Shown: positions 1-54,103 of the stretch, piece by piece
Position numbering within the stretch: the stretch's first letter is position 1
How the letters are laid out: every line of letters starts with the position of its first letter
DNA from: a bacterium
Lineage (GTDB): Bacteria > UBA6262 > WVXT01
Length of the DNA: 54,103 nt
NCBI GenBank assembly: GCA_046759165.1
Contig: JBHIBS010000008.1
Coordinates: 1 to 54,103 of the forward strand
Direction: 5' to 3'
Program-made: the position numbers and the translations under genes
Notes under the pieces: generated by a model
The model's database searches: none
The model's input: the letters and a program-made list of their open reading frames with translations, nothing else
Told to the model about the DNA's origin: nothing

Positions 1-35
1 TTAAAACTTCTAAAAAAACTCGGGCTAGCTTTTTT

Positions 36-140
36 CGTTATCGGCAACTGCGCAGACTGAACGAGAACCACCACTAAATCATTGGTCCCCGAGCTTTGCG
101 CTCCACCCTCTCGGAATAGATTGCCCATTTGGGATATTCG
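36..140 (-). promoter_or_regulatory. c-di-GMP-I (GEMM-I) riboswitch aptamer
   Basis: Minus strand reads AUGGGCAAUCUAUUCC-GAGA-GGGUGGAGCGCAAAGCU...CAGUUGCCGAUA: GGGCAA, GNRA-capped P2, GCGCAAAGC and GUUGCCG are GEMM-I signatures; regulated gene lies off the left edge. Confidence 0.8.
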
Positions 141-154
141 GCTTTTTCGGGAAA

Positions 155-183
155 AGTATACAAAATTGTCCGTCTATTGTCAA
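155..183 (-). promoter_or_regulatory. sigma70-type promoter for the riboswitch leader
   Basis: TTGACA-N17-TATACT on minus strand directly upstream of the aptamer. Confidence 0.75.
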
Positions 184-237
184 GTACATTTAGACGATCT
201 TGGACAAGTTTGGGAGAATCTGGACGATTTGCCGGGG

Positions 238-2634
238 CTAGTCGGAAAGCTCTTCCAAGATGACCTGTGTATCAGTTTCCCTGGCGAGTTCTTCGCAAAC
301 TTCCTTGAATTCTGGATACTCTTCTACGGAAACTGAAGTCTTCTTATCTATCAATCTTTCTTCGAAACTGATTAATCCCTTAGTAAAGGTATACTTATAG
401 CTATAGCTAAACCATGGAGTATCCTTAACAATACGTGCAGGCAGAAACTTCACAGTTAGGTGGCCTGGAAGTTCCACTCTAATTTTTGTCTCGTTTTCAT
501 AAAGTGCTCGAAAATCTAATGGAAAGTTCCGCTTCTTTCTGGATACTAAAGATGCTGACAGGCTTCCAAATTTTGGAAGGAGTCTATTCCTTCCGGCTCT
601 GGTTACAAATTTGGGCCCTTTAAACTCCATTCTGATCTCGACTGGCTGGTTTAAGTCATCCACGTTGCTTATTCTATAATTGACAAGTTCTCCTCCTGGC
701 GTAATTGTATTTATTTTCTCCTTAAGTTCTTCCTGAACAAGCACAGGCTTAGTATACTTAAGCCAGACTCTCTGACCCTGGTCGTACGTCCCGAAAGTAT
801 TAATTTCTCGAGTCCCAGAGATAGTTTCGTCGTCATAAATTCTAATTTCCATTGTCTTAGAAACTTTATTATGCTGTGAAGGGAAAAGGGGGATCTTCTC
901 AATTCTTCCACCCCTTTCATAAAACACCAAAACCTTTCTATCCTGGTCGGAAGTAGGAAGATCTCCAAAAGACGCTGTTTCCGCTGTGGGATCCAGAAAG
1001 ACCATCTTTCTATCAACTTCTGCCACCACTATAGCATGATTAAAAGTCAATATCGGAAATTCTTCATCTAAAACCCAGCAGCCTCTGGTACCAATTAGCA
1101 CAGGATGGGCTGAAATTCCGCAATATTTTAACATTGCAATTAGAAGCATAGCCTGATCTTTGCAATCACCATACTTGTTTTTGAAAATTTCAATGGCAGA
1201 GTGGGGCTCAAATCCTGCCTGACCATACTCTACAGCCACATATCTAACCTTGGAGGCCACCCAGTGATAGATTGCCCTGGCTTTCTCTTCCTGTGTTTTC
1301 TTGGCCTTAGTCAGTTCTCTCACTTTTCTTTTTGTTTCCTTATCAACATTCACCTTGTCCTTTGTCAAATTCCACCACCAGTCATAGATATCCTCCCACC
1401 TCTTAAATGAAGAGAGAGAAAGCCTGGGCACAATTTCTTGCCAGGGAGGCATCGAGGGTTCCGCAATTATTTCCGGCGCATTCTTAAATTCCCAAATGTA
1501 AATTCTCTTATCGCCCGCTTCATTAATTTCTGGAGAGAAATCCACCTTGTAATTTGTATATTCTGGATTATAAGATTTAAAATTAAATTCGTAATCTGCT
1601 GGAACTACTACAGTGAGTTTCTGATCAAGGTAAGGTTCGTAACCCTGAATGCCATAGTGGTGGGAGAAATCTCTTTTATTAATTAATCTATTGATGTACC
1701 ATTTTGCTTTGTATTCAATAATCGAGCCTTCAGCAACTTCTGGCATTGAGATAATTTTCACTCGAGCATTACTGTAGAGAGGATAATTCAGATATCTGGA
1801 AACATCCCGAATATGTTTATCACCAACTGGGACAATTGTGCCATCGGGCCTTATCGTCCGGGCATATTCGAGCTCAACTTTCTCATATGTCGAATCGTAA
1901 TTCAACTCCACTTCTCCGTAGCGCTTTCCGCGGTCATTCAATATCTTCACTATGAAGTGGGCCTCATCCGTAGCAGTATAGTCAGGCAAAATCTCAAATT
2001 TTTTATCGTTTAAAAGGATTATTGCTCCTGCATTTGGATACTCTTCCTGCCCGGGAGCATTCTCAATCAAGTCTCGTATGAATTTGTTTTCTATTTCATC
2101 TACCCTAAACACCCCAATCTGAGCATTAATTGCTGTAATACGCTCAGAAGCAAGAAGTTTGTAGTCTCCTCCAGTAATCTTTCTATAAGCCTTAATTGCC
2201 TGATCAAAGAGATTCTGCTTTTCGCAAGTCCGTCCGTAAAAATATAGAAACTCGTCGTCCTTAGATTCTTCATATTTGTCGAAAATAGCCAGAGCTTCAG
2301 TATAGTGTGCCTGCATAAAATGTGAGAGGGCAAGGAGTTTCCCGATAGCAAAATTATCTTTCTCCTTTTGGTAAACCTGGGATAACTCCTTAATCGCTTC
2401 TGGATATTTACCGTGTTGGTAATAAAACCTGCCCAGTAGAAAACGTACCTCGCTAACATTGGCCTTAGGGTCCTGTAATGCCAAATTGTACTCATTCACA
2501 GCTTCATGGAAAAAACGCTCACTTTTCTCGGCGTACTCGTTTGCTAACTCCAGATGGCTCCTGCCAAGAACTGGCGAAGCTGCAGAGCAAATAAATAAAA
2601 AAAACAGAAAAACAGACAAAGTCTTCCTTCTCAA
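238..2634 (-). CDS. Exported TPR + DUF3857/transglutaminase-like domain protein
   Basis: Signal peptide, N-terminal TPR-like helices, GDCKD and FNH transglutaminase-like motifs, 798 aa. Confidence 0.8.
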   Translation of the reverse strand: MRRKTLSVFLFFLFICSAASPVLGRSHLELANEYAEKSERFFHEAVNEYNLALQDPKANVSEVRFLLGRFYYQHGKYPEAIKELSQVYQKEKDNFAIGKLLALSHFMQAHYTEALAIFDKYEESKDDEFLYFYGRTCEKQNLFDQAIKAYRKITGGDYKLLASERITAINAQIGVFRVDEIENKFIRDLIENAPGQEEYPNAGAIILLNDKKFEILPDYTATDEAHFIVKILNDRGKRYGEVELNYDSTYEKVELEYARTIRPDGTIVPVGDKHIRDVSRYLNYPLYSNARVKIISMPEVAEGSIIEYKAKWYINRLINKRDFSHHYGIQGYEPYLDQKLTVVVPADYEFNFKSYNPEYTNYKVDFSPEINEAGDKRIYIWEFKNAPEIIAEPSMPPWQEIVPRLSLSSFKRWEDIYDWWWNLTKDKVNVDKETKRKVRELTKAKKTQEEKARAIYHWVASKVRYVAVEYGQAGFEPHSAIEIFKNKYGDCKDQAMLLIAMLKYCGISAHPVLIGTRGCWVLDEEFPILTFNHAIVVAEVDRKMVFLDPTAETASFGDLPTSDQDRKVLVFYERGGRIEKIPLFPSQHNKVSKTMEIRIYDDETISGTREINTFGTYDQGQRVWLKYTKPVLVQEELKEKINTITPGGELVNYRISNVDDLNQPVEIRMEFKGPKFVTRAGRNRLLPKFGSLSASLVSRKKRNFPLDFRALYENETKIRVELPGHLTVKFLPARIVKDTPWFSYSYKYTFTKGLISFEERLIDKKTSVSVEEYPEFKEVCEELARETDTQVILEELSD

Positions 2635-2675
2635 AATCTTCTCCTCTAAATATAGCGTTAAGAACCAATTTGGTC

Positions 2676-3128
2676 CTATTCTATCTCTTTTAACATAGCT
2701 ATCTCTTCACAATTGGGGAATTTTGGACAATTAATACACTCGCTCCATATCTTGTGAGGTAGCTCGTCCTTTTCTATCTTCCTAAACCCCCTTTTCTCAA
2801 AATATTCTGGGGTAAAGGTAAGAGCAAAAACTTTCTTTATTCCCAGTGGCTCTGTCTCCTTAAGACATACCTCAATGAGCTTTCTGCCAATTCCCTTTCC
2901 AGTGTATCCGGGCTTAACCGCCAGAGATTTCATTTCAGCAAGGTCTTCCCAGGAGACATGCAAAGCACAACAACCCAAGAGTTCTCCTTTTTCCTCAAAA
3001 ACTAGGAAATCCCTTATATTTTCATAAAGTTCATTTAACGACCTCGGCAACATCTCTCCTCGCTCAGCATAAAAATTTATCATCTTATGTATATCTTTGA
3101 TGTCAGAAATTCTAGCTTTTCGAATCAT
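2676..3128 (-). CDS. GNAT N-acetyltransferase (short ArgA-like amino-acid acetyltransferase)
   Basis: MLPRSL..LYE.IRDF, G.GIGRKL acetyl-CoA motif, LPHKIWSEC..C..FPNC C-terminus. Confidence 0.8.
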   Translation of the reverse strand: MIRKARISDIKDIHKMINFYAERGEMLPRSLNELYENIRDFLVFEEKGELLGCCALHVSWEDLAEMKSLAVKPGYTGKGIGRKLIEVCLKETEPLGIKKVFALTFTPEYFEKRGFRKIEKDELPHKIWSECINCPKFPNCEEIAMLKEIE

Positions 3129-3658
3129 CTACATTCTTCCCCTTTCCTGAGCGCTTCTTTATTCAGCTTAAGTAGGTCCTCCCTTCCCTCGCCCAGCACT
3201 TTTTTTAAAGATTCCATGGTTCGCTCCAGGGAGACTACCTTTCTTCTGTTTATGTATGCTCCCAAAATCACCATGTTCGTCACTCTACTGTCTCCTAACT
3301 TCTCTGCCAGCTGTGTGGCTGGAATCTTTGAGACTTCAACGCCATCAATTCTTATTTCTTTCTTCGACAAAGATGAATTTACTATTATCAATCCGCCTTT
3401 CTTGACTTTTGAGGCAAACCTTTCTAAAGAGCCCCCATCCATTGCCAGAAGAGCAGAAGGGTTAGTCACCACAGGGGAACCTATGTTCTCAACAGAAATG
3501 ATCACTGTGCAGTTAGCGGTCCCACCACGCATTTCCGCTCCATAGGAAGGAAAGTAAGTTACATTGAGTCCTTCCTCCATTGCGGCGTGGGCGAGCAAAG
3601 TCCCGGCAAACATTATTCCCTGTCCACCGGAGCCAGCGATAATTACCTCTTCCCTCAC
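3125..3658 (-). CDS. 2-oxoacid:ferredoxin oxidoreductase gamma subunit
   Basis: AGSGGQG and PSYGAEMRGGTA motifs; operon context. Confidence 0.9.
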   Translation of the reverse strand: MREEVIIAGSGGQGIMFAGTLLAHAAMEEGLNVTYFPSYGAEMRGGTANCTVIISVENIGSPVVTNPSALLAMDGGSLERFASKVKKGGLIIVNSSLSKKEIRIDGVEVSKIPATQLAEKLGDSRVTNMVILGAYINRRKVVSLERTMESLKKVLGEGREDLLKLNKEALRKGEECR

Positions 3659-3674
3659 AAATTTCCTCTCTGTG

Positions 3675-4412
3675 TCAAGTTTTATCTTTTATCACTCCCA
3701 ACGGAAAAGTAGCTACTATTTTCTCTTCAATCCACCTCAGTGCTTCCAAGGGGCTAACCCCCCATCCCGTGGGACACATGGATAGTACTTCCACCAATGA
3801 GAACCCTTTATTCTGTAGCTGAGTCTGAAATGCTTTCTTGATTGCTCTCTTTGCCTTAATGGTATTTTTTGGACTATTCACTGCTACCCTCTCAATATAA
3901 ACAGAGCCTTCCAGCTGTCCCAGTGCTTCCGAAATCTTTATGGGATAGCCAGCAATTTTAGGGTCTCTCCCCAGAGGAGTGGTAGTAGTCTTCTGAGCGA
4001 TAAGTGTTGTGGGAGCCATCTGACCACCGGTCATACCATAGACACCATTGTTGATGAATATGATGGTAATATTTTCTCCCCGATTGGCAGCATGGACCGT
4101 TTCCGCTGTGCCGATTGCAGCCAGATCACCATCACCCTGATAGGTAAAAACAATTCTATCCGGAAGGACTCTCTTGATTCCAGTACCCACAGCAGGAGGC
4201 CTTCCATGCGCTGCCTCTGTAACGTCCAAATTCCAATAATCGTAAGCGAAAACAGCACATCCCACTGGCGCAACGCCAATTGTCTTCTCTCTTATTTCCA
4301 GTTCATCGATAACTTCAGCAATTAGCCGGTGGACAATCCCATGCCCGCAACCCGGGCAATAAAGATTTCTTCTTGCTCTCAAACTTTCTGGTCGTGAAAA
4401 TAGTTTTTTCAT
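3675..4412 (-). CDS. 2-oxoacid:ferredoxin oxidoreductase beta (TPP-binding) subunit
   Basis: YCPGCGHG and GDGD...NN TPP motif; start moved to ATG 4412 (ATGA overlap with alpha stop). Confidence 0.9.
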
Positions 4413-5467
4413 CTCGATATTTTCCGAATCCTGTCCACAATTACATCCACTTCTGGAATACCACCCCCAGGCCTTCCATAAAAATATACCGGGCATTTCC
4501 CATTACTTGCCAGCCGCACATCCTCAACCATCTGTCCAAAACTCATTTCTATAACCAAAAAAGCCTTTAATCTGTCCACATTTTCAGCTATAACTTTCTC
4601 TGGAAAAGGCCAGAGTGTAATTGGCCTAACCAATCCCACCCTCGTCCCCCTTTGCCTGGCAATGTTCATTGCCTCAGTACATATCCGAGCAGAGGTGCCA
4701 TAGCCAACCAGTGCCACCTCAGCATCTTCGAGATTATCTATCTCCACTTTTACCTCCGACCTCCTCATCTTTTCATACTTCTTATTCAGTTCCCAGTTGT
4801 GCTCTTCCAGGGCTCCTTCGTCCATCAGTAGTGAACGAACCATTCGAGGTTCTCTCCCTTTACAACCATCCAGAATCCAATCCTTTTTGGCACTGAAATT
4901 TGACATAGGATTTTTCTTCCCAGTCCTTACCGGTTCAAGCATCTGGCCCAAAATCCCATCAGCAAGGACAATTACAGGATTTCTGTACTTATCAGCTAAA
5001 TCGAAAGCTTCCTGAGTTAGATTATACATCTCCTGAACTGAGGCGGGAGCCAGCACAATCAAGTAGTAATCTCCGTGTCCACCTCCTCTTGTTGCCTGAA
5101 AGTAATCCCCCTGGGCGCCTGAAATATTCCCCAATCCAGGTCCTCCCCTCTGAATATTTACAATCACACCCGGGAGTTCACAACCTACCATATAGGAGAT
5201 GCCTTCCTGTTTCAAGCTTATTCCAGGAGAGGAAGAAGAAGTCATTGCCCGTGTACCTGCCAGAGAAGCGCCAAAGACCATATTAATTGCAGCTATCTCG
5301 CTTTCCGCCTGGATAAACACTCTTCCTTCTTCTACCATCCTCCTAGCCATATATGCAGTTAGCTCGTTCTGGGGAGTGATAGGATAGCCAAAATAGGCTT
5401 GGCAGCCTGCCTGTATTGCTCCCTCACCGACAGCATGATTCCCTTTCATCAAAATTCTATGTTCCAT
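4409..5467 (-). CDS. 2-oxoacid:ferredoxin oxidoreductase alpha subunit (VorB/KorA-like)
   Basis: GYPITPQ, QAESE, TSSSSPG, RGGPGLG motifs. Confidence 0.9.
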
Positions 5468-5663
5468 CCTTATTTAACCCTACAAAACAAATTATTCTAA
5501 CATTCGTAACCCCGAACCCATCCATCATTTCTTATGTCGGACACATCTGGCCAAAAACACTTAATGAAAAAGTTAATTCATGAAGAGCATTTGAAATTTT
5601 CAGGGAAGAAATCAAGCGCCCAATATCTCTTCCAAGCAACGCATTGTTATAACTCATACATTT

Positions 5664-5919
5664 AAAAGATAGTTTGTGAAGAGTTCTTGGAATTTTAGCC
5701 AAAAAACGAGAACGACATATCCTCTAATGCAAGGGGATTTGGTGTAGTGAGCATTAGAATTCTTAGCCAAAAATCGAAGATCAGAGTTTAGCTGAAACTG
5801 ACCGTAAGGAATTTGGGGAAACTCCTGAGATTTTTGGCGGTGCTCGAAGAGCAAAAAATTGTCAGCGAGCGAACCAAATCCCGAGCATATATTCCTTAGC
5901 GATGAACAAACTATCTTTT
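5664..5919. mobile_element. MITE-like element, full copy A with 14-bp terminal inverted repeats
   Basis: AAAAGATAGTTTGT (5664-5677) / ACAAACTATCTTTT (5906-5919); internal blocks recur near 8102, 15148, 34153, 36073 and 41803. Confidence 0.65.
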
Positions 5920-6125
5920 TACTCCTTCCACACTTCAATTGCCACATCAGGACACATCTGATAACACAAGCCACAACTGTTACACTCCCCATTATCAATA
6001 AACTCAGCAGGATGGTAGCCGTCCGGGTTTAGCTTTTCTGATAACTTTATGAGATGTTTTGGACACGATACGACGCATAACTTGCAACCTTTACACTGCT
6101 TGATATCTATTATAATTTTTCCCAT
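5919..6125 (-). CDS. 2x[4Fe-4S] ferredoxin (oxidoreductase delta subunit)
   Basis: Two CxxCxxCxxxCP motifs, 68 aa. Confidence 0.9.
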   Translation of the reverse strand: MGKIIIDIKQCKGCKLCVVSCPKHLIKLSEKLNPDGYHPAEFIDNGECNSCGLCYQMCPDVAIEVWKE

Positions 6126-6140
6126 ATGTTTACCAAAATT

Positions 6141-7805
6141 TCAAGACTGGCATTCTCTTATCATTTCTCTGGCGTGTTTTAAAGTTATCTCTGTCAGCCG
6201 TTCCCCGCCCAACATGCGCGCAATCTCGCTCTCCCTTCCCTTTCTATCCAAAACATCAACTAATGTCTTTGTGCGTCCACCACTAATCTTTTTGCCCACA
6301 AAATAGTGATTCGATGCGAAAACAGCAATTTGTGGAAGGTGAGTAATGCAGATAACCTGATGATTGGGATAGAGGGTTCTCATTTTTCTACCCACAACCT
6401 GGGCAATTCTTCCGCCAATGGCTACGTCGATCTCATCAAAGATCAAAGTCGGTATCCGATCTGCACGCGCCAGAACAGTCTTCAGCGCTAACATTATACG
6501 CGATATCTCTCCTCCAGAAGCAATCTGATTTATAGGCTTTAAATCCTCTCCCACATTGGGAGCCACCAGAAACTTGATTTCGTCCATTCCGCTAGATTTT
6601 ATTTCGCCTTGTTTAATCTCGATATGGAATCTCGCCCTTCCCATCCCCAACCCCCTCAGTTCCTGTTCCGTTTTCTTCTTTAACTTGGCTCCTGCTATTT
6701 TTCTCTCACGAGAAAGCCTGCCAGCCTCCCGTGCAAGTTCTTCTTCCAGTCTTTCTACCTCACTTGTAATCTCTTCCATACTGCTCGCACTATGAAGCAG
6801 CTTGTCCAACTTAACCTGTGTTTCTTTTCTATAATTCAGAATTTCTTTTATTGTATTTCCATATTTTCTCTTAAGTTTACTAATTAACTCTTTCCTTTCC
6901 AGTATCTCTTCCAGCCTTTGAGGGTTGAACTCTATTTTTCTTCTATAATCCCTTATCGTTACAGCCATCTCATCTATTTGATACTTTACCTCACTTAGTT
7001 CCTTCAACTTATCCTTTAGCGTCTGGTCGATAGCAACAATCCTTTCCAGACCTTTCTCCACCAAGGCCATCTTCTCCGTAATGGAACCCGCTCCTTCATA
7101 AAGATGGTGATAAAGTTCCTGGCTCAACTGGTCCAACTTTTCCGCATTACTCAAAACCTTATATTCTTTTTCCAGAACCTCTTCTTCCTCGACAGAGAGA
7201 TTAGCATGGTCAATCTCTTCTATTTGAAATCGATAAAGGTCGATCTGCTGTTCCCGTTCTTTCTCTGAGGCACGCAATTCTTCCAGTTCACGTGATTTCT
7301 CTCGAAACTTAAGGTAGGTCTCTTCAGTTCTCTTCCTGAGCTTCATCAACACTCCGAATTCATCCAAGAGGTCCCTGGCAACACTGGGCTTGAGCAAGGC
7401 CTGATGTTCATGTTGTCCGTGCACATCAACTAAATAGTTACCGATTTCTTCCAGCATTCCCAAAGTAATAATCTGACCGTTCAGGAAACAGCGACTCCTT
7501 CCTTGTCGACTCAATTCCCTTTTTAGGATAAACTCTTCTTCTTGGCTCAAGAGACCCTTCTCAGAGAGCATCTCCTTCAACCTGATATTCTCCTTAATCC
7601 CAAACAGTCCCACAACCTCACACAGGTCACTCCCTTTCCTGATAACTTCAGAAGAGGCTCGCCCGCCCAGGATTAGCCCGATTGCTCCAATAATAATCGA
7701 TTTACCAGCTCCAGTCTCGCCGGTCAAAATATTCAAACCCTTATCAAAAGATATATGCAATTCTTCAATCAAAGCAAAATTCTTTATATATAACTCTTGT
7801 AACAT
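6141..7805 (-). CDS. recN: DNA repair protein RecN
   Basis: TGETGAGKS, VHGQHE, ASGGE, FDEID, ITHLPQ motifs. Confidence 0.95.
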   Translation of the reverse strand: MLQELYIKNFALIEELHISFDKGLNILTGETGAGKSIIIGAIGLILGGRASSEVIRKGSDLCEVVGLFGIKENIRLKEMLSEKGLLSQEEEFILKRELSRQGRSRCFLNGQIITLGMLEEIGNYLVDVHGQHEHQALLKPSVARDLLDEFGVLMKLRKRTEETYLKFREKSRELEELRASEKEREQQIDLYRFQIEEIDHANLSVEEEEVLEKEYKVLSNAEKLDQLSQELYHHLYEGAGSITEKMALVEKGLERIVAIDQTLKDKLKELSEVKYQIDEMAVTIRDYRRKIEFNPQRLEEILERKELISKLKRKYGNTIKEILNYRKETQVKLDKLLHSASSMEEITSEVERLEEELAREAGRLSRERKIAGAKLKKKTEQELRGLGMGRARFHIEIKQGEIKSSGMDEIKFLVAPNVGEDLKPINQIASGGEISRIMLALKTVLARADRIPTLIFDEIDVAIGGRIAQVVGRKMRTLYPNHQVICITHLPQIAVFASNHYFVGKKISGGRTKTLVDVLDRKGRESEIARMLGGERLTEITLKHAREMIRECQS

Positions 7806-8101
7806 CGTATCCTCAAGATGTTGCCTTCAGGACGTTCAACACCATCAATTTAAGGACCACCCCGGTTGGATAGAGTAAACTCCCCGTCGTCATTATGTCT
7901 TTCGCACCCCAACGCCAAAATAATTTGCACAAATTGAATCTGTGCCACAATGCTAGTTTGCTACTGCTGACTTTTGAAACATATTTAGTGAAAAGCTTCA
8001 CGAATTTCATCGAGAAAACGAGGCGAACCACATTTCCTCAGAAGAAAACTTCGCTTTGTGATCACATTAGGAATTTTAGCAAAAAATTCGCTTCGAAACA
8101 A

Positions 8102-8280
8102 GAAAAGGGCTTGATTTGTGAAAAGCATTGGAAATTTTAGCGAGAAAACAAGGCTGACTAAATTAGCTTCCAAGCAGAATCATGTCCGACCCGAAGGGGA
8201 GTTTGATTCTGCGCCCTCCAGAGGTCGAAGTTTTCGAGCGTATAGAAATTTCCCAGCGCCGAACAAATTAAGCTCTTTTC
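8102..8280. repeat. Copy B of the dispersed repeat family (long imperfect hairpin)
   Basis: GAAAAGGGCTTGATTTGT / ACAAATTAAGCTCTTTTC termini; internal similarity to copy A; partial left-end units at ~7977 and ~8053. Confidence 0.6.
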
Positions 8281-9086
8281 TACCTTCCTCCCCACTTCAA
8301 CTTCGTCCTCAATACCTGGTAATAACTTTTCTTTTCCGGGACAATGAGTCTTAATTTTTCCTTTGCTTTCCTTACTTGAACCAAATCTCCCAACTTCAAA
8401 CGGATGTTTTCCTGTCCATCCATACTAAGAATAACCTCATGATGGTCAGCCTCAACCCAAATCTTAATCGTATCCTTAGAGGAGATAATCAATGGGCGTA
8501 AGGCCAAAGTATGGGGACAAATAGGGGACAAGATGATAAGAGATAAATCCGGGTGAACTATGGGCCCACTGGCAGCTAATGAATAGGCTGTGGAACCTGT
8601 AGGAGTGGAGACAATTAACCCGTCTCCAACATATGTGGCAACATACTGGTTATTTACTTCCAGTCTCAATCTTATTACCCTCGCTGTAACTCCGTTTTTT
8701 ACTACCACATCATTTAAGGCTAAGAATTCTCCCATGGTCTTACCTTTACGTACCACTTCGGAACGTAGTAGCATTCTCTCCACAGTTCTAAATCTCTTTT
8801 GTAAAATTAGGCCCAATGCTGGGTATAAGTTCGAGAGGCTCACTCCTGCCAGAAACCCAAGTCCACCGAGGTTAACCCCTAAAACAGGCAGATCAAATCT
8901 GCTTACCTGACGGGCTGCTTTTAGTATAGTTCCATCGCCACCCAATGCGATAACCAAATCGGCTTGCTTAGAAATCTCGTTCACTAAGACCTTTGTCTTC
9001 TTCCTCCCTAAATGAGAACTCAACTTCTCGACAGCAGATTTGGGTTTCTTGCTTTTCAGATCTGCAAGTATTGTAATAGTCTTCAT
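8280..9086 (-). CDS. nadK: NAD kinase
   Basis: GGDGT, GVNLGGLGFL, LND, DGLIVSTPTGSTAYSLAA motifs. Confidence 0.95.
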   Translation of the reverse strand: MKTITILADLKSKKPKSAVEKLSSHLGRKKTKVLVNEISKQADLVIALGGDGTILKAARQVSRFDLPVLGVNLGGLGFLAGVSLSNLYPALGLILQKRFRTVERMLLRSEVVRKGKTMGEFLALNDVVVKNGVTARVIRLRLEVNNQYVATYVGDGLIVSTPTGSTAYSLAASGPIVHPDLSLIILSPICPHTLALRPLIISSKDTIKIWVEADHHEVILSMDGQENIRLKLGDLVQVRKAKEKLRLIVPEKKSYYQVLRTKLKWGGR

Positions 9087-9162
9087 TGCATTTGCCCCCT
9101 AAAAGATTGTTGCTGGTCGCATGCTCTTCAGAATGCCGTTTCTCTTCACCGCGGACGGGGAG

Positions 9163-9735
9163 CTACTTCCCAGTTTTGGCGCACATTTTATAAAAGCTCA
9201 TTACCGTCTTCCCGTAGCGCTCTTCCCTAAAAACAGATAAGAATGCCTCTTTCTCTGGCATTTTCTCTTTAAAATGGTGCTGGTAGATAACCCAACCGTC
9301 TTTCTTTAATAGGCTCAACTTAAGTATTATACTTAATGTATCCTTAATCAGATTTAATTTATAAGGAGGTCCAGCGAAAATTAAATCGAATTGTTCATTC
9401 AGAAAAAATTTCCCCCTTTCTCTATTGTAATTCAACACATCCATTTCAATGACCTTTCCTCTCTTTTCCAGCTTACATCTTCTTAAATTCTCCCTAATCA
9501 ATCTTGTCAAGGGAATTTCTTTTTCTACAAAAAGAACATACCGCGCTCCCCGGGAGAGTGCTTCTATTCCGACACTTCCACTGCCAGCATATAAGTCCAG
9601 GAAACTCGCATCAACTACTCTATCTCCCAGAATATCAAAAAGTGACTTCTTTATTCTTCCCAAAAGTGGGCGGGTAGCCAACCCAGGCAAACTCTTTATT
9701 TTCTTGCCTCTAAGGCTACCCGCAATAATCCGCAT
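9163..9735 (-). CDS. rsmD: 16S rRNA m2G966 methyltransferase RsmD
   Basis: MRIIAG N-terminus (ATG 9735), LDLYAGSGSVGIEALSRGA; DPPY-like motif reads GPPY. Confidence 0.88.
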   Translation of the reverse strand: MRIIAGSLRGKKIKSLPGLATRPLLGRIKKSLFDILGDRVVDASFLDLYAGSGSVGIEALSRGARYVLFVEKEIPLTRLIRENLRRCKLEKRGKVIEMDVLNYNRERGKFFLNEQFDLIFAGPPYKLNLIKDTLSIILKLSLLKKDGWVIYQHHFKEKMPEKEAFLSVFREERYGKTVMSFYKMCAKTGK

Positions 9736-9761
9736 TCCTCTTACTCTTTGCACTTTCAAAA

Positions 9762-9837
9762 TGGTGGAGGCGACCGGAGTCGAACCGGCGACCTCATCCC
9801 TGCCAAGGATGCGTTCTCCCAACTGAACTACGCCCCC
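9762..9837 (-). tRNA. tRNA-Ala(GGC)
   Basis: GGGGGCG...CATCC-TTGGCAG-GGATG...GGTTCGACTCC...CGCCTCCACCA, 76 nt, G3:U70, CCA encoded. Confidence 0.95.
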
Positions 9838-9864
9838 CGCCTCACGCTCACTTTGCTAAGCTTT

Positions 9865-10215
9865 TCATTTCAGTTTTCTAATGCCTTCGGATATCTTCTT
9901 TTTCAACGAGGAGGAGTCAGCCTTTTTCTTTCTAATCTCTTTATTTATTCTATCTACCTGAGCGCACAACTTAGAAATTTTACTGTTTTTGAGCCTCTTC
10001 TCCTTAACCAACTTAAAAGTCTCAGCCCCTATTTGCTGGAAAAGTTTTGCCCTTTTACTCCCCAGTCCCATCTCCTCAACCTTTAGCTTACTGATCTTTA
10101 CGCCATAGACGGCATCCTGTTGCAAGCCTTTAGCAATTTTTACGGCCTTGGCACTCAGTTCTTTGAGTTGTTTTTCCGCTTTTTCCCACAATCTCTGAGC
10201 ATCTTTCTTTCCCAT
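9865..10215 (-). CDS. Small basic coiled-coil hypothetical protein
   Basis: 116-aa Lys-rich ORF with GGAGGAG RBS and upstream promoter. Confidence 0.7.
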   Translation of the reverse strand: MGKKDAQRLWEKAEKQLKELSAKAVKIAKGLQQDAVYGVKISKLKVEEMGLGSKRAKLFQQIGAETFKLVKEKRLKNSKISKLCAQVDRINKEIRKKKADSSSLKKKISEGIRKLK

Positions 10216-10249
10216 AAAATTTTCTCCTCCTAGTTCTTATTTTATTTTA

Positions 10250-10328
10250 ATTATACTTAACAGAATGAGTAAAGTCAAACTCTTTTTCCACATTTCTCTT
10301 GACAGTAAAATGTCTTTAAGTGTAAAAT
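10250..10328. promoter_or_regulatory. Divergent sigma70-type promoters
   Basis: Minus TTGACT-N17-TATAAT (10278-10250); plus TTGACA-N18-TAAAAT (10299-10328) before tRNA-Leu. Confidence 0.65.
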
Positions 10329-10339
10329 TAATGTGGAGT

Positions 10340-10423
10340 GCCAGAGTGGCGGAATTGGCATACGCGACGGTCTCAAAAACCGTTGTCCTTCGGGATGTGT
10401 GGGTTCAAGTCCCACCTCTGGCA
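10340..10423 (+). tRNA. tRNA-Leu(CAA)
   Basis: GCCAGAG...ACGGT-CTCAAAA-ACCGT, long variable arm, GGTTCAAGTCC, CTCTGGCA; CCA not encoded. Confidence 0.95.
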
Positions 10424-10710
10424 TACCTTCTTGATTACAATAGACAAAGCATGCCGTCCCCTGCTAAGCATAATCTCCATCCGCAGGACTTGAAGCCCCT
10501 GAGCGCCGACCTTCTATGAGGGAAAGTGTGGAAGACAGAAGCGCTCAAGCCGATTCCTTCTCCATTCTATCTACCCGCACTATAACCCCTGTGTCCAACA
10601 TAATCTATCTACTTCTCAGGTCTGTTCCTTGACAGAGTGTGGAATTATGTGGCATAATAAGTTTTACTTTCCAGGAGAGGCCCTTTGCGAAACAGTCTAA
10701 GGAGAGGTTA

Positions 10711-11727
10711 TTGAAAAGGCCGAAGTGGCTAATTGTTATTGGAATATTAGTCAGCATTTTATTTCTCTACCTTGCCTTTCGCAGATTTAATGTAGAAGAA
10801 GGTAAAAGGGCATTGAAAATGGCTAATTACTACTGGCTACTCCCCGCAGTAATTTCCTATATGTTTGCATTTTTGATGCGGGGAATAAGATGGCGATACC
10901 TTCTCTTGCCCATAAAAAAATGTAAGATATTAAACTTAATTTCAACAATCTTTATTGGATTTATGGCAAATAATCTTTTGCCCCTGCGGGTTGGAGAACT
11001 GATCCGTGCCTATATGAATGGAAAAAAGGAGAATATCAGCAAGAGCTCCTCGCTGGCCACAATTGTTGTAGAAAGAGTCTTTGATGGACTTGCCCTGGTC
11101 ATTCTTCTATTGGTAGCATTCCTTTTTCTGGGAAGTGGTTCCTATCCACGACACTCTTTTCCTCAATGGCTCAAAAAGATGATTTACGTTGCCTGGTTCC
11201 TATTTTTAGGTATACTAATTCTTCTCTACATAATGATGCGTTCCAAAGAGCTAACTCGCAAAGTCATCAAATACCTGTTTAGCTTCCTTAAAGAACCTGT
11301 TTTGAAAAAAATACTTAACTTAACAAGCTCCTTTATTGAGGGACTAAATGTCTTACGTCAACGGAGGGAGATACTGATCGTTTCCTCTCTCTCTATCCTG
11401 GTATGGACTTTTGAAGGGACAACGTTCTATCTGGGAGCAAAAGCGCTCAATTTATTCATATCTTACCCTCAAGCCTACCTTACAATGGTAGTAATAGCAC
11501 TGGGCTTAGTCATTCCATCCTCTCCGGCTTTTGTTGGAGTCTATGAATATTTCTGCGTCACTGCTCTTGCCCTTTTTGCAATTGATAAGAGTCTTGCCTT
11601 AAGCTATGCTGTACTTCTACATTTCCTTCAATTTAGTTTACTGGTAGGCCTGGGCCTCTTCTTCTTGTGGAAAGAGAATCTTTCTCTTGGGAAATTGAAA
11701 GAGGAAGTTAAGGATTATTCTTCATAA
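10711..11727 (+). CDS. Lysylphosphatidylglycerol synthase TM / flippase-like membrane protein
   Basis: RW..LL, NNLLPLRVGE..R, ERVFD, PSSP..VG..E motifs; probable TTG start at 10711 after AGGAGAGG. Confidence 0.85.
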   Translation: MKRPKWLIVIGILVSILFLYLAFRRFNVEEGKRALKMANYYWLLPAVISYMFAFLMRGIRWRYLLLPIKKCKILNLISTIFIGFMANNLLPLRVGELIRAYMNGKKENISKSSSLATIVVERVFDGLALVILLLVAFLFLGSGSYPRHSFPQWLKKMIYVAWFLFLGILILLYIMMRSKELTRKVIKYLFSFLKEPVLKKILNLTSSFIEGLNVLRQRREILIVSSLSILVWTFEGTTFYLGAKALNLFISYPQAYLTMVVIALGLVIPSSPAFVGVYEYFCVTALALFAIDKSLALSYAVLLHFLQFSLLVGLGLFFLWKENLSLGKLKEEVKDYSS

Positions 11728-13385
11728 TTTAGTAAAGCCTTCTTACCCAAGTGAAGAGGCAACCAAATCACAGTCAGATTGACGATAACGAAAACAGCAA
11801 TTATAATGGCAATTGCAGGCCAATAAAAGCTATCCTTAACACTAAGGGAATACTGGAAATAGCTTCTGACTGGCAAAGCCTCCAGTGCAATAATTACACC
11901 TACATAAAAGAGTGCATAAATCATGAATAAAATTCCGCCAAGCGATGATTCAACCTGAGAGATGTTCTCCACATGAAACTTAGGATAGATCGCTCCCATT
12001 CCCAATGCCAGACTAGTCAATGCCACTACCATCACTTCCACACTTCCCAAAGAGAGAAGGGCCATGAAAATATCAGCTTTTAAAAACAGATTTGAAACCA
12101 AAACCAAAAACCCTCCCAGAATCAGTAAGGGAAAAAGGCTAATCCAGAACTTTTCTTTCAAAAATCTCTTTAGAGAAACGGGCGAACTCTGAATAATCCA
12201 GAAGGAGGACCCTTCAAGACTTACTGCTGGATAAACAAAGCGAAGAGCCAAAGCTGCCAAAACGAATCCAGCTAAACCTATATTTAGAAAAGAGAGGAGG
12301 CTCTTCAAATAGACGGTATCCAGTGGCAATTTATAAATATTAAAGAGATAAACAATTACCAGCGCTCCCAAAAGAAAGAGTTGAGACCACTGACCAGTAT
12401 CTCGAAAGAAGAGTTTAATATCTTTCTGTAAAAGTGCTCTTATCTGTCGAGAGAAACCTTTAAAGAGAAATCCAATCACTTTTCCTATTCTATCTTTTCT
12501 CAGACTCTGGCTGGCACCCTCTTGGGCACTCGCCCAGTTGGAATAGTATGTTCCAGTTGCTAAAAGGAGACTAATTAAAAACACACCTATCCCTACTGAA
12601 AGGAGAATTGAAAAAAATTGAATATACCCAAGAAAGTCCCTGTGGGTCGCAAAGGCAACTGCCTGAGTAATCCAGAAGCTCGGTAAGAACTTCGAAGTGG
12701 GCGCTCTTATCATAGCGAGATAGTTCAGCACACTACCGATGGATTCAGGTTTAACCAGCTTCTCTGGCTGGAGGAACCGAAAGAGTAGGTATAACCCACC
12801 TCCTAAGAATACAGCCAGAACTAAAAGGATATCCCTTGTCTTTCTTGTAGGGAAAAAGTGCATAAGAATTAGAGAGAAAATAACTCCCACACTTGCGGCA
12901 ATTACTAAAAATGGTATCAACACGAAGACGACCTGGAGATAGAATGGAACTTTTAACGAATAGGTTTTTCCGTACGCCAAAAGAAATGGGGAGAAAGCAA
13001 GAACCACCATCCACGAAGAATAGATTAGGGTCTCCAGAAACTTAATTCCAAAAATTGAACGGAATGCGAAGGGAGTGGACAGTAGGAAGGGTAAGTCGGA
13101 AGAGAAATAGACAGTGGAAAAGGAAGTGATGACATTACTGAAAACAAGCATCGCTAAAAAGGTAAGAAAGACCATAGAAAGAAGCTTAACCACCAATATC
13201 GGGCCAAGAAGGGGAATTTCCCGAACATAGGTTAAGACACGGTAAAATCCGCTATATAACGCCCAGAGAAAGAGAAGGCCAATTCCCAACAGGAAACCGT
13301 CTTTTATTTTTGCCCCCGCGCCCATAAACCGGAACCGATTTCTCACTTCCCGAAGCTTCATTTGACATAAGAGAGCAATCTCCAT
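11715..13385 (-). CDS. Putative ABC exporter permease
   Basis: Many TM helices, D...L.S.P and KD...F.RD motifs, next to ABC ATPase. Confidence 0.8.
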   Translation of the reverse strand: MEIALLCQMKLREVRNRFRFMGAGAKIKDGFLLGIGLLFLWALYSGFYRVLTYVREIPLLGPILVVKLLSMVFLTFLAMLVFSNVITSFSTVYFSSDLPFLLSTPFAFRSIFGIKFLETLIYSSWMVVLAFSPFLLAYGKTYSLKVPFYLQVVFVLIPFLVIAASVGVIFSLILMHFFPTRKTRDILLVLAVFLGGGLYLLFRFLQPEKLVKPESIGSVLNYLAMIRAPTSKFLPSFWITQAVAFATHRDFLGYIQFFSILLSVGIGVFLISLLLATGTYYSNWASAQEGASQSLRKDRIGKVIGFLFKGFSRQIRALLQKDIKLFFRDTGQWSQLFLLGALVIVYLFNIYKLPLDTVYLKSLLSFLNIGLAGFVLAALALRFVYPAVSLEGSSFWIIQSSPVSLKRFLKEKFWISLFPLLILGGFLVLVSNLFLKADIFMALLSLGSVEVMVVALTSLALGMGAIYPKFHVENISQVESSLGGILFMIYALFYVGVIIALEALPVRSYFQYSLSVKDSFYWPAIAIIIAVFVIVNLTVIWLPLHLGKKALLNYEE

Positions 13386-13438
13386 TTGTAGTGCAAGTAC
13401 CTTTCCTTTTTATAAAGAACTCCGCATCCCAGTCAATA

Positions 13439-14209
13439 TCACTCTAAATATTTCAATAATTCCTTGTATTCACGCCCACCAGTCAACTTTAGAAATATAT
13501 CCTCCAGACCTGCTCGCTCGGCCATTCCCCCTTCTCTTTCTGCCTCTCTTCTCAAATCCTCATTTGTGCCCAAGGCAACTAATCTCCCCTCGTGGATAAT
13601 CCCAATGCGGTGGCACAATTTCTCAGCGATCTCCAGCGTATGAGTGGACATAAAAATTGTCACCTTCCTTTGAGAAAGCTCCTGGAAAATACTCTTTACC
13701 AATCTCCCCGCCTTGGGGTCTAAACCCACCAGGGGCTCATCTAAGAACATTACTTTTGGGTTGTGCAGAAGGACAGAGGCCATTATCAACCTTCGCTGCA
13801 TCCCATGAGAATAATCTTCGATCAAGACGCCTTTCCATTCATTTATCTCAAATAAAGAGAGAAACTCTGGTATTCTTCTCCTCTTCACTTCAAGTGGGAC
13901 TTCATATAAATCTGCGACAAAATTTAGAAACTCACCACCCGTTAATTTCTGATAAAGGAAGGGCCGGTCAGGGACTAGACCAATAATCTTCTTAGCTCTT
14001 TCCGGCTCCTTCTGAATATCGTATCCTCCGACCAGCGCCTGACCACTGGTCGGTTTGAGGAGTCCTGTCAATATTCTTATTGTGGTAGTCTTCCCTGCTC
14101 CATTGGGTCCCAAGAAACCGAAAATTTCTCCCGCAGGGATATCCAAATTCAGGTTATCCACTGCAATCAAATGACCAAATCTTTTGGTAAGATTTACAGT
14201 TCTAATCAT
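13439..14209 (-). CDS. ABC transporter ATP-binding protein
   Basis: GPNGAGKTT, YSHGM, LDEP.VGLDP. Confidence 0.92.
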   Translation of the reverse strand: MIRTVNLTKRFGHLIAVDNLNLDIPAGEIFGFLGPNGAGKTTTIRILTGLLKPTSGQALVGGYDIQKEPERAKKIIGLVPDRPFLYQKLTGGEFLNFVADLYEVPLEVKRRRIPEFLSLFEINEWKGVLIEDYSHGMQRRLIMASVLLHNPKVMFLDEPLVGLDPKAGRLVKSIFQELSQRKVTIFMSTHTLEIAEKLCHRIGIIHEGRLVALGTNEDLRREAEREGGMAERAGLEDIFLKLTGGREYKELLKYLE

Positions 14210-14227
14210 TCTGAGTCACTATGCCAC

Positions 14228-15091
14228 TCAATATTCTCTCTCTACCCAGCGAAGAGGGTCGACCGGGACACCGTGGACATATAATCCCCAATGGAGATGG
14301 GGACCTGTAGCAAGACCCGTCTCCCCCACCTTGCCAATTATCTGTCCTTTAGTAATCTTATCTCCTTTTCTAACATTAATGGACTTTAAGTGGAGATAGA
14401 TTGTGGTTACGCCTTGGCCGTGATCAATCATTACGGTTTTCCCGTGAACATAAAAACCCTCCTCCGCCAGAATAACCTCACCGCTATTTCCCGCTCGAAC
14501 CAGGGTGCCCTCCGGAACATTTAAATCGACCCCTTTGTGGTTCCAAAGAAATGCTCCGCCAGCCATTCTCTTAACGCCGTATTCTCCAACAATCTTCCCC
14601 TTGACTGGCAGAACGAATTTCCCTCCCCAATTCTGCTTTTTCTTCTCAATTTTTAAGGCACTAAAAATCAAATCTCTCTCTCGTTTATTCAGAGGCGAAC
14701 CAATCAATTTCCTCTTTTCTGGACTGAAGATAACATATGATACAGGAAAAACCTTTCTATTAACAGTCAGGAGCTCATACTTTCTTCTCGCCTTTTTTCC
14801 CCTTCCCTTTTCCACAATTAGAACAGCATACCTGCCAGGAACGAAATTGTATGGCAGTCCAATCAATGTCCTAAGAGAGCCTTTTTCTGTGGGATAGATA
14901 GGATACTCCCTTGCATTAAACCAGCAGGAATATTTGCTTCCACTGTTTACCCCTTTAACCTCTACTGTCAGAGTATCACCTTGGATTGGGACAGTGGTAG
15001 AAAGACCAATTTCAAAAGACCACGCCCGAAAATTGAGAATGAGAAGTAGTAAGATTAGAATTAACGTCCTCATTGCAAAAATCAATCTCAC
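14228..15091 (-). CDS. M23 family metallopeptidase
   Basis: HKGVD, YLHL, TGPHLHW motifs; signal peptide. Confidence 0.9.
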   Translation of the reverse strand: MRLIFAMRTLILILLLLILNFRAWSFEIGLSTTVPIQGDTLTVEVKGVNSGSKYSCWFNAREYPIYPTEKGSLRTLIGLPYNFVPGRYAVLIVEKGRGKKARRKYELLTVNRKVFPVSYVIFSPEKRKLIGSPLNKRERDLIFSALKIEKKKQNWGGKFVLPVKGKIVGEYGVKRMAGGAFLWNHKGVDLNVPEGTLVRAGNSGEVILAEEGFYVHGKTVMIDHGQGVTTIYLHLKSINVRKGDKITKGQIIGKVGETGLATGPHLHWGLYVHGVPVDPLRWVEREY

Positions 15092-15147
15092 TCCTCACAG
15101 AAGTGCCTCCTGCATTGAAGCAGAACTCCACTCTCACATTACCAACA

Positions 15148-15305
15148 TTTAAAACACAGTTTGTGAAGGGCTTCAGGAGTTTCAGCCAAAAAAAGAAGAC
15201 GACGCATTTTCTTGGAAGCAAATCATTGCATGATTCTAACTCCTGAGATTATTGGCCGTGCTCGAACAGGAAAAATTATTAACCACAGGAACCAAATCCT
15301 AAGTC
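15148..15305. repeat. Copy C (right-truncated) of the dispersed repeat family
   Basis: TTTAAAA..CAGTTTGTGAAG left end and block AACTCCTGAGATT.TTGGC.GTGCTCGAA...GAACCAAATCC shared with 5820-5881. Confidence 0.65.
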
Positions 15306-15433
15306 ACCTAATACAAAAAATCGCCCCGCGTCTACGGGGCAAGCTTTCCATTTAGAGGGACTGGCTTTCTCAAACTCGCATGTGAATATTCAATATTAAA
15401 TCTTACATGTTATTCATTACTGGCGTAGATTTC

Positions 15434-15655
15434 TTAAATTGCCTTTACCTCCTTAACTCCAGGAACTTGCTTCTTCAATTCTTGAGCGATACCCATTTCC
15501 ACTGTCACCCTGGACACTGGACAGCCACGACAGGCTCCGGTCAATCTTACCTTAACCACGCCTTCATCTGTAACTTCCAGCAACTCCACATCTCCGCCAT
15601 CGGCTTGAAGGGCTGGCCGAATCCTGGATAATGCCTTTTCCACTTCTTCTCTCAT
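15434..15655 (-). CDS. NifU/NfuA-like Fe-S scaffold protein
   Basis: IRPALQADGGDVEL and GACRGCP motifs. Confidence 0.9.
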   Translation of the reverse strand: MREEVEKALSRIRPALQADGGDVELLEVTDEGVVKVRLTGACRGCPVSRVTVEMGIAQELKKQVPGVKEVKAI

Positions 15656-15673
15656 TTTATCTCCTTATTCTCA

Positions 15674-17041
15674 TTACAATATGGGTAGATACTTCTGCAA
15701 TTCATAGTCTGTAACCTGAATGCGATAGCGGTCCCACTCAATCTTCTTATTATCGATGAATTTGTTGAAGATATGTTCACCCAGAGTTTCCTTAACAAGG
15801 TGGCTCTTCTCAGTAATCTGTATCGCCTCGATTAGACTCCCCGGAAGCAATTTTATCCCTTGGGTTTCCTTTTCCTGGTCACTCAGGAGAAAGATATCCT
15901 TTTCTATTGGAGCTGGTAGCTCATATCCTTTTTCTATCCCTTCCAGACCAGCCGCCAACATCACTGCAAAACTTAAATAGGGATTACAGGCAGGGTCGGG
16001 ACTTCTCAGCTCTGCACGAGTGGACATCTCCTCCCCTGGCTTATACATTGGAACGCGTACCAGTGCCGAACGGTTCCTCTGTCCCCAACAGATATAAACG
16101 GGCGCTTCATATCCTGGAACCAACCTCTTGTAGGAGTTGACCCACTGGTTGCAAATTGAAGTAATCTCCTGAGCGTGAAAAAGGAGACCAGCAATAAACG
16201 CTTTACCCTCTTGGGAAAGGTGATACTTATCCCGGCCATCAAACAAGGCATTCTTATTTCCTTTGAATAACGATTGATGCGTATGCATCCCAGAACCATT
16301 CTGGCCAAAGAGAGGCTTTGGCATAAAAGTGGCATAGACACCCCTTCTCCAGGCCACCTCCTTAACAATAACCTTATATGTCTGGACGTTGTCTCCCATA
16401 GTCAGGGCATCGGCGAAGCGTAAGTCTATCTCATGCTGGGAGTGTGCCACTTCATGATGACTATATTCTACAGGAATTCCCATCCTCTCCAGATAAAGGA
16501 CGGTCTCCTTCCGTAAATCGTGAGCCATATCCAGAGGCAATAGGTCGAAATAACCGCCTGCATCAAGGACATCTGTACCTTTCTCACTCTTGAAATAGAA
16601 ATACTCAATTTCCGGGCCCACATAATAAGTATAGCCCATCTTCTTTGCCTTCTGCAGGTTCTTCTTCAGAATATAACGGGGATCTCCCTCATATGGAGAA
16701 CCATCGGGATGCAGTATATCACAGAACATTCTACCCACAGCGCCCTCTTCCACAGCTCCTCTCGTCTTTTCTCCTTGAGTTTCTGAGTGCTCCCAGGAAA
16801 GCTCCAAAGGGAAAATCTGGAATGTTGAGGGATCGGGTAGAGCTACAAGATCGCTCTCAAAAATTCTGGCAAACCCTTCAACTGAAGACCCATCGAAACC
16901 CATCCCGTCATCTAAGGCCCTTGGCAATTCCCTCTCTGTAATTGCTACACTTTTCAACTGCCCAAGAATGTCTGTAAACCAGAGACGAATAAATTTGATT
17001 CCCTTTTCTCTTACGACCTTCAATACATCTTTTTCAGTCAT
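15674..17041 (-). CDS. glnA: Glutamine synthetase type I
   Basis: FDGSS, HHEVA, FMPKP..GQNGSGMH, SYKRLVPGYEAP, NRSAL.R, ELRSPDP..NPY. Confidence 0.95.
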   Translation of the reverse strand: MTEKDVLKVVREKGIKFIRLWFTDILGQLKSVAITERELPRALDDGMGFDGSSVEGFARIFESDLVALPDPSTFQIFPLELSWEHSETQGEKTRGAVEEGAVGRMFCDILHPDGSPYEGDPRYILKKNLQKAKKMGYTYYVGPEIEYFYFKSEKGTDVLDAGGYFDLLPLDMAHDLRKETVLYLERMGIPVEYSHHEVAHSQHEIDLRFADALTMGDNVQTYKVIVKEVAWRRGVYATFMPKPLFGQNGSGMHTHQSLFKGNKNALFDGRDKYHLSQEGKAFIAGLLFHAQEITSICNQWVNSYKRLVPGYEAPVYICWGQRNRSALVRVPMYKPGEEMSTRAELRSPDPACNPYLSFAVMLAAGLEGIEKGYELPAPIEKDIFLLSDQEKETQGIKLLPGSLIEAIQITEKSHLVKETLGEHIFNKFIDNKKIEWDRYRIQVTDYELQKYLPIL

Positions 17042-17079
17042 GATTCCTCTCCTTTAAGTCGTGGAATCTATAACCCACT

Positions 17080-18468
17080 TTATAAGTGGATCCTACCCTC
17101 CATGCTTGTTGTTTTTGCTGGCCTACCAAAAGCGTCGAAGGTCTGCCTATGGATAATGACCAAAGCTACATGAGGATCAACGTGGTATCCGACTTCCGTG
17201 GTAAGAATAGTATTGGGTCCATTAACTTTAATTAAATCTTCCCACGTGTCGGCATTCCTTTTATCATAGGAGAATAGAACGCTGAACTTATCCATCAACA
17301 GCGAAGGATGAACCCTCACACTAGCCCTGAAATGGGGATAGATACCGGTTGGGTCGTGATTGTAATTTTCGAATGAGGCTGAGAGGGCAATCCTATTTAG
17401 AAGATTATAAGCAAACTCAACATAAGGTCCTGTCTTTATCGGCCTTCTCCTCCCGGGAATTCTCGATGCTTTACCCTCTTTCCTATCAACCTCATAATAT
17501 GAATCGAAATACGAAGGGATGAAGTTGTATTCAAGTCTCCTGAACTCTAAACGATAACTTATCCCAACTAATATGCCTCCCATAAGACCCAGAGCCCAAC
17601 CTTTTCCCCCATCAAGAGAGAAAGGAGGCGTATACTTCGTATACTTCTTCCCCAGGCTCATCTGAGCAAAATCTATATATGATAATATAGAGATAACGGG
17701 GTGCTCCAAAAGGGGAAGGTCCAAATCTCCTCCAAAGACTGTAATTTGGTCGTCCTTGGTAGATCTCTTGGCATCCGGGTCCTGGTCACTAACACAGGTG
17801 AAGCCCAGACCAAGCCTGGGCAGAAGGGGAAGATAGGAACTATAAAATGGTCTATAATATGCCCGACCTCCGTAAATCTCTGCCCTGACAAGATTGTTGA
17901 AGAAAGACTCAAAGCCGTGCGTCCCGAAATCGAGGTCCAACTCGAACCCGACCTTTTTTATATCTGGATAGCGAAGCATATTGGTATAGTGGGCTATAAT
18001 CAGTCCATGGCCCAGAGTCACATCCTTAAATCCACCCAGATAAACGTATACTGGCTCATATTTATGACTGTAACGAGCATACCAGATTTTCTCTATAGTT
18101 TTACTCCAGGTCCAATCTTCTTTCCTGACGTTACTGTTTTCGTCAAAATAGAACTCCAAGTTTAAACCAAAGCCAAACTTCCCAATAGTAAGTTCGGGCT
18201 GTAAAGCTAACTTATAATAGATCTTCTGGTCTCCTGTCTTAAGGTCAGTCAATATTGCGGTTCCGAAGCTCCCATACATATCGAAAGAAGCCTTCGTAGA
18301 TTCTCTTTTCTTTGGTTCTTCCTGGTGCGGGGAGGCCTCCTCCCGCCTTTCTTTCTCCGTATAAGATGCCTCAACTTCTTGTCCATATATATAGGCCAGG
18401 TTAACTGAAGCAAATACTACTATTCCAAGTAATAGTAATGGAACGCCGAAAATTTCCTTTTTTCCCAT
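17080..18468 (-). CDS. Exported hypothetical protein, probable outer-membrane beta-barrel
   Basis: Signal peptide; aromatic/Gly-rich alternating beta-strand pattern. Confidence 0.55.
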   Translation of the reverse strand: MGKKEIFGVPLLLLGIVVFASVNLAYIYGQEVEASYTEKERREEASPHQEEPKKRESTKASFDMYGSFGTAILTDLKTGDQKIYYKLALQPELTIGKFGFGLNLEFYFDENSNVRKEDWTWSKTIEKIWYARYSHKYEPVYVYLGGFKDVTLGHGLIIAHYTNMLRYPDIKKVGFELDLDFGTHGFESFFNNLVRAEIYGGRAYYRPFYSSYLPLLPRLGLGFTCVSDQDPDAKRSTKDDQITVFGGDLDLPLLEHPVISILSYIDFAQMSLGKKYTKYTPPFSLDGGKGWALGLMGGILVGISYRLEFRRLEYNFIPSYFDSYYEVDRKEGKASRIPGRRRPIKTGPYVEFAYNLLNRIALSASFENYNHDPTGIYPHFRASVRVHPSLLMDKFSVLFSYDKRNADTWEDLIKVNGPNTILTTEVGYHVDPHVALVIIHRQTFDAFGRPAKTTSMEGRIHL

Positions 18469-18469
18469 C

Positions 18470-19507
18470 TCAAATCCATGACTCGAGTTCCAAATTTGCC
18501 TCAGCCTTTAGAGACTCGAATGGCCTGGGCACACTATACTCCATCTTATAATATCCCACACAGCCAATCATTGCTGCATTATCCGTACATAATGCTGGTG
18601 GGGGATAGTAAAGTTCTATTCCGTTTTCTCCCGCCCGAGTTTTAAAAACATTACGTAAGTGAGAATTTGAAGCTACTCCTCCTCCCAAAACGACTTTCTC
18701 GATGCCTTTCTCTTCTATCACACAAAAAGTCTTTTCCGCCAGCGCCTCAATGGCAGCTCGCTGGAAGCAAGCCGCAATATCGGCAATTGACTGGGATTCT
18801 GTTGGCAACTTATGATTTTTGACAAAATTTACCACAGCAGTCTTAAGTCCACTAAAACTGAAATCTAAAGAGTCGTCCTTCATGTGAGCTAGAGGAAATT
18901 TAATTGCTTCAGCGTCCCCCTTTCGGGCAATTTCATCAATTATTGGCCCGCCGGGGTAACCCAGATGGAGAAGCTTTGCAACCTTGTCAAAAGATTCTCC
19001 CACAGCGTCGTCCCGGGTGCGTCCCAACAGTTCATATTTTCCGTAATCCTCCACAAACAGCAAATCGGAATGGCCCCCAGAGACCACCAAGGCAATAAAA
19101 GGAGGTACAAGCTTCCCAGTCGAAAACCTATTCTCGAGACGCTCTAAAAAATTGGAAAAAATATGTCCTTCTATATGATTGACCGCAATTAGAGGTAAGT
19201 CAAAAGCGTAGGCTATAGCCTTAGCAGTAGCCAAACCAATCAATAGTGCCGTCACCAGGCCAGGTCCATTGGTGACCGCAATGCTATCTAATTCCTTAAA
19301 AGAGCATCCTGCCTTGGAAAGTGCTTGTTCTACTACGAAATTGATTGTTTCCAGATGTTTACGAGAAGCAAGTTCAGGAACAACCCCACCATACTTTCTG
19401 TGAATATCAATCTGCGAAGAGACAATATTGGACAACATCCTTCGACCGTCCTCCACAACACTGGCAGCTGTCTCATCACAGGAAGTCTCAATACCCAAAA
19501 CTAACAT
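18470..19507 (-). CDS. tsaD: tRNA threonylcarbamoyltransferase TsaD
   Basis: LGIETSCDET, GGVVPELASRKH, HIEGH, SGGH, FSFSGLKT, CTDNAAMI. Confidence 0.96.
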   Translation of the reverse strand: MLVLGIETSCDETAASVVEDGRRMLSNIVSSQIDIHRKYGGVVPELASRKHLETINFVVEQALSKAGCSFKELDSIAVTNGPGLVTALLIGLATAKAIAYAFDLPLIAVNHIEGHIFSNFLERLENRFSTGKLVPPFIALVVSGGHSDLLFVEDYGKYELLGRTRDDAVGESFDKVAKLLHLGYPGGPIIDEIARKGDAEAIKFPLAHMKDDSLDFSFSGLKTAVVNFVKNHKLPTESQSIADIAACFQRAAIEALAEKTFCVIEEKGIEKVVLGGGVASNSHLRNVFKTRAGENGIELYYPPPALCTDNAAMIGCVGYYKMEYSVPRPFESLKAEANLELESWI

Positions 19508-19559
19508 AAGTTCTTCCTCAATTAATGTAGCTATAGAGCGAAACTCTGCGTTATAATCA

Positions 19560-19633
19560 TGTCACTCGGAGCGACTGAAAGGAGCGTGGCAATTTGGAGA
19601 TTGCTTCGGTCGCTTCGCTCCCTCGCAATGACA
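19560..19633. repeat. REP-like palindromic element
   Basis: Minus strand GTCATTGCGAGGGAGCGAAGCGACCGAAGCAATCT...GTCGCTCCGAGTGAC, a GTCATTGCGAG/GCAATC-type intergenic palindrome. Confidence 0.6.
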
Positions 19634-19661
19634 GCGCTTTGCTACTACGGAAATGTAGCGG

Positions 19662-20753
19662 CTACTTCAATAATTCCGACAGACTCACAAATTCAATACC
19701 ATCTTCTTTAAATCTAGGAATATACTCTGCTAAGGCATCGGCAGTAAATTTCTTATGCACATGACCAATACCAATCCCTGTTCCAAACTTGAGAACTCTG
19801 CGGCGTAATCTCTCCAATTGCCGGCAGATAGACTTGTATTCGTTCTTTGTATCCAAAAAAATCTGGTTAGAAAGCGCAGGCATTCTCAATTCCCGGGCGA
19901 CCTCTTCTCCAACTGATCGTGGAGAAGTCTTAGAATCGAAGAAGAAGATCCCTTCTCTTTTCAGAACACTCAAAGCTTCTACCATCTTTTCACGATTAAC
20001 TGTGAAGCGAGAACCCTCATGGTTACTGACGCCAGAAACTCCAGGAACAGTTTTAAGGTCCATCAGGATAGTACTTTCTATCTGAGAAGAGTCCATTGAG
20101 ACCAATAAAGCTCCCGGTCCGGGATCAGTCTCGGGATAGCCCTCAGACTCCATAGGTAGGTGAAGAATTGTCTCATACCCTGAATTCTTAAGCTCCCTGG
20201 CAAGGAGATTAGAATAAGGAAGTTGAGGGAGAATGGCGAAGGTCAATGGTATATCTAGGCGCAGGAAATTCTTTACCAGGTCTTTTCGTTGACCGAGGTC
20301 ATCAATAACAATGCTGACTCTATATCTAGCCAAAGGGTAACGGAGAAGGAGATTTTGCATCACTAATGAATGCTTTCCAATTTTCATACTCAGCCAATCT
20401 CCTTTATCACTTAATTCCGCCTCATAAAGCTGAGCTCCTATCCGTCTCAAGGAATCTACAAGCGATTTTTTGTAGCTTTCCATATTGATTTCACGGGGAA
20501 CTCGAACCTCCTTAGTCACCAAGACCCAAGAAACATTGTTTTTCTTTTTTTCTTCTCTATAAATTTTTATTAAATCTTTAGCAGCAACTCCTAATTTTAC
20601 CAGTTCTTCATTAATTATTCCGTCAATCTGTTGAGAGACATTTGTATAGTCAACAGGTCTAATTTTAAAATAGTAGTAGATTACGCCAGCCAGAGCGAGA
20701 GTTATAATTATAAATACGGCTGTCTTTTTACTTTTCTTCTTCTTTCTGGGCAC
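19662..20753 (-). CDS. Divergent polysaccharide deacetylase (YibQ-like)
   Basis: IVIDDLG, LHLPME, NHEGS, FFDSKT, IGH motifs; downstream of the C-terminal processing protease. Confidence 0.9.
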   Translation of the reverse strand: MPRKKKKSKKTAVFIIITLALAGVIYYYFKIRPVDYTNVSQQIDGIINEELVKLGVAAKDLIKIYREEKKKNNVSWVLVTKEVRVPREINMESYKKSLVDSLRRIGAQLYEAELSDKGDWLSMKIGKHSLVMQNLLLRYPLARYRVSIVIDDLGQRKDLVKNFLRLDIPLTFAILPQLPYSNLLARELKNSGYETILHLPMESEGYPETDPGPGALLVSMDSSQIESTILMDLKTVPGVSGVSNHEGSRFTVNREKMVEALSVLKREGIFFFDSKTSPRSVGEEVARELRMPALSNQIFLDTKNEYKSICRQLERLRRRVLKFGTGIGIGHVHKKFTADALAEYIPRFKEDGIEFVSLSELLK

Positions 20754-22050
20754 CTTCTTCTACTCCTTCCGATATTTCTTCGACTCCTTTCTCCGTCTCA
20801 GAGAACCTCTCTCGGGCCAATAAGATTTCCTTTGCTCGTTCGATTTGTGGATCTTTTATTTTTTGTTCTTCTCTCTCTTTTTCGACTTCCTTGGGCAAAC
20901 CGTATATTTTCTCCCTCTGCTTCATGAGCTTTGCCACAGTCTCCCCAGGGACTTCTACAACGATATCTGGAGTGATTCCTACCTCATGAATTGAACGTCC
21001 ACTGGGGGTATAATACTTAGCAGTGGTCAATCTCAAACCGGAACCATCGGATAGAGGCATCAAACTTTGCACAGAAGCCTTACCGAACGTCTTCTCTCCC
21101 AGGACAACGCCCCTCTTCCAATCCTGAATACATCCTGCCACAATCTCTGAACCCGAAGCCGAACCCTTATTCACTAAAATTACCAACGGTGTCTTCTCAT
21201 GTTTAGCCTTCTTTTCAGCAAAAAATTTAATTACCTGCTCCTCTCTGCGGCCCTGAGTATAAACAATCAATTTTCTATCCCCGATGAAATTTCTACAAAT
21301 TTCCACAGCAGCAGTTAATAACCCCCCAGGATTATACCTCAGATCGAGAATTAAACTCTCCATTCCTTGCCTCTCCAATTTTTTCCAGACCTTATTAAAC
21401 TCATGGGGTGTATCTTTGGAAAATTCACTCAATTGGATATAGCCTATTTTATCAGTAAGCATCTTAGCGTCGGGAACACTTTCTATCTTTATTACCGCTC
21501 TGGTTACAGTAAAGTCGATTAAGTCTTTCTCTCCCTCTCGAAGAATGGAGATAGTAACTTTTGTCCCCGGGTTTCCCCGCAAAAGTTTAACCGCCTGGGT
21601 AAGTGTAATATCTTGGGTGTCTTCACCATCAATTTTCATTATTTTATCTCCAGGCAAAATTCCTAATTCATAGGCCGGTGAACTAGGGAGTGGAGTAACC
21701 ACAGTCAACCTTCCTTCACGAATAGCAATCCTTATGCCCAATCCTCCGAACTTTCCTTCGGTCTCAGATTTCATCATTTCATGAGTCGTAGGATCCATAA
21801 ATTGAGAGAAAGGGTCTAATTTGCTGACCATCCCTTCGCAAGCGCCGTAAATCAATTTCTCAGCATCTACACGCTCCACATAGTTATCCCTGATCAATGT
21901 GAAGACTTCGCTCAACAATTTTACCTGCTCATAGATCTCGTCTCCTTTATCTACTACGCTTTGAATAGTTCTATTGTTGACTATTACTAAAGAAAACAGT
22001 AAAAATAACCCTAACCCTAAACTCCACAAGATTTTCCTTTTCTTATACAT
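20728..22050 (-). CDS. S41 C-terminal processing protease (CtpA/Prc)
   Basis: PDZ domain, LDLRYNPGG, SASGSE, TFGK, LTTAKYYTPSG; ATG 22050 after GGAGG. Confidence 0.92.
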   Translation of the reverse strand: MYKKRKILWSLGLGLFLLFSLVIVNNRTIQSVVDKGDEIYEQVKLLSEVFTLIRDNYVERVDAEKLIYGACEGMVSKLDPFSQFMDPTTHEMMKSETEGKFGGLGIRIAIREGRLTVVTPLPSSPAYELGILPGDKIMKIDGEDTQDITLTQAVKLLRGNPGTKVTISILREGEKDLIDFTVTRAVIKIESVPDAKMLTDKIGYIQLSEFSKDTPHEFNKVWKKLERQGMESLILDLRYNPGGLLTAAVEICRNFIGDRKLIVYTQGRREEQVIKFFAEKKAKHEKTPLVILVNKGSASGSEIVAGCIQDWKRGVVLGEKTFGKASVQSLMPLSDGSGLRLTTAKYYTPSGRSIHEVGITPDIVVEVPGETVAKLMKQREKIYGLPKEVEKEREEQKIKDPQIERAKEILLARERFSETEKGVEEISEGVEEGAQKEEEK

Positions 22051-22259
22051 TTCTTTTCCTCCTGTTATCTTAAAATATTCCCCCAATCCGTATCCCAATT
22101 TCTAATCGGGATGCTCAAAATTAGTGAGCAGTCAAGGAAAGTATGCCAGCTCTATTAATTTTTTTATAGTATACCAAAAACCGCACTAATTGTAAAGGAT
22201 TATCAACATCAGCAGGAATGATCTGCTATCCCTTAAGAAAGATATAAAACCATGCAACG

Positions 22260-22800
22260 TTTTCCAATAAGCTTTGCACCATTTCTATATTTTTTCCTGG
22301 AGCCTTCCCTCAGTTTCGCTACTTTTTCCTAGGGAGCTGTTCAAAGAATTTCTGCCTGTTTGCGCAAATCTCGTGCACTTTCTCAGCTATTTCAGCAGCT
22401 GAAACTTCATACCATTGCTTATAACCCAATAGCTCCAAAAAGCCTTCTCTCATCCTTTCCAAATTCCTGGAGACAGGGTCCAATAGCAGGTTGCTCATTA
22501 GAAGGTGAATGTGTAGCTGCCCAACCTTTGAATGCAAAATCTTTCCAAATTGAACATCGGGTCAGGGGCATTAGAAATGAGAAAAACCTTCTTGAAAAAT
22601 AGCTTGGCTAATAGAATCAATCCAAGATAATAATGGATACTCCGGCTACTGGTAAGCTCCTGCAAAAGCCCCAACCCATTTCCACCCAATGGTTATCAGC
22701 TTCAACCCGCCAGCGAATTATAGATACCAAAATAGACGAAACTATCGATAAAGACAGAACAACAATTAGAACTTTCTTCTCTATTATCTTAAGCAAACAA
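22260..22800 (-). pseudogene. Decayed DUF5693-like + CsaB-like (polysaccharide pyruvyl transferase) remnant
   Basis: Fragments in different frames: TM + RWRVEADNHWVE (DUF5693-like N-terminus), GLLQELTSSRSIHYYLGLILLAKLF (CsaB-like) and a C-terminal-like piece. Confidence 0.55.
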
Positions 22801-22954
22801 ATCGAAGGTATCTTTATCCTTTTTCAATTTTACACCATTTCACTCAAAACCACAATAAAAAATAGACCTGGACTTTTTGCTCAGAGGTCTATTCTGTATC
22901 GATAAAATATTATTTTTAAGTTAATCCTGCAAAATCAAAATCCCGGGTTGAGCT

Positions 22955-23512
22955 TCATTTCGGTGGTGGACAGAATACGCCAAGCTTCGGCTCATAATAG
23001 ATTATTGCAGCTTCCACCTTTCCTTTGTTAGTGTGCTGAATAATCACATGTGTCTGGTCAAGTCCATCACAGGTGGCCAGTGGAACATCATATCTGCCTA
23101 ACAGGGCAATTTTCTGATTTGGTCCCAGTGAGACATCCCGCCAGACTTGCTTGCTGTCGCCGGGCAACGGCTCACCTTTACTATAGGTAACATACTGGGG
23201 ATGTGGATACCAGGCGCGGTTACATGTGCCGGATTCATAATACTCCTGCATTCCTATTACGTCCAGATGTTTGTAAGTGCGAGGACTATTATTTGCAATA
23301 TGAATTTCATAGGTCATCGGCATTCCAATATAATAGCCAGCCAAACCTTCTGGTGTGTAAAAATAGGGACTGGTATAAACCACCTTTATACTAAGATTCT
23401 TAAGCTCACCTATATGCTTACCGTAGTGAACGTCTACCGCCAATAGAGAACTACTCATAATTGCAACCAACCCAAGGACAAAAGTTAAAAGCAATTTCCA
23501 TCTCTTTTCCAT
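22955..23512 (-). CDS. Secreted hypothetical protein (riboswitch-controlled)
   Basis: Signal peptide, beta-rich 185 aa, AGGAGG RBS, hairpin terminator at ~22861-22893. Confidence 0.75.
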   Translation of the reverse strand: MEKRWKLLLTFVLGLVAIMSSSLLAVDVHYGKHIGELKNLSIKVVYTSPYFYTPEGLAGYYIGMPMTYEIHIANNSPRTYKHLDVIGMQEYYESGTCNRAWYPHPQYVTYSKGEPLPGDSKQVWRDVSLGPNQKIALLGRYDVPLATCDGLDQTHVIIQHTNKGKVEAAIIYYEPKLGVFCPPPK

Positions 23513-23544
23513 CTTACACCTCCTTATTCACCAAGACCATATAA

Positions 23545-23612
23545 GAAAAAAGCCGAGTTGCCAGAAGCTTCAAACATTCTAAAGTTGTTTTTTCTTCAGC
23601 AACTCGGCTTTC
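23545..23612 (-). terminator. Intrinsic terminator / riboswitch expression platform
   Basis: AGCCGAGTTGC...GCAACTCGGCT followed by a U-run. Confidence 0.75.
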
Positions 23613-23627
23613 AAAAAGAAAACCATC

Positions 23628-23715
23628 GTCTTCGGCAACCTGACTACCCCGATAACTCGGGACTCTAAGGCTTTGCGTCCCCCTATATTTTAGGGAGTTG
23701 CTTTTATCGAACGAC
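23628..23715 (-). promoter_or_regulatory. GEMM-I riboswitch aptamer with A at the G20-equivalent position
   Basis: UUCGAUAAAAGCAACUCCCUA-AAAUA-UAGGGGGACGCAAAGCC...CAGGUUGCCGAAGAC; promoter TTGTCA-N17-TAATAT at 23763-23735. Confidence 0.8.
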
Positions 23716-23805
23716 AGCTATTCTACTCACTAAAATATTACCACAACTCTCTTAATTTGACAACCTAGTTTTTAAACCATTAACATCAAGAACTTTGGGA
23801 TTTTG

Positions 23806-25293
23806 CTAATTTCCCACCCTCTTATCCATCGCTCTTTGATATAATTTCAAATATTCCTTGGTGGAGGCGGCCCAAGAAAAATTAGCCTCCATCATATTCT
23901 TCACCAGTCTTTGCCAGGCTTCATTCCGTCTATAAACGCTTATCGCTCTTTTGAGCGCATTCACAAGGGCAGAAGATGAATATTCGCTTAGTAGAAAGCC
24001 ATTTCCTTTACCTGTCTCTGGCTCAAACTCTTGAATTGTGTCTGCCAGGCCGCCTGTTGGATTAACCACAGGAGCAGTCCCATATGCTAAGCTGATCAAC
24101 TGCCCCAAGCCGCATGGCTCATAGCGGGAAGGCATCAAGAACAGGTCACAACCTGCATAGATTCTATGAGCAAGCCGATTATCAAAGGTAATATGAATTG
24201 CTGCCTTTCTGGGATACTTCCTGCCAATCCGGGAAAAAAGCCTATGGTACTCTTCCTCACCCATTCCTAAAAGAATGAAGTATAAATCCAAATACATTAT
24301 TTCATCAATTGCTTCTCCAATAATATCGAGTCCCTTCTGCTGAGCAAGCCGGGAGATCATTCCCACCAAAGGCCGGTTTAAGTTAACCGGCAGATTATTC
24401 TCCTCTAAGAGGCCCTTCTTACATTCCATTTTATTATCTATCTCTTCTATGGTATAGTTGACGGCAATGAGCTCGTCCTTCGCTGGATTCCATTCATCGT
24501 AGTCAATTCCATTGAGTATCCCGTAGAGGTCCTGGCTGCGATGGGCAAGGACTCCTTCCAAACCGTATCCAAATTCAGGTGAAGACTGAATGTCTTCACT
24601 ATAGGTTACGCTTACGGTGTTCAACACATCTGCGTAGACCAGTCCTCCCTTGAGAAAGCTAACCTGTCCATAGAGTTCCAACTTTTCAGGAGCAAATTCT
24701 TCCTGGCCCAAGCCAGACAAATTTAGAATCTCTTTGGGAAATATCCCTTGATACGCAATGTTATGAATAGTCAAGACTGTTGCGGTTCTCTGAAAGAAAG
24801 GATCGTTCTTATACAATGTCTTCAAATAGACAGGAATTAAACCTGTCTGCCAATCGTTACAGTGAATCACATTCGGTTGAAACCCTGTCGCCTTAATCGC
24901 TTCCAGGACCGCTCTTGAAAAAAGAATGAACCTCTCTGCGTTATCCTCATAGGCCCCTTCTGGAGTACCGTAAAGTTCCTCCCGCTCAAAGTAAGGTTTA
25001 TAATCTATAAAATAAACAGGTATTCCCCTTTCGAGTTCGCCTTCCAAAATTGAAACTATGGCGACCTTCCCTCCTACAGGAATAGCCAGCCTTTTAGTAA
25101 GGTTCTTTAATCCAAATTTTTGATTGTTGACAACCCTGTATCTTGGCATTACAACTCGCACCTCGTGGTCCTGAGCCTTTATGGCTCTGGGCAAGGCCCC
25201 GCTCACATCAGCAAGGCCTCCTGTCTTTGCGAAGGGAACCACTTCTGAAGAAGCTAATAGAATCTTCAGTTCAACACCTCCAAATGCCAGCAA
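23806..25293 (-). CDS. glgA: Glycogen synthase
   Basis: KTGGL, HCNDWQ, TIHN..YQG, PSRYEPCGL; start uncertain (possibly CTG 25269). Confidence 0.95.
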   Translation of the reverse strand: MLAFGGVELKILLASSEVVPFAKTGGLADVSGALPRAIKAQDHEVRVVMPRYRVVNNQKFGLKNLTKRLAIPVGGKVAIVSILEGELERGIPVYFIDYKPYFEREELYGTPEGAYEDNAERFILFSRAVLEAIKATGFQPNVIHCNDWQTGLIPVYLKTLYKNDPFFQRTATVLTIHNIAYQGIFPKEILNLSGLGQEEFAPEKLELYGQVSFLKGGLVYADVLNTVSVTYSEDIQSSPEFGYGLEGVLAHRSQDLYGILNGIDYDEWNPAKDELIAVNYTIEEIDNKMECKKGLLEENNLPVNLNRPLVGMISRLAQQKGLDIIGEAIDEIMYLDLYFILLGMGEEEYHRLFSRIGRKYPRKAAIHITFDNRLAHRIYAGCDLFLMPSRYEPCGLGQLISLAYGTAPVVNPTGGLADTIQEFEPETGKGNGFLLSEYSSSALVNALKRAISVYRRNEAWQRLVKNMMEANFSWAASTKEYLKLYQRAMDKRVGN

Positions 25294-25306
25294 TATTCAT
25301 ATTTTC

Positions 25307-26308
25307 TTAAACTTCGGCTTCCCTCAAAAATTTAGCTGCTTCTTCGGGCCGAGTGGGATTAATGTGGAATCCCGTGCCCCATTCAAATCCCGCCACTCTT
25401 GTCAATATGGGCATAACCTCAATGTGCCAGTGGTAGTAGGGAAGGTGGGACATTGTCAGCGGAGAGTTATGGAGAATATAATTATATGGAGCATAATTGA
25501 GCACTTTGTTCATCCGAGTTAAGATCCCCTTAAGGCAGCGTGCCAGGTGGATTACTTCATGTTTCTGGATGTCTTCAAAAGCCGAGTCGTGTTTCTTGGG
25601 AATAATCCAGGTCTCAAACGGAAATCTGGAAGCAAAAGGAGCAAAAATTATGAAGTCTTCATTTTCAGCAACTATTCTCGTTACCGACCTTGTCTCCTGT
25701 CTGATAATATCGCAAAAGACACACCTTTCCTTATTTTCATAATAATGTTGAGCCCCTGCCATCTCCTCTTTCACCCTTTTGGGGACTATTGGCAGGGCGA
25801 TCAGCTGGGAGTGGGAATGAGTCAGGGAAGCTCCAGCAGCCTTCCCTTGGTTCTTAAAGATTAGAATATATTCGAACCTGGAATCTTTCTTCAGGTCTAC
25901 AGTTCTATCTCTATAAGCCCAAATTATGTCCTCCACATTCTTTATTTCCAATTCGGGGAGGGTCTTATAATGGTCGCGACTTTCAATAATTATCTCATGA
26001 GCCCCAATCCCATTCATTCTGTCGTACATTCCTTCACCTGTCCGATTCAAATCTCCTTCCACTCGCAATGCCGGAAATTTGTTCGGAACTACCCTTAACC
26101 ACCAACCTTTGTTGTTAGGTTTAGTTCCTGGCTCGCGATAAGCCAGAACCTCCCGAGGAGTCTTGTCTTCATTTCCAACACAGAATGGACAGAGTCTCTC
26201 ATTCGACTTCTCCTGCGGTTCAGCCCCAAAATCGGAAGGTCTCTTTGCTCGTTCAGTGGCAATGATAATCCAGCGACCGAGTATGGGATCTTTTCTCAAC
26301 TCAGGCAT
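25307..26308 (-). CDS. galT: Galactose-1-phosphate uridylyltransferase (GalT family)
   Basis: RAKRP, CPFC, NKFPAL, GASLTHSHSQ (HxHxQ), AGFEWGTG. Confidence 0.85.
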   Translation of the reverse strand: MPELRKDPILGRWIIIATERAKRPSDFGAEPQEKSNERLCPFCVGNEDKTPREVLAYREPGTKPNNKGWWLRVVPNKFPALRVEGDLNRTGEGMYDRMNGIGAHEIIIESRDHYKTLPELEIKNVEDIIWAYRDRTVDLKKDSRFEYILIFKNQGKAAGASLTHSHSQLIALPIVPKRVKEEMAGAQHYYENKERCVFCDIIRQETRSVTRIVAENEDFIIFAPFASRFPFETWIIPKKHDSAFEDIQKHEVIHLARCLKGILTRMNKVLNYAPYNYILHNSPLTMSHLPYYHWHIEVMPILTRVAGFEWGTGFHINPTRPEEAAKFLREAEV

Positions 26309-26365
26309 ATATATCTCCTTTTGTAGCTACATGGCAAACCTTCGCTTCGCCATTCCTAATTATTC

Positions 26366-29300
26366 TTAACCCGAAAGTTGGATGGAGTCTCTCCCAACAA
26401 GCTTTTTCACTTCCTCCAGGAATTCGTCACTAAGCTTAACTTGTATTTTTGAACTTATGTTTACAATTATATTACGAGGAGCAGAGAGGCTAAAATTGAC
26501 CTGGCAACTACCCCGGTTTTTCATAAATAGTTCCTTCAATTTCTTTAAAGTAGCCTCTTCCAATCCAGCTGTGGATAGCTTCAAAGTCATCTGGTGGATG
26601 AGAAGCTCCTTGGCACGACTAAATGGAATTACTTCTGAAGCCACAATTCTCGGTTTCTCTTCCCACCAATTAACCCTCCCTTTGACTATAACCATCTCAT
26701 CCCTACGCAAATATTTTCCTATGCCATTGTCATAGGCCTCAGGGAAAACAACGACTTCGACCATCCCAGTCAAGTCCTCTAACTTAAAGATAGCCATCAA
26801 TTGACCCTTCTTTGTTTTCCTCTTGTTGAGAGAACTTATTATTCCCCCTATGGTCACTTGACTTTTAGTCCCTAACTCGCGCAGTTTATCTATTGAATGA
26901 CTGACATAATTCTTCATCTCTTCGGAAAACCTGGCCAAGGGATGACCTGTAACATAGAAACCTAGTACTTCCTTCTCATAAGCCAGTAACTTATTCTCTT
27001 GCCATTCCTTTGAGGGAGGCAATTCCTCAACTTCTCGGAAAGTAGAGTCGACGAGATCCAAGAAAGAGGTCTGACCGCTAAGCCGCTCCTTCTGGGCCCG
27101 CGATGCTTTCTCCAAAACGAGATCCAATCCTTTGAATAACTGAGCCCTTGGCTGACCAAGCGAATCGAAACACCCCGCCTTAATCAAGCTCTCAATTGTT
27201 CTTCTATTGACCAGCCTCAAGTCAACCTGAACACAAAAATCATATAATGATTTAAATACTCCTTCGCTTTCCCGGGCACCTACAATAGAATCTATCGCCC
27301 CCTGCCCCACATTCTTAATAGCTAAAAGACCAAAGCGAATACTCCCATTTTCTATCCTGAATTCTGAAAAACTCTTCTCTACACTGGGTGGCAGCACCGC
27401 GGTGCCCATTTGTTGACACTTAGCCATATATTCTACGATTTTATCGGTATTCTCCATTTCGCTACTTAAGAGCACTGTCATATATTCGAGTGGATAGTTT
27501 GCTTTAAGCCAAGCGGTCTGGTAAGCCAGAAGCGCATAGGCACTTGCGTGGGACTTATTGAAACCATATCCACCAAATTTCACCATGGCATCGAATATTC
27601 TATTTGCTTTTCCTACAGAAATTCCTTCCTTTCCTGCTCCCTTTACAAAATTCTCTCTCTGTCTCTCAATTTCTATAGGGATTTTCTTTCCCATCGCCTG
27701 ACGCAACACATCAGCCTGTTCCGGGGTAAAGCCTGCTAATTCGGTAGCGATCCGCATAACATCTTCCTGGTAGAGGATTATACCATATGTATCCTTTAGA
27801 ATTGGTTCAAGCAAGGGATGCTCGTAGTCTATTTTCGCGCGCTTATGTTTTCTGGCCACAAACTCATCCACCATTCCACTCCCAATAGGGCCCGGACGAT
27901 AGAGCGCCACAAGGGCGATCAGGTCGGAAAATTCTGTCGGCTCTAACTTTCTCAAAAGGTCCCTCATGCCTGCGCTCTCCAGTTGAAAGACTCCGGCAGA
28001 CTTTGCTTCCGCTAAAAGTTTATATGTTTTCCCGTCATCAAGCGGAATATCGGAGGGTTCTTTCGGAGCCTCTTTTGCTCTCTTACTTATAAGCTTCAAG
28101 GCTTCATCAATCACAGTCAGCGTTCTCAATCCCAGAAAATCTATTTTCAAAAGACCCAATCTAATCAAGGCGGTATCTTCGTACTGAGTAGTTACCACAT
28201 TTTTACCACTCTTTGCTAAAGGCACATAGTTAACCATCTCCCCAGGGGTAATTACAATTCCTGCGGCATGAACACCCGTATGGCGTTTCAGCCCTTCAAT
28301 TCTCTGAGCTGTATCCAATAGATTCCTCACCACGCCATCGGTTTCATATCTCCTGTTCAGTTCGGGAACGAGCTGCAAAGCTTCTTGTATTGTCTCACCA
28401 AAGGGAATCAATTTGGCAATTCCATCCACCTCAGTTAGAGGGACATTCAATACTCTGCCAGTGTCTCTGACCACAGCCCTCGCTAACATAGTCCCAAAAG
28501 TTATAATCTGAGCAACATTTTTTTGTCCGTATTTCGCCTTCACATAATCAATAGCCCTATCCCGTCCATTATCGGCAAAATCGATATCGAGATCCGGCAT
28601 ACTCTTCCTTCCAGGATTGAGAAATCTTTCAAATAGAAGACCATACTTCAACGGATCGAGTTCAGTAATTCCCAGAAGATAAGCAACGAAACTTCCAGCA
28701 CCAGATCCTCTACCAGGGCCCACCATTATCTTTTGACGTTTAGCATATTCTATGAAATCCCACACAATCAGAAAATAACTGGCAAACCCCATCCGGCTTA
28801 TGACCGAGAGCTCATAGTCCAATCGTCTACGTATATCGGGCGTAACTTCCGCATACCTCTTCTTTAAGCCCTGCTCACAGAGGTTTCTCAAATACTCATC
28901 TAGGTTATAATTTTCCGGAACTTTGTAGTCTGGCAAATGAATTGTTTCAAAATCGAGCTGGAGATTACATTTTTCAGTAATCTCCATTGTATTGCTTATT
29001 GCCTCTGGGACTTCAGCAAAAATTTGCTTCATTTCCTGAGGGGATTTGAAATAGAATTCTTCTGTAGAAAACTTCAGATGGGAGGGATCATCGAGCGTTC
29101 TGCCAGTGCCAATACAGAGAAGTATCTCCTGCGCATATGCATCAGCTTTATCCACGTAATGGCAATCGTTGGTAGCTACCAATGGAATTTCCATCTGTTT
29201 CCCTAATCTAATTAATTCCCGACAGACCTTCCTCTGTTCACTAATTCCATTATCTATCAGTTCAAGGTAGAAGTTCTCTTTACCGAAAATCTCGCCATAG

Positions 29301-29824
29301 AATGAAATGGCCTTTTTAGCCTTATCTTGGTCGTCATTTAATATAGCCCTGGAAAACTCGCTCTTAAGACAACCAGTCAAACATACCAATCCTTCAGAGT
29401 AATCTTTAAGTACTTCCTTATCTATCCGGGGTCTGTAGTAGAAGCCTTCAAGATAACCGATACTTACTAGCCTCATCAAATTCTTGTAGCCAGTTCTGTC
29501 CCTTGCCAAAAGGATTAGGTGATTTGCCGCCTCCGATATACTGCTTCCCTCCTTAACATACCGGCTTTGAGGAGCAACATAGACTTCGCAACCTATAATT
29601 GGCTTTATCCCACTATTCACGCATGCCTGGTAAAAGTCAATTGTGCCAAACATATTCCCATGGTCAGTAATCCCCAGAGCCGCGAGCTTGTACTGGGATG
29701 CTCGCTGAATAAGGTTCCCGGGAGCCCTGTGGTTATCCAGAATACGACAGGCACCATCAAGAAGGCTGTACTCAGTATGGAGATGTAGATGGACAAAATC
29801 TGAATGTTCCATAAAATTCATCAA
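26366..29824 (-). CDS. dnaE: DNA polymerase III alpha subunit
   Basis: HLHLHTEYSLLDG, GRGSGAGS, PDLDIDF, HAAG, YGFNKSH; no intein visible. Confidence 0.96.
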   Translation of the reverse strand: MMNFMEHSDFVHLHLHTEYSLLDGACRILDNHRAPGNLIQRASQYKLAALGITDHGNMFGTIDFYQACVNSGIKPIIGCEVYVAPQSRYVKEGSSISEAANHLILLARDRTGYKNLMRLVSIGYLEGFYYRPRIDKEVLKDYSEGLVCLTGCLKSEFSRAILNDDQDKAKKAISFYGEIFGKENFYLELIDNGISEQRKVCRELIRLGKQMEIPLVATNDCHYVDKADAYAQEILLCIGTGRTLDDPSHLKFSTEEFYFKSPQEMKQIFAEVPEAISNTMEITEKCNLQLDFETIHLPDYKVPENYNLDEYLRNLCEQGLKKRYAEVTPDIRRRLDYELSVISRMGFASYFLIVWDFIEYAKRQKIMVGPGRGSGAGSFVAYLLGITELDPLKYGLLFERFLNPGRKSMPDLDIDFADNGRDRAIDYVKAKYGQKNVAQIITFGTMLARAVVRDTGRVLNVPLTEVDGIAKLIPFGETIQEALQLVPELNRRYETDGVVRNLLDTAQRIEGLKRHTGVHAAGIVITPGEMVNYVPLAKSGKNVVTTQYEDTALIRLGLLKIDFLGLRTLTVIDEALKLISKRAKEAPKEPSDIPLDDGKTYKLLAEAKSAGVFQLESAGMRDLLRKLEPTEFSDLIALVALYRPGPIGSGMVDEFVARKHKRAKIDYEHPLLEPILKDTYGIILYQEDVMRIATELAGFTPEQADVLRQAMGKKIPIEIERQRENFVKGAGKEGISVGKANRIFDAMVKFGGYGFNKSHASAYALLAYQTAWLKANYPLEYMTVLLSSEMENTDKIVEYMAKCQQMGTAVLPPSVEKSFSEFRIENGSIRFGLLAIKNVGQGAIDSIVGARESEGVFKSLYDFCVQVDLRLVNRRTIESLIKAGCFDSLGQPRAQLFKGLDLVLEKASRAQKERLSGQTSFLDLVDSTFREVEELPPSKEWQENKLLAYEKEVLGFYVTGHPLARFSEEMKNYVSHSIDKLRELGTKSQVTIGGIISSLNKRKTKKGQLMAIFKLEDLTGMVEVVVFPEAYDNGIGKYLRRDEMVIVKGRVNWWEEKPRIVASEVIPFSRAKELLIHQMTLKLSTAGLEEATLKKLKELFMKNRGSCQVNFSLSAPRNIIVNISSKIQVKLSDEFLEEVKKLVGRDSIQLSG

Positions 29825-29932
29825 AACTGGAATTGGTAGTTTATATTGCGGGAAAATCCCAAAGGAAGGCTAAAAAAGCCTATCAAATCAGGAGGACAAA
29901 GTCAAGGAAAATGTTGAAGGGTTAGCCCGACG

Positions 29933-30847
29933 TTACTCCAGGGTACTCACATAAAGTTTCAAATAACGATTCAAAAGAAACTCTTCCTCCAGAAGTCTTA
30001 TCCTAGTAACGAATATGTATTTTCTGCCAGCATATTCTTCTCTTCTTGGAAAGTTAAGATACATCTTTATTCTGGCTTTTTTCTTTCCTTTCAGACCAAA
30101 TTTCGACTTATCAAAAGTCAAAAAATCTGGGTCCGCACAATCCTCATATCCATTTTCAACTTCTATTCCTGCTCTTTTTGCAGAGATACTTCTTATTTCG
30201 TAAATGTGAGGATAACGACTACGATTTTTCAGTTCCAATACCTTTCCAAACACTTTCTTAATATCGCAAACTTGCCCTAACTTTACATTCTCCACTACCA
30301 TCTCATATGGAAAAACAGCGAAGTCGAATCTCCCTCCAAACTCTCGAGATAAATCCCTTTCCTTTTCAGAAATTTCAAGGAGAAGTCTACTCTTCAAACC
30401 CAAAGCAATGGGTAGCTTCCCCTTGCCAACAGTATGTGACCAGATGTAGGCTTGATACTTCTTGGTTAGATATTTCTTATCGCTGGGAACAGTGATAATT
30501 ACATCAGTCAGTGCAAATTTTGATGGCTCAACAGAAAAGTAATCCTTTTCCAGCTCTATCCAAGAAGCGTCGGGAATTGGCTCATACCCCTCCTTCAATT
30601 CACTTTTAGATGGCACCAATACTTCCATTTTCAACTCAATCGGATCTTCGCCTTTATTTCTGACCCGCAGCTGACGACCAATTTTTTGCCCAATCACATA
30701 GTTCTTCCCGATACTTAAATTCCGAACGACTACCTCAGTGAAGGTGGTAGATATTCCTCCTGCATTACCATCTTTGGGAAACGAAACCAGTAGAATCAGA
30801 GATAAGGTGAGAAGATAAAACTGCATAGTTACACTACCTTTTCCCAT
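29933..30847 (-). CDS. Secreted hypothetical protein with two similar Ig-like halves
   Basis: Signal peptide; GYE..PD..W/F and Y..KKY motifs repeated in both halves. Confidence 0.65.
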   Translation of the reverse strand: MGKGSVTMQFYLLTLSLILLVSFPKDGNAGGISTTFTEVVVRNLSIGKNYVIGQKIGRQLRVRNKGEDPIELKMEVLVPSKSELKEGYEPIPDASWIELEKDYFSVEPSKFALTDVIITVPSDKKYLTKKYQAYIWSHTVGKGKLPIALGLKSRLLLEISEKERDLSREFGGRFDFAVFPYEMVVENVKLGQVCDIKKVFGKVLELKNRSRYPHIYEIRSISAKRAGIEVENGYEDCADPDFLTFDKSKFGLKGKKKARIKMYLNFPRREEYAGRKYIFVTRIRLLEEEFLLNRYLKLYVSTLE

Positions 30848-30944
30848 GTTCCCTGTTTGACAGTGCCATCTTCGTCACCTTGCCCTGTCCTGAAACCGGA
30901 AAGGAGTCGGGAAAGGGTGATCGCCTCCCTCCTTGCTATACACC

Positions 30945-32570
30945 TCAATACATACCACCACCAGGGCCGCCAGGGACGGGAGGTTGGGCAGGTTTCTCTT
31001 CAGGTATGTCGGTTACCAGACACTCTGTGGTCAATAACACTGAAGAGATACTGGCTGCATTCTCGAGAGCCAAGCGGGCTACTTTAACCGGGTCAACAAT
31101 CCCTGCTTTCATGAGGTCTACATATTCTCCAATCTCAGCATTCAATCCAATGCCTGGTGGGCCCTTCTTTACTCTTTCCACTACCACAGAGGCCTCAAAA
31201 CCAGCATTTTCCGCAATCTGCCTTAAAGGCTCTTCTAAAGCCTTCTTAATAATATTCATCCCCGTCTTTTCATCTTCGTCTTCCGGCTTCAATTTTGAAA
31301 TAGCCTCAATTGCCCCCAAAAGCATTACTCCACCACCAGGTATAATGCCCTCTTCTACACCAGCCCGGGTAGCGTGCATGGCATCTTCAATCTTGAACTT
31401 CTTTGACTTCATCTCAGTCTCTGTGGCTGCACCCACATTAATTACAGCCACTCCTCCCACTATCTTCGCCAGTCGCTCCTGCAGCTTCTCTCTATCGTAA
31501 TCCGAGTCGGTCTGCTCTATCTGTTTTTTAATTTGAGCAATTCTCCCATCGATATCTTTCTTATCTGCAGTACCTCCCACAAGTGTGGTATTCTCCTTAT
31601 CGATGGTCACCCTCTTTGTCTGCCCAAGCATATCCAGGGTTGCTTTATCAAGTTTCATTCCCATCTCTTCCGAAATTACCGTTCCCTTCGTGAGAACTGC
31701 AATATCTTGTAACATCTCTTTTCGACGGTCTCCAAAGCCCGGAGCCTTGACGGCTGCACATTTTAGCGTTCCCCTCAACTTATTGACCACCAGTGTGGCC
31801 AGAGCTTCCCCTTCTATATCCTCAGCTACAATGAGGAACGGCTTGCCTGTCTGAATAATCTTTTCCAATATCGGCAAGAGGTCTTGCATAGCACTGATTT
31901 TCTTATCAGTAAGCAGAATATAGGCATCCTCCAAGACCGTTTCCATCCTCTCAGCATCGGTAATGAAATATGGGGAGACGTAGCCCCTGTCAAACTGCAT
32001 CCCCTCTACAATCTCCACAGTGGTGGCAGCACTCTTTCCCTCCTCCACTGTAATCACTCCATCTTTGCCAACCTTCTCCATGGCATCAGCAATTAAGTTC
32101 CCAATCTCCTGGCTGTTGGCAGCTATGGAAGCTACCTGTGCAATGTCGTCTCTAGTCTTCACATCTTCTTTCTTCTGCTTTAGCTCCTTTACTACCGCCT
32201 CGACTGCTTTATCGATTCCCCTCTTAATATGAATAGGATTAGCTCCAGCAGTGATATTCTTTAACCCTTCACGAACAATTGCCTGGGTAAGGAGAGCTGC
32301 TGTAGTAGTACCATCGCCAGTATCTTCGTTTGTTTTGGATGCAACCTCTTTTACCAGTTGAGCCCCCATATTCTCAAAGGGATCCTTGAGTTCGATCTCT
32401 TTGGCTATGGTCACTCCATCATTGGTAATGGTCGGCGAGCCCCATTTCTTATCCAGAACTACATACCTACCCTTTGGCCCAAGTGTGATTCTGACCACAT
32501 TCGCCAGCTGGTCTACACCACTCATTACTGCCCGCATTGCCTCCTCATTAAACTTCATTTGCTTTGCCAT
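30945..32570 (-). CDS. groL: Chaperonin GroEL
   Basis: [43 protein letters not shown]. Confidence 0.98.
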
Positions 32571-32663
32571 TTTAACCCCCCTTTCAAATTCAGTTGATAA
32601 GAATGAACGAGTAACCTATCAACATATCAACTTACGAACTTATCATCTCTCCTTGTTGGTTTC

Positions 32664-32951
32664 TTATTCAATAATTCCAAGGATATCTTCTTCCCTTACA
32701 ATCAGGTAGTCTTCATCGTCTATCTTTATTTCATTACCAGAATATTTCCCAAAAAGTATTCTATCACCCACTTTAACATCCAGGGGAAGCGTTTTCCCCT
32801 CCTCAGTAATCTTACCCTTTCCCACGGCAATAACTTTACCTTCCTGAGGTTTCTCTTTAGCAGTGTCAGGAATAATAATTCCGCCCTTTTTCCTTTCCTC
32901 TACTTCCAAAGGTTTCACTAGAACCCGATCACCCAGTGGTCTAACCTTCAT
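32664..32951 (-). CDS. groS: Co-chaperonin GroES
   Basis: [29 protein letters not shown] 32951 after AGGAGG. Confidence 0.97.
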
Positions 32952-32994
32952 TGACCTCTTCCTCCTTTCTAAGATATTCCCACCATTAAGGTGA

Positions 32995-33021
32995 TTAGCA
33001 CTCAAACGGTGAGAGTGCTAA
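32995..33021. promoter_or_regulatory. CIRCE element (HrcA operator)
   Basis: Perfect TTAGCACTC-N9-GAGTGCTAA upstream of groES; minus promoter TTGACT-N17-TATATT at 33050-33022. Confidence 0.95.
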
Positions 33022-33313
33022 AATATATATTTTTGTACCGAATAAGTCAAGAGACAAAAACTGGCGAAATCCTCACCTATTTCAAAAAAAGGCCCATTTT
33101 CTCCCAAATGCTTCTATTTTCTTCAATTCTCTCTGTCTTACGCCAATTATCTTCATTGGCAGCAGTAGAGCAAAATTCTATATTATCGATTTTTCGTAAG
33201 AATGGAAAAGCTTCGTTCCTGTGTTCCTAACCATCAAATGTATCCAAAATCGCACTAATAATGAGCATGCACCAACTGTATGTTCCAAAATTTTCCCCCT
33301 AACAATTTTTAAG

Positions 33314-33343
33314 TTATCCACAGACTTTTCCACAAAATCCACA
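33314..33343 (+). promoter_or_regulatory. Cluster of three DnaA boxes
   Basis: TTATCCACA (33314), TTTTCCACA (33326), AAATCCACA (33335), same orientation. Confidence 0.55.
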
Positions 33344-33346
33344 TGC

Positions 33347-34123
33347 CTATTTCCGCGCTCGAAGGCTTCGCTCCCAGATTATTCTGAGCCCTTCCAGCAC
33401 TAGATCTTGATTTACCGTATCTATCATATCTAGTCCTGGTGCGATGAGGCTGGCATATCCGCCGGTGGCCACAATTTTGGGATTCCCTCCAATTTCTCTC
33501 TTTATCCTGGAAAGTATCTCTCTCACCTGTCCGATCGAACCATAAACTATTCCTGCCTGCATACTCTTTCTGGTGTTCCTACCAATAACACTTTCTGGTT
33601 TAGCCAGCTCGACATGGGGTAGCTGAGCTCCTTTTTCAAAAAGTGCCTGGGAAGAAATACCAATTCCAGGCGCAATCACCCCTCCAACATATTCTCCCTT
33701 CTCACTAACTATATCAAAGGTTGTAGCAGTCCCGAAATCAACTACTATAACCGGGCCTTTATACAGTTCAAAAGCAGCTATACTGACTGAAAGTCTGTCA
33801 GCTCCCACTTCTTTAGGATTATCATACAAAATGGGCATTCCCAGCTCGCCTTCCCGACCAACTACGAGTGGCTTGATTTGGAAATATCTCTCGGAAACTT
33901 CTTCAAAAACAGGTAACAGTGGAGGAACCACACAGGACATAACACTCCCTGAAATTTTTTTTCTATCAATTTTTCCAAAATCGAAGAAATTTAAGATTTC
34001 TGTTCCGTACTCATCTGGAGTCTTTCCTGCGCTTGTTGAAATTCTCCAGCTCTCTATCAGTTTTTCCCCAGTATAGACACCAAAGGAAATACTGGTATTC
34101 CCGATATCAATGACAAGAAGCAT
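33347..34123 (-). CDS. coaX: Type III pantothenate kinase
   Basis: DIGNT, VGADR, VDFGTATT, GG.IAPG; ATG 34123. Confidence 0.93.
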   Translation of the reverse strand: MLLVIDIGNTSISFGVYTGEKLIESWRISTSAGKTPDEYGTEILNFFDFGKIDRKKISGSVMSCVVPPLLPVFEEVSERYFQIKPLVVGREGELGMPILYDNPKEVGADRLSVSIAAFELYKGPVIVVDFGTATTFDIVSEKGEYVGGVIAPGIGISSQALFEKGAQLPHVELAKPESVIGRNTRKSMQAGIVYGSIGQVREILSRIKREIGGNPKIVATGGYASLIAPGLDMIDTVNQDLVLEGLRIIWERSLRARK

Positions 34124-34152
34124 AATATTTTCCTTTTCATAATGCAGAGCTT

Positions 34153-34222
34153 CGCCCTGTAGAGTCTGAGGTTTTTTTGACATTAAGAAATTCCTCAGCG
34201 ATGGATAAACTATCTTTTTAAA
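34153..34222. repeat. Copy E (right end only) of the dispersed repeat family
   Basis: AAGAAATTCCTCAGCGATGGATAAACTATCTTTTTAAA. Confidence 0.6.
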
Positions 34223-34228
34223 CCGACC

Positions 34229-35023
34229 TTAAACTTTCGATAATATTGTCACGTCCCCAGCAACAATTCTTTTCTTGCCCTCCTCTGTCCCTACAATCAA
34301 AGCTCCATATTCATCTATATCTAAGGCTGTACCTTCAATAATCCTATCCGGACATTCAATCTTAACTCCCCTCGTTAGCACAGCCGACATACCCTTATAC
34401 TCTTTTAGAATCGGACCGATCCCTTGCTTTCTAAAATCTAAATAATATTTATCATACTTTTCCAGCACCTTTCTTAAAAGTTTCTGCTTGGGCAGGTTGC
34501 GACCCATTGCATCCTTAAGAGAAATTGCTTTAGCCCGGAGAGTAGCAGGAATTTGATTATTCACATTAATTCCAAGACCTGTGATAACATAATTAACCTG
34601 GCTAGCCTCTGAGACCATTTCAGTCAGCACCCCGCATACTTTCTTAGATTCAATACCAGGGATGAGACGAATGAGAACATCATTTGGCCATTTAAGTTTC
34701 ACTTCCAGTCTGGTGAGTTCAGCGATAGCTTCTGCTGCAGCGAGACTACCAATCATGGTTATTTTTGGCACTTCCATCCGCGTTATTTCAGGACGAAGTA
34801 TAACAGAAAGCCAGATGCCCCCCCTTGGCGAAACCCATCTTCTCCCCAGGCGACCCTTTCCACGAGTCTGGGTTTCTGCAACAATAACCGTTCCCTCAGC
34901 AAGGCCCTTCTCTGCAAACTCCTTCGCCTTTTCCTGAGTGGAAGTAACCCTCACATAACGAAATATTTTTCTCCCTATAATCCTTGACAGTCGAGCAGAT
35001 ACGCACGCTCCTACTTTCTTCAC
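34229..35023 (-). CDS. birA: Biotin--acetyl-CoA carboxylase ligase without N-terminal HTH
   Basis: QTRGKGRLGRRW, KWPND, KVCGVLTE, GLGINVN. Confidence 0.92.
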   Translation of the reverse strand: MKKVGACVSARLSRIIGRKIFRYVRVTSTQEKAKEFAEKGLAEGTVIVAETQTRGKGRLGRRWVSPRGGIWLSVILRPEITRMEVPKITMIGSLAAAEAIAELTRLEVKLKWPNDVLIRLIPGIESKKVCGVLTEMVSEASQVNYVITGLGINVNNQIPATLRAKAISLKDAMGRNLPKQKLLRKVLEKYDKYYLDFRKQGIGPILKEYKGMSAVLTRGVKIECPDRIIEGTALDIDEYGALIVGTEEGKKRIVAGDVTILSKV

Positions 35024-35090
35024 TTTTCCACCTTGACACCTTCACGCCTTTCCCCACGCTAAAACCACCGGTCTACCCATTCCACTTTCA

Positions 35091-36050
35091 CTATGTCGTT
35101 ACGCCCATTACCTCCAAACTTATATCAAGTGCCCTCACTGAGTGGGTAATCTCCCCAACTGATATCCTATCCACTCCCAGGTGAGCAATCTGTTTAATAC
35201 TCTTCAAGTTTATTTTCCCCGAGACCTCAATAGCCGGACTTCTCGCTCCCTTTCTGTCCCAAGCCTGCTGGACCATTCTTATGGCCTTCTTCAAAATAGG
35301 AAGTCTGATATTATCGAGCATAACAATATTCGCATCCATAGCTAATACTCTCTTCAATTGCCTGAGGCTATTCACCTCTACTTCTAGTTTCATCCCCTTG
35401 GGAATTTTTCCTCTTATTTCTTCCAAACTTAAGCCACTCGGCACTCTCTCTCTCCTTCGCCCGTATGCTATCCGCCAATGGTTGTCTTTAACCAATACCA
35501 TATCATATAAGCCCATCCGATGATTATATCCACCGCCGCAACTCACTGCATACTTCTCAAGATACCTTAGGCCCGGGAGTGTTTTCCTCGTATCATAGAT
35601 TTTTATCTCTCCCCGAGGCCTGGCCGATTTCATAGCCTGCACATATTTTCGAGTTAGTGTGGCAATCCCTGAAAGGTGCTGCAAAAAGTTTAGCGCTGTC
35701 CTTTCTCCTGTCAGGACTACCTGAGCCCTTCCCCGAACTTCTGCAATGGTCTCTCCTCTGTCTACTTCGTCTCCGTCTTCCACCATCTTTTTGAACTCGA
35801 TTCCCCTTCCTTTCCCCTCCTGTCTCCCCTGTTTTCGAATAATTGAGCTTTCCACAGTTTTGAACACCTCTTCTGCCACTCCTATCCCTGCAACCACGCC
35901 CAGGTCCTTGGCCATTATCTTTGCTTTCACCCTCATATTTTCCGGGACAAGTAAATTGGTGGTAATATCTCCCCTTCCCATATCCTCCCTGAGCGCAATC
36001 TTAACAATTGGTCTTATCTTCTTTAGATCAAGGTTCACATCTTCCTCCAC
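35091..36050 (-). CDS. nadC: Nicotinate-nucleotide diphosphorylase (carboxylating)
   Basis: ERTALNFLQ.LSGIAT, DTRKT.PG, HRMGL.D, KDNH, MLDN. Confidence 0.94.
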   Translation of the reverse strand: MEEDVNLDLKKIRPIVKIALREDMGRGDITTNLLVPENMRVKAKIMAKDLGVVAGIGVAEEVFKTVESSIIRKQGRQEGKGRGIEFKKMVEDGDEVDRGETIAEVRGRAQVVLTGERTALNFLQHLSGIATLTRKYVQAMKSARPRGEIKIYDTRKTLPGLRYLEKYAVSCGGGYNHRMGLYDMVLVKDNHWRIAYGRRRERVPSGLSLEEIRGKIPKGMKLEVEVNSLRQLKRVLAMDANIVMLDNIRLPILKKAIRMVQQAWDRKGARSPAIEVSGKINLKSIKQIAHLGVDRISVGEITHSVRALDISLEVMGVTT

Positions 36051-36072
36051 GCTTCCATCAATCGCAGCGACT

Positions 36073-36136
36073 ACCTAAAAAGAGTCCGAATTTTTCGGCG
36101 TCAAGAAATTCCTCAGAGATGAACAAACTATCTTAT
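36073..36136. repeat. Copy F (right end only) of the dispersed repeat family, overlapping the uvrB stop
   Basis: AAGAAATTCCTCAGAGATGAACAAACTATCTT; uvrB TAG at 36128-36130 lies inside it. Confidence 0.6.
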
Positions 36137-39100
36137 AGCCCCTGATTTCACTCTTTTCCTATGGGCAACTCCTTTCAGTTCAAAAATTTTGTCCCTTAAT
36201 ATTGCTGCCAGCTCGAAATCGAGATTGTCTGCAGCCTCGAGCATCTGGCGTTCAAGCTGCTTTAATACCAGGGGCGCTTGCGCTTGCGTTAAATAATCAT
36301 AACCCCTCTCACGTAAAATCTCGTAAGCCCTCTGTTTCGTCTCATCGATAAATTCTTCCTCTTCTCTGATTGCTTTCTGGATTGTCTGAGGAGTAATGCG
36401 GAATTTCCTGTTATAACCTAACTGTTTCTCACGCCTTCGGCCCATCTCCTTGATGGCACGGCGCATCGATTGAGTCACCCTATCTGCATACATAATAACT
36501 TTGCCATTTACGTTGCGAGCTGCCCTCCCACAAACCTGAATCAAAGAGGTTTCAGACCTCAGAAATCCCTCTTTGTCTGCATCCAGTACAGCCACTAAGG
36601 AAACCTCTGGCAAATCGAGCCCTTCCCTTAAAAGGTTTATCCCCACCAGACAGTCGAATTCGCCTTTCCGGAGATTTTTCAAAATCTCTACCCTGTTTAG
36701 AGTCTCAATCTCTGAATGGAGATAGCGGACGCGCAGGCCCTTCTCTACAAGGAAAGAACATAAATCTTCTGCCATTCGCTTAGTTAGCGTAGTCACCAGA
36801 ACTCTTTCCCTTCTTTCCAATCGCTTCTCAATCTCTTTAATTAAGTTATCAATCTGACCTTCGGTGGGCCTTATCTCAACTCCCGGGTCGACCAATCCTG
36901 TGGGTCTTATAACCTGTTCTACCACAACACCTTCCGCCCTGTTCAGTTCATAAGGACCAGGTGTAGCTGAGACATAGATGACTTGATTGACCAACCTTTC
37001 AAATTCATTAAATTTTAAAGGTCGGTTATCGAGTGCACTGGGCAAGCGAAAGCCATATTCAACAAGGGTCTCTTTTCTTGAACGATCTCCGTTGTACATA
37101 CCATTCAGTTGAGGAATAGTAACGTGAGACTCATCGATAATCACCAAGAAGTCCTGGGGAAAATAGTTAATCAGACACGCTGAGGGCTCTCCGGGCTTTC
37201 TTCCGGAGAGATGTCTGGAATAGTTCTCAATTCCTGTACAATAGCCCACTTCACGCATCATCTCAATATCATAATTTGTCCTGGTCTCTAACCTCTGGGC
37301 TTCCAGTAACTTATTTTGAGCTTTCAACTCCTTTAATCTCTCTTCCAGTTCTTTCTTTATCAATTCTACAGCTTCCTCCAGCCTGGGTCTAGTGGTGACG
37401 AAATGTTTTGCAGGATATATATATACCTTCTCTTTATCTGTTAGAACTTTACCAGTCAAAGGGTTGATTTCAGCTATCCTCTCAATTTCGTCACCAAAAA
37501 ATTCTACCCTAAGAGCGGTTTCCAGATAGGCAGGATATATTTCCACAACATCTCCCCTGACCCTGAAATTTCCTCGAGTGAAATTGATGTCATTTCTCTG
37601 ATACTGGATCTGAACCAAATCCCTCAGTAAATCCTGACGGGGATAAGGGTTACCCTTGAGCAGAATGACCAGAGACTCCTTCCATTCCTGGGGGGAACCA
37701 ATGCCATAGATACAGGATACAGAGGCCACAATGATAACATCTCTCCTTTCTAAAAGAGAACTGGTGGCCTTTAACCTTAACCGGTCAATCTGGTCATTGA
37801 TGGAAGCGTCCTTCTCTATATAGGTATCGGTCTGGGGAACATAGGCCTCAGGTTGGTAGTAGTCATAATAGCTCACAAAGTACTCCACACCATTTTCCGG
37901 AAAGAATTGCTTAAATTCGGAATAGAGCTGCGCAGCCAGGGTCTTATTGTGGGAGATTACTAGAGTAGGCTTGCCGACGTTTTTAATGACATTAGCCATT
38001 ACAAAAGTATTGTGAAGAAATAGACCCCCATAACCCGCCACGAAGGTTTCATTGTCTGCTACACCTATATCATATACATATGGCCTTTCATAAGGTAAAG
38101 AAACCGCTGAGTCGACTTTGGTCCACTTAACCTTGAGAAGGTTCCTTAACTCCTCAATATCGAAAACGATTTCTTGGTCAGCGTTACCATTTCTTACCAC
38201 CCAATCTTCGAAGGTCTCCACCATCTTCTCCATCGTGGATCTCTTAGGGCATCGCCTGCCGCTTTCGATCAGAGACACGGGAGAACGATTGATGCCACAC
38301 GGTGTAGCTAATTGACGCTGCGTCATACCCATACTTTGGCGAATTTTGTTAACCCCAACCCTGCTTCCGAATATGAGATCCACATTTGAATCTGGAATAT
38401 GAGAGAGTTCTCGCTCCAAGGCCGATCTTTTTCTTGAGAATAGAAAACCTACATTCTCAGCAAATGATCTGAGGTTCTGTTGACTAGATATAGAAACCAT
38501 CCAATACCAATCACCTTGATGTTGTGTGTTGGTTGCTTTCTTCCAGACCTTCCGGATCCTTGCCCAGATGCCGAAGCGAAGAAGGGCATAGCTAAGATTG
38601 GACGCCAACCTCCGACTGCCTGTCGCTGTTAACACCTGCCCTCTCTCTACCCAACCATCGCCTTCAAAATATGCCCTAAGTAGCAAACCTAACTGTCCTT
38701 GCGAGAGCCTCGTCCAAAACTCAGGTAGCCGCTTTCCTCGGGCGCTGTGCCCCACAAGTTTGCGTAAAAAAATAGCAAGAGGGGTTGAAGATATCTGAAA
38801 ATCGCTGTTAGCTCGGACAGAATAGGTTACACCTAATTTTTCCAAGATATCTTCCAAATCGATTCGCGATCTTCTAGCAAAAGCTGTGATAGTGAAGTAC
38901 CCATAGCGATCTTGACTGCACCCTTCAGCGATATAATATCCCAATAATTTCAGCAGGTCGCAAGAAACGGGTAAAAGAGCGGGCAGTGAGTGTTTGGGGC
39001 TTCTAGAGACGATCTTAATAGCTGCCAACTCCGCTTGAGTGGGACGATATGAAAGGTCTCTAAGTAAACTGTGAAAAATCTTCATCCGCAATCGACAACC

Positions 39101-39829
39101 AGACCGCCCTTGCAAAATGTACCATAGTTTAGAATTGGCAGCCTTGAGATGCTTGGCCAAAATGTTTGAAATGACTTTCTTTCCGTGTGATAAGGCTAAT
39201 TTCACGATCAATTCATTCGCCTCGACGAATAAGTTTTCATCGGCTAAGAAATCAAGTAGGTTAAAATAACGCAGATCTTCCTCCATCGCTGGCAAGGAAG
39301 GAGGCAAAGGAAGATAATCCGTTTTGAGCACTTCTTTGGTCGAGACCAAACATAGCCTTCCGTTTCTCAGCACCCAGAGATTGTGATTGCCAGTAATCAG
39401 CACTTCCCTCCCACAACTAGTCCTTACCATGTACATTGTCTTAGGGGCACTATGTCGAATGAAGGTAGTTATAGGTTTAATTTCTGGCTGACAAGTAGTA
39501 GGATTGAAGCTCAGAGTATAGTAGGTTGGAAGGGGATTTGCTTTAGCGAAGGAGATGAGCGTACCATCTGAAATTCGTTGAGCAGTAGCATCCTGTTTAA
39601 GAATTTTATCGATAAAGTCACCGATTCTGACCAACTTTGGTATAAAATCTCCGTCTGCCTCTTTTGTAAAAATTAAAAGCGGTTCATCTGCATCCAGGCT
39701 TTTTCCACTTCCAGTAACTCCCAAAAGCACCTGATCCTTCCTTCCCTCTAGAATACCCTCGGTAAGTTTTTGGATCGCCTGGGGCTGTTCACCACGAGGC
39801 ACAAAATCTGAAACCAACCTGAATTTCAA
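36128..39829 (-). CDS. uvrB: Excinuclease ABC subunit B, intein-containing
   Basis: [50 protein letters not shown]; 1233 aa minus 564-aa intein = 669 aa. Confidence 0.96.
38009..39700 (-). mobile_element. Intein with LAGLIDADG homing endonuclease and XRE-like HTH in the UvrB Walker A motif
   Basis: Ser1 SLDADEP, TGNH (block B), LLGYYIAEG and [15 protein letters not shown] (block F), FLHN|T (block G). Confidence 0.93.
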
Positions 39830-40599
39830 GTCACTTCTCCACTAAAACCATTTTTCCAATTAAAATTCCATCTCTTCAAAGCTTCTATCATCCCATAATC
39901 GGTACGGTCGAGAGACAGGGGTGTAATTGATATCTTATTATGCTCAATGGCAGAAATGTCCGTGCCCTCTTCAGAGATTCCAGAGAGATCCTCACCAGCA
40001 ATCCAGTAGTATTTTTCCCCACGAGGATCCATACGCTCCTTAATCTCCTTACCATAGATTCTCTTCCCCTGTCTTGTTATTTCCACTCCCCTGATTTCAT
40101 TCAGAGGTAAATCGGGAATATTCACGTTAAGATAGGCATTCTTAGGCAACCCCTCCTGGATAATCCTCTCAGCCAGGAAACGTCCAAAATTTGCTGCCAC
40201 TTCAAAGTGATATCTGCCCCTAACAACTAAAGATACGGCCAGTGAGGGGACCTCTAACAGAGTTCCCTCCAACGCCGCTCCCACTGTTCCAGAATAACTT
40301 ATATCATCACCTAGGTTGGGACCATTGTTTATTCCGGCAACTACTAACTCCACATCCTCCTTCATCAAGCCCAGTATGCCCAGTCTCACACAGTCCGAGG
40401 GAGTCCCGTTGACCAAGAATTTCTTCTCTTCCAGTTTTTGAATCCGTAGAGGTTTATCCAGGGTCAAAGAGTGGCTGGTAGCGCTCCTCTGCTGGTTGGG
40501 CAAGACAACGTAAACTTCACCAAGTCCTGATAATGCTCGAACCAGGTACTCAAAGCCCTTACCATGTATTCCATCATCGTTAGTCACCAGAATGCGCAT
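39826..40599 (-). CDS. surE: 5'/3'-nucleotidase SurE
   Basis: [35 protein letters not shown]. Confidence 0.95.
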
Positions 40600-40835
40600 T
40601 TATACTACCTGCCTGTGTAGTCGAGCACTGTTCACAGTGCCGTCTTTCGTCCCTACCCCGCCCCAAAACCGAAATGGGCTGGGGAAAGGAAGACTGACCT
40701 GGTTAATTTACGAATTTATATTAACAAAACTTTTGAATAAAATCAACATAAATTTAAGTTGACAGCAACAGCTAATTTATGATATTTTTTGTTAATCTGG
40801 GAAAAATCTACACAGGATTGCGAGTGGTTGAAACT

Positions 40836-41696
40836 ATGGCGAATGGTCTTTTTGAGGAAACAAGAAGTTTGGTCCAAAAGGCAATTGCGCCGGATGGAAA
40901 GGAGTATGAGAGCCTCTCTATCGAGGCTGTAAAAAAGATTTCTGAGAAGAGAAAAGTTCCTGGAAAAGAAGTAGAGATCGTTGCCTTAGAGAGAGGAGTA
41001 GTTCCCGAACGCTACCAGAGAAATATCGGAACAGTCGGAATGAAGGGACAAATTAAACTACTACGGTCGAAAGTGGTTATAGCTGGCGCCGGAGGTCTGG
41101 GAGGAACGGTTACAGAGCTATTGGCCAGAATGGGTATTGGACATCTCATAGTAGTAGATGGAGACTCCTTTGAAGATAGTAATATCAATCGACATCTACT
41201 CTGTCACGAAAAGAACCTTGGAGGGAGCAAGTCTAAGGCAGCAGTGGAAAGAGCAGGGCAGATTAACTCTGGAGTTGAAGTGACTTCTTTTTCTCATCAT
41301 GTTACCGAAGAAAACGCCACCCAATTGATAAAAGGGGCAAATGTCATTGTGGACGCTTTGGGTGAAATAGGTGCCCGTTTTATCTTAGAAGCAGCAACTA
41401 AAAAGGAAGGTATTCCTTTAGTTCACGGGGCTATAGCCGGATTCTACGGGCAGGTCACCACCATATTGCCAGAAGACGAAGGATTGAGAAGGATCTATGG
41501 TTCACGGGACAAGGGTCCAGAGGTTGGAAGTGAGAGCCAACTGGGAACCCCTCCTACTACTGCCAGTATTGTTGCTTCATTTCAGGCTCAAGAAGTCATA
41601 AAGGTCCTGCTGGGGAGTAATAGACTATTGCGTAATAGATTATTAAGTATAGATGCTGAATCAGGTAATATAGAAATAATTAGCCTCTCCCCTTAA
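40836..41696 (+). CDS. ThiF/MoeB/HesA family adenylyltransferase
   Basis: RYQRN, GAGGLG, DGD.F..SNINR motifs; probable ATG 40836. Confidence 0.85.
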   Translation: MANGLFEETRSLVQKAIAPDGKEYESLSIEAVKKISEKRKVPGKEVEIVALERGVVPERYQRNIGTVGMKGQIKLLRSKVVIAGAGGLGGTVTELLARMGIGHLIVVDGDSFEDSNINRHLLCHEKNLGGSKSKAAVERAGQINSGVEVTSFSHHVTEENATQLIKGANVIVDALGEIGARFILEAATKKEGIPLVHGAIAGFYGQVTTILPEDEGLRRIYGSRDKGPEVGSESQLGTPPTTASIVASFQAQEVIKVLLGSNRLLRNRLLSIDAESGNIEIISLSP

Positions 41697-41802
41697 CCCT
41701 TCCAAATCATCTTCAATAATCTTCTTGCCAAATAATTCTGGACTTGGTAAATATAAACTACAAATTATTTAGAAAGGCCAAATATAAAAAAGGAAAAAAA
41801 AC

Positions 41803-41879
41803 CGAAGAGCAAAAAATTCCCACCGAGCGAACCAAACCCCAGGCATGTCTTCCTCAGCAATGAACAAAGTATCTTTAAA
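41803..41879. repeat. Copy D (right part) of the dispersed repeat family
   Basis: CGAAGAGCAAAAAATT...GAGCGAACCAAA...TTCCTCAGCAATGAACAAAGTATCTTTAAA, collinear with 5844-5921. Confidence 0.7.
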
Positions 41880-41881
41880 TT

Positions 41882-42283
41882 CTAGCCTGTTTTTGTAATT
41901 CTTACCCAAACTTCCCTTCGTCTAGGACCATCAAATTCGGCAAAGAAGACTCCCTGCCATGTGCCCAAGGCGAGCCCTCCATTCTCTATAGGAATTGTCT
42001 CAGAAGAGCCTACCAAACTGGCCTTGATGTGGGCAGCAGCGTTCCCTTCCAGGTGAGTATAATCACCCTGCCAGGGAACCAGCTTATCCAGCTCCATCAG
42101 AATATCCTGCCTGACACTGGGATCTGCATTCTCATTAATGGTAATCCCTGCAGTAGTGTGGGGAACGAAAATATAGCAGACCCCATGCTCAATCTTGCTC
42201 TTATCCACTATATCCCTTACCAGAGGCGTTATATCCATTAACTCCGATTGTGAGCGAGTTTTGATGCTCAATCTATTCAACAT
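41882..42283 (-). CDS. yjbQ: YjbQ/UPF0047 family protein
   Basis: PHTTAG.TINENADP, HLEGN..AHIK, LGTWQG..F.EFDGPR. Confidence 0.92.
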   Translation of the reverse strand: MLNRLSIKTRSQSELMDITPLVRDIVDKSKIEHGVCYIFVPHTTAGITINENADPSVRQDILMELDKLVPWQGDYTHLEGNAAAHIKASLVGSSETIPIENGGLALGTWQGVFFAEFDGPRRREVWVRITKTG

Positions 42284-42659
42284 CCTGTTTCTCCTGAAAA
42301 TAGGTTGCAGAAGTGGTGTCGCTCTCCCACACAGTCACCTTGTTCACCTCGTAGTGAGAACTTTTCAACCGGGCTTTTAACTCTGTGTAAATAAATCTGG
42401 CGATGTTTTCAGAAGTCGGATTAGTCACTTTAAAATGCAAAATTTTATTTAGATATTTGTGGTCCAGTTTTTCCAGAATTCTTTCCAAGTAATCTTTCAC
42501 CTCTCTGAAATCTATCAGCATCCCGGCTCTATCCAACTCTCCACCCCTAATTCCAACCCTTACTTTCCAATTGTGACCGTGCAATTTCTCGCATTTCTTC
42601 TTGTAGCCACGTAAATTATGGGCTGCCGAAAAACTTCCCTCCACAATAACTTCGTACAT
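42273..42659 (-). CDS. queD: 6-carboxytetrahydropterin synthase
   Basis: FSAAH, CEKLHGHNW, LDHKYLN, PTSENIA, VWES. Confidence 0.92.
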   Translation of the reverse strand: MYEVIVEGSFSAAHNLRGYKKKCEKLHGHNWKVRVGIRGGELDRAGMLIDFREVKDYLERILEKLDHKYLNKILHFKVTNPTSENIARFIYTELKARLKSSHYEVNKVTVWESDTTSATYFQEKQDVE

Positions 42660-42662
42660 TCC

Positions 42663-43505
42663 TTACTCCATCACTTCCAGATCAACTCTCTCTGCCTTAT
42701 CCATACTCTTCCCCAAAAACTTCCTGCCAAGCTGAAGAAACTTCTCTGGGTCGTCGCTCACAAAAAATTTATATATTGCCTTACGATTTCCCTTCCTCAG
42801 TAAATTTTTCTCCCCAAGTCTACTCTCTACAGCCTTAGCCATAGCTTCAGCAGTATCTATTAGAGAAACTTCTTGCCCCATTATTCTCGAGAGGAGTACC
42901 TTCAAAAGCGGATAATGAGTGCATCCCAAAATGAGAGTATCTATACCTTTGTTCTTTAGAGAAGATAGATATTTTTTGGCAATTTGCGAAGTCTCAGGTT
43001 CATCAAGCCAACCTTCCTCAACAAGAGGAACAAATAGTGGGCAAGCTTGAGAAAATACTTTTACATTTCTATCCATCCTTTTTACGGCCTCCTCAAACGC
43101 TCTACTCTTTATTGTTCCCTCTGTCCCGATAATGCCTATCTTAAGATTTCTGGTAGTACTTATTGCAGCTTGAGCACCAGGTTCAATTACACCAATGACT
43201 GGAAGATCTATTTTTTCTCTCAATGAAGAAAGGGCAAAAGATGAAGCCGTATTACAGGCCACTACAATAATCTTTACTTTCTGTGCTTTCAGAAAATTTG
43301 CAATATCTAAAGAGAAGCGTGTGACTGCCTGTTTAGACTTGGAGCCATAGGGAAGATGTGCTGTATCTCCAAAGTAGATAATATCTTCTTGGGGAAGAAT
43401 CCTAAATAACTCGCTAACAACAGTCAATCCGCCAACCCCCGAGTCGAATACCCCTATGGGCCTTTCCATCATTTCAGCTCCTATGTTCACCACTTCTCGA
43501 CCCAT
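42663..43505 (-). CDS. murI: Glutamate racemase
   Basis: FDSGVGGLTV, PYGSK, ACNTAS, GCTHYP; true start may be ~43472. Confidence 0.95.
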   Translation of the reverse strand: MGREVVNIGAEMMERPIGVFDSGVGGLTVVSELFRILPQEDIIYFGDTAHLPYGSKSKQAVTRFSLDIANFLKAQKVKIIVVACNTASSFALSSLREKIDLPVIGVIEPGAQAAISTTRNLKIGIIGTEGTIKSRAFEEAVKRMDRNVKVFSQACPLFVPLVEEGWLDEPETSQIAKKYLSSLKNKGIDTLILGCTHYPLLKVLLSRIMGQEVSLIDTAEAMAKAVESRLGEKNLLRKGNRKAIYKFFVSDDPEKFLQLGRKFLGKSMDKAERVDLEVME

Positions 43506-44701
43506 TCCTTATAATTCCTTACCCCTGCACAAATGGATTCCACCAATTTCTTCTGAAATTTGCTACTCCTCAATTTTCGTGCCTCTGATCGATTTGAAAT
43601 AAATCCTACTTCCACAAGAATAGCCGGCATCTTAGCTCCTCTCAAAACTCTGAAACCGGCCTGTTTAACTCCTCTGTTATCCACAATTCTTAAGTGACTG
43701 TCGACTTCAGAAGAGACAAGCCCAGAGAGTTCACATGACTCATTCATAAATTCATTCATGGCCAATGACCACAGAATTGAAGATAATTCATTCCCCTTTT
43801 CTTTTTTCTCCTCCAGAGCCATTACTGCGTTCTCCATATTGGCTACTGCTTGTGCCTCCTCATCAGATGCCTCCTCAGACAGAAAATAGACTTCAAAACC
43901 TTGAGTACGTGACTTCAGGGAAGCATTGCAGTGAACGCTAATAAACAGGTCTGCCTTCTCGCGGTTAGCTATGGCGGTTCTCTCGGCAAGGGGCAGAAAG
44001 ATATCGTGATACCTGGTTAAGACAACTCTCGTCTTTAGATTCCTATGCAACTCCTTAGCCAGCTTACGGGCGATCTTCAACACCACGTCCTTCTCCTTGG
44101 TGCCCCAAGGACCGATTGCCCCGGGGTCTTTGCCACCATGTCCAGGGTCAATCACAATAGTCTTTATTCTTGGCCTTTTCGCTTCTGCCAGAGGAGGGAC
44201 AGGAACAGTTATTTCAGGTTCTGGAGGAGAGACCTTTCCCTCTTCTTTTTTTATAGGAGCGGCAGTTAGCTTCTCGACAGTCGACAAAGTTTTGCTCGGA
44301 TAGTCCCAAAACACCTGTCCACCAAGCACCTGACCAAATGCCTTAGTAATCACAACTTCCAGGGGAATCCATACTCTTCCTTCAATAATTTTGGTTTCCT
44401 TTTTCATCTTGCGTCTAATATTGTCGATAATTACCTCACGGCTATCAATAAAAAATTCCACCTTCCCCCTATTCAATTCCAGACTTGCTTTATTCTTAAC
44501 CGGGTCAAAATCAACTTTTCCATCAAATATCTCAGCCACATCATTGATTCTCAGATACCCCATTCCCGCAATCAAAAGTAAATCGATATCGCTATAAGTC
44601 CTCTCGGCAATAAGCACCTTAATCTTGACCAGCCGAATTTGGGCTGAGGCAAGAGAGAAACAGAAAACCAATATTAGCCCTGATAGAAATAATTTTTTCA
44701 A
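43487..44701 (-). CDS. N-acetylmuramoyl-L-alanine amidase (Amidase_3)
   Basis: IDPGHGGKDPGA, EKD, FISVHCNA, LVEVGFISN; signal peptide. Confidence 0.92.
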   Translation of the reverse strand: MKKLFLSGLILVFCFSLASAQIRLVKIKVLIAERTYSDIDLLLIAGMGYLRINDVAEIFDGKVDFDPVKNKASLELNRGKVEFFIDSREVIIDNIRRKMKKETKIIEGRVWIPLEVVITKAFGQVLGGQVFWDYPSKTLSTVEKLTAAPIKKEEGKVSPPEPEITVPVPPLAEAKRPRIKTIVIDPGHGGKDPGAIGPWGTKEKDVVLKIARKLAKELHRNLKTRVVLTRYHDIFLPLAERTAIANREKADLFISVHCNASLKSRTQGFEVYFLSEEASDEEAQAVANMENAVMALEEKKEKGNELSSILWSLAMNEFMNESCELSGLVSSEVDSHLRIVDNRGVKQAGFRVLRGAKMPAILVEVGFISNRSEARKLRSSKFQKKLVESICAGVRNYKEWVEKW

Positions 44702-44711
44702 CTACGCACCA

Positions 44712-45000
44712 CTACTTTTCCCTATAATCACACGCCACATCGCCAACCAATCCTTTACCCGCGAGGAGAATTACGGGAATATCTTTAATTTCCTCATTCT
44801 CTTTAATCATCTTCCAGGGAGTAAACCCATCAAGTTTGGCTATCATTACCTCCATAATAATGTGCTTGGGCTTCTCTTTGCCTGCCTTGCTAATGCCTTC
44901 CAATCCCGAAACGACCGTCAATACCTTGTGATTGCGAGCTTGCACTATTGCTGCCGTTGTATCCAGAGCATCAGGGTCATCGTCGATTATAAGTATTTTA
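44712..45000 (-). pseudogene. Degenerate response-regulator receiver domain
   Basis: KILIIDDD...IIMEV (phosphoacceptor Asp replaced by Glu)...IPVILLAG; truncated, no credible start. Confidence 0.55.
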
Positions 45001-45047
45001 GATTTCCTGCTTGTATCTCTTCCTATGGTTTGGTGGAGGCGGCGGGA

Positions 45048-45676
45048 CATATACCCCACTTATTTCTAAGTGGTATGGACTATCTCTTCATCCCCAACAG
45101 GGAGCCTGACGTGTTATAAGAGGCACAAATTTATCGCTGGTTCAATTTCCTTATTTGAGCAACAAGTTCCAATTTTCTTCTTAGCATCTCAGGAGTATAC
45201 TTTCCATTTCTCGGAGTATACACCTTATATTTCCTTGTGATTAACCAAGATTGTTGCTTCTTGACAATAAGGTAATCTTTAATTTCATTGAGAAAGCAAA
45301 TTGCTTTATTATCCCTAATTGACCACGTATAAGACTGAGCATGATGGGCTTTATTCTTACTTTTCGTGGTAATCTTCCCTGCACCAACAACGTTTTTGAC
45401 CCAATCTAAAAGCTGTAAATTATTGTTGGCAATGGATACCTCTGGGGATGGAGTTTCATTCCTATGTTTCCGACTAAGAGTTACGCTACCTTCTCCATCA
45501 ACCAGCCCGGCTATGTATGCTTTCTCAATTTCGCCCAACGATATCACCTCCTATCATTGCAGTCTCTGCAGGGCTTTCGCCCCTCAGGGTTACCCTTTCC
45601 TATATTATCAGGATTAGGGCTTCCCTGATGTAAGCCAGGTTTTGCATCCCGAATTGCTTCGGGAGTCGACCTTTTG
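45048..45676 (-). mobile_element. Group I intron in the tmRNA T-loop
   Basis: P1 with U.G at the splice site, P2 GCAA hairpin, P3 CCUGGC/GUCAGG, P4 CAGGG/CCCUG, GCAGAGACU, GAAGAGAUAGUC, P9 GAAA hairpin, terminal G. Confidence 0.92.
45131..45538 (-). CDS. Single-motif LAGLIDADG homing endonuclease (intron-encoded)
   Basis: YIAGLVDGEGS motif and YL.VKK; AGGAGG RBS favours TTG at 45538 (track start 45547). Confidence 0.9.
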   Translation of the reverse strand: MGEIEKAYIAGLVDGEGSVTLSRKHRNETPSPEVSIANNNLQLLDWVKNVVGAGKITTKSKNKAHHAQSYTWSIRDNKAICFLNEIKDYLIVKKQQSWLITRKYKVYTPRNGKYTPEMLRRKLELVAQIRKLNQR

Positions 45677-46009
45677 ATCGAACCCGCGTCCAGGAATATT
45701 TCAGCAAGACATCTACAGGTTTAGTCTCTGTTTGGAATCTCCTCCGCCTTATTACCCATAGACAGGATTCGAGGCGGAGCAGCCTTTAAATATCATCCTG
45801 ACTCCCAAGGCAAAAGTCAAGACTATCCCATCTCTCTGACACTCATCCCCATCCAATGGGCAAAATGGGGTGAGCGTGTCCGCTTACGCGGCTAATGCTA
45901 ACTCAGCGTCAGCACTTATTTTCTGTTGTCGATTGATTAACGAGCCTTCGACAAACCTCGACCTGCAGTCTCTGCCTCTTCTATCCCTGTCGAAACCTGA
46001 TCGCCCCCT

Positions 46010-46462
46010 TTATTTGTATCTGTCTTTCATCAACCTCCTTATTTCTCTCTCGGCTTCGCGCCTCTTTAACACTTCTCTCTTGTCGTATGTCTTTTTCCCC
46101 CTGGCAAGGCCAAGAGAAACCTTTGCATTTCCATCTTTAAAATACATCTCTAAAGGGACCAAAGTTAAGCCCCTCTGTTGAACTTTGCCTATCAATCTTT
46201 TTATCTCATGCCTATGTAAAAGTAACTTCCTTTTTCGCTCCGGGTCGTAATCCTTTGTCGAGGACTTTTCATATGGGCTTATATGTACATTATAAAGGAA
46301 TGCCTCTTCTCCTTCTATGCAACCAAACCCATCCTTCAAAGCCACTCTTCCCTCTCGTAAAGACTTCACTTCCGAACCGACCAAAACAATTCCCGACTCA
46401 TAGGTCTCTAAAATTTCATAATCATGTAAAGCCCTTCTGTTTTTACTTATGATTTTTTTCAT
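46010..46462 (-). CDS. smpB: SsrA-binding protein SmpB
   Basis: NRRA..DY, GSEVKSLR, RKLLLH, ARGKK.YDKR. Confidence 0.97.
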   Translation of the reverse strand: MKKIISKNRRALHDYEILETYESGIVLVGSEVKSLREGRVALKDGFGCIEGEEAFLYNVHISPYEKSSTKDYDPERKRKLLLHRHEIKRLIGKVQQRGLTLVPLEMYFKDGNAKVSLGLARGKKTYDKREVLKRREAEREIRRLMKDRYK

Positions 46463-46468
46463 TTTGAA

Positions 46469-46497
46469 ATTATAGCAAAATAAATTCCCTTTTGCAA
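46469..46497 (-). promoter_or_regulatory. sigma70-type promoter giving a leaderless smpB(-ssrA) transcript
   Basis: TTGCAA-N17-TATAAT, -10 ends 6 nt before the ATG; no SD. Confidence 0.6.
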
Positions 46498-46502
46498 ATA
46501 AA

Positions 46503-46608
46503 AAGCCCGAATTTAGTTCATAGTCGATAGTTCATAATTTGTGGAAAAAGAAATTTTTACAAAAAGCCTATGAACCAGGAACTAATAACTACGAACCAAT
46601 TTGGGCTT
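46503..46608. repeat. Large inverted repeat built from 7-bp units
   Basis: AAGCCCGAATT/AATTTGGGCTT ends; TAGTTCA-like units on left, TATGAAC-like units on right. Confidence 0.55.
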
Positions 46609-46649
46609 GACTTTTTCTCCAGGCTAGACTAAAATTATTACAAAGTTAT

Positions 46650-46733
46650 GCCGAAGTGGTGAAATTGGCAAACACGCACGGTCCAGGGCCGTGTGGGCGA
46701 GAGCCCTTGGGGGTTCAAATCCCCCCTTCGGCA
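46650..46733 (+). tRNA. tRNA-Leu(CAG) with atypical C33
   Basis: GCCGAAG...CACGG-TCCAGGG-CCGTG, variable arm, GGTTCAAATCC, CTTCGGCA; promoter TTGACT-N17-TAAAAT at 46607-46635. Confidence 0.9.
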
Positions 46734-46984
46734 AGTAAATTTAAGGAAGCCCTTGATTTTCTTATCTTTTCTTGTAATCCACTAGTTTTGGCCAAACCAA
46801 CTTTCGGCAATAACAGGCTGTCGTCGACTTGCCCAAAAGCATAAAAGCCCACTATTCCTTCCTCTTTGCCAGGCAGAATCGTTATACCCGTTATGAACTG
46901 CCTCACGTAAACTTTCTTCTCCTGTAGAGCGCCTTTCGCTAACACTTCATCGGCATTCCTCAGATACTCCAAAATCCCCAGCAT
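46715..46984 (-). pseudogene. C-terminal fragment of a probable large serine recombinase reading into the tRNA 3' end
   Basis: KK.YVRQFI..I.I pattern; ORF ends LAEGGI* inside the tRNA. Confidence 0.5.
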
Positions 46985-47098
46985 AAGCCATTACCGAAAA
47001 ATCTTCTACTAAAGTGGCGGAGACAATCTTTATCAGGATAAAAGAAAGAAGTATATATTCCAATAATTTCAGCGGCACTCTTTCCATTCTTTGTTCTA

Positions 47099-48250
47099 TT
47101 ATAATTCCTCCCAGGAGATAATACTTACTGTACTACTTCCGCTACCAGGCAGGACATACCCGGTTAAGTCAACCCGGCGAGTAACGGTTGCGCTGCCCAG
47201 GACAACAACCGTCTGACCAACCACAACCCCGTTTACATCGGGATTGCCCTCGATAGTGGCCGTGCCCTCAGGAGCATATATTACTGTTCCCTGAGTTAAG
47301 ATCTTGCCCTGAAGGGTGACATTGCCATGAACAGATATAACCAATGGTATTTCGCTGCCGGCATCGCCGGCATCCCCCTGCATTGTGATATCACCCTGGG
47401 CAACAAGAGTTTCTGAACCAGTAATTGAATGGGTCTCGGGAGTTTCCTCAAGAGTCACCGAGCCCGTCACAAAAACCGTGCCAGTCAATGTAACTTGACG
47501 ATTGCCTCGGATAACCAGATTCCCATCAATATATAAAGGACCTAAATCTTCATCACTGGTAACTACATAATCACCGCTATATGTCCCTCCCGCTTGCGCT
47601 TCACTTATATAACTAGCCGTGTCAATTTCAGGAAAATCTATTGGGTCAACTCCCTCGTTCTGTTCTCCAGTAATAGTTGAATTCTCTTGGGTTGTAATTG
47701 TCCCTGTTGCCGATGCATCGCCATCGATAGTAGCGTTGTCTTCTAACAGAATATTGCCTCCACTATACACATTCCCCTCGCCTTCAGGGTTGTCCGAATT
47801 TACAATGGCATTGTCCTGTAGCGTTATATCTCCCTGTGAGGCAATGGCATAACCGAATACCGATGCTATCTGTCGACTGAGGCTTACCACTGACCGTACC
47901 ACCCGCTTTGCCCGGAAACTGGCAGCATCGGGCACATAGCCTATAGAAGTTATTTCATAATGGTTGGCAGGTTGCCCCTGAGTGGAAACGCTAACATGAA
48001 ATTCACCGCGGGTGCCGATGAAATCGGCTGTTGGTCCCCGATAGCTTGAGTCTTTCTGCAATTCGCTAATCGCATACTCTACCCCACCATCAGCAATGTA
48101 CAGTGCTGCATCTGATAGCCTCTCCTTGACTAAAAACTTCGTCTCATATCTACCCAAAGACACCATCGCTACCGCCAGAACAGACAGAACACCCAATAGG
48201 GCAACTACCAGAATGAGCGCTACCCCTTTTTCATCTCTTATTGCTAACAT
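47099..48250 (-). CDS. PilX-like minor pilin with beta-helix-like body
   Basis: EKG|VALILV prepilin-like site, A.Y.A.GG.E.A motif, Gly/Thr/Asn repeats; ATG 48250 after AGGAGG. Confidence 0.75.
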   Translation of the reverse strand: MLAIRDEKGVALILVVALLGVLSVLAVAMVSLGRYETKFLVKERLSDAALYIADGGVEYAISELQKDSSYRGPTADFIGTRGEFHVSVSTQGQPANHYEITSIGYVPDAASFRAKRVVRSVVSLSRQIASVFGYAIASQGDITLQDNAIVNSDNPEGEGNVYSGGNILLEDNATIDGDASATGTITTQENSTITGEQNEGVDPIDFPEIDTASYISEAQAGGTYSGDYVVTSDEDLGPLYIDGNLVIRGNRQVTLTGTVFVTGSVTLEETPETHSITGSETLVAQGDITMQGDAGDAGSEIPLVISVHGNVTLQGKILTQGTVIYAPEGTATIEGNPDVNGVVVGQTVVVLGSATVTRRVDLTGYVLPGSGSSTVSIISWEEL

Positions 48251-48265
48251 TTCTCCCACCTCCTA

Positions 48266-48364
48266 CTATCTTTCCCCGATTAATGAACCAATCTCTACGC
48301 TCCTGCTTTCGCCTTCCTCAGTCCAGATGACTTCAATATCCTGGCGGTGAGAATCTTTGATTGC
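48266..48364 (-). pseudogene. C-terminal remnant of a PilV-like minor pilin
   Basis: Start-less frame ...DIEVIWTEEGESRSVEIGSLIGER* immediately before the PilX-like RBS. Confidence 0.45.
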
Positions 48365-48365
48365 C

Positions 48366-49586
48366 TTAAAACCAACTGCTAAGAGAAATTAAAATAATAC
48401 TGTTAGAATAATCATAAAGGGCATCATTCGATTGGTTATTTTCATAAGAATATCCTATTTTTATTTCCAAATTTTCAATAGGAAAATCTCTTAGAATTTC
48501 TTTGGAGATCTCCTTCACCCAGCTTGCCGAGATAAAAATCTGTTTGTCTTTACGCTTCTCCTCAGGTGAAAGAAACTCATCATTCTTATCTTTTGCTAAT
48601 CTTCCTCTGTAATCTTTATTTTGATAATGTCCGCTAATCCCTAAATAAGAATCTCCATCTAAAATTATTCTTATTTTCAAACCAAACCTGTTATTCCGGT
48701 AACTATAGTAATTCCTTACTAAACGCTCATCATTAGGAGTTGTATTTTCTTCTTCCCATTGTTTAGGTCCCCAGTCAAAATAATTGCCATTAGAATCCAA
48801 CTCTCTATATTGATATCCCAGTTCCATTTTAACCCTATCAGTAATATCTTGAGATAATCTTGTCTCAAAAAATACAATTTCATCTTTTCTCATCTCATCA
48901 GTTAGTGTCCGTGAGCCTCCGGTAATGGTGTAGTCAACTTTACCATCAATCCCATAAAGACTTCTTTCCGAATAATCTTTTATTTGTGATGAACCGCTGA
49001 ATTCTAAATATGTATATAGAGAAAGTTCCTGGCCTAACTTTACTAAAAAGCCGCTCTCTTCATAATCTAAATCATAATCGGGATAAGCATTCTTTTCGTA
49101 GATGTAACCCGTTGTAAGAGTGGTGTGATCAAAGACATACCATTTAAGGTTTGGCCGTCCAAGAAACATCTGAGAATTATAGGTGCTGGCATTAACTAAT
49201 TGAGAAAATTTCATTCTACCATTTAAATCTAAGGTAAAAAATTCACCCAGTCTCTGTTTTAAGAGTCCATCGAACTGGTGAGAATTTTGATTCTCTAAAT
49301 CATATTCGCTGAAGTTTTTTAATCTAAATCTGTATCGGAGTCGGGAAAAAGTATAACGGGAAAATTTTGACCTTAGACCTAAGGCTAAGTTTAGACCATA
49401 ACCTATATCCATATAGCCAGTGCTATCTTTATAAACATTATCATCATAGACTGCTCCTCCGCTGAGATCAGCCCAAAATTTATGAGTCATTTTAGCCAGA
49501 GATAATGATGGCAGACCAAAAATTAAAAGTAACAGCACTACTCCGTACATCTTAATTCGATTCAAATTCTTGGATAAAATGGGCAC
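48366..49586 (-). CDS. Outer-membrane beta-barrel protein
   Basis: Signal peptide, YDDN N-terminal motif, Tyr-rich strands, C-terminal ...SLSSWF. Confidence 0.75.
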   Translation of the reverse strand: MPILSKNLNRIKMYGVVLLLLIFGLPSLSLAKMTHKFWADLSGGAVYDDNVYKDSTGYMDIGYGLNLALGLRSKFSRYTFSRLRYRFRLKNFSEYDLENQNSHQFDGLLKQRLGEFFTLDLNGRMKFSQLVNASTYNSQMFLGRPNLKWYVFDHTTLTTGYIYEKNAYPDYDLDYEESGFLVKLGQELSLYTYLEFSGSSQIKDYSERSLYGIDGKVDYTITGGSRTLTDEMRKDEIVFFETRLSQDITDRVKMELGYQYRELDSNGNYFDWGPKQWEEENTTPNDERLVRNYYSYRNNRFGLKIRIILDGDSYLGISGHYQNKDYRGRLAKDKNDEFLSPEEKRKDKQIFISASWVKEISKEILRDFPIENLEIKIGYSYENNQSNDALYDYSNSIILISLSSWF

Positions 49587-49705
49587 CTTTCCCTCCTTGA
49601 CTCATTCAATGATTGTAAAAAAAATGCTCTATCCATCAGAGCATTCATTAAATAAATTTTCCTCTTTCATTAAAATAAAAGAGAATTAATTTCAAAATTT
49701 ATCCT

Positions 49706-50470
49706 TTATCTGCCTTTCCCACCAGGCCTTCCAGTGGATCCACCACCAGTTCTTCCCCGTCCCCCTGGCCCAATCTCTATCTCTGGTTTCTGCTTTTTCT
49801 CGGGAGGCCTGATTTTACCAGGTATTTCTATCTTCTTAGATGGTGAAGGTTTCTCTATTTCCTTGGGTGTCTTTATGACTGCTGGTTTTCCAGGAATTAT
49901 GCTGGGTTTACCTGCTGGAACCTCGCCACGTTGAATCTTTTCTAACCTATCTAAAGAAACATTTCTTCCTGTCTTGGAAACCTCAATGGCACGTTGAATG
50001 GCTGCCTGGGCTTTTGCGGGGACTTTATTTAACAAATCAGTCAAAACCTCTGTATGTTTCTGTGTAGAGGATTCTACTACTTCTATGGCTCTGGTTACAT
50101 CTCTACCTCCATCCAATCCCTGTTTGATGTAAAGCTCGGCTTCTGTTCGGTGCTTTTCTATGTCTTTCATCAATTTTTTAATATATTTACTTTTCCCTTT
50201 AGTGGCAACAATAACCCCGGCTTCAGCCAACCGCTTATCAGCCATTTCTGTAAGCAGTATCGCCTTCTCCATGGCATCACTAATAGCATCCACTTTCCTA
50301 ACTTCCATCTTTCTCGCTCGTCTGTAACCACGACTACCCGGTGTAACAGCCGGCTCTGGCAGTTCATACAACTCGGCGAAAGCTGATAAAGTTACAAACA
50401 GCCAGACAATTACAATCGTTGAAATTTTGACCATTCTCATCTTCTTCCCTTCTCTTCTCTCTCTTCCCAA
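49706..50470 (-). CDS. Secreted DUF5667-like helical protein with Pro/Lys/Gly-rich tail
   Basis: KA..L..MADKRLAEA and A.AAIQRAIE motifs; true start probably ~50440. Confidence 0.65.
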   Translation of the reverse strand: MGRERREGKKMRMVKISTIVIVWLFVTLSAFAELYELPEPAVTPGSRGYRRARKMEVRKVDAISDAMEKAILLTEMADKRLAEAGVIVATKGKSKYIKKLMKDIEKHRTEAELYIKQGLDGGRDVTRAIEVVESSTQKHTEVLTDLLNKVPAKAQAAIQRAIEVSKTGRNVSLDRLEKIQRGEVPAGKPSIIPGKPAVIKTPKEIEKPSPSKKIEIPGKIRPPEKKQKPEIEIGPGGRGRTGGGSTGRPGGKGR

Positions 50471-51252
50471 CCTCTCTCTCTTAATTCTTCACTAATTTCT
50501 CTTTTTTCTTCCCTTTTTATTCTCTCCCGTAGTTCTTCGGTAAGAGAAACCTCTTCTATATTTTCTCTTATCCTTCGTGTAGTTAATCCCTGGTTAATCC
50601 CTTCAACAATTATCTCTTTAACTTCTTCTGGAGAAACATGCATTATCTTTGCTTCTAAAAATAAATTTGCGGTTTTCTCCATTCTCTTTATATCCATTTT
50701 CTTAATCAAGGCTAAAGTGACCACCTCTTTAGCATATTCAACAGGTATTCCTCTTTCTATTAGTTCAACTAAAACCTGGAAAACTTTTGTCAATTCATCT
50801 AAATCCATTTTACGCAAGATTGCTAAATTGGACAAATCCTTAAAATCATCTGCAGACAGGCCTCTTTCTAATAATTCTCCAAGAACTTGCCGGGAATAAT
50901 CTAAATTTCTTACCTTTATCCCTTTATCTAAACAGTCTTTAATCAATCCATCAGCTAATTTCAGTTTTTCTATCTTTTGGTTAATTACTTTAATGATTGC
51001 CTGGAAGTTCGCTTTTCGTGCAATTCCTTCTTTTACGCGGTTAACTAAAAACTCTACGGGTAAATCTTTTTTATTAGCATTATCCAGAAGAGAAAACACT
51101 GTTTGAATTTGTTCTAAGGAAAAGTTTGAATTTTGCTCAAGCAATTTTTTTATCTCAACCATTCCTTCTTCTTGAGCAAAAGAAATTCCACCCAAAAATA
51201 GAAACAAAAATAGACCTGTTAGATGTATCTTTTTAATCCTATTCATTCCCAA
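50437..51252 (-). CDS. Secreted all-helical hypothetical protein
   Basis: Signal peptide; L.ERG repeats; shares G.PV..A..VV with its neighbour. Confidence 0.7.
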   Translation of the reverse strand: MGMNRIKKIHLTGLFLFLFLGGISFAQEEGMVEIKKLLEQNSNFSLEQIQTVFSLLDNANKKDLPVEFLVNRVKEGIARKANFQAIIKVINQKIEKLKLADGLIKDCLDKGIKVRNLDYSRQVLGELLERGLSADDFKDLSNLAILRKMDLDELTKVFQVLVELIERGIPVEYAKEVVTLALIKKMDIKRMEKTANLFLEAKIMHVSPEEVKEIIVEGINQGLTTRRIRENIEEVSLTEELRERIKREEKREISEELRERGWEEREEKGRR

Positions 51253-51323
51253 GTCACCTTCTCAAGCCAGAACCTTACCTCCTAGGAAGGTAAGGTCTGA
51301 CCAGCCAAATTAAACTGAGAAAT

Positions 51324-52217
51324 TTACCAGGGTTCACCCGGATGCTCCTTCTCCCATTCCTCCAGGTCTTTTAAGCGGTCTTTCACATCCTCAGGAATCC
51401 GCTCCTGCGCACGCTCTCTGGCAATCTCTCTTTCTACTCTACCTCTTTCCACTAAATCTCTCTGGGCTTCATTTCTGATCTCATTGGCCAATTCTTTACC
51501 TCTTAAACCATCGCGTAGACCCTCCAGTGCGATTAAGGCAACTGATTTTCTTGACTCCTCAGGAGAATACCCTTCCTCAACTGATTTGCCAACTGCCTCG
51601 ATTGCCACCTCCAGTCCTTCCACACCAGAGCCTTCATCTAAAAGGTCCTCGGTCATAATCCGCAGTTGTCTTGCCGAAGCATCCTTACCAAGAGCATCTT
51701 CTGCTGCTGACATCACCCTGGCAATCTCTCTGGCCCCAAGACCTTTTTCAATACAGGCTTGGGCTATCCTGGCACATTCTTTACCTACACCACTCTCCTC
51801 AACGCAGGCGCCAAGAGACCTGGCTATTTCAGCCACCTCTTCTCCATCATAATCCTGGAGAGTGATAGCGATTTCTACCACTTTGAGGGCATGTTTTACC
51901 GGGACTCCTTTATCTACCAAATCCCTTAATGCTGTTACAGCATCTTTGGTGTCATCCTCAGACATGCCTTTCCCATCGGCAGCTGCTTCCAGCTTCTCAA
52001 TAGCCTTCTGCAATTTTTTACCCGATGGTGTAGTTAGATCAATACTTTCGCCTGTCACAACATCAAGCTCTGGGCCAGTTGGTGAAGGAAGGTCAACTTC
52101 TAACTTTTCCAACCTTTTTTCTCCTTCTTTGGTAGCCACTCCTTCCTCAGCCAGAAGATTCCCCATGGCAAAGACCAAAAGCCCGCCCATCAGAAGAATC
52201 ATCAATCTTGTCTTCAT
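51324..52217 (-). CDS. Secreted all-helical hypothetical protein
   Basis: Signal peptide; acidic helical repeats (KGVPVKHALKVV). Confidence 0.7.
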   Translation of the reverse strand: MKTRLMILLMGGLLVFAMGNLLAEEGVATKEGEKRLEKLEVDLPSPTGPELDVVTGESIDLTTPSGKKLQKAIEKLEAAADGKGMSEDDTKDAVTALRDLVDKGVPVKHALKVVEIAITLQDYDGEEVAEIARSLGACVEESGVGKECARIAQACIEKGLGAREIARVMSAAEDALGKDASARQLRIMTEDLLDEGSGVEGLEVAIEAVGKSVEEGYSPEESRKSVALIALEGLRDGLRGKELANEIRNEAQRDLVERGRVEREIARERAQERIPEDVKDRLKDLEEWEKEHPGEPW

Positions 52218-52237
52218 CTCTTCTCACCCCCTTCTCT

Positions 52238-52858
52238 TTACAACCTTGTTGTATCTAATACAGAATTTTTGCTGCCATAGCCATTATCAACATAGTCTTT
52301 TGCTTCAGGGTCGGGTAGCCACTGTTCTCCATCAGCAACAAACACATATTGATACCGCCCCGGTGGTAAAGGTAATTTAACCGCCCAGATACCATCTTGA
52401 CGGATGAGTCTACAGGCATTAACATCCCAACCATTAAAGTCGCCCACCAAAGAGACTGCTTGAGCTTCAGGCATTTCAATTGTAAAAGTAACCATAATTA
52501 TTGATGGCGATGGCTTTTTTGTTATCAGGATTAAAGAAATAATCAGGAAAATAGTAAGTATTGCCAATGCCGGAACCCATTTCCATTGGGGGGGGAAGAT
52601 AAAAGGTTTTCTAATTGGTTTGAAAACAGGTTCCTCACCGGGTAATCTATTCAATACTTTTTCAGTAAAATCAGATGGGGGTTTTACTCTTTCTCTTTTC
52701 AAAAGAATTCCTATCTTTTCTAAAGAATTCAATCTTTGTTGACAAAGAGAGCATTCACTTAGATGGTCTTTTAATATTTTCTCTTCATCTATCGTGAGTT
52801 TGCCATCAAGTTGTTTATGAATCAATTCAATCATTGTTTCACATTCCATTTTGTTCAT
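52238..52858 (-). CDS. Anti-sigma factor: zf-HC2 + TM + CBM48/AMPK-beta-like glycogen-binding domain
   Basis: HLSECSLC, single TM, VSLVGDFNGW...LPPGRYQY.F.ADG..W.PDP. Confidence 0.85.
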   Translation of the reverse strand: MNKMECETMIELIHKQLDGKLTIDEEKILKDHLSECSLCQQRLNSLEKIGILLKRERVKPPSDFTEKVLNRLPGEEPVFKPIRKPFIFPPQWKWVPALAILTIFLIISLILITKKPSPSIIMVTFTIEMPEAQAVSLVGDFNGWDVNACRLIRQDGIWAVKLPLPPGRYQYVFVADGEQWLPDPEAKDYVDNGYGSKNSVLDTTRL

Positions 52859-52905
52859 CTACTTTCTCCCTTCACTTAATATACAATCGAGCAGTGCAAA
52901 ATATT

Positions 52906-53502
52906 TCATTTTTTCCCTAACTTTTTCCAAAGGCTCAAACTTTTTATTAATATCTTGCGCGCACGAAAGAGTCTCACTTCTACGGTTCCCAAAGGTAAAC
53001 CTGTTACCTGAGAAATTTCTTCATAAGACAGATTCTCCGTATATCTTAAAAGGAACACACTGCGATATTTTAACGGTAGGGCATGAACCATCTCACCCAT
53101 TCTTTTCCTTTCTTCTTTCTGAACTAATATTTCTTCCGGAGAAGCACTTTTATCGGGAATCTCCCAGATAACTTCACCATCCTCTGTTGCAATCGGTTTA
53201 TCAAGAGAAACGACCTTGATAATACTTTTTCTTTTTAATTTGTTCCTACAGATATTCAACGCAATCGTATATAGCCAGGTATGGAATTTTAATCCTACTT
53301 TAAACTCCTTCAATTTCTTATACGCCTGTAAAAACGTCTCCTGGGATACATCTTCAGCGTCATGATAACTCCCACTCAGGCGATAGGCAAGATTAAAGAT
53401 AGAATTTTTATATTTATTCACAAGATGACCAAATGCTTCTTTTTTCCCCGCAAGGGTCTCTTTAATTAACACTATATCTTCAGTAATATTTTGGTTGTTC
53501 AT
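52906..53502 (-). CDS. ECF RNA polymerase sigma factor (SigW/RpoE-like)
   Basis: AEDVSQETF, F.TWLY.IA.N, LSYEEI, GTV.VRL.RAR. Confidence 0.93.
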   Translation of the reverse strand: MNNQNITEDIVLIKETLAGKKEAFGHLVNKYKNSIFNLAYRLSGSYHDAEDVSQETFLQAYKKLKEFKVGLKFHTWLYTIALNICRNKLKRKSIIKVVSLDKPIATEDGEVIWEIPDKSASPEEILVQKEERKRMGEMVHALPLKYRSVFLLRYTENLSYEEISQVTGLPLGTVEVRLFRARKILIKSLSLWKKLGKK

Positions 53503-53766
53503 ATTTTCTATCTTTCTACACGATTAATACAAAAATAATATGCCTTTACCATAGATCACACCTTTAATGTAATCCAGGGCTTGGTTTTTTGCCAGGATTG
53601 CTCTCTATTTAATATACAGATAATTGTATCAAAATATTCCACTATTTTCTTGAATTGTATCAAATTTTCCAGTTCCAATCAACTATTCTCATCAACGTAA
53701 ATAGTCCAGAGATTTAGGGACCGAGATTTTATCCTTTTGTCTGACTTAAATAGCAGAAAAGTCAAT

Positions 53767-53795
53767 AAAAAAACTGCCTCGCTTGGTAAGGCAGT
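53767..53795 (-). terminator. Intrinsic terminator
   Basis: ACTGCCTT-ACCAAGC-GAGGCAGT followed by a T-run. Confidence 0.75.
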
Positions 53796-53824
53796 CTTAA
53801 AAGCCTTATTATTGCCCTTAACTT

Positions 53825-53969
53825 AATGCCCGGTCATCCTACTTGGTTCACCCTAATCGTTTCCAATGTTATGCCGGTTTGGCAGCTGAATCTTTTCAGT
53901 ATCTTTGCTCCGCGAAAAATTTCCGCAAAGGTGCAATCCGTTCCTTCGGCACTAACAAAATCGGGCATT
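53825..53969 (-). ncRNA. Unidentified structured RNA (leader or sRNA)
   Basis: Nested stems AAUGCCCG/CGGGCAUU, UGUUA.UGCCG/CGGCAUAACA, CUUUGC/GCAAAG, CUGAA/UUCAG, followed by a terminator. Confidence 0.45.
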
Positions 53970-54103
53970 GCGGAAAACCTTGATTCCTTTAGTTTCTCCT
54001 GCTAATAAGTATATTTACTGTGCGATTTTTAGCTTTGTTCCCACCCCGTCAGTTGAGGAAACGAGAAACGGTTTTTTATATCTTGCCAGCTCAATTGGAA
54101 ATA

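Follow-up and report, generated by a model that had tools for sequence, protein, structure and literature searches.

A group I intron with a LAGLIDADG-type endonuclease gene in the T-loop of a bacterial tmRNA gene

[quoted passage not shown] The split gene lies on the minus strand of the window (the whole 54,103-nt stretch that was analysed), with exon 1 at 46008-45677, the intron at 45676-45048 and exon 2 at 45047-45031. The original prediction had placed the end of exon 1 at 45677, followed by a 629-nt insert with a terminal G and a 17-nt exon 2, and all of its coordinates and sequences hold. The anatomy of the locus, its helices and their covariation, purifying selection, the protein fold, three allelic states and the ligated exons of a relative were established directly in this work.

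Exon 1 (45677..46008, 332 nt) contains the pseudoknots, the tag template and the 5’ halves of acceptor stem and T-arm, and ends in GCGGGUUCGAU, and exon 2 (45031..45047, 17 nt, UCCCGCCGCCUCCACCA) contributes the final T-loop base, the 3’ strands of the T-stem and of the acceptor stem, and ACCA. The same junction can be read from an intron-less relative (G006), in which GGTTCGAT runs straight into the exon 2 sequence. Joining of the exons in silico, with the 629 nt taken out by coordinates, gives a 349-nt tmRNA that is called by ARAGORN with both tRNA domains, and the tag reading frame, GCU..UAA at 45884..45913 on the minus strand (positions 96-125 of the spliced form), has its resume codon and encodes ADAELALAA followed by a stop. 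The tRNA-like domain, with a 7-bp acceptor stem containing a G3.U pair, a T-arm and a 3’ CCA end, is complete only once 45676..45048 has been removed; the T-stem is then paired at 5/5 positions across the intron and the T-loop is rebuilt from UUCGAU of exon 1 and U of exon 2. The genome also encodes the protein partner of tmRNA, SmpB, from a gene in the ORF list (46010..46462, minus strand; Pfam SmpB 201 bits, E 9.3e-60) that lies directly upstream of ssrA, with its stop codon ending 1 nt ahead of the ssrA start. Upstream of smpB, at 46469..46498 on the same strand, a promoter-like site, TTTGCA-18-TATAAT with TG, scored 10/12 in a consensus scan and is, by this consensus match only, a candidate promoter of a smpB-ssrA operon.

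The identification of the locus as a tmRNA gene split in the T-loop by a group I intron, made beforehand from the letters of the DNA, agrees with the ARAGORN call on the spliced form, with the pairing of the helices described below, and with the Rfam tmRNA model RF00023, which matches 46008..45661 at 153.4 bits (E 1.6e-60, cut-off 47). It had also been expected that standard annotation would miss the gene. ARAGORN called no tmRNA on the genomic, unspliced sequence, and Rfam finds the gene truncated, with a wrong 3’ end, the 3’ T-arm and acceptor being wrongly placed inside the intron because the intron intervenes, which gives the locus practical value for annotation. The ssrA gene, the HEG and the group I signal each occur once in the assembly (a MAG of 165 contigs, 92% complete), and therefore tmRNA function needs splicing, as had been proposed for ribosome rescue; all trans-translation in this cell should hinge on a working ribozyme. 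It is barely conceivable that the copy is dead, or an assembly artefact made of a junk insert or a chimeric join, with ribosomes rescued by other means. The fragmented, 92%-complete MAG leaves formal room for a second ssrA and ARAGORN is silent on the genomic sequence, but the tag frame, the pseudoknots and smpB are intact, as are all helices of the ribozyme, the same architecture recurs in two other genomes and in metagenome contig L085, whose intron has 629 nt and whose protein is 79% identical, and 0.87-0.94 of the sampled words are present in three DNA runs that belong to three studies and are not the source. In two more DNA runs, which may be the source sample, the share is 1.00, and in DNA run X6 the HEG region is present at 95-99% identity together with short core matches from other introns.

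The intron of this ssrA (45048..45676, 629 nt, minus strand) follows T-loop nucleotide 6, with U-1 at 45677 and the terminal G at 45048. All of P1, P2, P3, P4, P5, P5a, P6, P7, P7.1, P7.1a, P8 and P9 are fully paired in the window sequence, among them each helix that the original prediction had named (P1 with its U.G pair, P2, P3, P4, P7, P8 and P9). P1 (45666..45681) is formed by UCGAUC (45681-45676) and GGUCGA (45671-45666) in 6/6 pairs, and its splice-site pair, U45677.G45670, is invariant in 6/6 aligned introns. The P2 hairpin (45647..45664) has 7 bp and a GCAA loop, and the fully paired stretch 45570..45639 holds the 5’ strand of P3 (45639-45634), P4 (45628-45623 with 45589-45584), P5, P5a and P6 (45583-45570). 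The 5’ strand of P7, G[A]GACUG with a bulged A (45560..45566), pairs with UAGUCC at 45082-45077; P7 is likely the guanosine-binding helix, by analogy with the Tetrahymena intron, where we take the G-binding pair to lie in P7. At the 3’ side, the segment 45056..45110 contains P3’ (45110-45105), P8 (45103-45091), P7’ (45082-45077) and P9 (45073-45056, with a GAAA loop), all paired in the window. Between P7 and P3’ the intron has an extension of the P7.1/P7.2 type, assigned by its helices; such an extension is presumably a trait of IA3, the subgroup label of the first tmRNA intron. The 5’ strand of P7.1, AUAGGAGG (45547..45554), pairs with CCUCUUAU (45123-45116) at 8/8 positions, closes the MFE fold of 45558..45112 and includes AGGAGG, the Shine-Dalgarno sequence of the endonuclease gene. 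The 5’ strand of P7.1a, AUCGUUGG (45535..45542), likewise pairs in the MFE fold at 8/8 positions with CCAGCGAU (45140-45133), and it includes the UUG start codon of that gene, its partner strand adjoining the stop codon.

Comparative support for this structure comes from an alignment (A1) of six HEG-less homologous introns, three from congeners and three from Bacillales, and thus from two lineages only. Two-sided changes occur at 6/7 pairs of P2 and 6/8 pairs of P7.1a covary; P3 is paired at 100%, P4/P5 at 95% and P6 at 100%, with compensatory changes, and P7 is paired at 100% with zero compensatory change. Unaided, RNAalifold recovered the T-stem across the intron, P1, P2, P3, P4, P5, P5a, P6 and P8, with double changes at 26/59 of its pairs. 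The drawn structure, including the P3/P7 pseudoknot, pairs 86.1% of the cells of A1, against 31-48% when slid, and has a covariation score of 0.401, against 0.05-0.16, a value reached by 0/500 shuffles. The hand-drawn columns of P5a, P8 and P9 are partly out of register in A1 (40-75% paired); the RNAalifold pairs fit the alignment better for P5a and P8, and P9 needs, as judged by eye, a one-base shift in both lineages. The Rfam group I model RF00028, whose gathering score is a detection threshold and not a defining property of group I introns, gave a divided result: on the window it matches in two pieces, at 28.3 bits (45291..45056) and 19.6 bits, below its cut-off of 50, the model match being split by the ORF; over model positions 1-253 the HEG-less congeners score 51.8, 47.8 and 42.8 bits.

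Exons joined at the predicted junction are found in RNA. In metatranscriptome run X19, exon 1 is followed at once by 14 nt of exon 2 on a contig of depth 3949, and the intron and flank contigs stand at depth 5.2-5.4, so that the ligated exons reach approximately 730-fold the depth of the intron; the contig belongs to a relative of about 92% exon identity with a HEG-less intron and not to the organism of the window. It differs by 22 mismatches and 4 gap letters, which equals the prediction for the HEG-less allele of relative G003, the counts expected for the intron-less G006 being 24 and 4, and the variants of the X19 intron contig likewise fit G003. This assignment is made by mismatch counts, with 4/22 differences unlisted, and the ligated exons may instead come from a co-occurring intron-less strain. 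Two other RNA runs, X20 and X18, contain only exon 1 pieces that end short of the junction. For the window’s own copy, self-splicing is what we infer.

Eight relatives from the same family were compared, and a tmRNA match was obtained in six. The intron occupies the identical site in five of these, being HEG-less in three (246-247 nt) and HEG-bearing in two (628-629 nt), and the sixth is intron-less. Because 6/8 relatives share ssrA, five of them with an intron at the same site, a chance origin of the feature is ruled out. The order smpB-ssrA-response regulator is kept in all intron states of the family. The two copies of an 8-nt direct repeat, GAAAUUGA, at 45525..45532 and 45142..45149 (minus strand), bound a 382-nt segment that is deleted from the HEG-less relatives, whose three introns keep a near-identical ribozyme core. 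An empty site, a HEG-less intron and a HEG-bearing intron within one family form a compact natural system for the study of the homing cycle, and the comparative set is more useful than the single instance. As regards the suggestion that the intron may block islands that target ssrA, Pfam Phage_integrase was sought 1.2-1.5 kb downstream of ssrA in Fictibacillus-family loci (64 ORF segments) and was found in 0/16 intron-less and 0/14 intron-bearing loci.

The endonuclease gene (45131..45538, minus strand) sits between P7 and P3’, in the loop of the P7.1/P7.1a hairpin, and encodes 135 aa from the UUG at 45538, or 138 aa if the GUG at 45547 is used. The original prediction of a complete LAGLIDADG ORF at this place is matched by two Pfam families above their cut-offs, LAGLIDADG_3 (PF14528; 30 bits, cut-off 22.5) and LAGLIDADG_1 (PF00961; 29 bits, cut-off 23.1), and the protein has one LAGLIDADG motif only, IAGLVDGEG. 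The gene is intact and evolves under purifying selection, with dN/dS values of 0.11, 0.14 and 0.16 for three copies (dS up to 0.46), and residues D14, G15 and E16 are nearly invariant, at least 90% conserved among 43 homologues. The AlphaFold model (pLDDT 94, pTM 0.85) has its best Foldseek matches in I-CreI, I-CvuI, I-MsoI and I-Vdi141I (TM 0.74-0.81, probability 1.00), all of them LAGLIDADG homing endonucleases from rRNA group I introns that have a single motif and act as homodimers. The window’s protein resembles them in its one motif, its predicted alpha-beta-beta-alpha-beta-beta-alpha core, its predicted dimer through the motif helix and the location of its gene, which occupies a peripheral loop of its group I intron; it differs in sequence (15-27% identity), in length (135 aa, where I-CreI and I-MsoI have about 150-170) and in its host gene, which is ssrA and not rRNA. 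A homodimer through the motif helices is predicted, with a score of 0.77 against 0.00 for the best control, an interface made by the LAGLIDADG helix (residues 3-16), at least 94% contact agreement among runs and a pLDDT of 88. Of 30 proteins whose solved form is a pair of one chain, 20 reach the mark in question, and of 23 solved as single chains 1 does; because solved I-CreI-type dimers exist, the pass may mirror only the likeness to them.

In the PDB sequence search the best match was the bI3 LAGLIDADG maturase (2ab5, E 1.3e-07), followed by I-Vdi141I and I-MsoI, and this top match would suit a protein that serves mainly as a maturase aiding the folding of the intron and not as a DNA endonuclease. 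Such a role is very unlikely, given that introns without the HEG persist with a near-identical core in three relatives, that E16, an acidic metal-binding residue, is retained, and that the HEG-less allele, the only intron form among the X19 contigs examined, gives abundant ligated exons, so that a maturase is not required.

As a homing intron, the element would work as follows. The precursor RNA would fold into a P1-P9 ribozyme, guanosine would attack after U45677 within the U.G pair of P1, and the exons would be ligated after the terminal G at 45048, which would restore the T-arm, the CCA end and an acceptor stem containing the G3.U pair; unligated tmRNA could probably be neither charged nor used. 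In the folded intron the Shine-Dalgarno sequence and the start codon of the endonuclease gene would be base-paired. The protein would most likely be a homodimer of the I-CreI kind, cutting ssrA DNA that lacks the intron within the nearly palindromic T-arm, and repair off the intron-bearing copy would spread intron and gene together. We infer both the endonuclease activity and its target, the latter from where the intron is inserted and from the T-arm being close to a palindrome. An enzyme recognising the nearly universal T-arm/acceptor sequence of tmRNA would explain a spread across phyla. The element itself is a textbook arrangement of selfish DNA in an unusual and important host gene.

The first intron-form tmRNA is said to have been described by Williams in 2002, in Clostridium botulinum. 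The rarity that had been attributed to such genes was overstated, as 883 unique intron-form tmRNAs from 21 phyla, 36 of them with HEGs, are listed in a recent catalogue (PMC11915505; Nawrocki, Petrov & Williams 2025), and the window’s split ssrA belongs to that class. According to the same catalogue, 23 HEGs occur among 844 founding sequences, 19 of them in the P7.1 region, and none of the introns exceeds 700 bp. The window fits this description, with a site consistent with the main ‘position 7’, a U-1 paired to G in P1, a terminal G, 629 nt within the size range and a HEG in the P7.1 region like 19/23. It is a new instance, probably sequenced after the genome collection of the catalogue was made, and the runs that hold its full DNA date from 2025. 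The available text of PMC11915505 makes no mention of three states in one family, a repeat-bounded HEG deletion, a sequestered ribosome-binding site or free-standing HEG relatives. [quoted passage not shown]

Homologues of the endonuclease located within introns of the same architecture, at 57-79% identity, are present in at least 10 metagenome loci and also in MAGs labelled Clostridia, Pseudobdellovibrionaceae and Deltaproteobacteria, a spread that fits continued horizontal transfer. That the intron was ‘still mobile’, as originally proposed, is made plausible by the low dN/dS, the catalytic residues and the presence/absence polymorphism among congeners. It is unlikely, though less so than the alternatives weighed above, that the intron splices but is handed down vertically as a passenger, its homing cycle having entered the decay phase, with HEG mobility gone and the ORF unbroken as yet or kept for another reason. 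The 382-nt deletion of the HEG in 3/5 intron-bearing relatives, the truncated 3’ end of the Pseudobdellovibrionaceae copy, the short protein and the presence of a HEG in just 36/883 intron-form tmRNAs in PMC11915505 would agree with decay, but dN/dS values of 0.11-0.16 at dS up to 0.46, the conserved catalytic motif and the in-intron homologues scattered over several groups speak against it.

Most of the endonuclease family is free-standing, the genes being located 43-124 nt downstream of ssrA, in tandem or convergent orientation, and the ssrA genes beside them have a T-loop with a 252-304-nt HEG-less intron; no report of this arrangement was found in the literature searched. One such free-standing homologue is the Fictibacillus gene at L035 1501-1908. 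The genes inside introns, in contrast, cluster in a single group (support 99/98). Slightly less than an even chance is given to the broader proposal that this lineage is dedicated to ssrA and mostly free-standing, that tmRNA introns spread mainly by collaborative homing, and that the window represents a rarer, fused end-state that arose once; the proposal is conditional on the free-standing enzymes cutting the intron insertion site. It would explain the presence of a HEG in only about 4% of tmRNA introns across 21 phyla, and the relatives of the endonuclease suggest that most of these introns are accompanied by a partner gene, lying just outside ssrA, that has been overlooked. By analogy, the free-standing arrangement looks like collaborative homing as treated in PMC3984707 and PMC2790892, the likeness lying in free-standing HEGs beside an ssrA with a HEG-less intron; in contrast to those systems, in the window the gene is fused into the intron, and the partnership concerns a bacterial chromosomal RNA gene and not a phage protein gene. 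In 5/23 loci with a free-standing HEG after ssrA, the presumed target recurs uninterrupted directly behind the HEG, which sits uneasily with the T-loop site as the sole target of the endonuclease; this copy has 25 nt and is found behind tandem genes such as those at L099, L116 and L164. In one genome, G055, ssrA and a HEG homologue are 16.5 kb apart, and the stretch between them is not bounded by a repeat of exon 2. Classification by regular expressions left 8/40 metagenome loci unplaced (L102, L105, L119, L121, L127, L138, L152 and L160), and in two of them, L121 and L152, the HEG may lie antisense within a longer intron.

The sole ssrA (tmRNA) gene of the assembly holds a real, well-formed intron with an endonuclease, which is probably functional and possibly still mobile. 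The tmRNA gene starts on the minus strand one base after the end of smpB (46462-46010, minus strand; Pfam SmpB, 201 bits). The Rfam model RF00023 matches 46008-45661 with 153.4 bits, its final part (the 3' half of the T-arm, the acceptor 3' strand and CCA) being aligned to unrelated bases because the remaining 3' end sits 629 nt further on. Exon 1 ends at 45677 (…GCGGGUUCGAU) with the 5' half of the T-arm and six loop bases, and the seventh loop base, the T-stem 3' strand, the acceptor strand and ACCA are found at 45047-45031, 629 nt beyond exon 1. ARAGORN calls no tmRNA on the genomic sequence; with the 629 nt cut out by coordinates, it returns a tmRNA of 349 nt that has both tRNA-like domains and encodes the tag ADAELALAA. 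No second tmRNA-level match is present in the assembly (92% complete, 165 contigs). Every coordinate and sequence statement of the original prediction holds. Its proposal that ribosome rescue depends on splicing is a consequence of ssrA being single and its T-arm split, and its expectation that annotation would miss the gene holds for ARAGORN but not for Rfam, which detects exon 1 and places the 3' end wrongly.

The 629-nt insert (45676-45048) is a group I intron, presumably of subgroup IA3. All expected helices (P1, P2, P3, P4, P5, P5a, P6, P7, P8 and P9) are fully paired in the window's own sequence; P1 holds U45677.G45670 at the 5' splice site, the final intron base is G, the loops are GCAA in P2 and GAAA in P6 and P9, and P7 has a bulged A. 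The general group I model of Rfam (cut-off 50) scores 28.3 and 19.6 bits, split over two segments because the open reading frame (ORF) interrupts the match, and versions lacking the homing endonuclease gene (HEG) in three relatives match the full model with 51.8, 47.8 and 42.8 bits. In an alignment of these three introns with three others, HEG-less tmRNA introns of Fictibacillus and Bacillus, RNAalifold recovered, unaided, the T-stem closing across the intron as well as P1, P2, P3, P4, P5, P5a, P6 and P8, with double changes preserving 26 of 59 pairs. The full structure, including the P3/P7 pseudoknot, is paired in 86.1% of cells against 31-48% in slid controls, and its covariation score is 0.401 against 0.05-0.16, in an alignment that covers two lineages only, where P7 has no double-sided change and the hand-drawn P5a, P8 and P9 columns are partly misaligned. 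The Rfam IMES-2 motif (RF02035) also matches the P3-P7 part of the introns below threshold, with 17-31 bits against a cut-off of 54.7 (window 45521-45659, minus strand; 1352-1498 and 1342-1489 in two further intron loci, L022 and L025); this motif and group I cores may have a fold element in common.

Two stacked helices, P7.1 (AUAGGAGG/CCUCUUAU) and P7.1a (AUCGUUGG/CCAGCGAU), stand between P7 and P3', and their loop is the endonuclease ORF (45538-45131, minus strand; 408 nt, UUG start). The 5' strand of P7.1 is the Shine-Dalgarno AGGAGG of this gene, P7.1a has the start codon inside its 5' strand and the last codons inside its 3' strand, and these are exactly the helices that close the minimum-energy fold of 45558-45112 (z = -2.72). 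The paired Shine-Dalgarno sequence and start codon suggest that endonuclease translation and ribozyme folding would compete, a theme of phage intron endonucleases. The protein matches Pfam LAGLIDADG_3 and LAGLIDADG_1 with a single motif, IAGLVDGEG, and 132 of 138 candidate database relatives, mostly without a name, match at E ≤ 0.001. In predicted fold (pLDDT 94) it is likest to the homodimeric enzymes I-CreI, I-CvuI, I-MsoI and I-Vdi141I, its top structural matches (TM 0.74-0.81), in line with sequence matches to I-Vdi141I and I-MsoI. Modelled with two copies, the protein scores 0.77 (best of three controls, 0.00), a mark attained by 20 of 30 proteins solved as one-chain pairs and by 1 of 23 solved as single chains; contacts agree between runs to at least 94%, pLDDT is 88, and the interface is the motif helix. 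Because similar dimers have already been solved, this predicted score shows likeness to solved dimers and is no proof of a homodimer. The dN/dS values of 0.11, 0.14 and 0.16 (dS up to 0.46) among the three full-length copies, from the window and its relatives G004 and G005, point to past selection on the protein.

The first tmRNA intron is said to be that of Clostridium botulinum, reported by Williams in 2002. A later survey (PMC11915505) counts 883 unique intron-form tmRNAs from 21 phyla among 97,179 sequences. There the intron always sits in the T-loop, 'position 7' being the main site; U-1 precedes it, a G ends it, and none is longer than 700 bp. LAGLIDADG genes occur in 36 (4.1%), and the 23 HEGs located first lie in the P7.1 region (19) or after P9 (4). 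The window's split tmRNA matches this description point for point and is a further instance of an already catalogued class. Rarity, as originally predicted, applies by the same counts only to the HEG-bearing minority (36 of 883), not to intron-form tmRNAs overall.

Eight relatives from the window's family were scanned, six of which gave a tmRNA match, the incomplete genomes G001 and G007 giving tRNA-level scores only. G006 is intron-less: GGTTCGAT runs straight into TCCCGCCGCCTCCACCA, matching the predicted ligation product exactly; G002, G003 and G008 carry a 246-247-nt intron at a site identical to the window's, and G004 and G005 carry introns of 629 and 628 nt, both with the ORF. What the short introns lack relative to the long ones is a segment of 382 nt delimited by the direct repeat GAAAUUGA (45532-45525 and 45149-45142), and they retain the ribosome-binding site, start codon and stop region, since P7.1 and P7.1a are built from these. 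This difference is read as HEG loss by deletion between the repeats, which seems likelier than the reverse event, insertion of 382 nt into a short intron. Exon 1 is nearly identical between the intron-less G006 and the intron-bearing G003, and intron gain or precise loss is therefore recent. The same intron type, with an ORF truncated at its 3' end, occurs in a Pseudobdellovibrionaceae MAG, and the contig of G004 bears a Clostridia label, so that the element reaches across distantly related taxa.

Small portions of the window sequence occur in two public RNA libraries. In the metatranscriptome X19, a contig of depth 3949 runs from exon 1 (45677-46000) into 14 exon 2 bases and thus contains the exon-exon junction, against depths of 5.4 for a HEG-less intron contig (skipping 45141-45525) and 5.2 for a smpB-end contig; this excess of ~730-fold shows stable RNA, not carried-over DNA. 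The exon contig differs from the window by 22 mismatches and 4 gap letters, and the 18 listed variants of these 22 are all common to G003, G008 and G006. The junction could also come from a co-occurring intron-less strain with the same exon. The predicted mismatches and gap letters are 22 + 4 for G003, equal to the contig, 24 + 4 for the intron-less G006 and 25 + 0 for G008, and the intron contig variants best fit G003. Most simply read, these data mean that abundant ligated tmRNA is made by a G003-type organism whose intron lacks the HEG, evidence that concerns this relative's allele and not the window's own HEG-bearing one.

The comparative pattern around the endonuclease, more than the element itself, is the part worth following up. 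Gene neighborhoods tie the family to ssrA, with the gene usually outside the intron. A tmRNA match accompanies the endonuclease relative in 6/6 further genome loci. Fictibacillus arsenicus, F. halophilus and Bacillus aerolatus carry the gene on the opposite strand, a short distance past ssrA exon 2 (43 nt in F. arsenicus), and have a 278-280-nt HEG-less intron in the T-loop. Within the Fictibacillus family ssrA is found in 44/44 genomes: 16 score 215-226 bits, all intron-less, and 28 score 159-174 bits, with a 273-290-nt intron in 14/14 examined. The endonuclease is present in 13 of these 28 against none of the 16, adjoining ssrA in 11 of the 13 loci, counts that come from related, non-independent genomes and describe a pattern, not a test. 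With regard to the original suggestion that the intron may block ssrA-targeting islands, no integrase was found within 1.2-1.5 kb downstream of ssrA at any of 16 intron-less and 14 intron-bearing loci of this family. In one of its genomes (L084; G055:C1:399000-417000) a homologue is separated by 16.5 kb from the intron-bearing ssrA instead of adjoining it; the intervening stretch begins with an ORF resembling ResIII/DEAD helicases, and its far end shows no exon 2 repeat.

From metagenomes, 80 loci were kept of 486 confirmed, and the 40 with the longest flanks were examined, 37 of which have a tmRNA match. The gene is inside the intron in six clean loci, 139-166 nt past the 5' splice site as in the window, and in four more assigned via the conserved 3' core element; it follows exon 2 in tandem by 72-124 nt in 19 loci and is convergent in three, eight loci falling outside these classes. 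The intron measures 252-304 nt in all 22 loci with a downstream gene. In a protein tree of 46 sequences, midpoint-rooted only and thus giving no direction, the in-intron genes cluster together (99/98), as do the tandem genes (100/99, with one unclassified locus), and the convergent genes fall into two or three groups. A free-standing gene beside a HEG-less intron resembles phage collaborative homing, as described in PMC3984707, and literature searches returned no report of such an arrangement at ssrA. In L121 and L152 a homologue lies between exon 1 and the conserved 3' core element on the strand opposite ssrA, and may be an antisense gene within a longer intron; their proteins form their own long branch.

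Some loci are consistent with a proposed incompatibility between an active enzyme and an adjacent uninterrupted target. Two Clostridium MAGs (L034, L036) have an intron-less ssrA followed by a convergent homologue with the motif IIESKGS, lysine replacing the acidic catalytic residue. In the metagenome locus L119, the homologue has two internal stops, making it either a pseudogene or the product of an organism with a reassigned stop codon; it lies 19 nt past a weakly scoring tmRNA (82 bits), preceded by three tRNA genes, whose match reaches a regex-matched 3' end and so looks intron-less, although a stricter exon-2 test did not confirm this. Against the idea, the final 25 nt of the tmRNA (T-loop and exon 2) recur uninterrupted 50-110 nt past the gene in 5/23 tandem loci, exact in L099, L116 and L164, with one mismatch in L157 and five in L136. 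This second copy looks like the displaced original tmRNA 3' end, in which case a single cassette carrying the intron, a copy of exon 2 and the endonuclease gene may have entered. In the Clostridium MAGs a 331-aa ORF with two LAGLIDADG-like motifs adjoins the homologue (features in L034, at 393-1388, minus strand, and 1501-1911, plus strand, and in L036).

Just downstream of exon 2, the window has a response-regulator gene (44712-45059, minus strand; Pfam Response_reg), and the same gene follows ssrA in every intron state of the family. Immediately 5' of smpB is a promoter-like site that has an extended -10 (46469-46498, minus strand), and no terminator-like hairpin was found across 44600-46800, so one transcript may span smpB, ssrA and perhaps also the response regulator. 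The start position of the response regulator reads ACA in the window, against ATG in five family relatives and GTG in one, and the sole in-frame canonical starts, ATG (45050-45048) and GTG (45059-45057), both lie within the intron's last 12 bases, from which the frame passes through exon 2; the ACA could be a non-canonical start, a sign of a decaying gene or a sequencing error. Elsewhere in the window, two c-di-GMP-I riboswitch aptamers were matched above the gathering threshold at 23631-23712 and 40-135 (both minus strand; 50.5 and 36.7 bits).

Follow-up and report, generated by a model that had tools for sequence, protein, structure and literature searches.

The Shine-Dalgarno sequence and start codon of a homing-endonuclease gene lie in the P7.2 helix that closes its loop in a tmRNA group I intron

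The 54,103-nucleotide stretch of DNA analysed here (the window) carries on its minus strand, at 46008-45031, a tmRNA gene whose T-loop is interrupted by a group I intron (Table 1). The gene matches the Rfam model RF00023 at 153.4 bits, where the gathering score is 47, and joining of the exons restores the tRNA-like domain; the split gene received no call from ARAGORN and was detected by Rfam. An RF00023 search of the genome found the interrupted gene to be the sole tmRNA gene above the family cut-off, so splicing matters to the cell. The tmRNA is essential for ribosome rescue. The exon junction is seen directly in the intronless relative L007, in which GGGTTCGAT is followed by TCCCGCC; exon 1 and exon 2, when joined, give the exact T-arm of this relative, and the same exon 2 17-mer ends both intronless and intron-bearing relatives. 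T-loop introns described in the available text of PMC11915505 are alike in host gene and in carrying endonucleases of the LAGLIDADG family, and the insertion site here, past the sixth T-loop nucleotide, is by our count the main position 7 of that paper.

Table 1. Features of the interrupted tmRNA gene, its intron and the intron-borne ORF, in coordinates of the window
Feature	Position	Strand	Basis
tmRNA exon 1 (5' end through sixth T-loop nucleotide)	45677..46008	minus	RF00023; end set by intronless L007
Group I intron, 629 nt, in tmRNA T-loop	45048..45676	minus	boundaries from intronless allele and intron extraction
P1, exon UCGAU with internal guide GUCGA, U.G at 5' splice site	45666..45681	minus	read from sequence
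P3 5' strand CCUGGC	45634..45639	minus	partner 45110-45105; MFE folds of excised intron and ORF-less homolog
P7 5' strand GACU	45561..45564	minus	partner AGUC 45081-45078; manual assignment guided by Rfam alignment
Outer P7.2 stem, 5' arm AUAGGAGGU, holds Shine-Dalgarno GGAGG 45551-45547	45546..45554	minus	pairing, homologs, fold
Inner P7.2 stem, 5' arm UAUCGUUGG, holds UUG start 45538-45536	45535..45543	minus	covariation, RNAalifold
LAGLIDADG homing-endonuclease ORF, 135 codons and stop, UUG start	45131..45538	minus	Pfam matches
8-nt direct repeat GAAATTGA, 5' copy	45525..45532	minus	3' copy 45149-45142; deletion junction
Inner P7.2 stem, 3' arm CCAGCGAUA, last three sense codons and first two stop bases	45132..45140	minus	covariation, RNAalifold
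Outer P7.2 stem, 3' arm GCCUCUUAU, pyrimidine-rich, ORF 3' UTR	45116..45124	minus	pairing, homologs, fold
P3' GUCAGG	45105..45110	minus	MFE folds
P8 hairpin	45091..45103	minus	fold; compensatory changes, RNAalifold columns 490-492 with 514-516
P7 3' strand AGUC	45078..45081	minus	Rfam alignment, homolog rows
P9 hairpin, GAAA loop	45056..45073	minus	sequence, Rfam alignment, fold
tmRNA exon 2 (T-stem 3' half, acceptor 3' strand, CCA)	45031..45047	minus	sequence and intronless comparison

In P1, the exon strand occupies 45681-45677 and the guide 45670-45666, with the last exon base, U, facing G, and the terminal base of the intron is G (omega G, 45048). The Rfam model Intron_gpI matches the window at 28.3 bits (E 5e-5) and 19.6 bits, under its gathering score of 50, since the match to the model is split by the ORF; ORF-less homologs score 51.8 (L004, above 50), 47.8 (L005) and 42.8 bits (L006), and the MFE fold of an ORF-less homolog contains P2-P6, P3, P7.2, P8 and P9 (z = -6.47). 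Extra hairpins, P7.1 and P7.2, between P7 and P3' mark introns of subgroup IA type, labelled 'IA3', to which this intron may belong. Among 31 homologs, a separate P7.1 hairpin of 4-7 bp, followed by the ORF-bearing helix, is present in 19; this hairpin has 2 bp in L075, is missing in L047 and is absent in the clade of the window together with L039 (10 of the 31). By our reading, the ORF sits in the second hairpin, P7.2, rather than in P7.1. According to the available text of PMC11915505, the ORF of tmRNA introns that carry a homing-endonuclease gene (HEG; 36 of 883 overall) is placed in the 'P7.1 region' in 19 of the 23 founding HEG-bearing introns.

The ORF product matches the Pfam families PF14528 (30 bits, cut-off 22.5) and PF00961 (29 bits, cut-off 23.1), and its relatives in the PDB include, among others, an rRNA intron endonuclease of the I-Vdi141I type, I-MsoI and the bI3 maturase. 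A scan of genome contigs with the single protein gave one close intron-internal relative (L013), the gene at the other loci lying outside an intron or being degenerate, whereas a scan of viral contigs gave only distant relatives, at most 40% identical among the best 80 of 95. The same endonuclease family also occurs free-standing, just downstream of intron-bearing tmRNA genes, in sister lineages. At 25 such loci, inspected by eye, the free-standing relatives have no conserved pairing between start and stop regions, only the tmRNA terminator hairpin. The T-arm DNA forms a 5+7+5 inverted repeat, which would suit an enzyme with a single motif that cuts the intronless allele as a homodimer.

Several homologous loci have lost the ORF, or part of it. 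The introns of L004-L006 are deletion derivatives whose junction is the direct repeat GAAATTGA, and an RNA-library contig skips 383 nt at the same repeat, its 8 letters fitting either side, so that ORF-less derivatives are known from three related genomes and one RNA library. Furthermore, the ORF is truncated in L075, L043 has a late frameshift, and in L028, L029, L031 and L035 the stop within the helix is lost and the ORF extends into P3'/P8. Such losses could mean that the endonuclease gene is a relic, no longer expressed, with the paired Shine-Dalgarno (SD) sequence left over on the way to loss of the ORF. This explanation is very improbable, because the dN/dS of the ORF (0.03-0.15) indicates purifying selection, the stop is found at the conserved place in 22 of the 28 ORF-bearing rows, and the LAGLIDADG motif region, AGLVDGEG, is kept in all 28. 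As to the RNA itself, in library X19 a contig of joined exon 1 and exon 2 has a depth of 3949.5, compared with 5.4 for an intron contig, which is ORF-less; this is ambiguous as evidence of splicing, since its exon haplotype agrees as well with intronless as with intron-bearing relatives (18/18) and the DNA run X4 also contains the joined, intronless form. Libraries X18 and X20 cover only exon 1 of relatives.

The loop that contains the ORF is closed by P7.2, a helix of 18 bp in two parts. The original prediction had described the outer part, pairing the SD strand 45554-45546 with 45124-45116 over 9 bp with two G.U, and both its sequence and its coordinates are confirmed, as nine antiparallel pairs. 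The strands had also been placed beside P7 and P3', and they are indeed found there, the 5' arm beginning 6 nt past the P7 5' strand (GACU, 45564-45561) and the 3' arm stopping 5 nt short of P3' (GUCAGG, 45110-45105). In a detail to be corrected, the 3' arm, described as lying just after the stop, starts 7 nt past the UAA (45133-45131), and a second helix of 9 bp, the inner stem, had been overlooked. Translation-start signals are thus located on one strand of the helix and translation-end signals on the other. GGAGG with a spacing of 8 nt to the start is kept in most rows, with the variants GGGAGG and GGGGG; SD-like motifs precede 23 of the 36 long ORFs in the window, by a crude count with lenient motifs that is too loose to prove SD use. 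The start codon is UUG in 29 of the 31 rows and CUG in the other two, with AUG in none at that position, and non-AUG starts throughout would be consistent with down-tuned translation.

Conservation of this arrangement is seen in an alignment of 31 homologous P7-to-P7' segments, with protein identity of 54-98%, from which L013 (equal to L002 over the segment) and L042 (equal to L041) had been dropped beforehand and in which L024 and L033, with cut 3' ends, and the degenerate L075 were kept. The 5' strand of P7 does not vary in any of the 29 rows with letters there. Over both stems and P7, 98.9% of 666 cells are paired and seven pairs vary on both sides, and none of 500 shuffles attains any of five measures; with partners slid as a control, 31-57% are paired. 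The covariation check among homologous introns, proposed with the original prediction, came out differently for the two halves of the helix. In the inner stem, six of the nine pairs show compensatory changes on both sides, matched by 0 of 500 shuffles, and the pair that involves the start codon is U-A in 23 rows, U.G in six and C-G in two. The outer stem is paired in 277 of 279 cells, but all its variation is G-C/G.U or A-U/G.U, so that covariation alone does not prove it: the paired fraction is reached by 55 of 500 shuffles and the single both-sided pair by 65 of 500. Nevertheless, the changes are compatible with pairing, as the nine columns of the outer 3' arm include no transversions or gaps, whereas six of the seven columns in the neighbouring internal loop have transversions, and every change in the arm is between C and U where the partner is G, or between G and A where it is U. 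RNAalifold recovers both stems unaided across the ORF, as does single-sequence folding. A quick tree of 27 of the 31 rows (without L004-L006 and L075), with 12 of its 24 forks unresolved, puts independent pair changes at a minimum of 5, 7 and 6 in three of the inner pairs and at a minimum of 9 in one of the outer pairs, counts to which we attach little weight.

A purine-rich SD sequence might find a complementary partner in a pyrimidine-rich stretch by chance, and in the single sequence this probability is not negligible, as a run of at least nine pairs, with G.U allowed, occurs between 40-nt windows at the ends of the ORF in 905 of 5000 mononucleotide shuffles (18%), and the energy of the flank duplex is reached in 32 of 2000. 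It is the comparative evidence that places the stem beyond chance. Accidental complementarity is already disfavoured, and is exceedingly improbable, given that the pairing is retained among homologs of such divergent proteins and that the stem is continuous with the covariation-supported helix and is recovered together with it by RNAalifold. The evidence supports the assignment of the stem to a conserved part of the intron fold that lies between P7 and P3', closes the ORF loop and contains the SD sequence.

The two-part duplex has a calculated energy of -22.8 kcal/mol, and pair probabilities in the full precursor are 0.89-1.0 for the outer stem and 0.74-1.0 for the inner one. Since both the SD sequence and the start codon lie in the 5' strand of the closing helix, the splicing-competent fold would hide both translation signals. 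The original prediction had anticipated this for the ribosome-binding site (RBS), and the predicted equilibrium fold of the precursor agrees with it, the unpaired probability of both elements being 0.00. The corresponding value for the SD sequence is 0.97 in an RNA that ends at 45400. In RNAs that end at 45200 or 45145 it is mostly paired to ORF-internal sequence (mean unpaired probability 0.11), so that, according to these predictions for naked RNA, it may stay free over less than the full 400 nt.

The position of these signals could also reflect structure alone, with P7.2 closing the ORF loop and stabilising the core, no regulation being involved and the endonuclease dose being set in some other way; the SD sequence and the start would then be found in the helix only because insertion into a hairpin loop leaves both ends of an ORF close to the stem. 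In a sister lineage, 29 ORF-less tmRNA introns have P7.2 as a plain hairpin in the same place, and L004-L006 retain both arms unchanged with no ORF left to translate, which suggests that the helix may be kept for structure alone. The element UAGGA, which opens P7.2, is common to ORF-bearing and ORF-less introns, so that part of the SD sequence may be inherited structure, and the restriction of variation in the outer stem to wobble changes points in the same direction. Strong repression of initiation would be expected, however, from a helix of this length and stability over the SD sequence and the start, no matter how it arose. In addition, GGAGG at its spacing is kept in most rows, whereas SD-like pentamers, present in six of the 29 sister-lineage introns, are found in none of their P7.2 5' strands (placement read from folds); by this reading, GGAGG is tied to the ORF-bearing lineage. 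The consistent use of non-AUG starts is likewise not what structure alone would lead one to expect, and we regard this explanation as rather unlikely.

The original prediction had further included a competing local hairpin, AUGAUA/UAUCGU, with GGAGGUGA in its loop, as one state of a built-in switch. Such a hairpin can be formed, as 8 bp of CAAUGAUA/UAUCGUUG with GGAGGUGA displayed in the loop and an energy of -7.9 kcal/mol, but it is not conserved in the 31 homologs. It is predicted in the clade of the window and L039 (10 of 31 rows, -5.5 to -7.7 kcal/mol), and it is the MFE structure of the early nascent RNA, in which the SD sequence is accessible. If the local hairpin and the long-range helix were in equilibrium, they could toggle the RNA between translating and splicing forms. 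Against such toggling, 82% of the hairpin cells are paired, a level reached by 422 of 500 shuffles, with the central pair broken in 16 of the 31 rows and with no compensatory change, and, where a U in its 3' half has become C, the compensating change is found in the long-range partner and not in the local one. Its 5' half is supplanted in 21 of the 31 rows by the P7.1 hairpin (2-7 bp) or by other sequence. Moreover, the long-range helix exceeds the hairpin in stability by 15 kcal/mol, so that the long-range form would prevail at equilibrium. A two-state switch is thus not shown by these data and is quite improbable.

A sequential, kinetic scheme fits the anatomy better than does a two-state switch. 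Transcription reaches the SD strand about 400 nt ahead of its partner, so that one and the same RNA can be translated first and fold and splice afterwards; judging from footprint sizes, it is reasonable to infer that translation and splicing exclude each other at any one moment on any one molecule. The SD sequence and the UUG start are probably hidden in P7.2 of the folded precursor, with translation taking place mainly on nascent RNA, before splicing. Closure of the helix would loop out the ORF of about 400 nt and draw P7 and P3' together. Given the long delay between synthesis of the two strands, loading of ribosomes is most likely limited to nascent RNA and to times when the helix is kept open by a ribosome that is terminating. 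Once the helix is closed, the RNA would be translationally silent and free to splice, and most likely almost no endonuclease would be made from the folded intron. An RNA gene with very high expression would in this way yield endonuclease at a low dose and with little disturbance of tmRNA maturation. Repression, its timing and the benefit to splicing are what we infer from the conserved helix and from the positions of the signals within it.

We can speculate, more tentatively, that P7.2 acts as a co-transcriptional timer combined with a ribosome-held gate, and that a free-standing HEG moved into the P7.2 loop. The endonuclease would then be translatable only for a few seconds, until transcription has passed the 3' strand of the helix, and later only while ribosomes that terminate inside the helix keep the start open; the first closure would be an irreversible commitment to splicing. 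Each transcript of one of the most abundant RNAs of the cell would thereby yield a tiny dose of endonuclease. As for its origin, a free-standing gene downstream of the tmRNA might have entered the P7.2 loop, with the conserved UAGGA junction becoming the SD sequence.

For the genes of intron endonucleases, the available part of PMC3073962 describes sequestration of the RBS, non-AUG starts and splicing defects caused by ribosome occupancy. In the td intron of phage T4, an RNA hairpin sequesters the RBS of I-TevI, and splicing suffers when translation begins early (Gibb and Edgell 2010, via PMC3073962). The likeness lies in the burial of the RBS of an intron endonuclease in RNA structure and in the disturbance of the ribozyme fold by ribosomes on the intron, but the I-TevI hairpin is local, inside the P6 loop (figure legend in PMC3073962), whereas here the partner lies 400 nt downstream, past the stop. 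Unlike in I-TevI, the helix that sequesters the RBS belongs to the structure of the ribozyme, and, since the host tmRNA is non-coding, no ribosomes that translate exons are involved. For I-TevI, sequestration of the RBS is relieved by a late promoter. As in that system, the RBS is paired here in a conserved RNA structure, according to the homolog alignment and the folds. In the RNA phage MS2, an SD sequence pairs with a distant upstream segment, so that only RNA that is not at equilibrium is translated. This is an analogy only, as the kind of RNA is different and the partner in MS2 is upstream instead of downstream. The P7.2 helix also resembles 'core creep', in which the ends of endonuclease ORFs supply nucleotides of intron helices, as do the last codons here, although the examples in the part of PMC3073962 available (Table 1 of that paper) involve coding overlap, with none having a start codon paired to its own stop region. 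In the group II intron Ll.LtrB, the SD sequence of the intron-encoded protein is likewise made inaccessible in the mature ribonucleoprotein or RNA fold, but there the protein LtrA occludes it by binding, whereas in the present group I intron RNA pairing does so (PMC3073962, as far as available). Both RBS sequestration, as in I-TevI, and HEG-bearing tmRNA introns are therefore already known; the text of PMC11915505 at hand has no mention of an RBS, a start codon or a start-stop helix, and the term 'Shine-Dalgarno' occurs in it 0 times.

With the present intron, the RBS sequestration known from mobile introns would come to include a host RNA that is non-coding and a structural helix that is long-range. 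Because tmRNA is essential and its sole gene is interrupted, the intron must splice well and yet make enough endonuclease to spread, and the helix, supported in part by covariation, indicates how one RNA could meet both needs without a protein factor and, in this model, without a separate promoter. With the signals that begin and end translation on opposite strands of one ribozyme helix, the intron may provide a simple system in which to study competition between translation and ribozyme folding. The presence of a free-standing endonuclease beside intron-bearing tmRNA genes bears on the origin of composite mobile introns and, should the reading of P7.2 as a timer and gate entered by such a gene be true, these loci would fall into a natural series along the route to mobile introns termed 'collaborative homing'.

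The match to the Rfam tmRNA family (RF00023, 153.4 bits), the only tmRNA gene above cut-off in this 92% complete genome, lies on the minus strand of the window and stops within the T-loop, where an insert separates it from the remaining part of the gene (see the table). The boundaries of the insert are fixed, because the insert-free tmRNA gene of a related genome (L007, genome G006) equals the two exons of the window joined. The insert bears the hallmarks of a group I intron: as read from the sequence, P1 comprises 5 bp with the guide GUCGA and the terminal exon U opposite G, the final base is G, and the Rfam group I model matches both halves, at 28.3 and 19.6 bits, both short of the gathering score (50) since the ORF splits the model. 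Its ORF-less homologs reach 51.8, 47.8, and 42.8 bits, and one of them folds unaided into P2, P3, P4–P6, P8, and P9 (z = −6.47, 200 shuffles). The ORF, present in one copy in the genome, encodes a LAGLIDADG endonuclease with a single motif; it has Pfam matches above cut-off to both PF14528 and PF00961, and remote relatives in the PDB.

Features of the tmRNA locus, its surroundings, and related loci
Feature	Position	Strand	Remark
tmRNA T-arm 5′ half and six loop nucleotides	end at 45677	minus	sequence reading
Insert in T-loop	45676–45048	minus	629 nt; sequence reading
Remaining T-arm, acceptor 3′ strand, and CCA	45047–45031	minus	sequence reading
Endonuclease ORF	UUG at 45538 to UAA 45133–45131	minus	135 codons; sequence reading
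Outer P7.2 stem	45554–45546 with 45124–45116	minus	GGAGG within 5′ arm
Inner P7.2 stem	45543–45535 with 45140–45132	minus	UAUCGUUGG with CCAGCGAUA
8-nt direct repeat at ORF ends	45532–45525 and 45149–45142	minus	deletion junction of L004–L006
ORF with receiver-domain-like N-terminus (by eye)	44712–45059	minus	begins right after tmRNA gene
tRNA-Leu(CAG)	46649–46734	plus	upstream of tmRNA gene, opposite strand
c-di-GMP-I riboswitch aptamer	40–135	minus	36.7 bits; gathering score 35
c-di-GMP-I riboswitch aptamer	23631–23712	minus	50.5 bits; gathering score 35
Second T-arm-to-CCA copies	L062:849–876; L068:1640–1667; L052:~1188–1215; L061 3′ flank		

The listed GTG of the ORF that follows the tmRNA gene overlaps the 3′ end of the intron, so its true start is probably further downstream.

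The region was matched in 12 of 41 related genomes. The full intron with its ORF is found in L002 and L003, an ORF-less intron of 246–247 nt in L004, L005, and L006 (e.g., L004:1837–2083), and further intronless genes in the more distant relatives L008, L009, L011, and L012. The ORF-less form differs from the ORF-bearing one by a deletion of 382 nt between the copies of the 8-nt direct repeat. Scanning genome contigs with a protein pattern yielded 8 loci. Metagenome contigs were scanned with a six-protein alignment, and among the best 80 of 323 relatives, 26 have the gene within a homologous intron at the same site (protein identity 54–86%). The host is the tmRNA T-loop where the contig permits this to be seen: both T-arm halves are present in 14 of these 26 loci (L042 duplicates L041), and L025, L030, and L043 match the Rfam tmRNA family.

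The original prediction paired the Shine–Dalgarno (SD) region of the endonuclease gene with a strand just after its stop codon. Both 9-mers were located and pair as described, with the 5′ arm 6 nt past the 5′ strand of P7 and the 3′ arm 5 nt ahead of P3′. However, this stem is just the outer part of a more extended helix, in which a 2-nt by 7-nt internal loop is followed by a second 9-bp stem. The 5′ strand of this inner stem includes the UUG start, and its 3′ strand spans the last three sense codons and ends at the second base of the stop. One strand thus comprises the SD and the start; opposite it lie the stop region and the beginning of the 3′ UTR. The duplex energy is −22.8 kcal/mol for the two-part helix, −10.3 for the outer stem alone, and −11.1 for the inner one. 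On the single window sequence the outer stem is not striking, since a run of at least nine pairs (G·U allowed) arises in 905 of 5000 shuffles of 40-nt segments; the flank duplex energy was equalled by 32 of 2000 shuffles.

Conservation of the helix was assessed in an alignment of 31 distinct P7-to-P7′ segments that include the ORF (L013 and L042 were excluded as duplicates). Over both stems and P7, 98.9% of 666 cells are standard pairs, both-sided changes occur in seven pairs, and none of 500 shuffles reached any one of five measures; when the partner is shifted by 1–3 columns, the paired fraction is 31–57%. The weight of the test is carried by the inner stem, with both-sided changes in six of its nine pairs, such as columns 43/456 (C-G 16, U-A 13), 49/450 (G-C 24, A-U 4), and 46/453, at the initial position of the start codon (U-A 23, U·G 6, C-G 2), where C-G corresponds to CUG replacing UUG in L043 and L050. 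In the coding 3′ strand of this stem, the compensations are synonymous (CGA/CGG, CAA/CAG, AAC/AAU) except in three rows, where they abolish the stop. In the outer stem taken alone, 277 of 279 cells are paired, and 43–65 of 500 shuffles reach the observed values because the variation is almost wholly wobble (nearly all G-C/G·U or A-U/G·U). For the outer stem alone, this indicates compatibility rather than proof. Its contiguity with the proven inner stem supports it. The outer 3′ arm shows transitions only (transversions or gaps in 0 of 9 columns), whereas six of seven columns of the adjacent 7-nt internal loop have transversions. With the alignment as sole input, RNAalifold returned both stems as the one long-range helix spanning the ORF. 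A quick, poorly resolved tree of the ORF columns, to which we attach little weight, suggests that the pair changes arose several times.

Four rows (L028, L029, L031, and L035) have lost the stop codon within the inner stem (alignment columns 457–459), in three of them with the base pair preserved (A-U to G-C). Here the coding region has extended into the intron core, continuing into P3′ and P8 for at least about 15 codons.

The helix could also be maintained purely for structure. Both of its arms are retained in L004–L006, ORF-less derivatives with a 13-codon remnant ORF, and 29 tmRNA introns of a sister lineage, likewise without an ORF, form a plain P7.2 hairpin. In a manual reading of their folds, however, the 5′ strand of the sister-lineage hairpins is without GGAGG; the presence of the SD motif thus tracks that of the ORF.

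In 19 of the 31 aligned introns, a separate 4–7-bp hairpin directly follows P7 and precedes the ORF-bearing helix, which places the ORF in the loop of a second hairpin, P7.2. The first hairpin, P7.1, has 2 bp only in L075, is absent in L047, and is missing from ten of the 31 rows, namely L039 and those of the window's own clade; in the window, six nucleotides (45555–45560) replace it. The tmRNA database paper assigns 19 of the 23 founding LAGLIDADG-bearing introns to the 'P7.1 region' and four to a position after P9 (PMC11915505).

A switch had been proposed in which a competing local hairpin would hold the SD in its loop. Such a hairpin is present in the window (8 bp, −7.9 kcal/mol, SD in the loop, start codon in the stem) but is not conserved. 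Across the 31 rows, its 82% of paired cells were equalled by 422 of 500 shuffles, no compensatory changes were found, and the central pair is disrupted in 16 rows; where the U of UAUCG becomes C, the compensation is found in the long-range partner and not in the local one. The hairpin is confined to L039 and the window's clade, where P7.1 is lacking. When the 5′ segment is folded locally, 16 of 31 rows leave the SD wholly unpaired, and in most of the other 15 just a few of its bases lie within small local hairpins. The common feature is therefore an SD accessible before the 3′ strand exists, and not a conserved alternative hairpin. Thus, the original prediction is partly supported: the switch through the competing hairpin is not, while concealment of the ribosome-binding site (RBS) by the splicing fold is well founded. 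In partition-function folding of the window transcript at several 3′ ends, the probability that the SD is unpaired is 0.97 when the transcript ends at 45400 (early nascent), averages 0.11 at 45200 or 45145, where the SD pairs with ORF-internal sequence, and is 0.00 in the full precursor, in which the pairs of both stems have probabilities of 0.74–1.0.

The simplest model would be sequential, with translation before splicing. Ribosomes would load while the ORF is being transcribed; once the last codons and the 3′ arm had emerged and the last ribosome had departed, the helix would close, join P7 and P3′, and allow the RNA to splice. An initiating ribosome would occupy a site within ~20 nt of P7, and one terminating at the ORF stop would extend over the outer 3′ arm as far as P3′, so that, given known footprint sizes, a single molecule could not be translated and adopt the catalytic fold simultaneously. 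A weak hint of splicing comes from contigs in distant RNA libraries: one metatranscriptome includes a contig joining exon 1 to exon 2 at a depth of 3949.5, as well as an ORF-less intron contig with the L004–L006 junction (383 nt skipped) at a depth of 5.4. The exon haplotype of the joined contig fits intron-bearing L004 and L005 and intronless L007 alike (18/18), and the joined form is present also in a DNA run.

Members of the family are also found outside introns, at 38–50% identity, in 30 loci among L052–L100 (e.g., L053:254–1043, L092:756–1599) and in L018. These free-standing genes lie on the same strand as a tmRNA, 80–150 nt beyond its CCA end and terminator hairpin, and the adjacent tmRNA has an ORF-less intron of 258–351 nt at the same T-loop site; a tmRNA 3′-end motif is located upstream in 41 of 53 loci examined. 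A free-standing gene beside an intron-bearing tmRNA corresponds to the arrangement named collaborative homing in phages (PMC3984707), and suggests that the endonuclease gene later moved into P7.2. In a few loci, a second, intronless T-arm-to-CCA copy lies 39–79 nt past the free-standing gene, which is thus bracketed by two tmRNA 3′ ends, in what looks like the footprint of insertion at the T-loop. In named Bacillota records, a relative (40–43% identity) lies a short way downstream of the tmRNA, encoded on the other strand: it adjoins an intronless tmRNA in L014 and L016 (Clostridium sp. MAGs) and an intron-bearing one in L015 and L017 (Fictibacillus), and L019 (Bacillus aerolatus) has only a degenerate fragment.

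The element is of a known kind, as is the principle of hiding the RBS. The tmRNA database paper (PMC11915505) counts 883 intron-form tmRNAs, every one interrupted in the T-loop, with LAGLIDADG genes in 36; PMC3073962 describes, for many intron ORFs, start codons other than AUG, weak RBSs, and sequestration of the RBS within RNA structure, as well as ORF ends that often overlap intron helices, and a splicing defect through ribosome occupancy when the I-TevI hairpin is opened. Among the papers listed in our search, none combined tmRNA, intron, LAGLIDADG, and Shine–Dalgarno, the last term is absent from the tmRNA database paper (PMC11915505), and the literature found on RBS sequestration in homing endonucleases of group I introns included none on tmRNA. 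The architecture, in which the SD and start strand pairs with the gene's own stop-region strand as a ribozyme helix in a non-coding host RNA, was not found in the literature searched, although supplementary alignments may show it. We infer the functional consequences of RBS hiding as follows. The use of weak initiation codons (UUG in 29 of the 31 rows, CUG in the other two), the strength of the helix, the expected high expression of tmRNA, and purifying selection on the ORF (dN/dS 0.03–0.15) point to an endonuclease gene that is used but held low.
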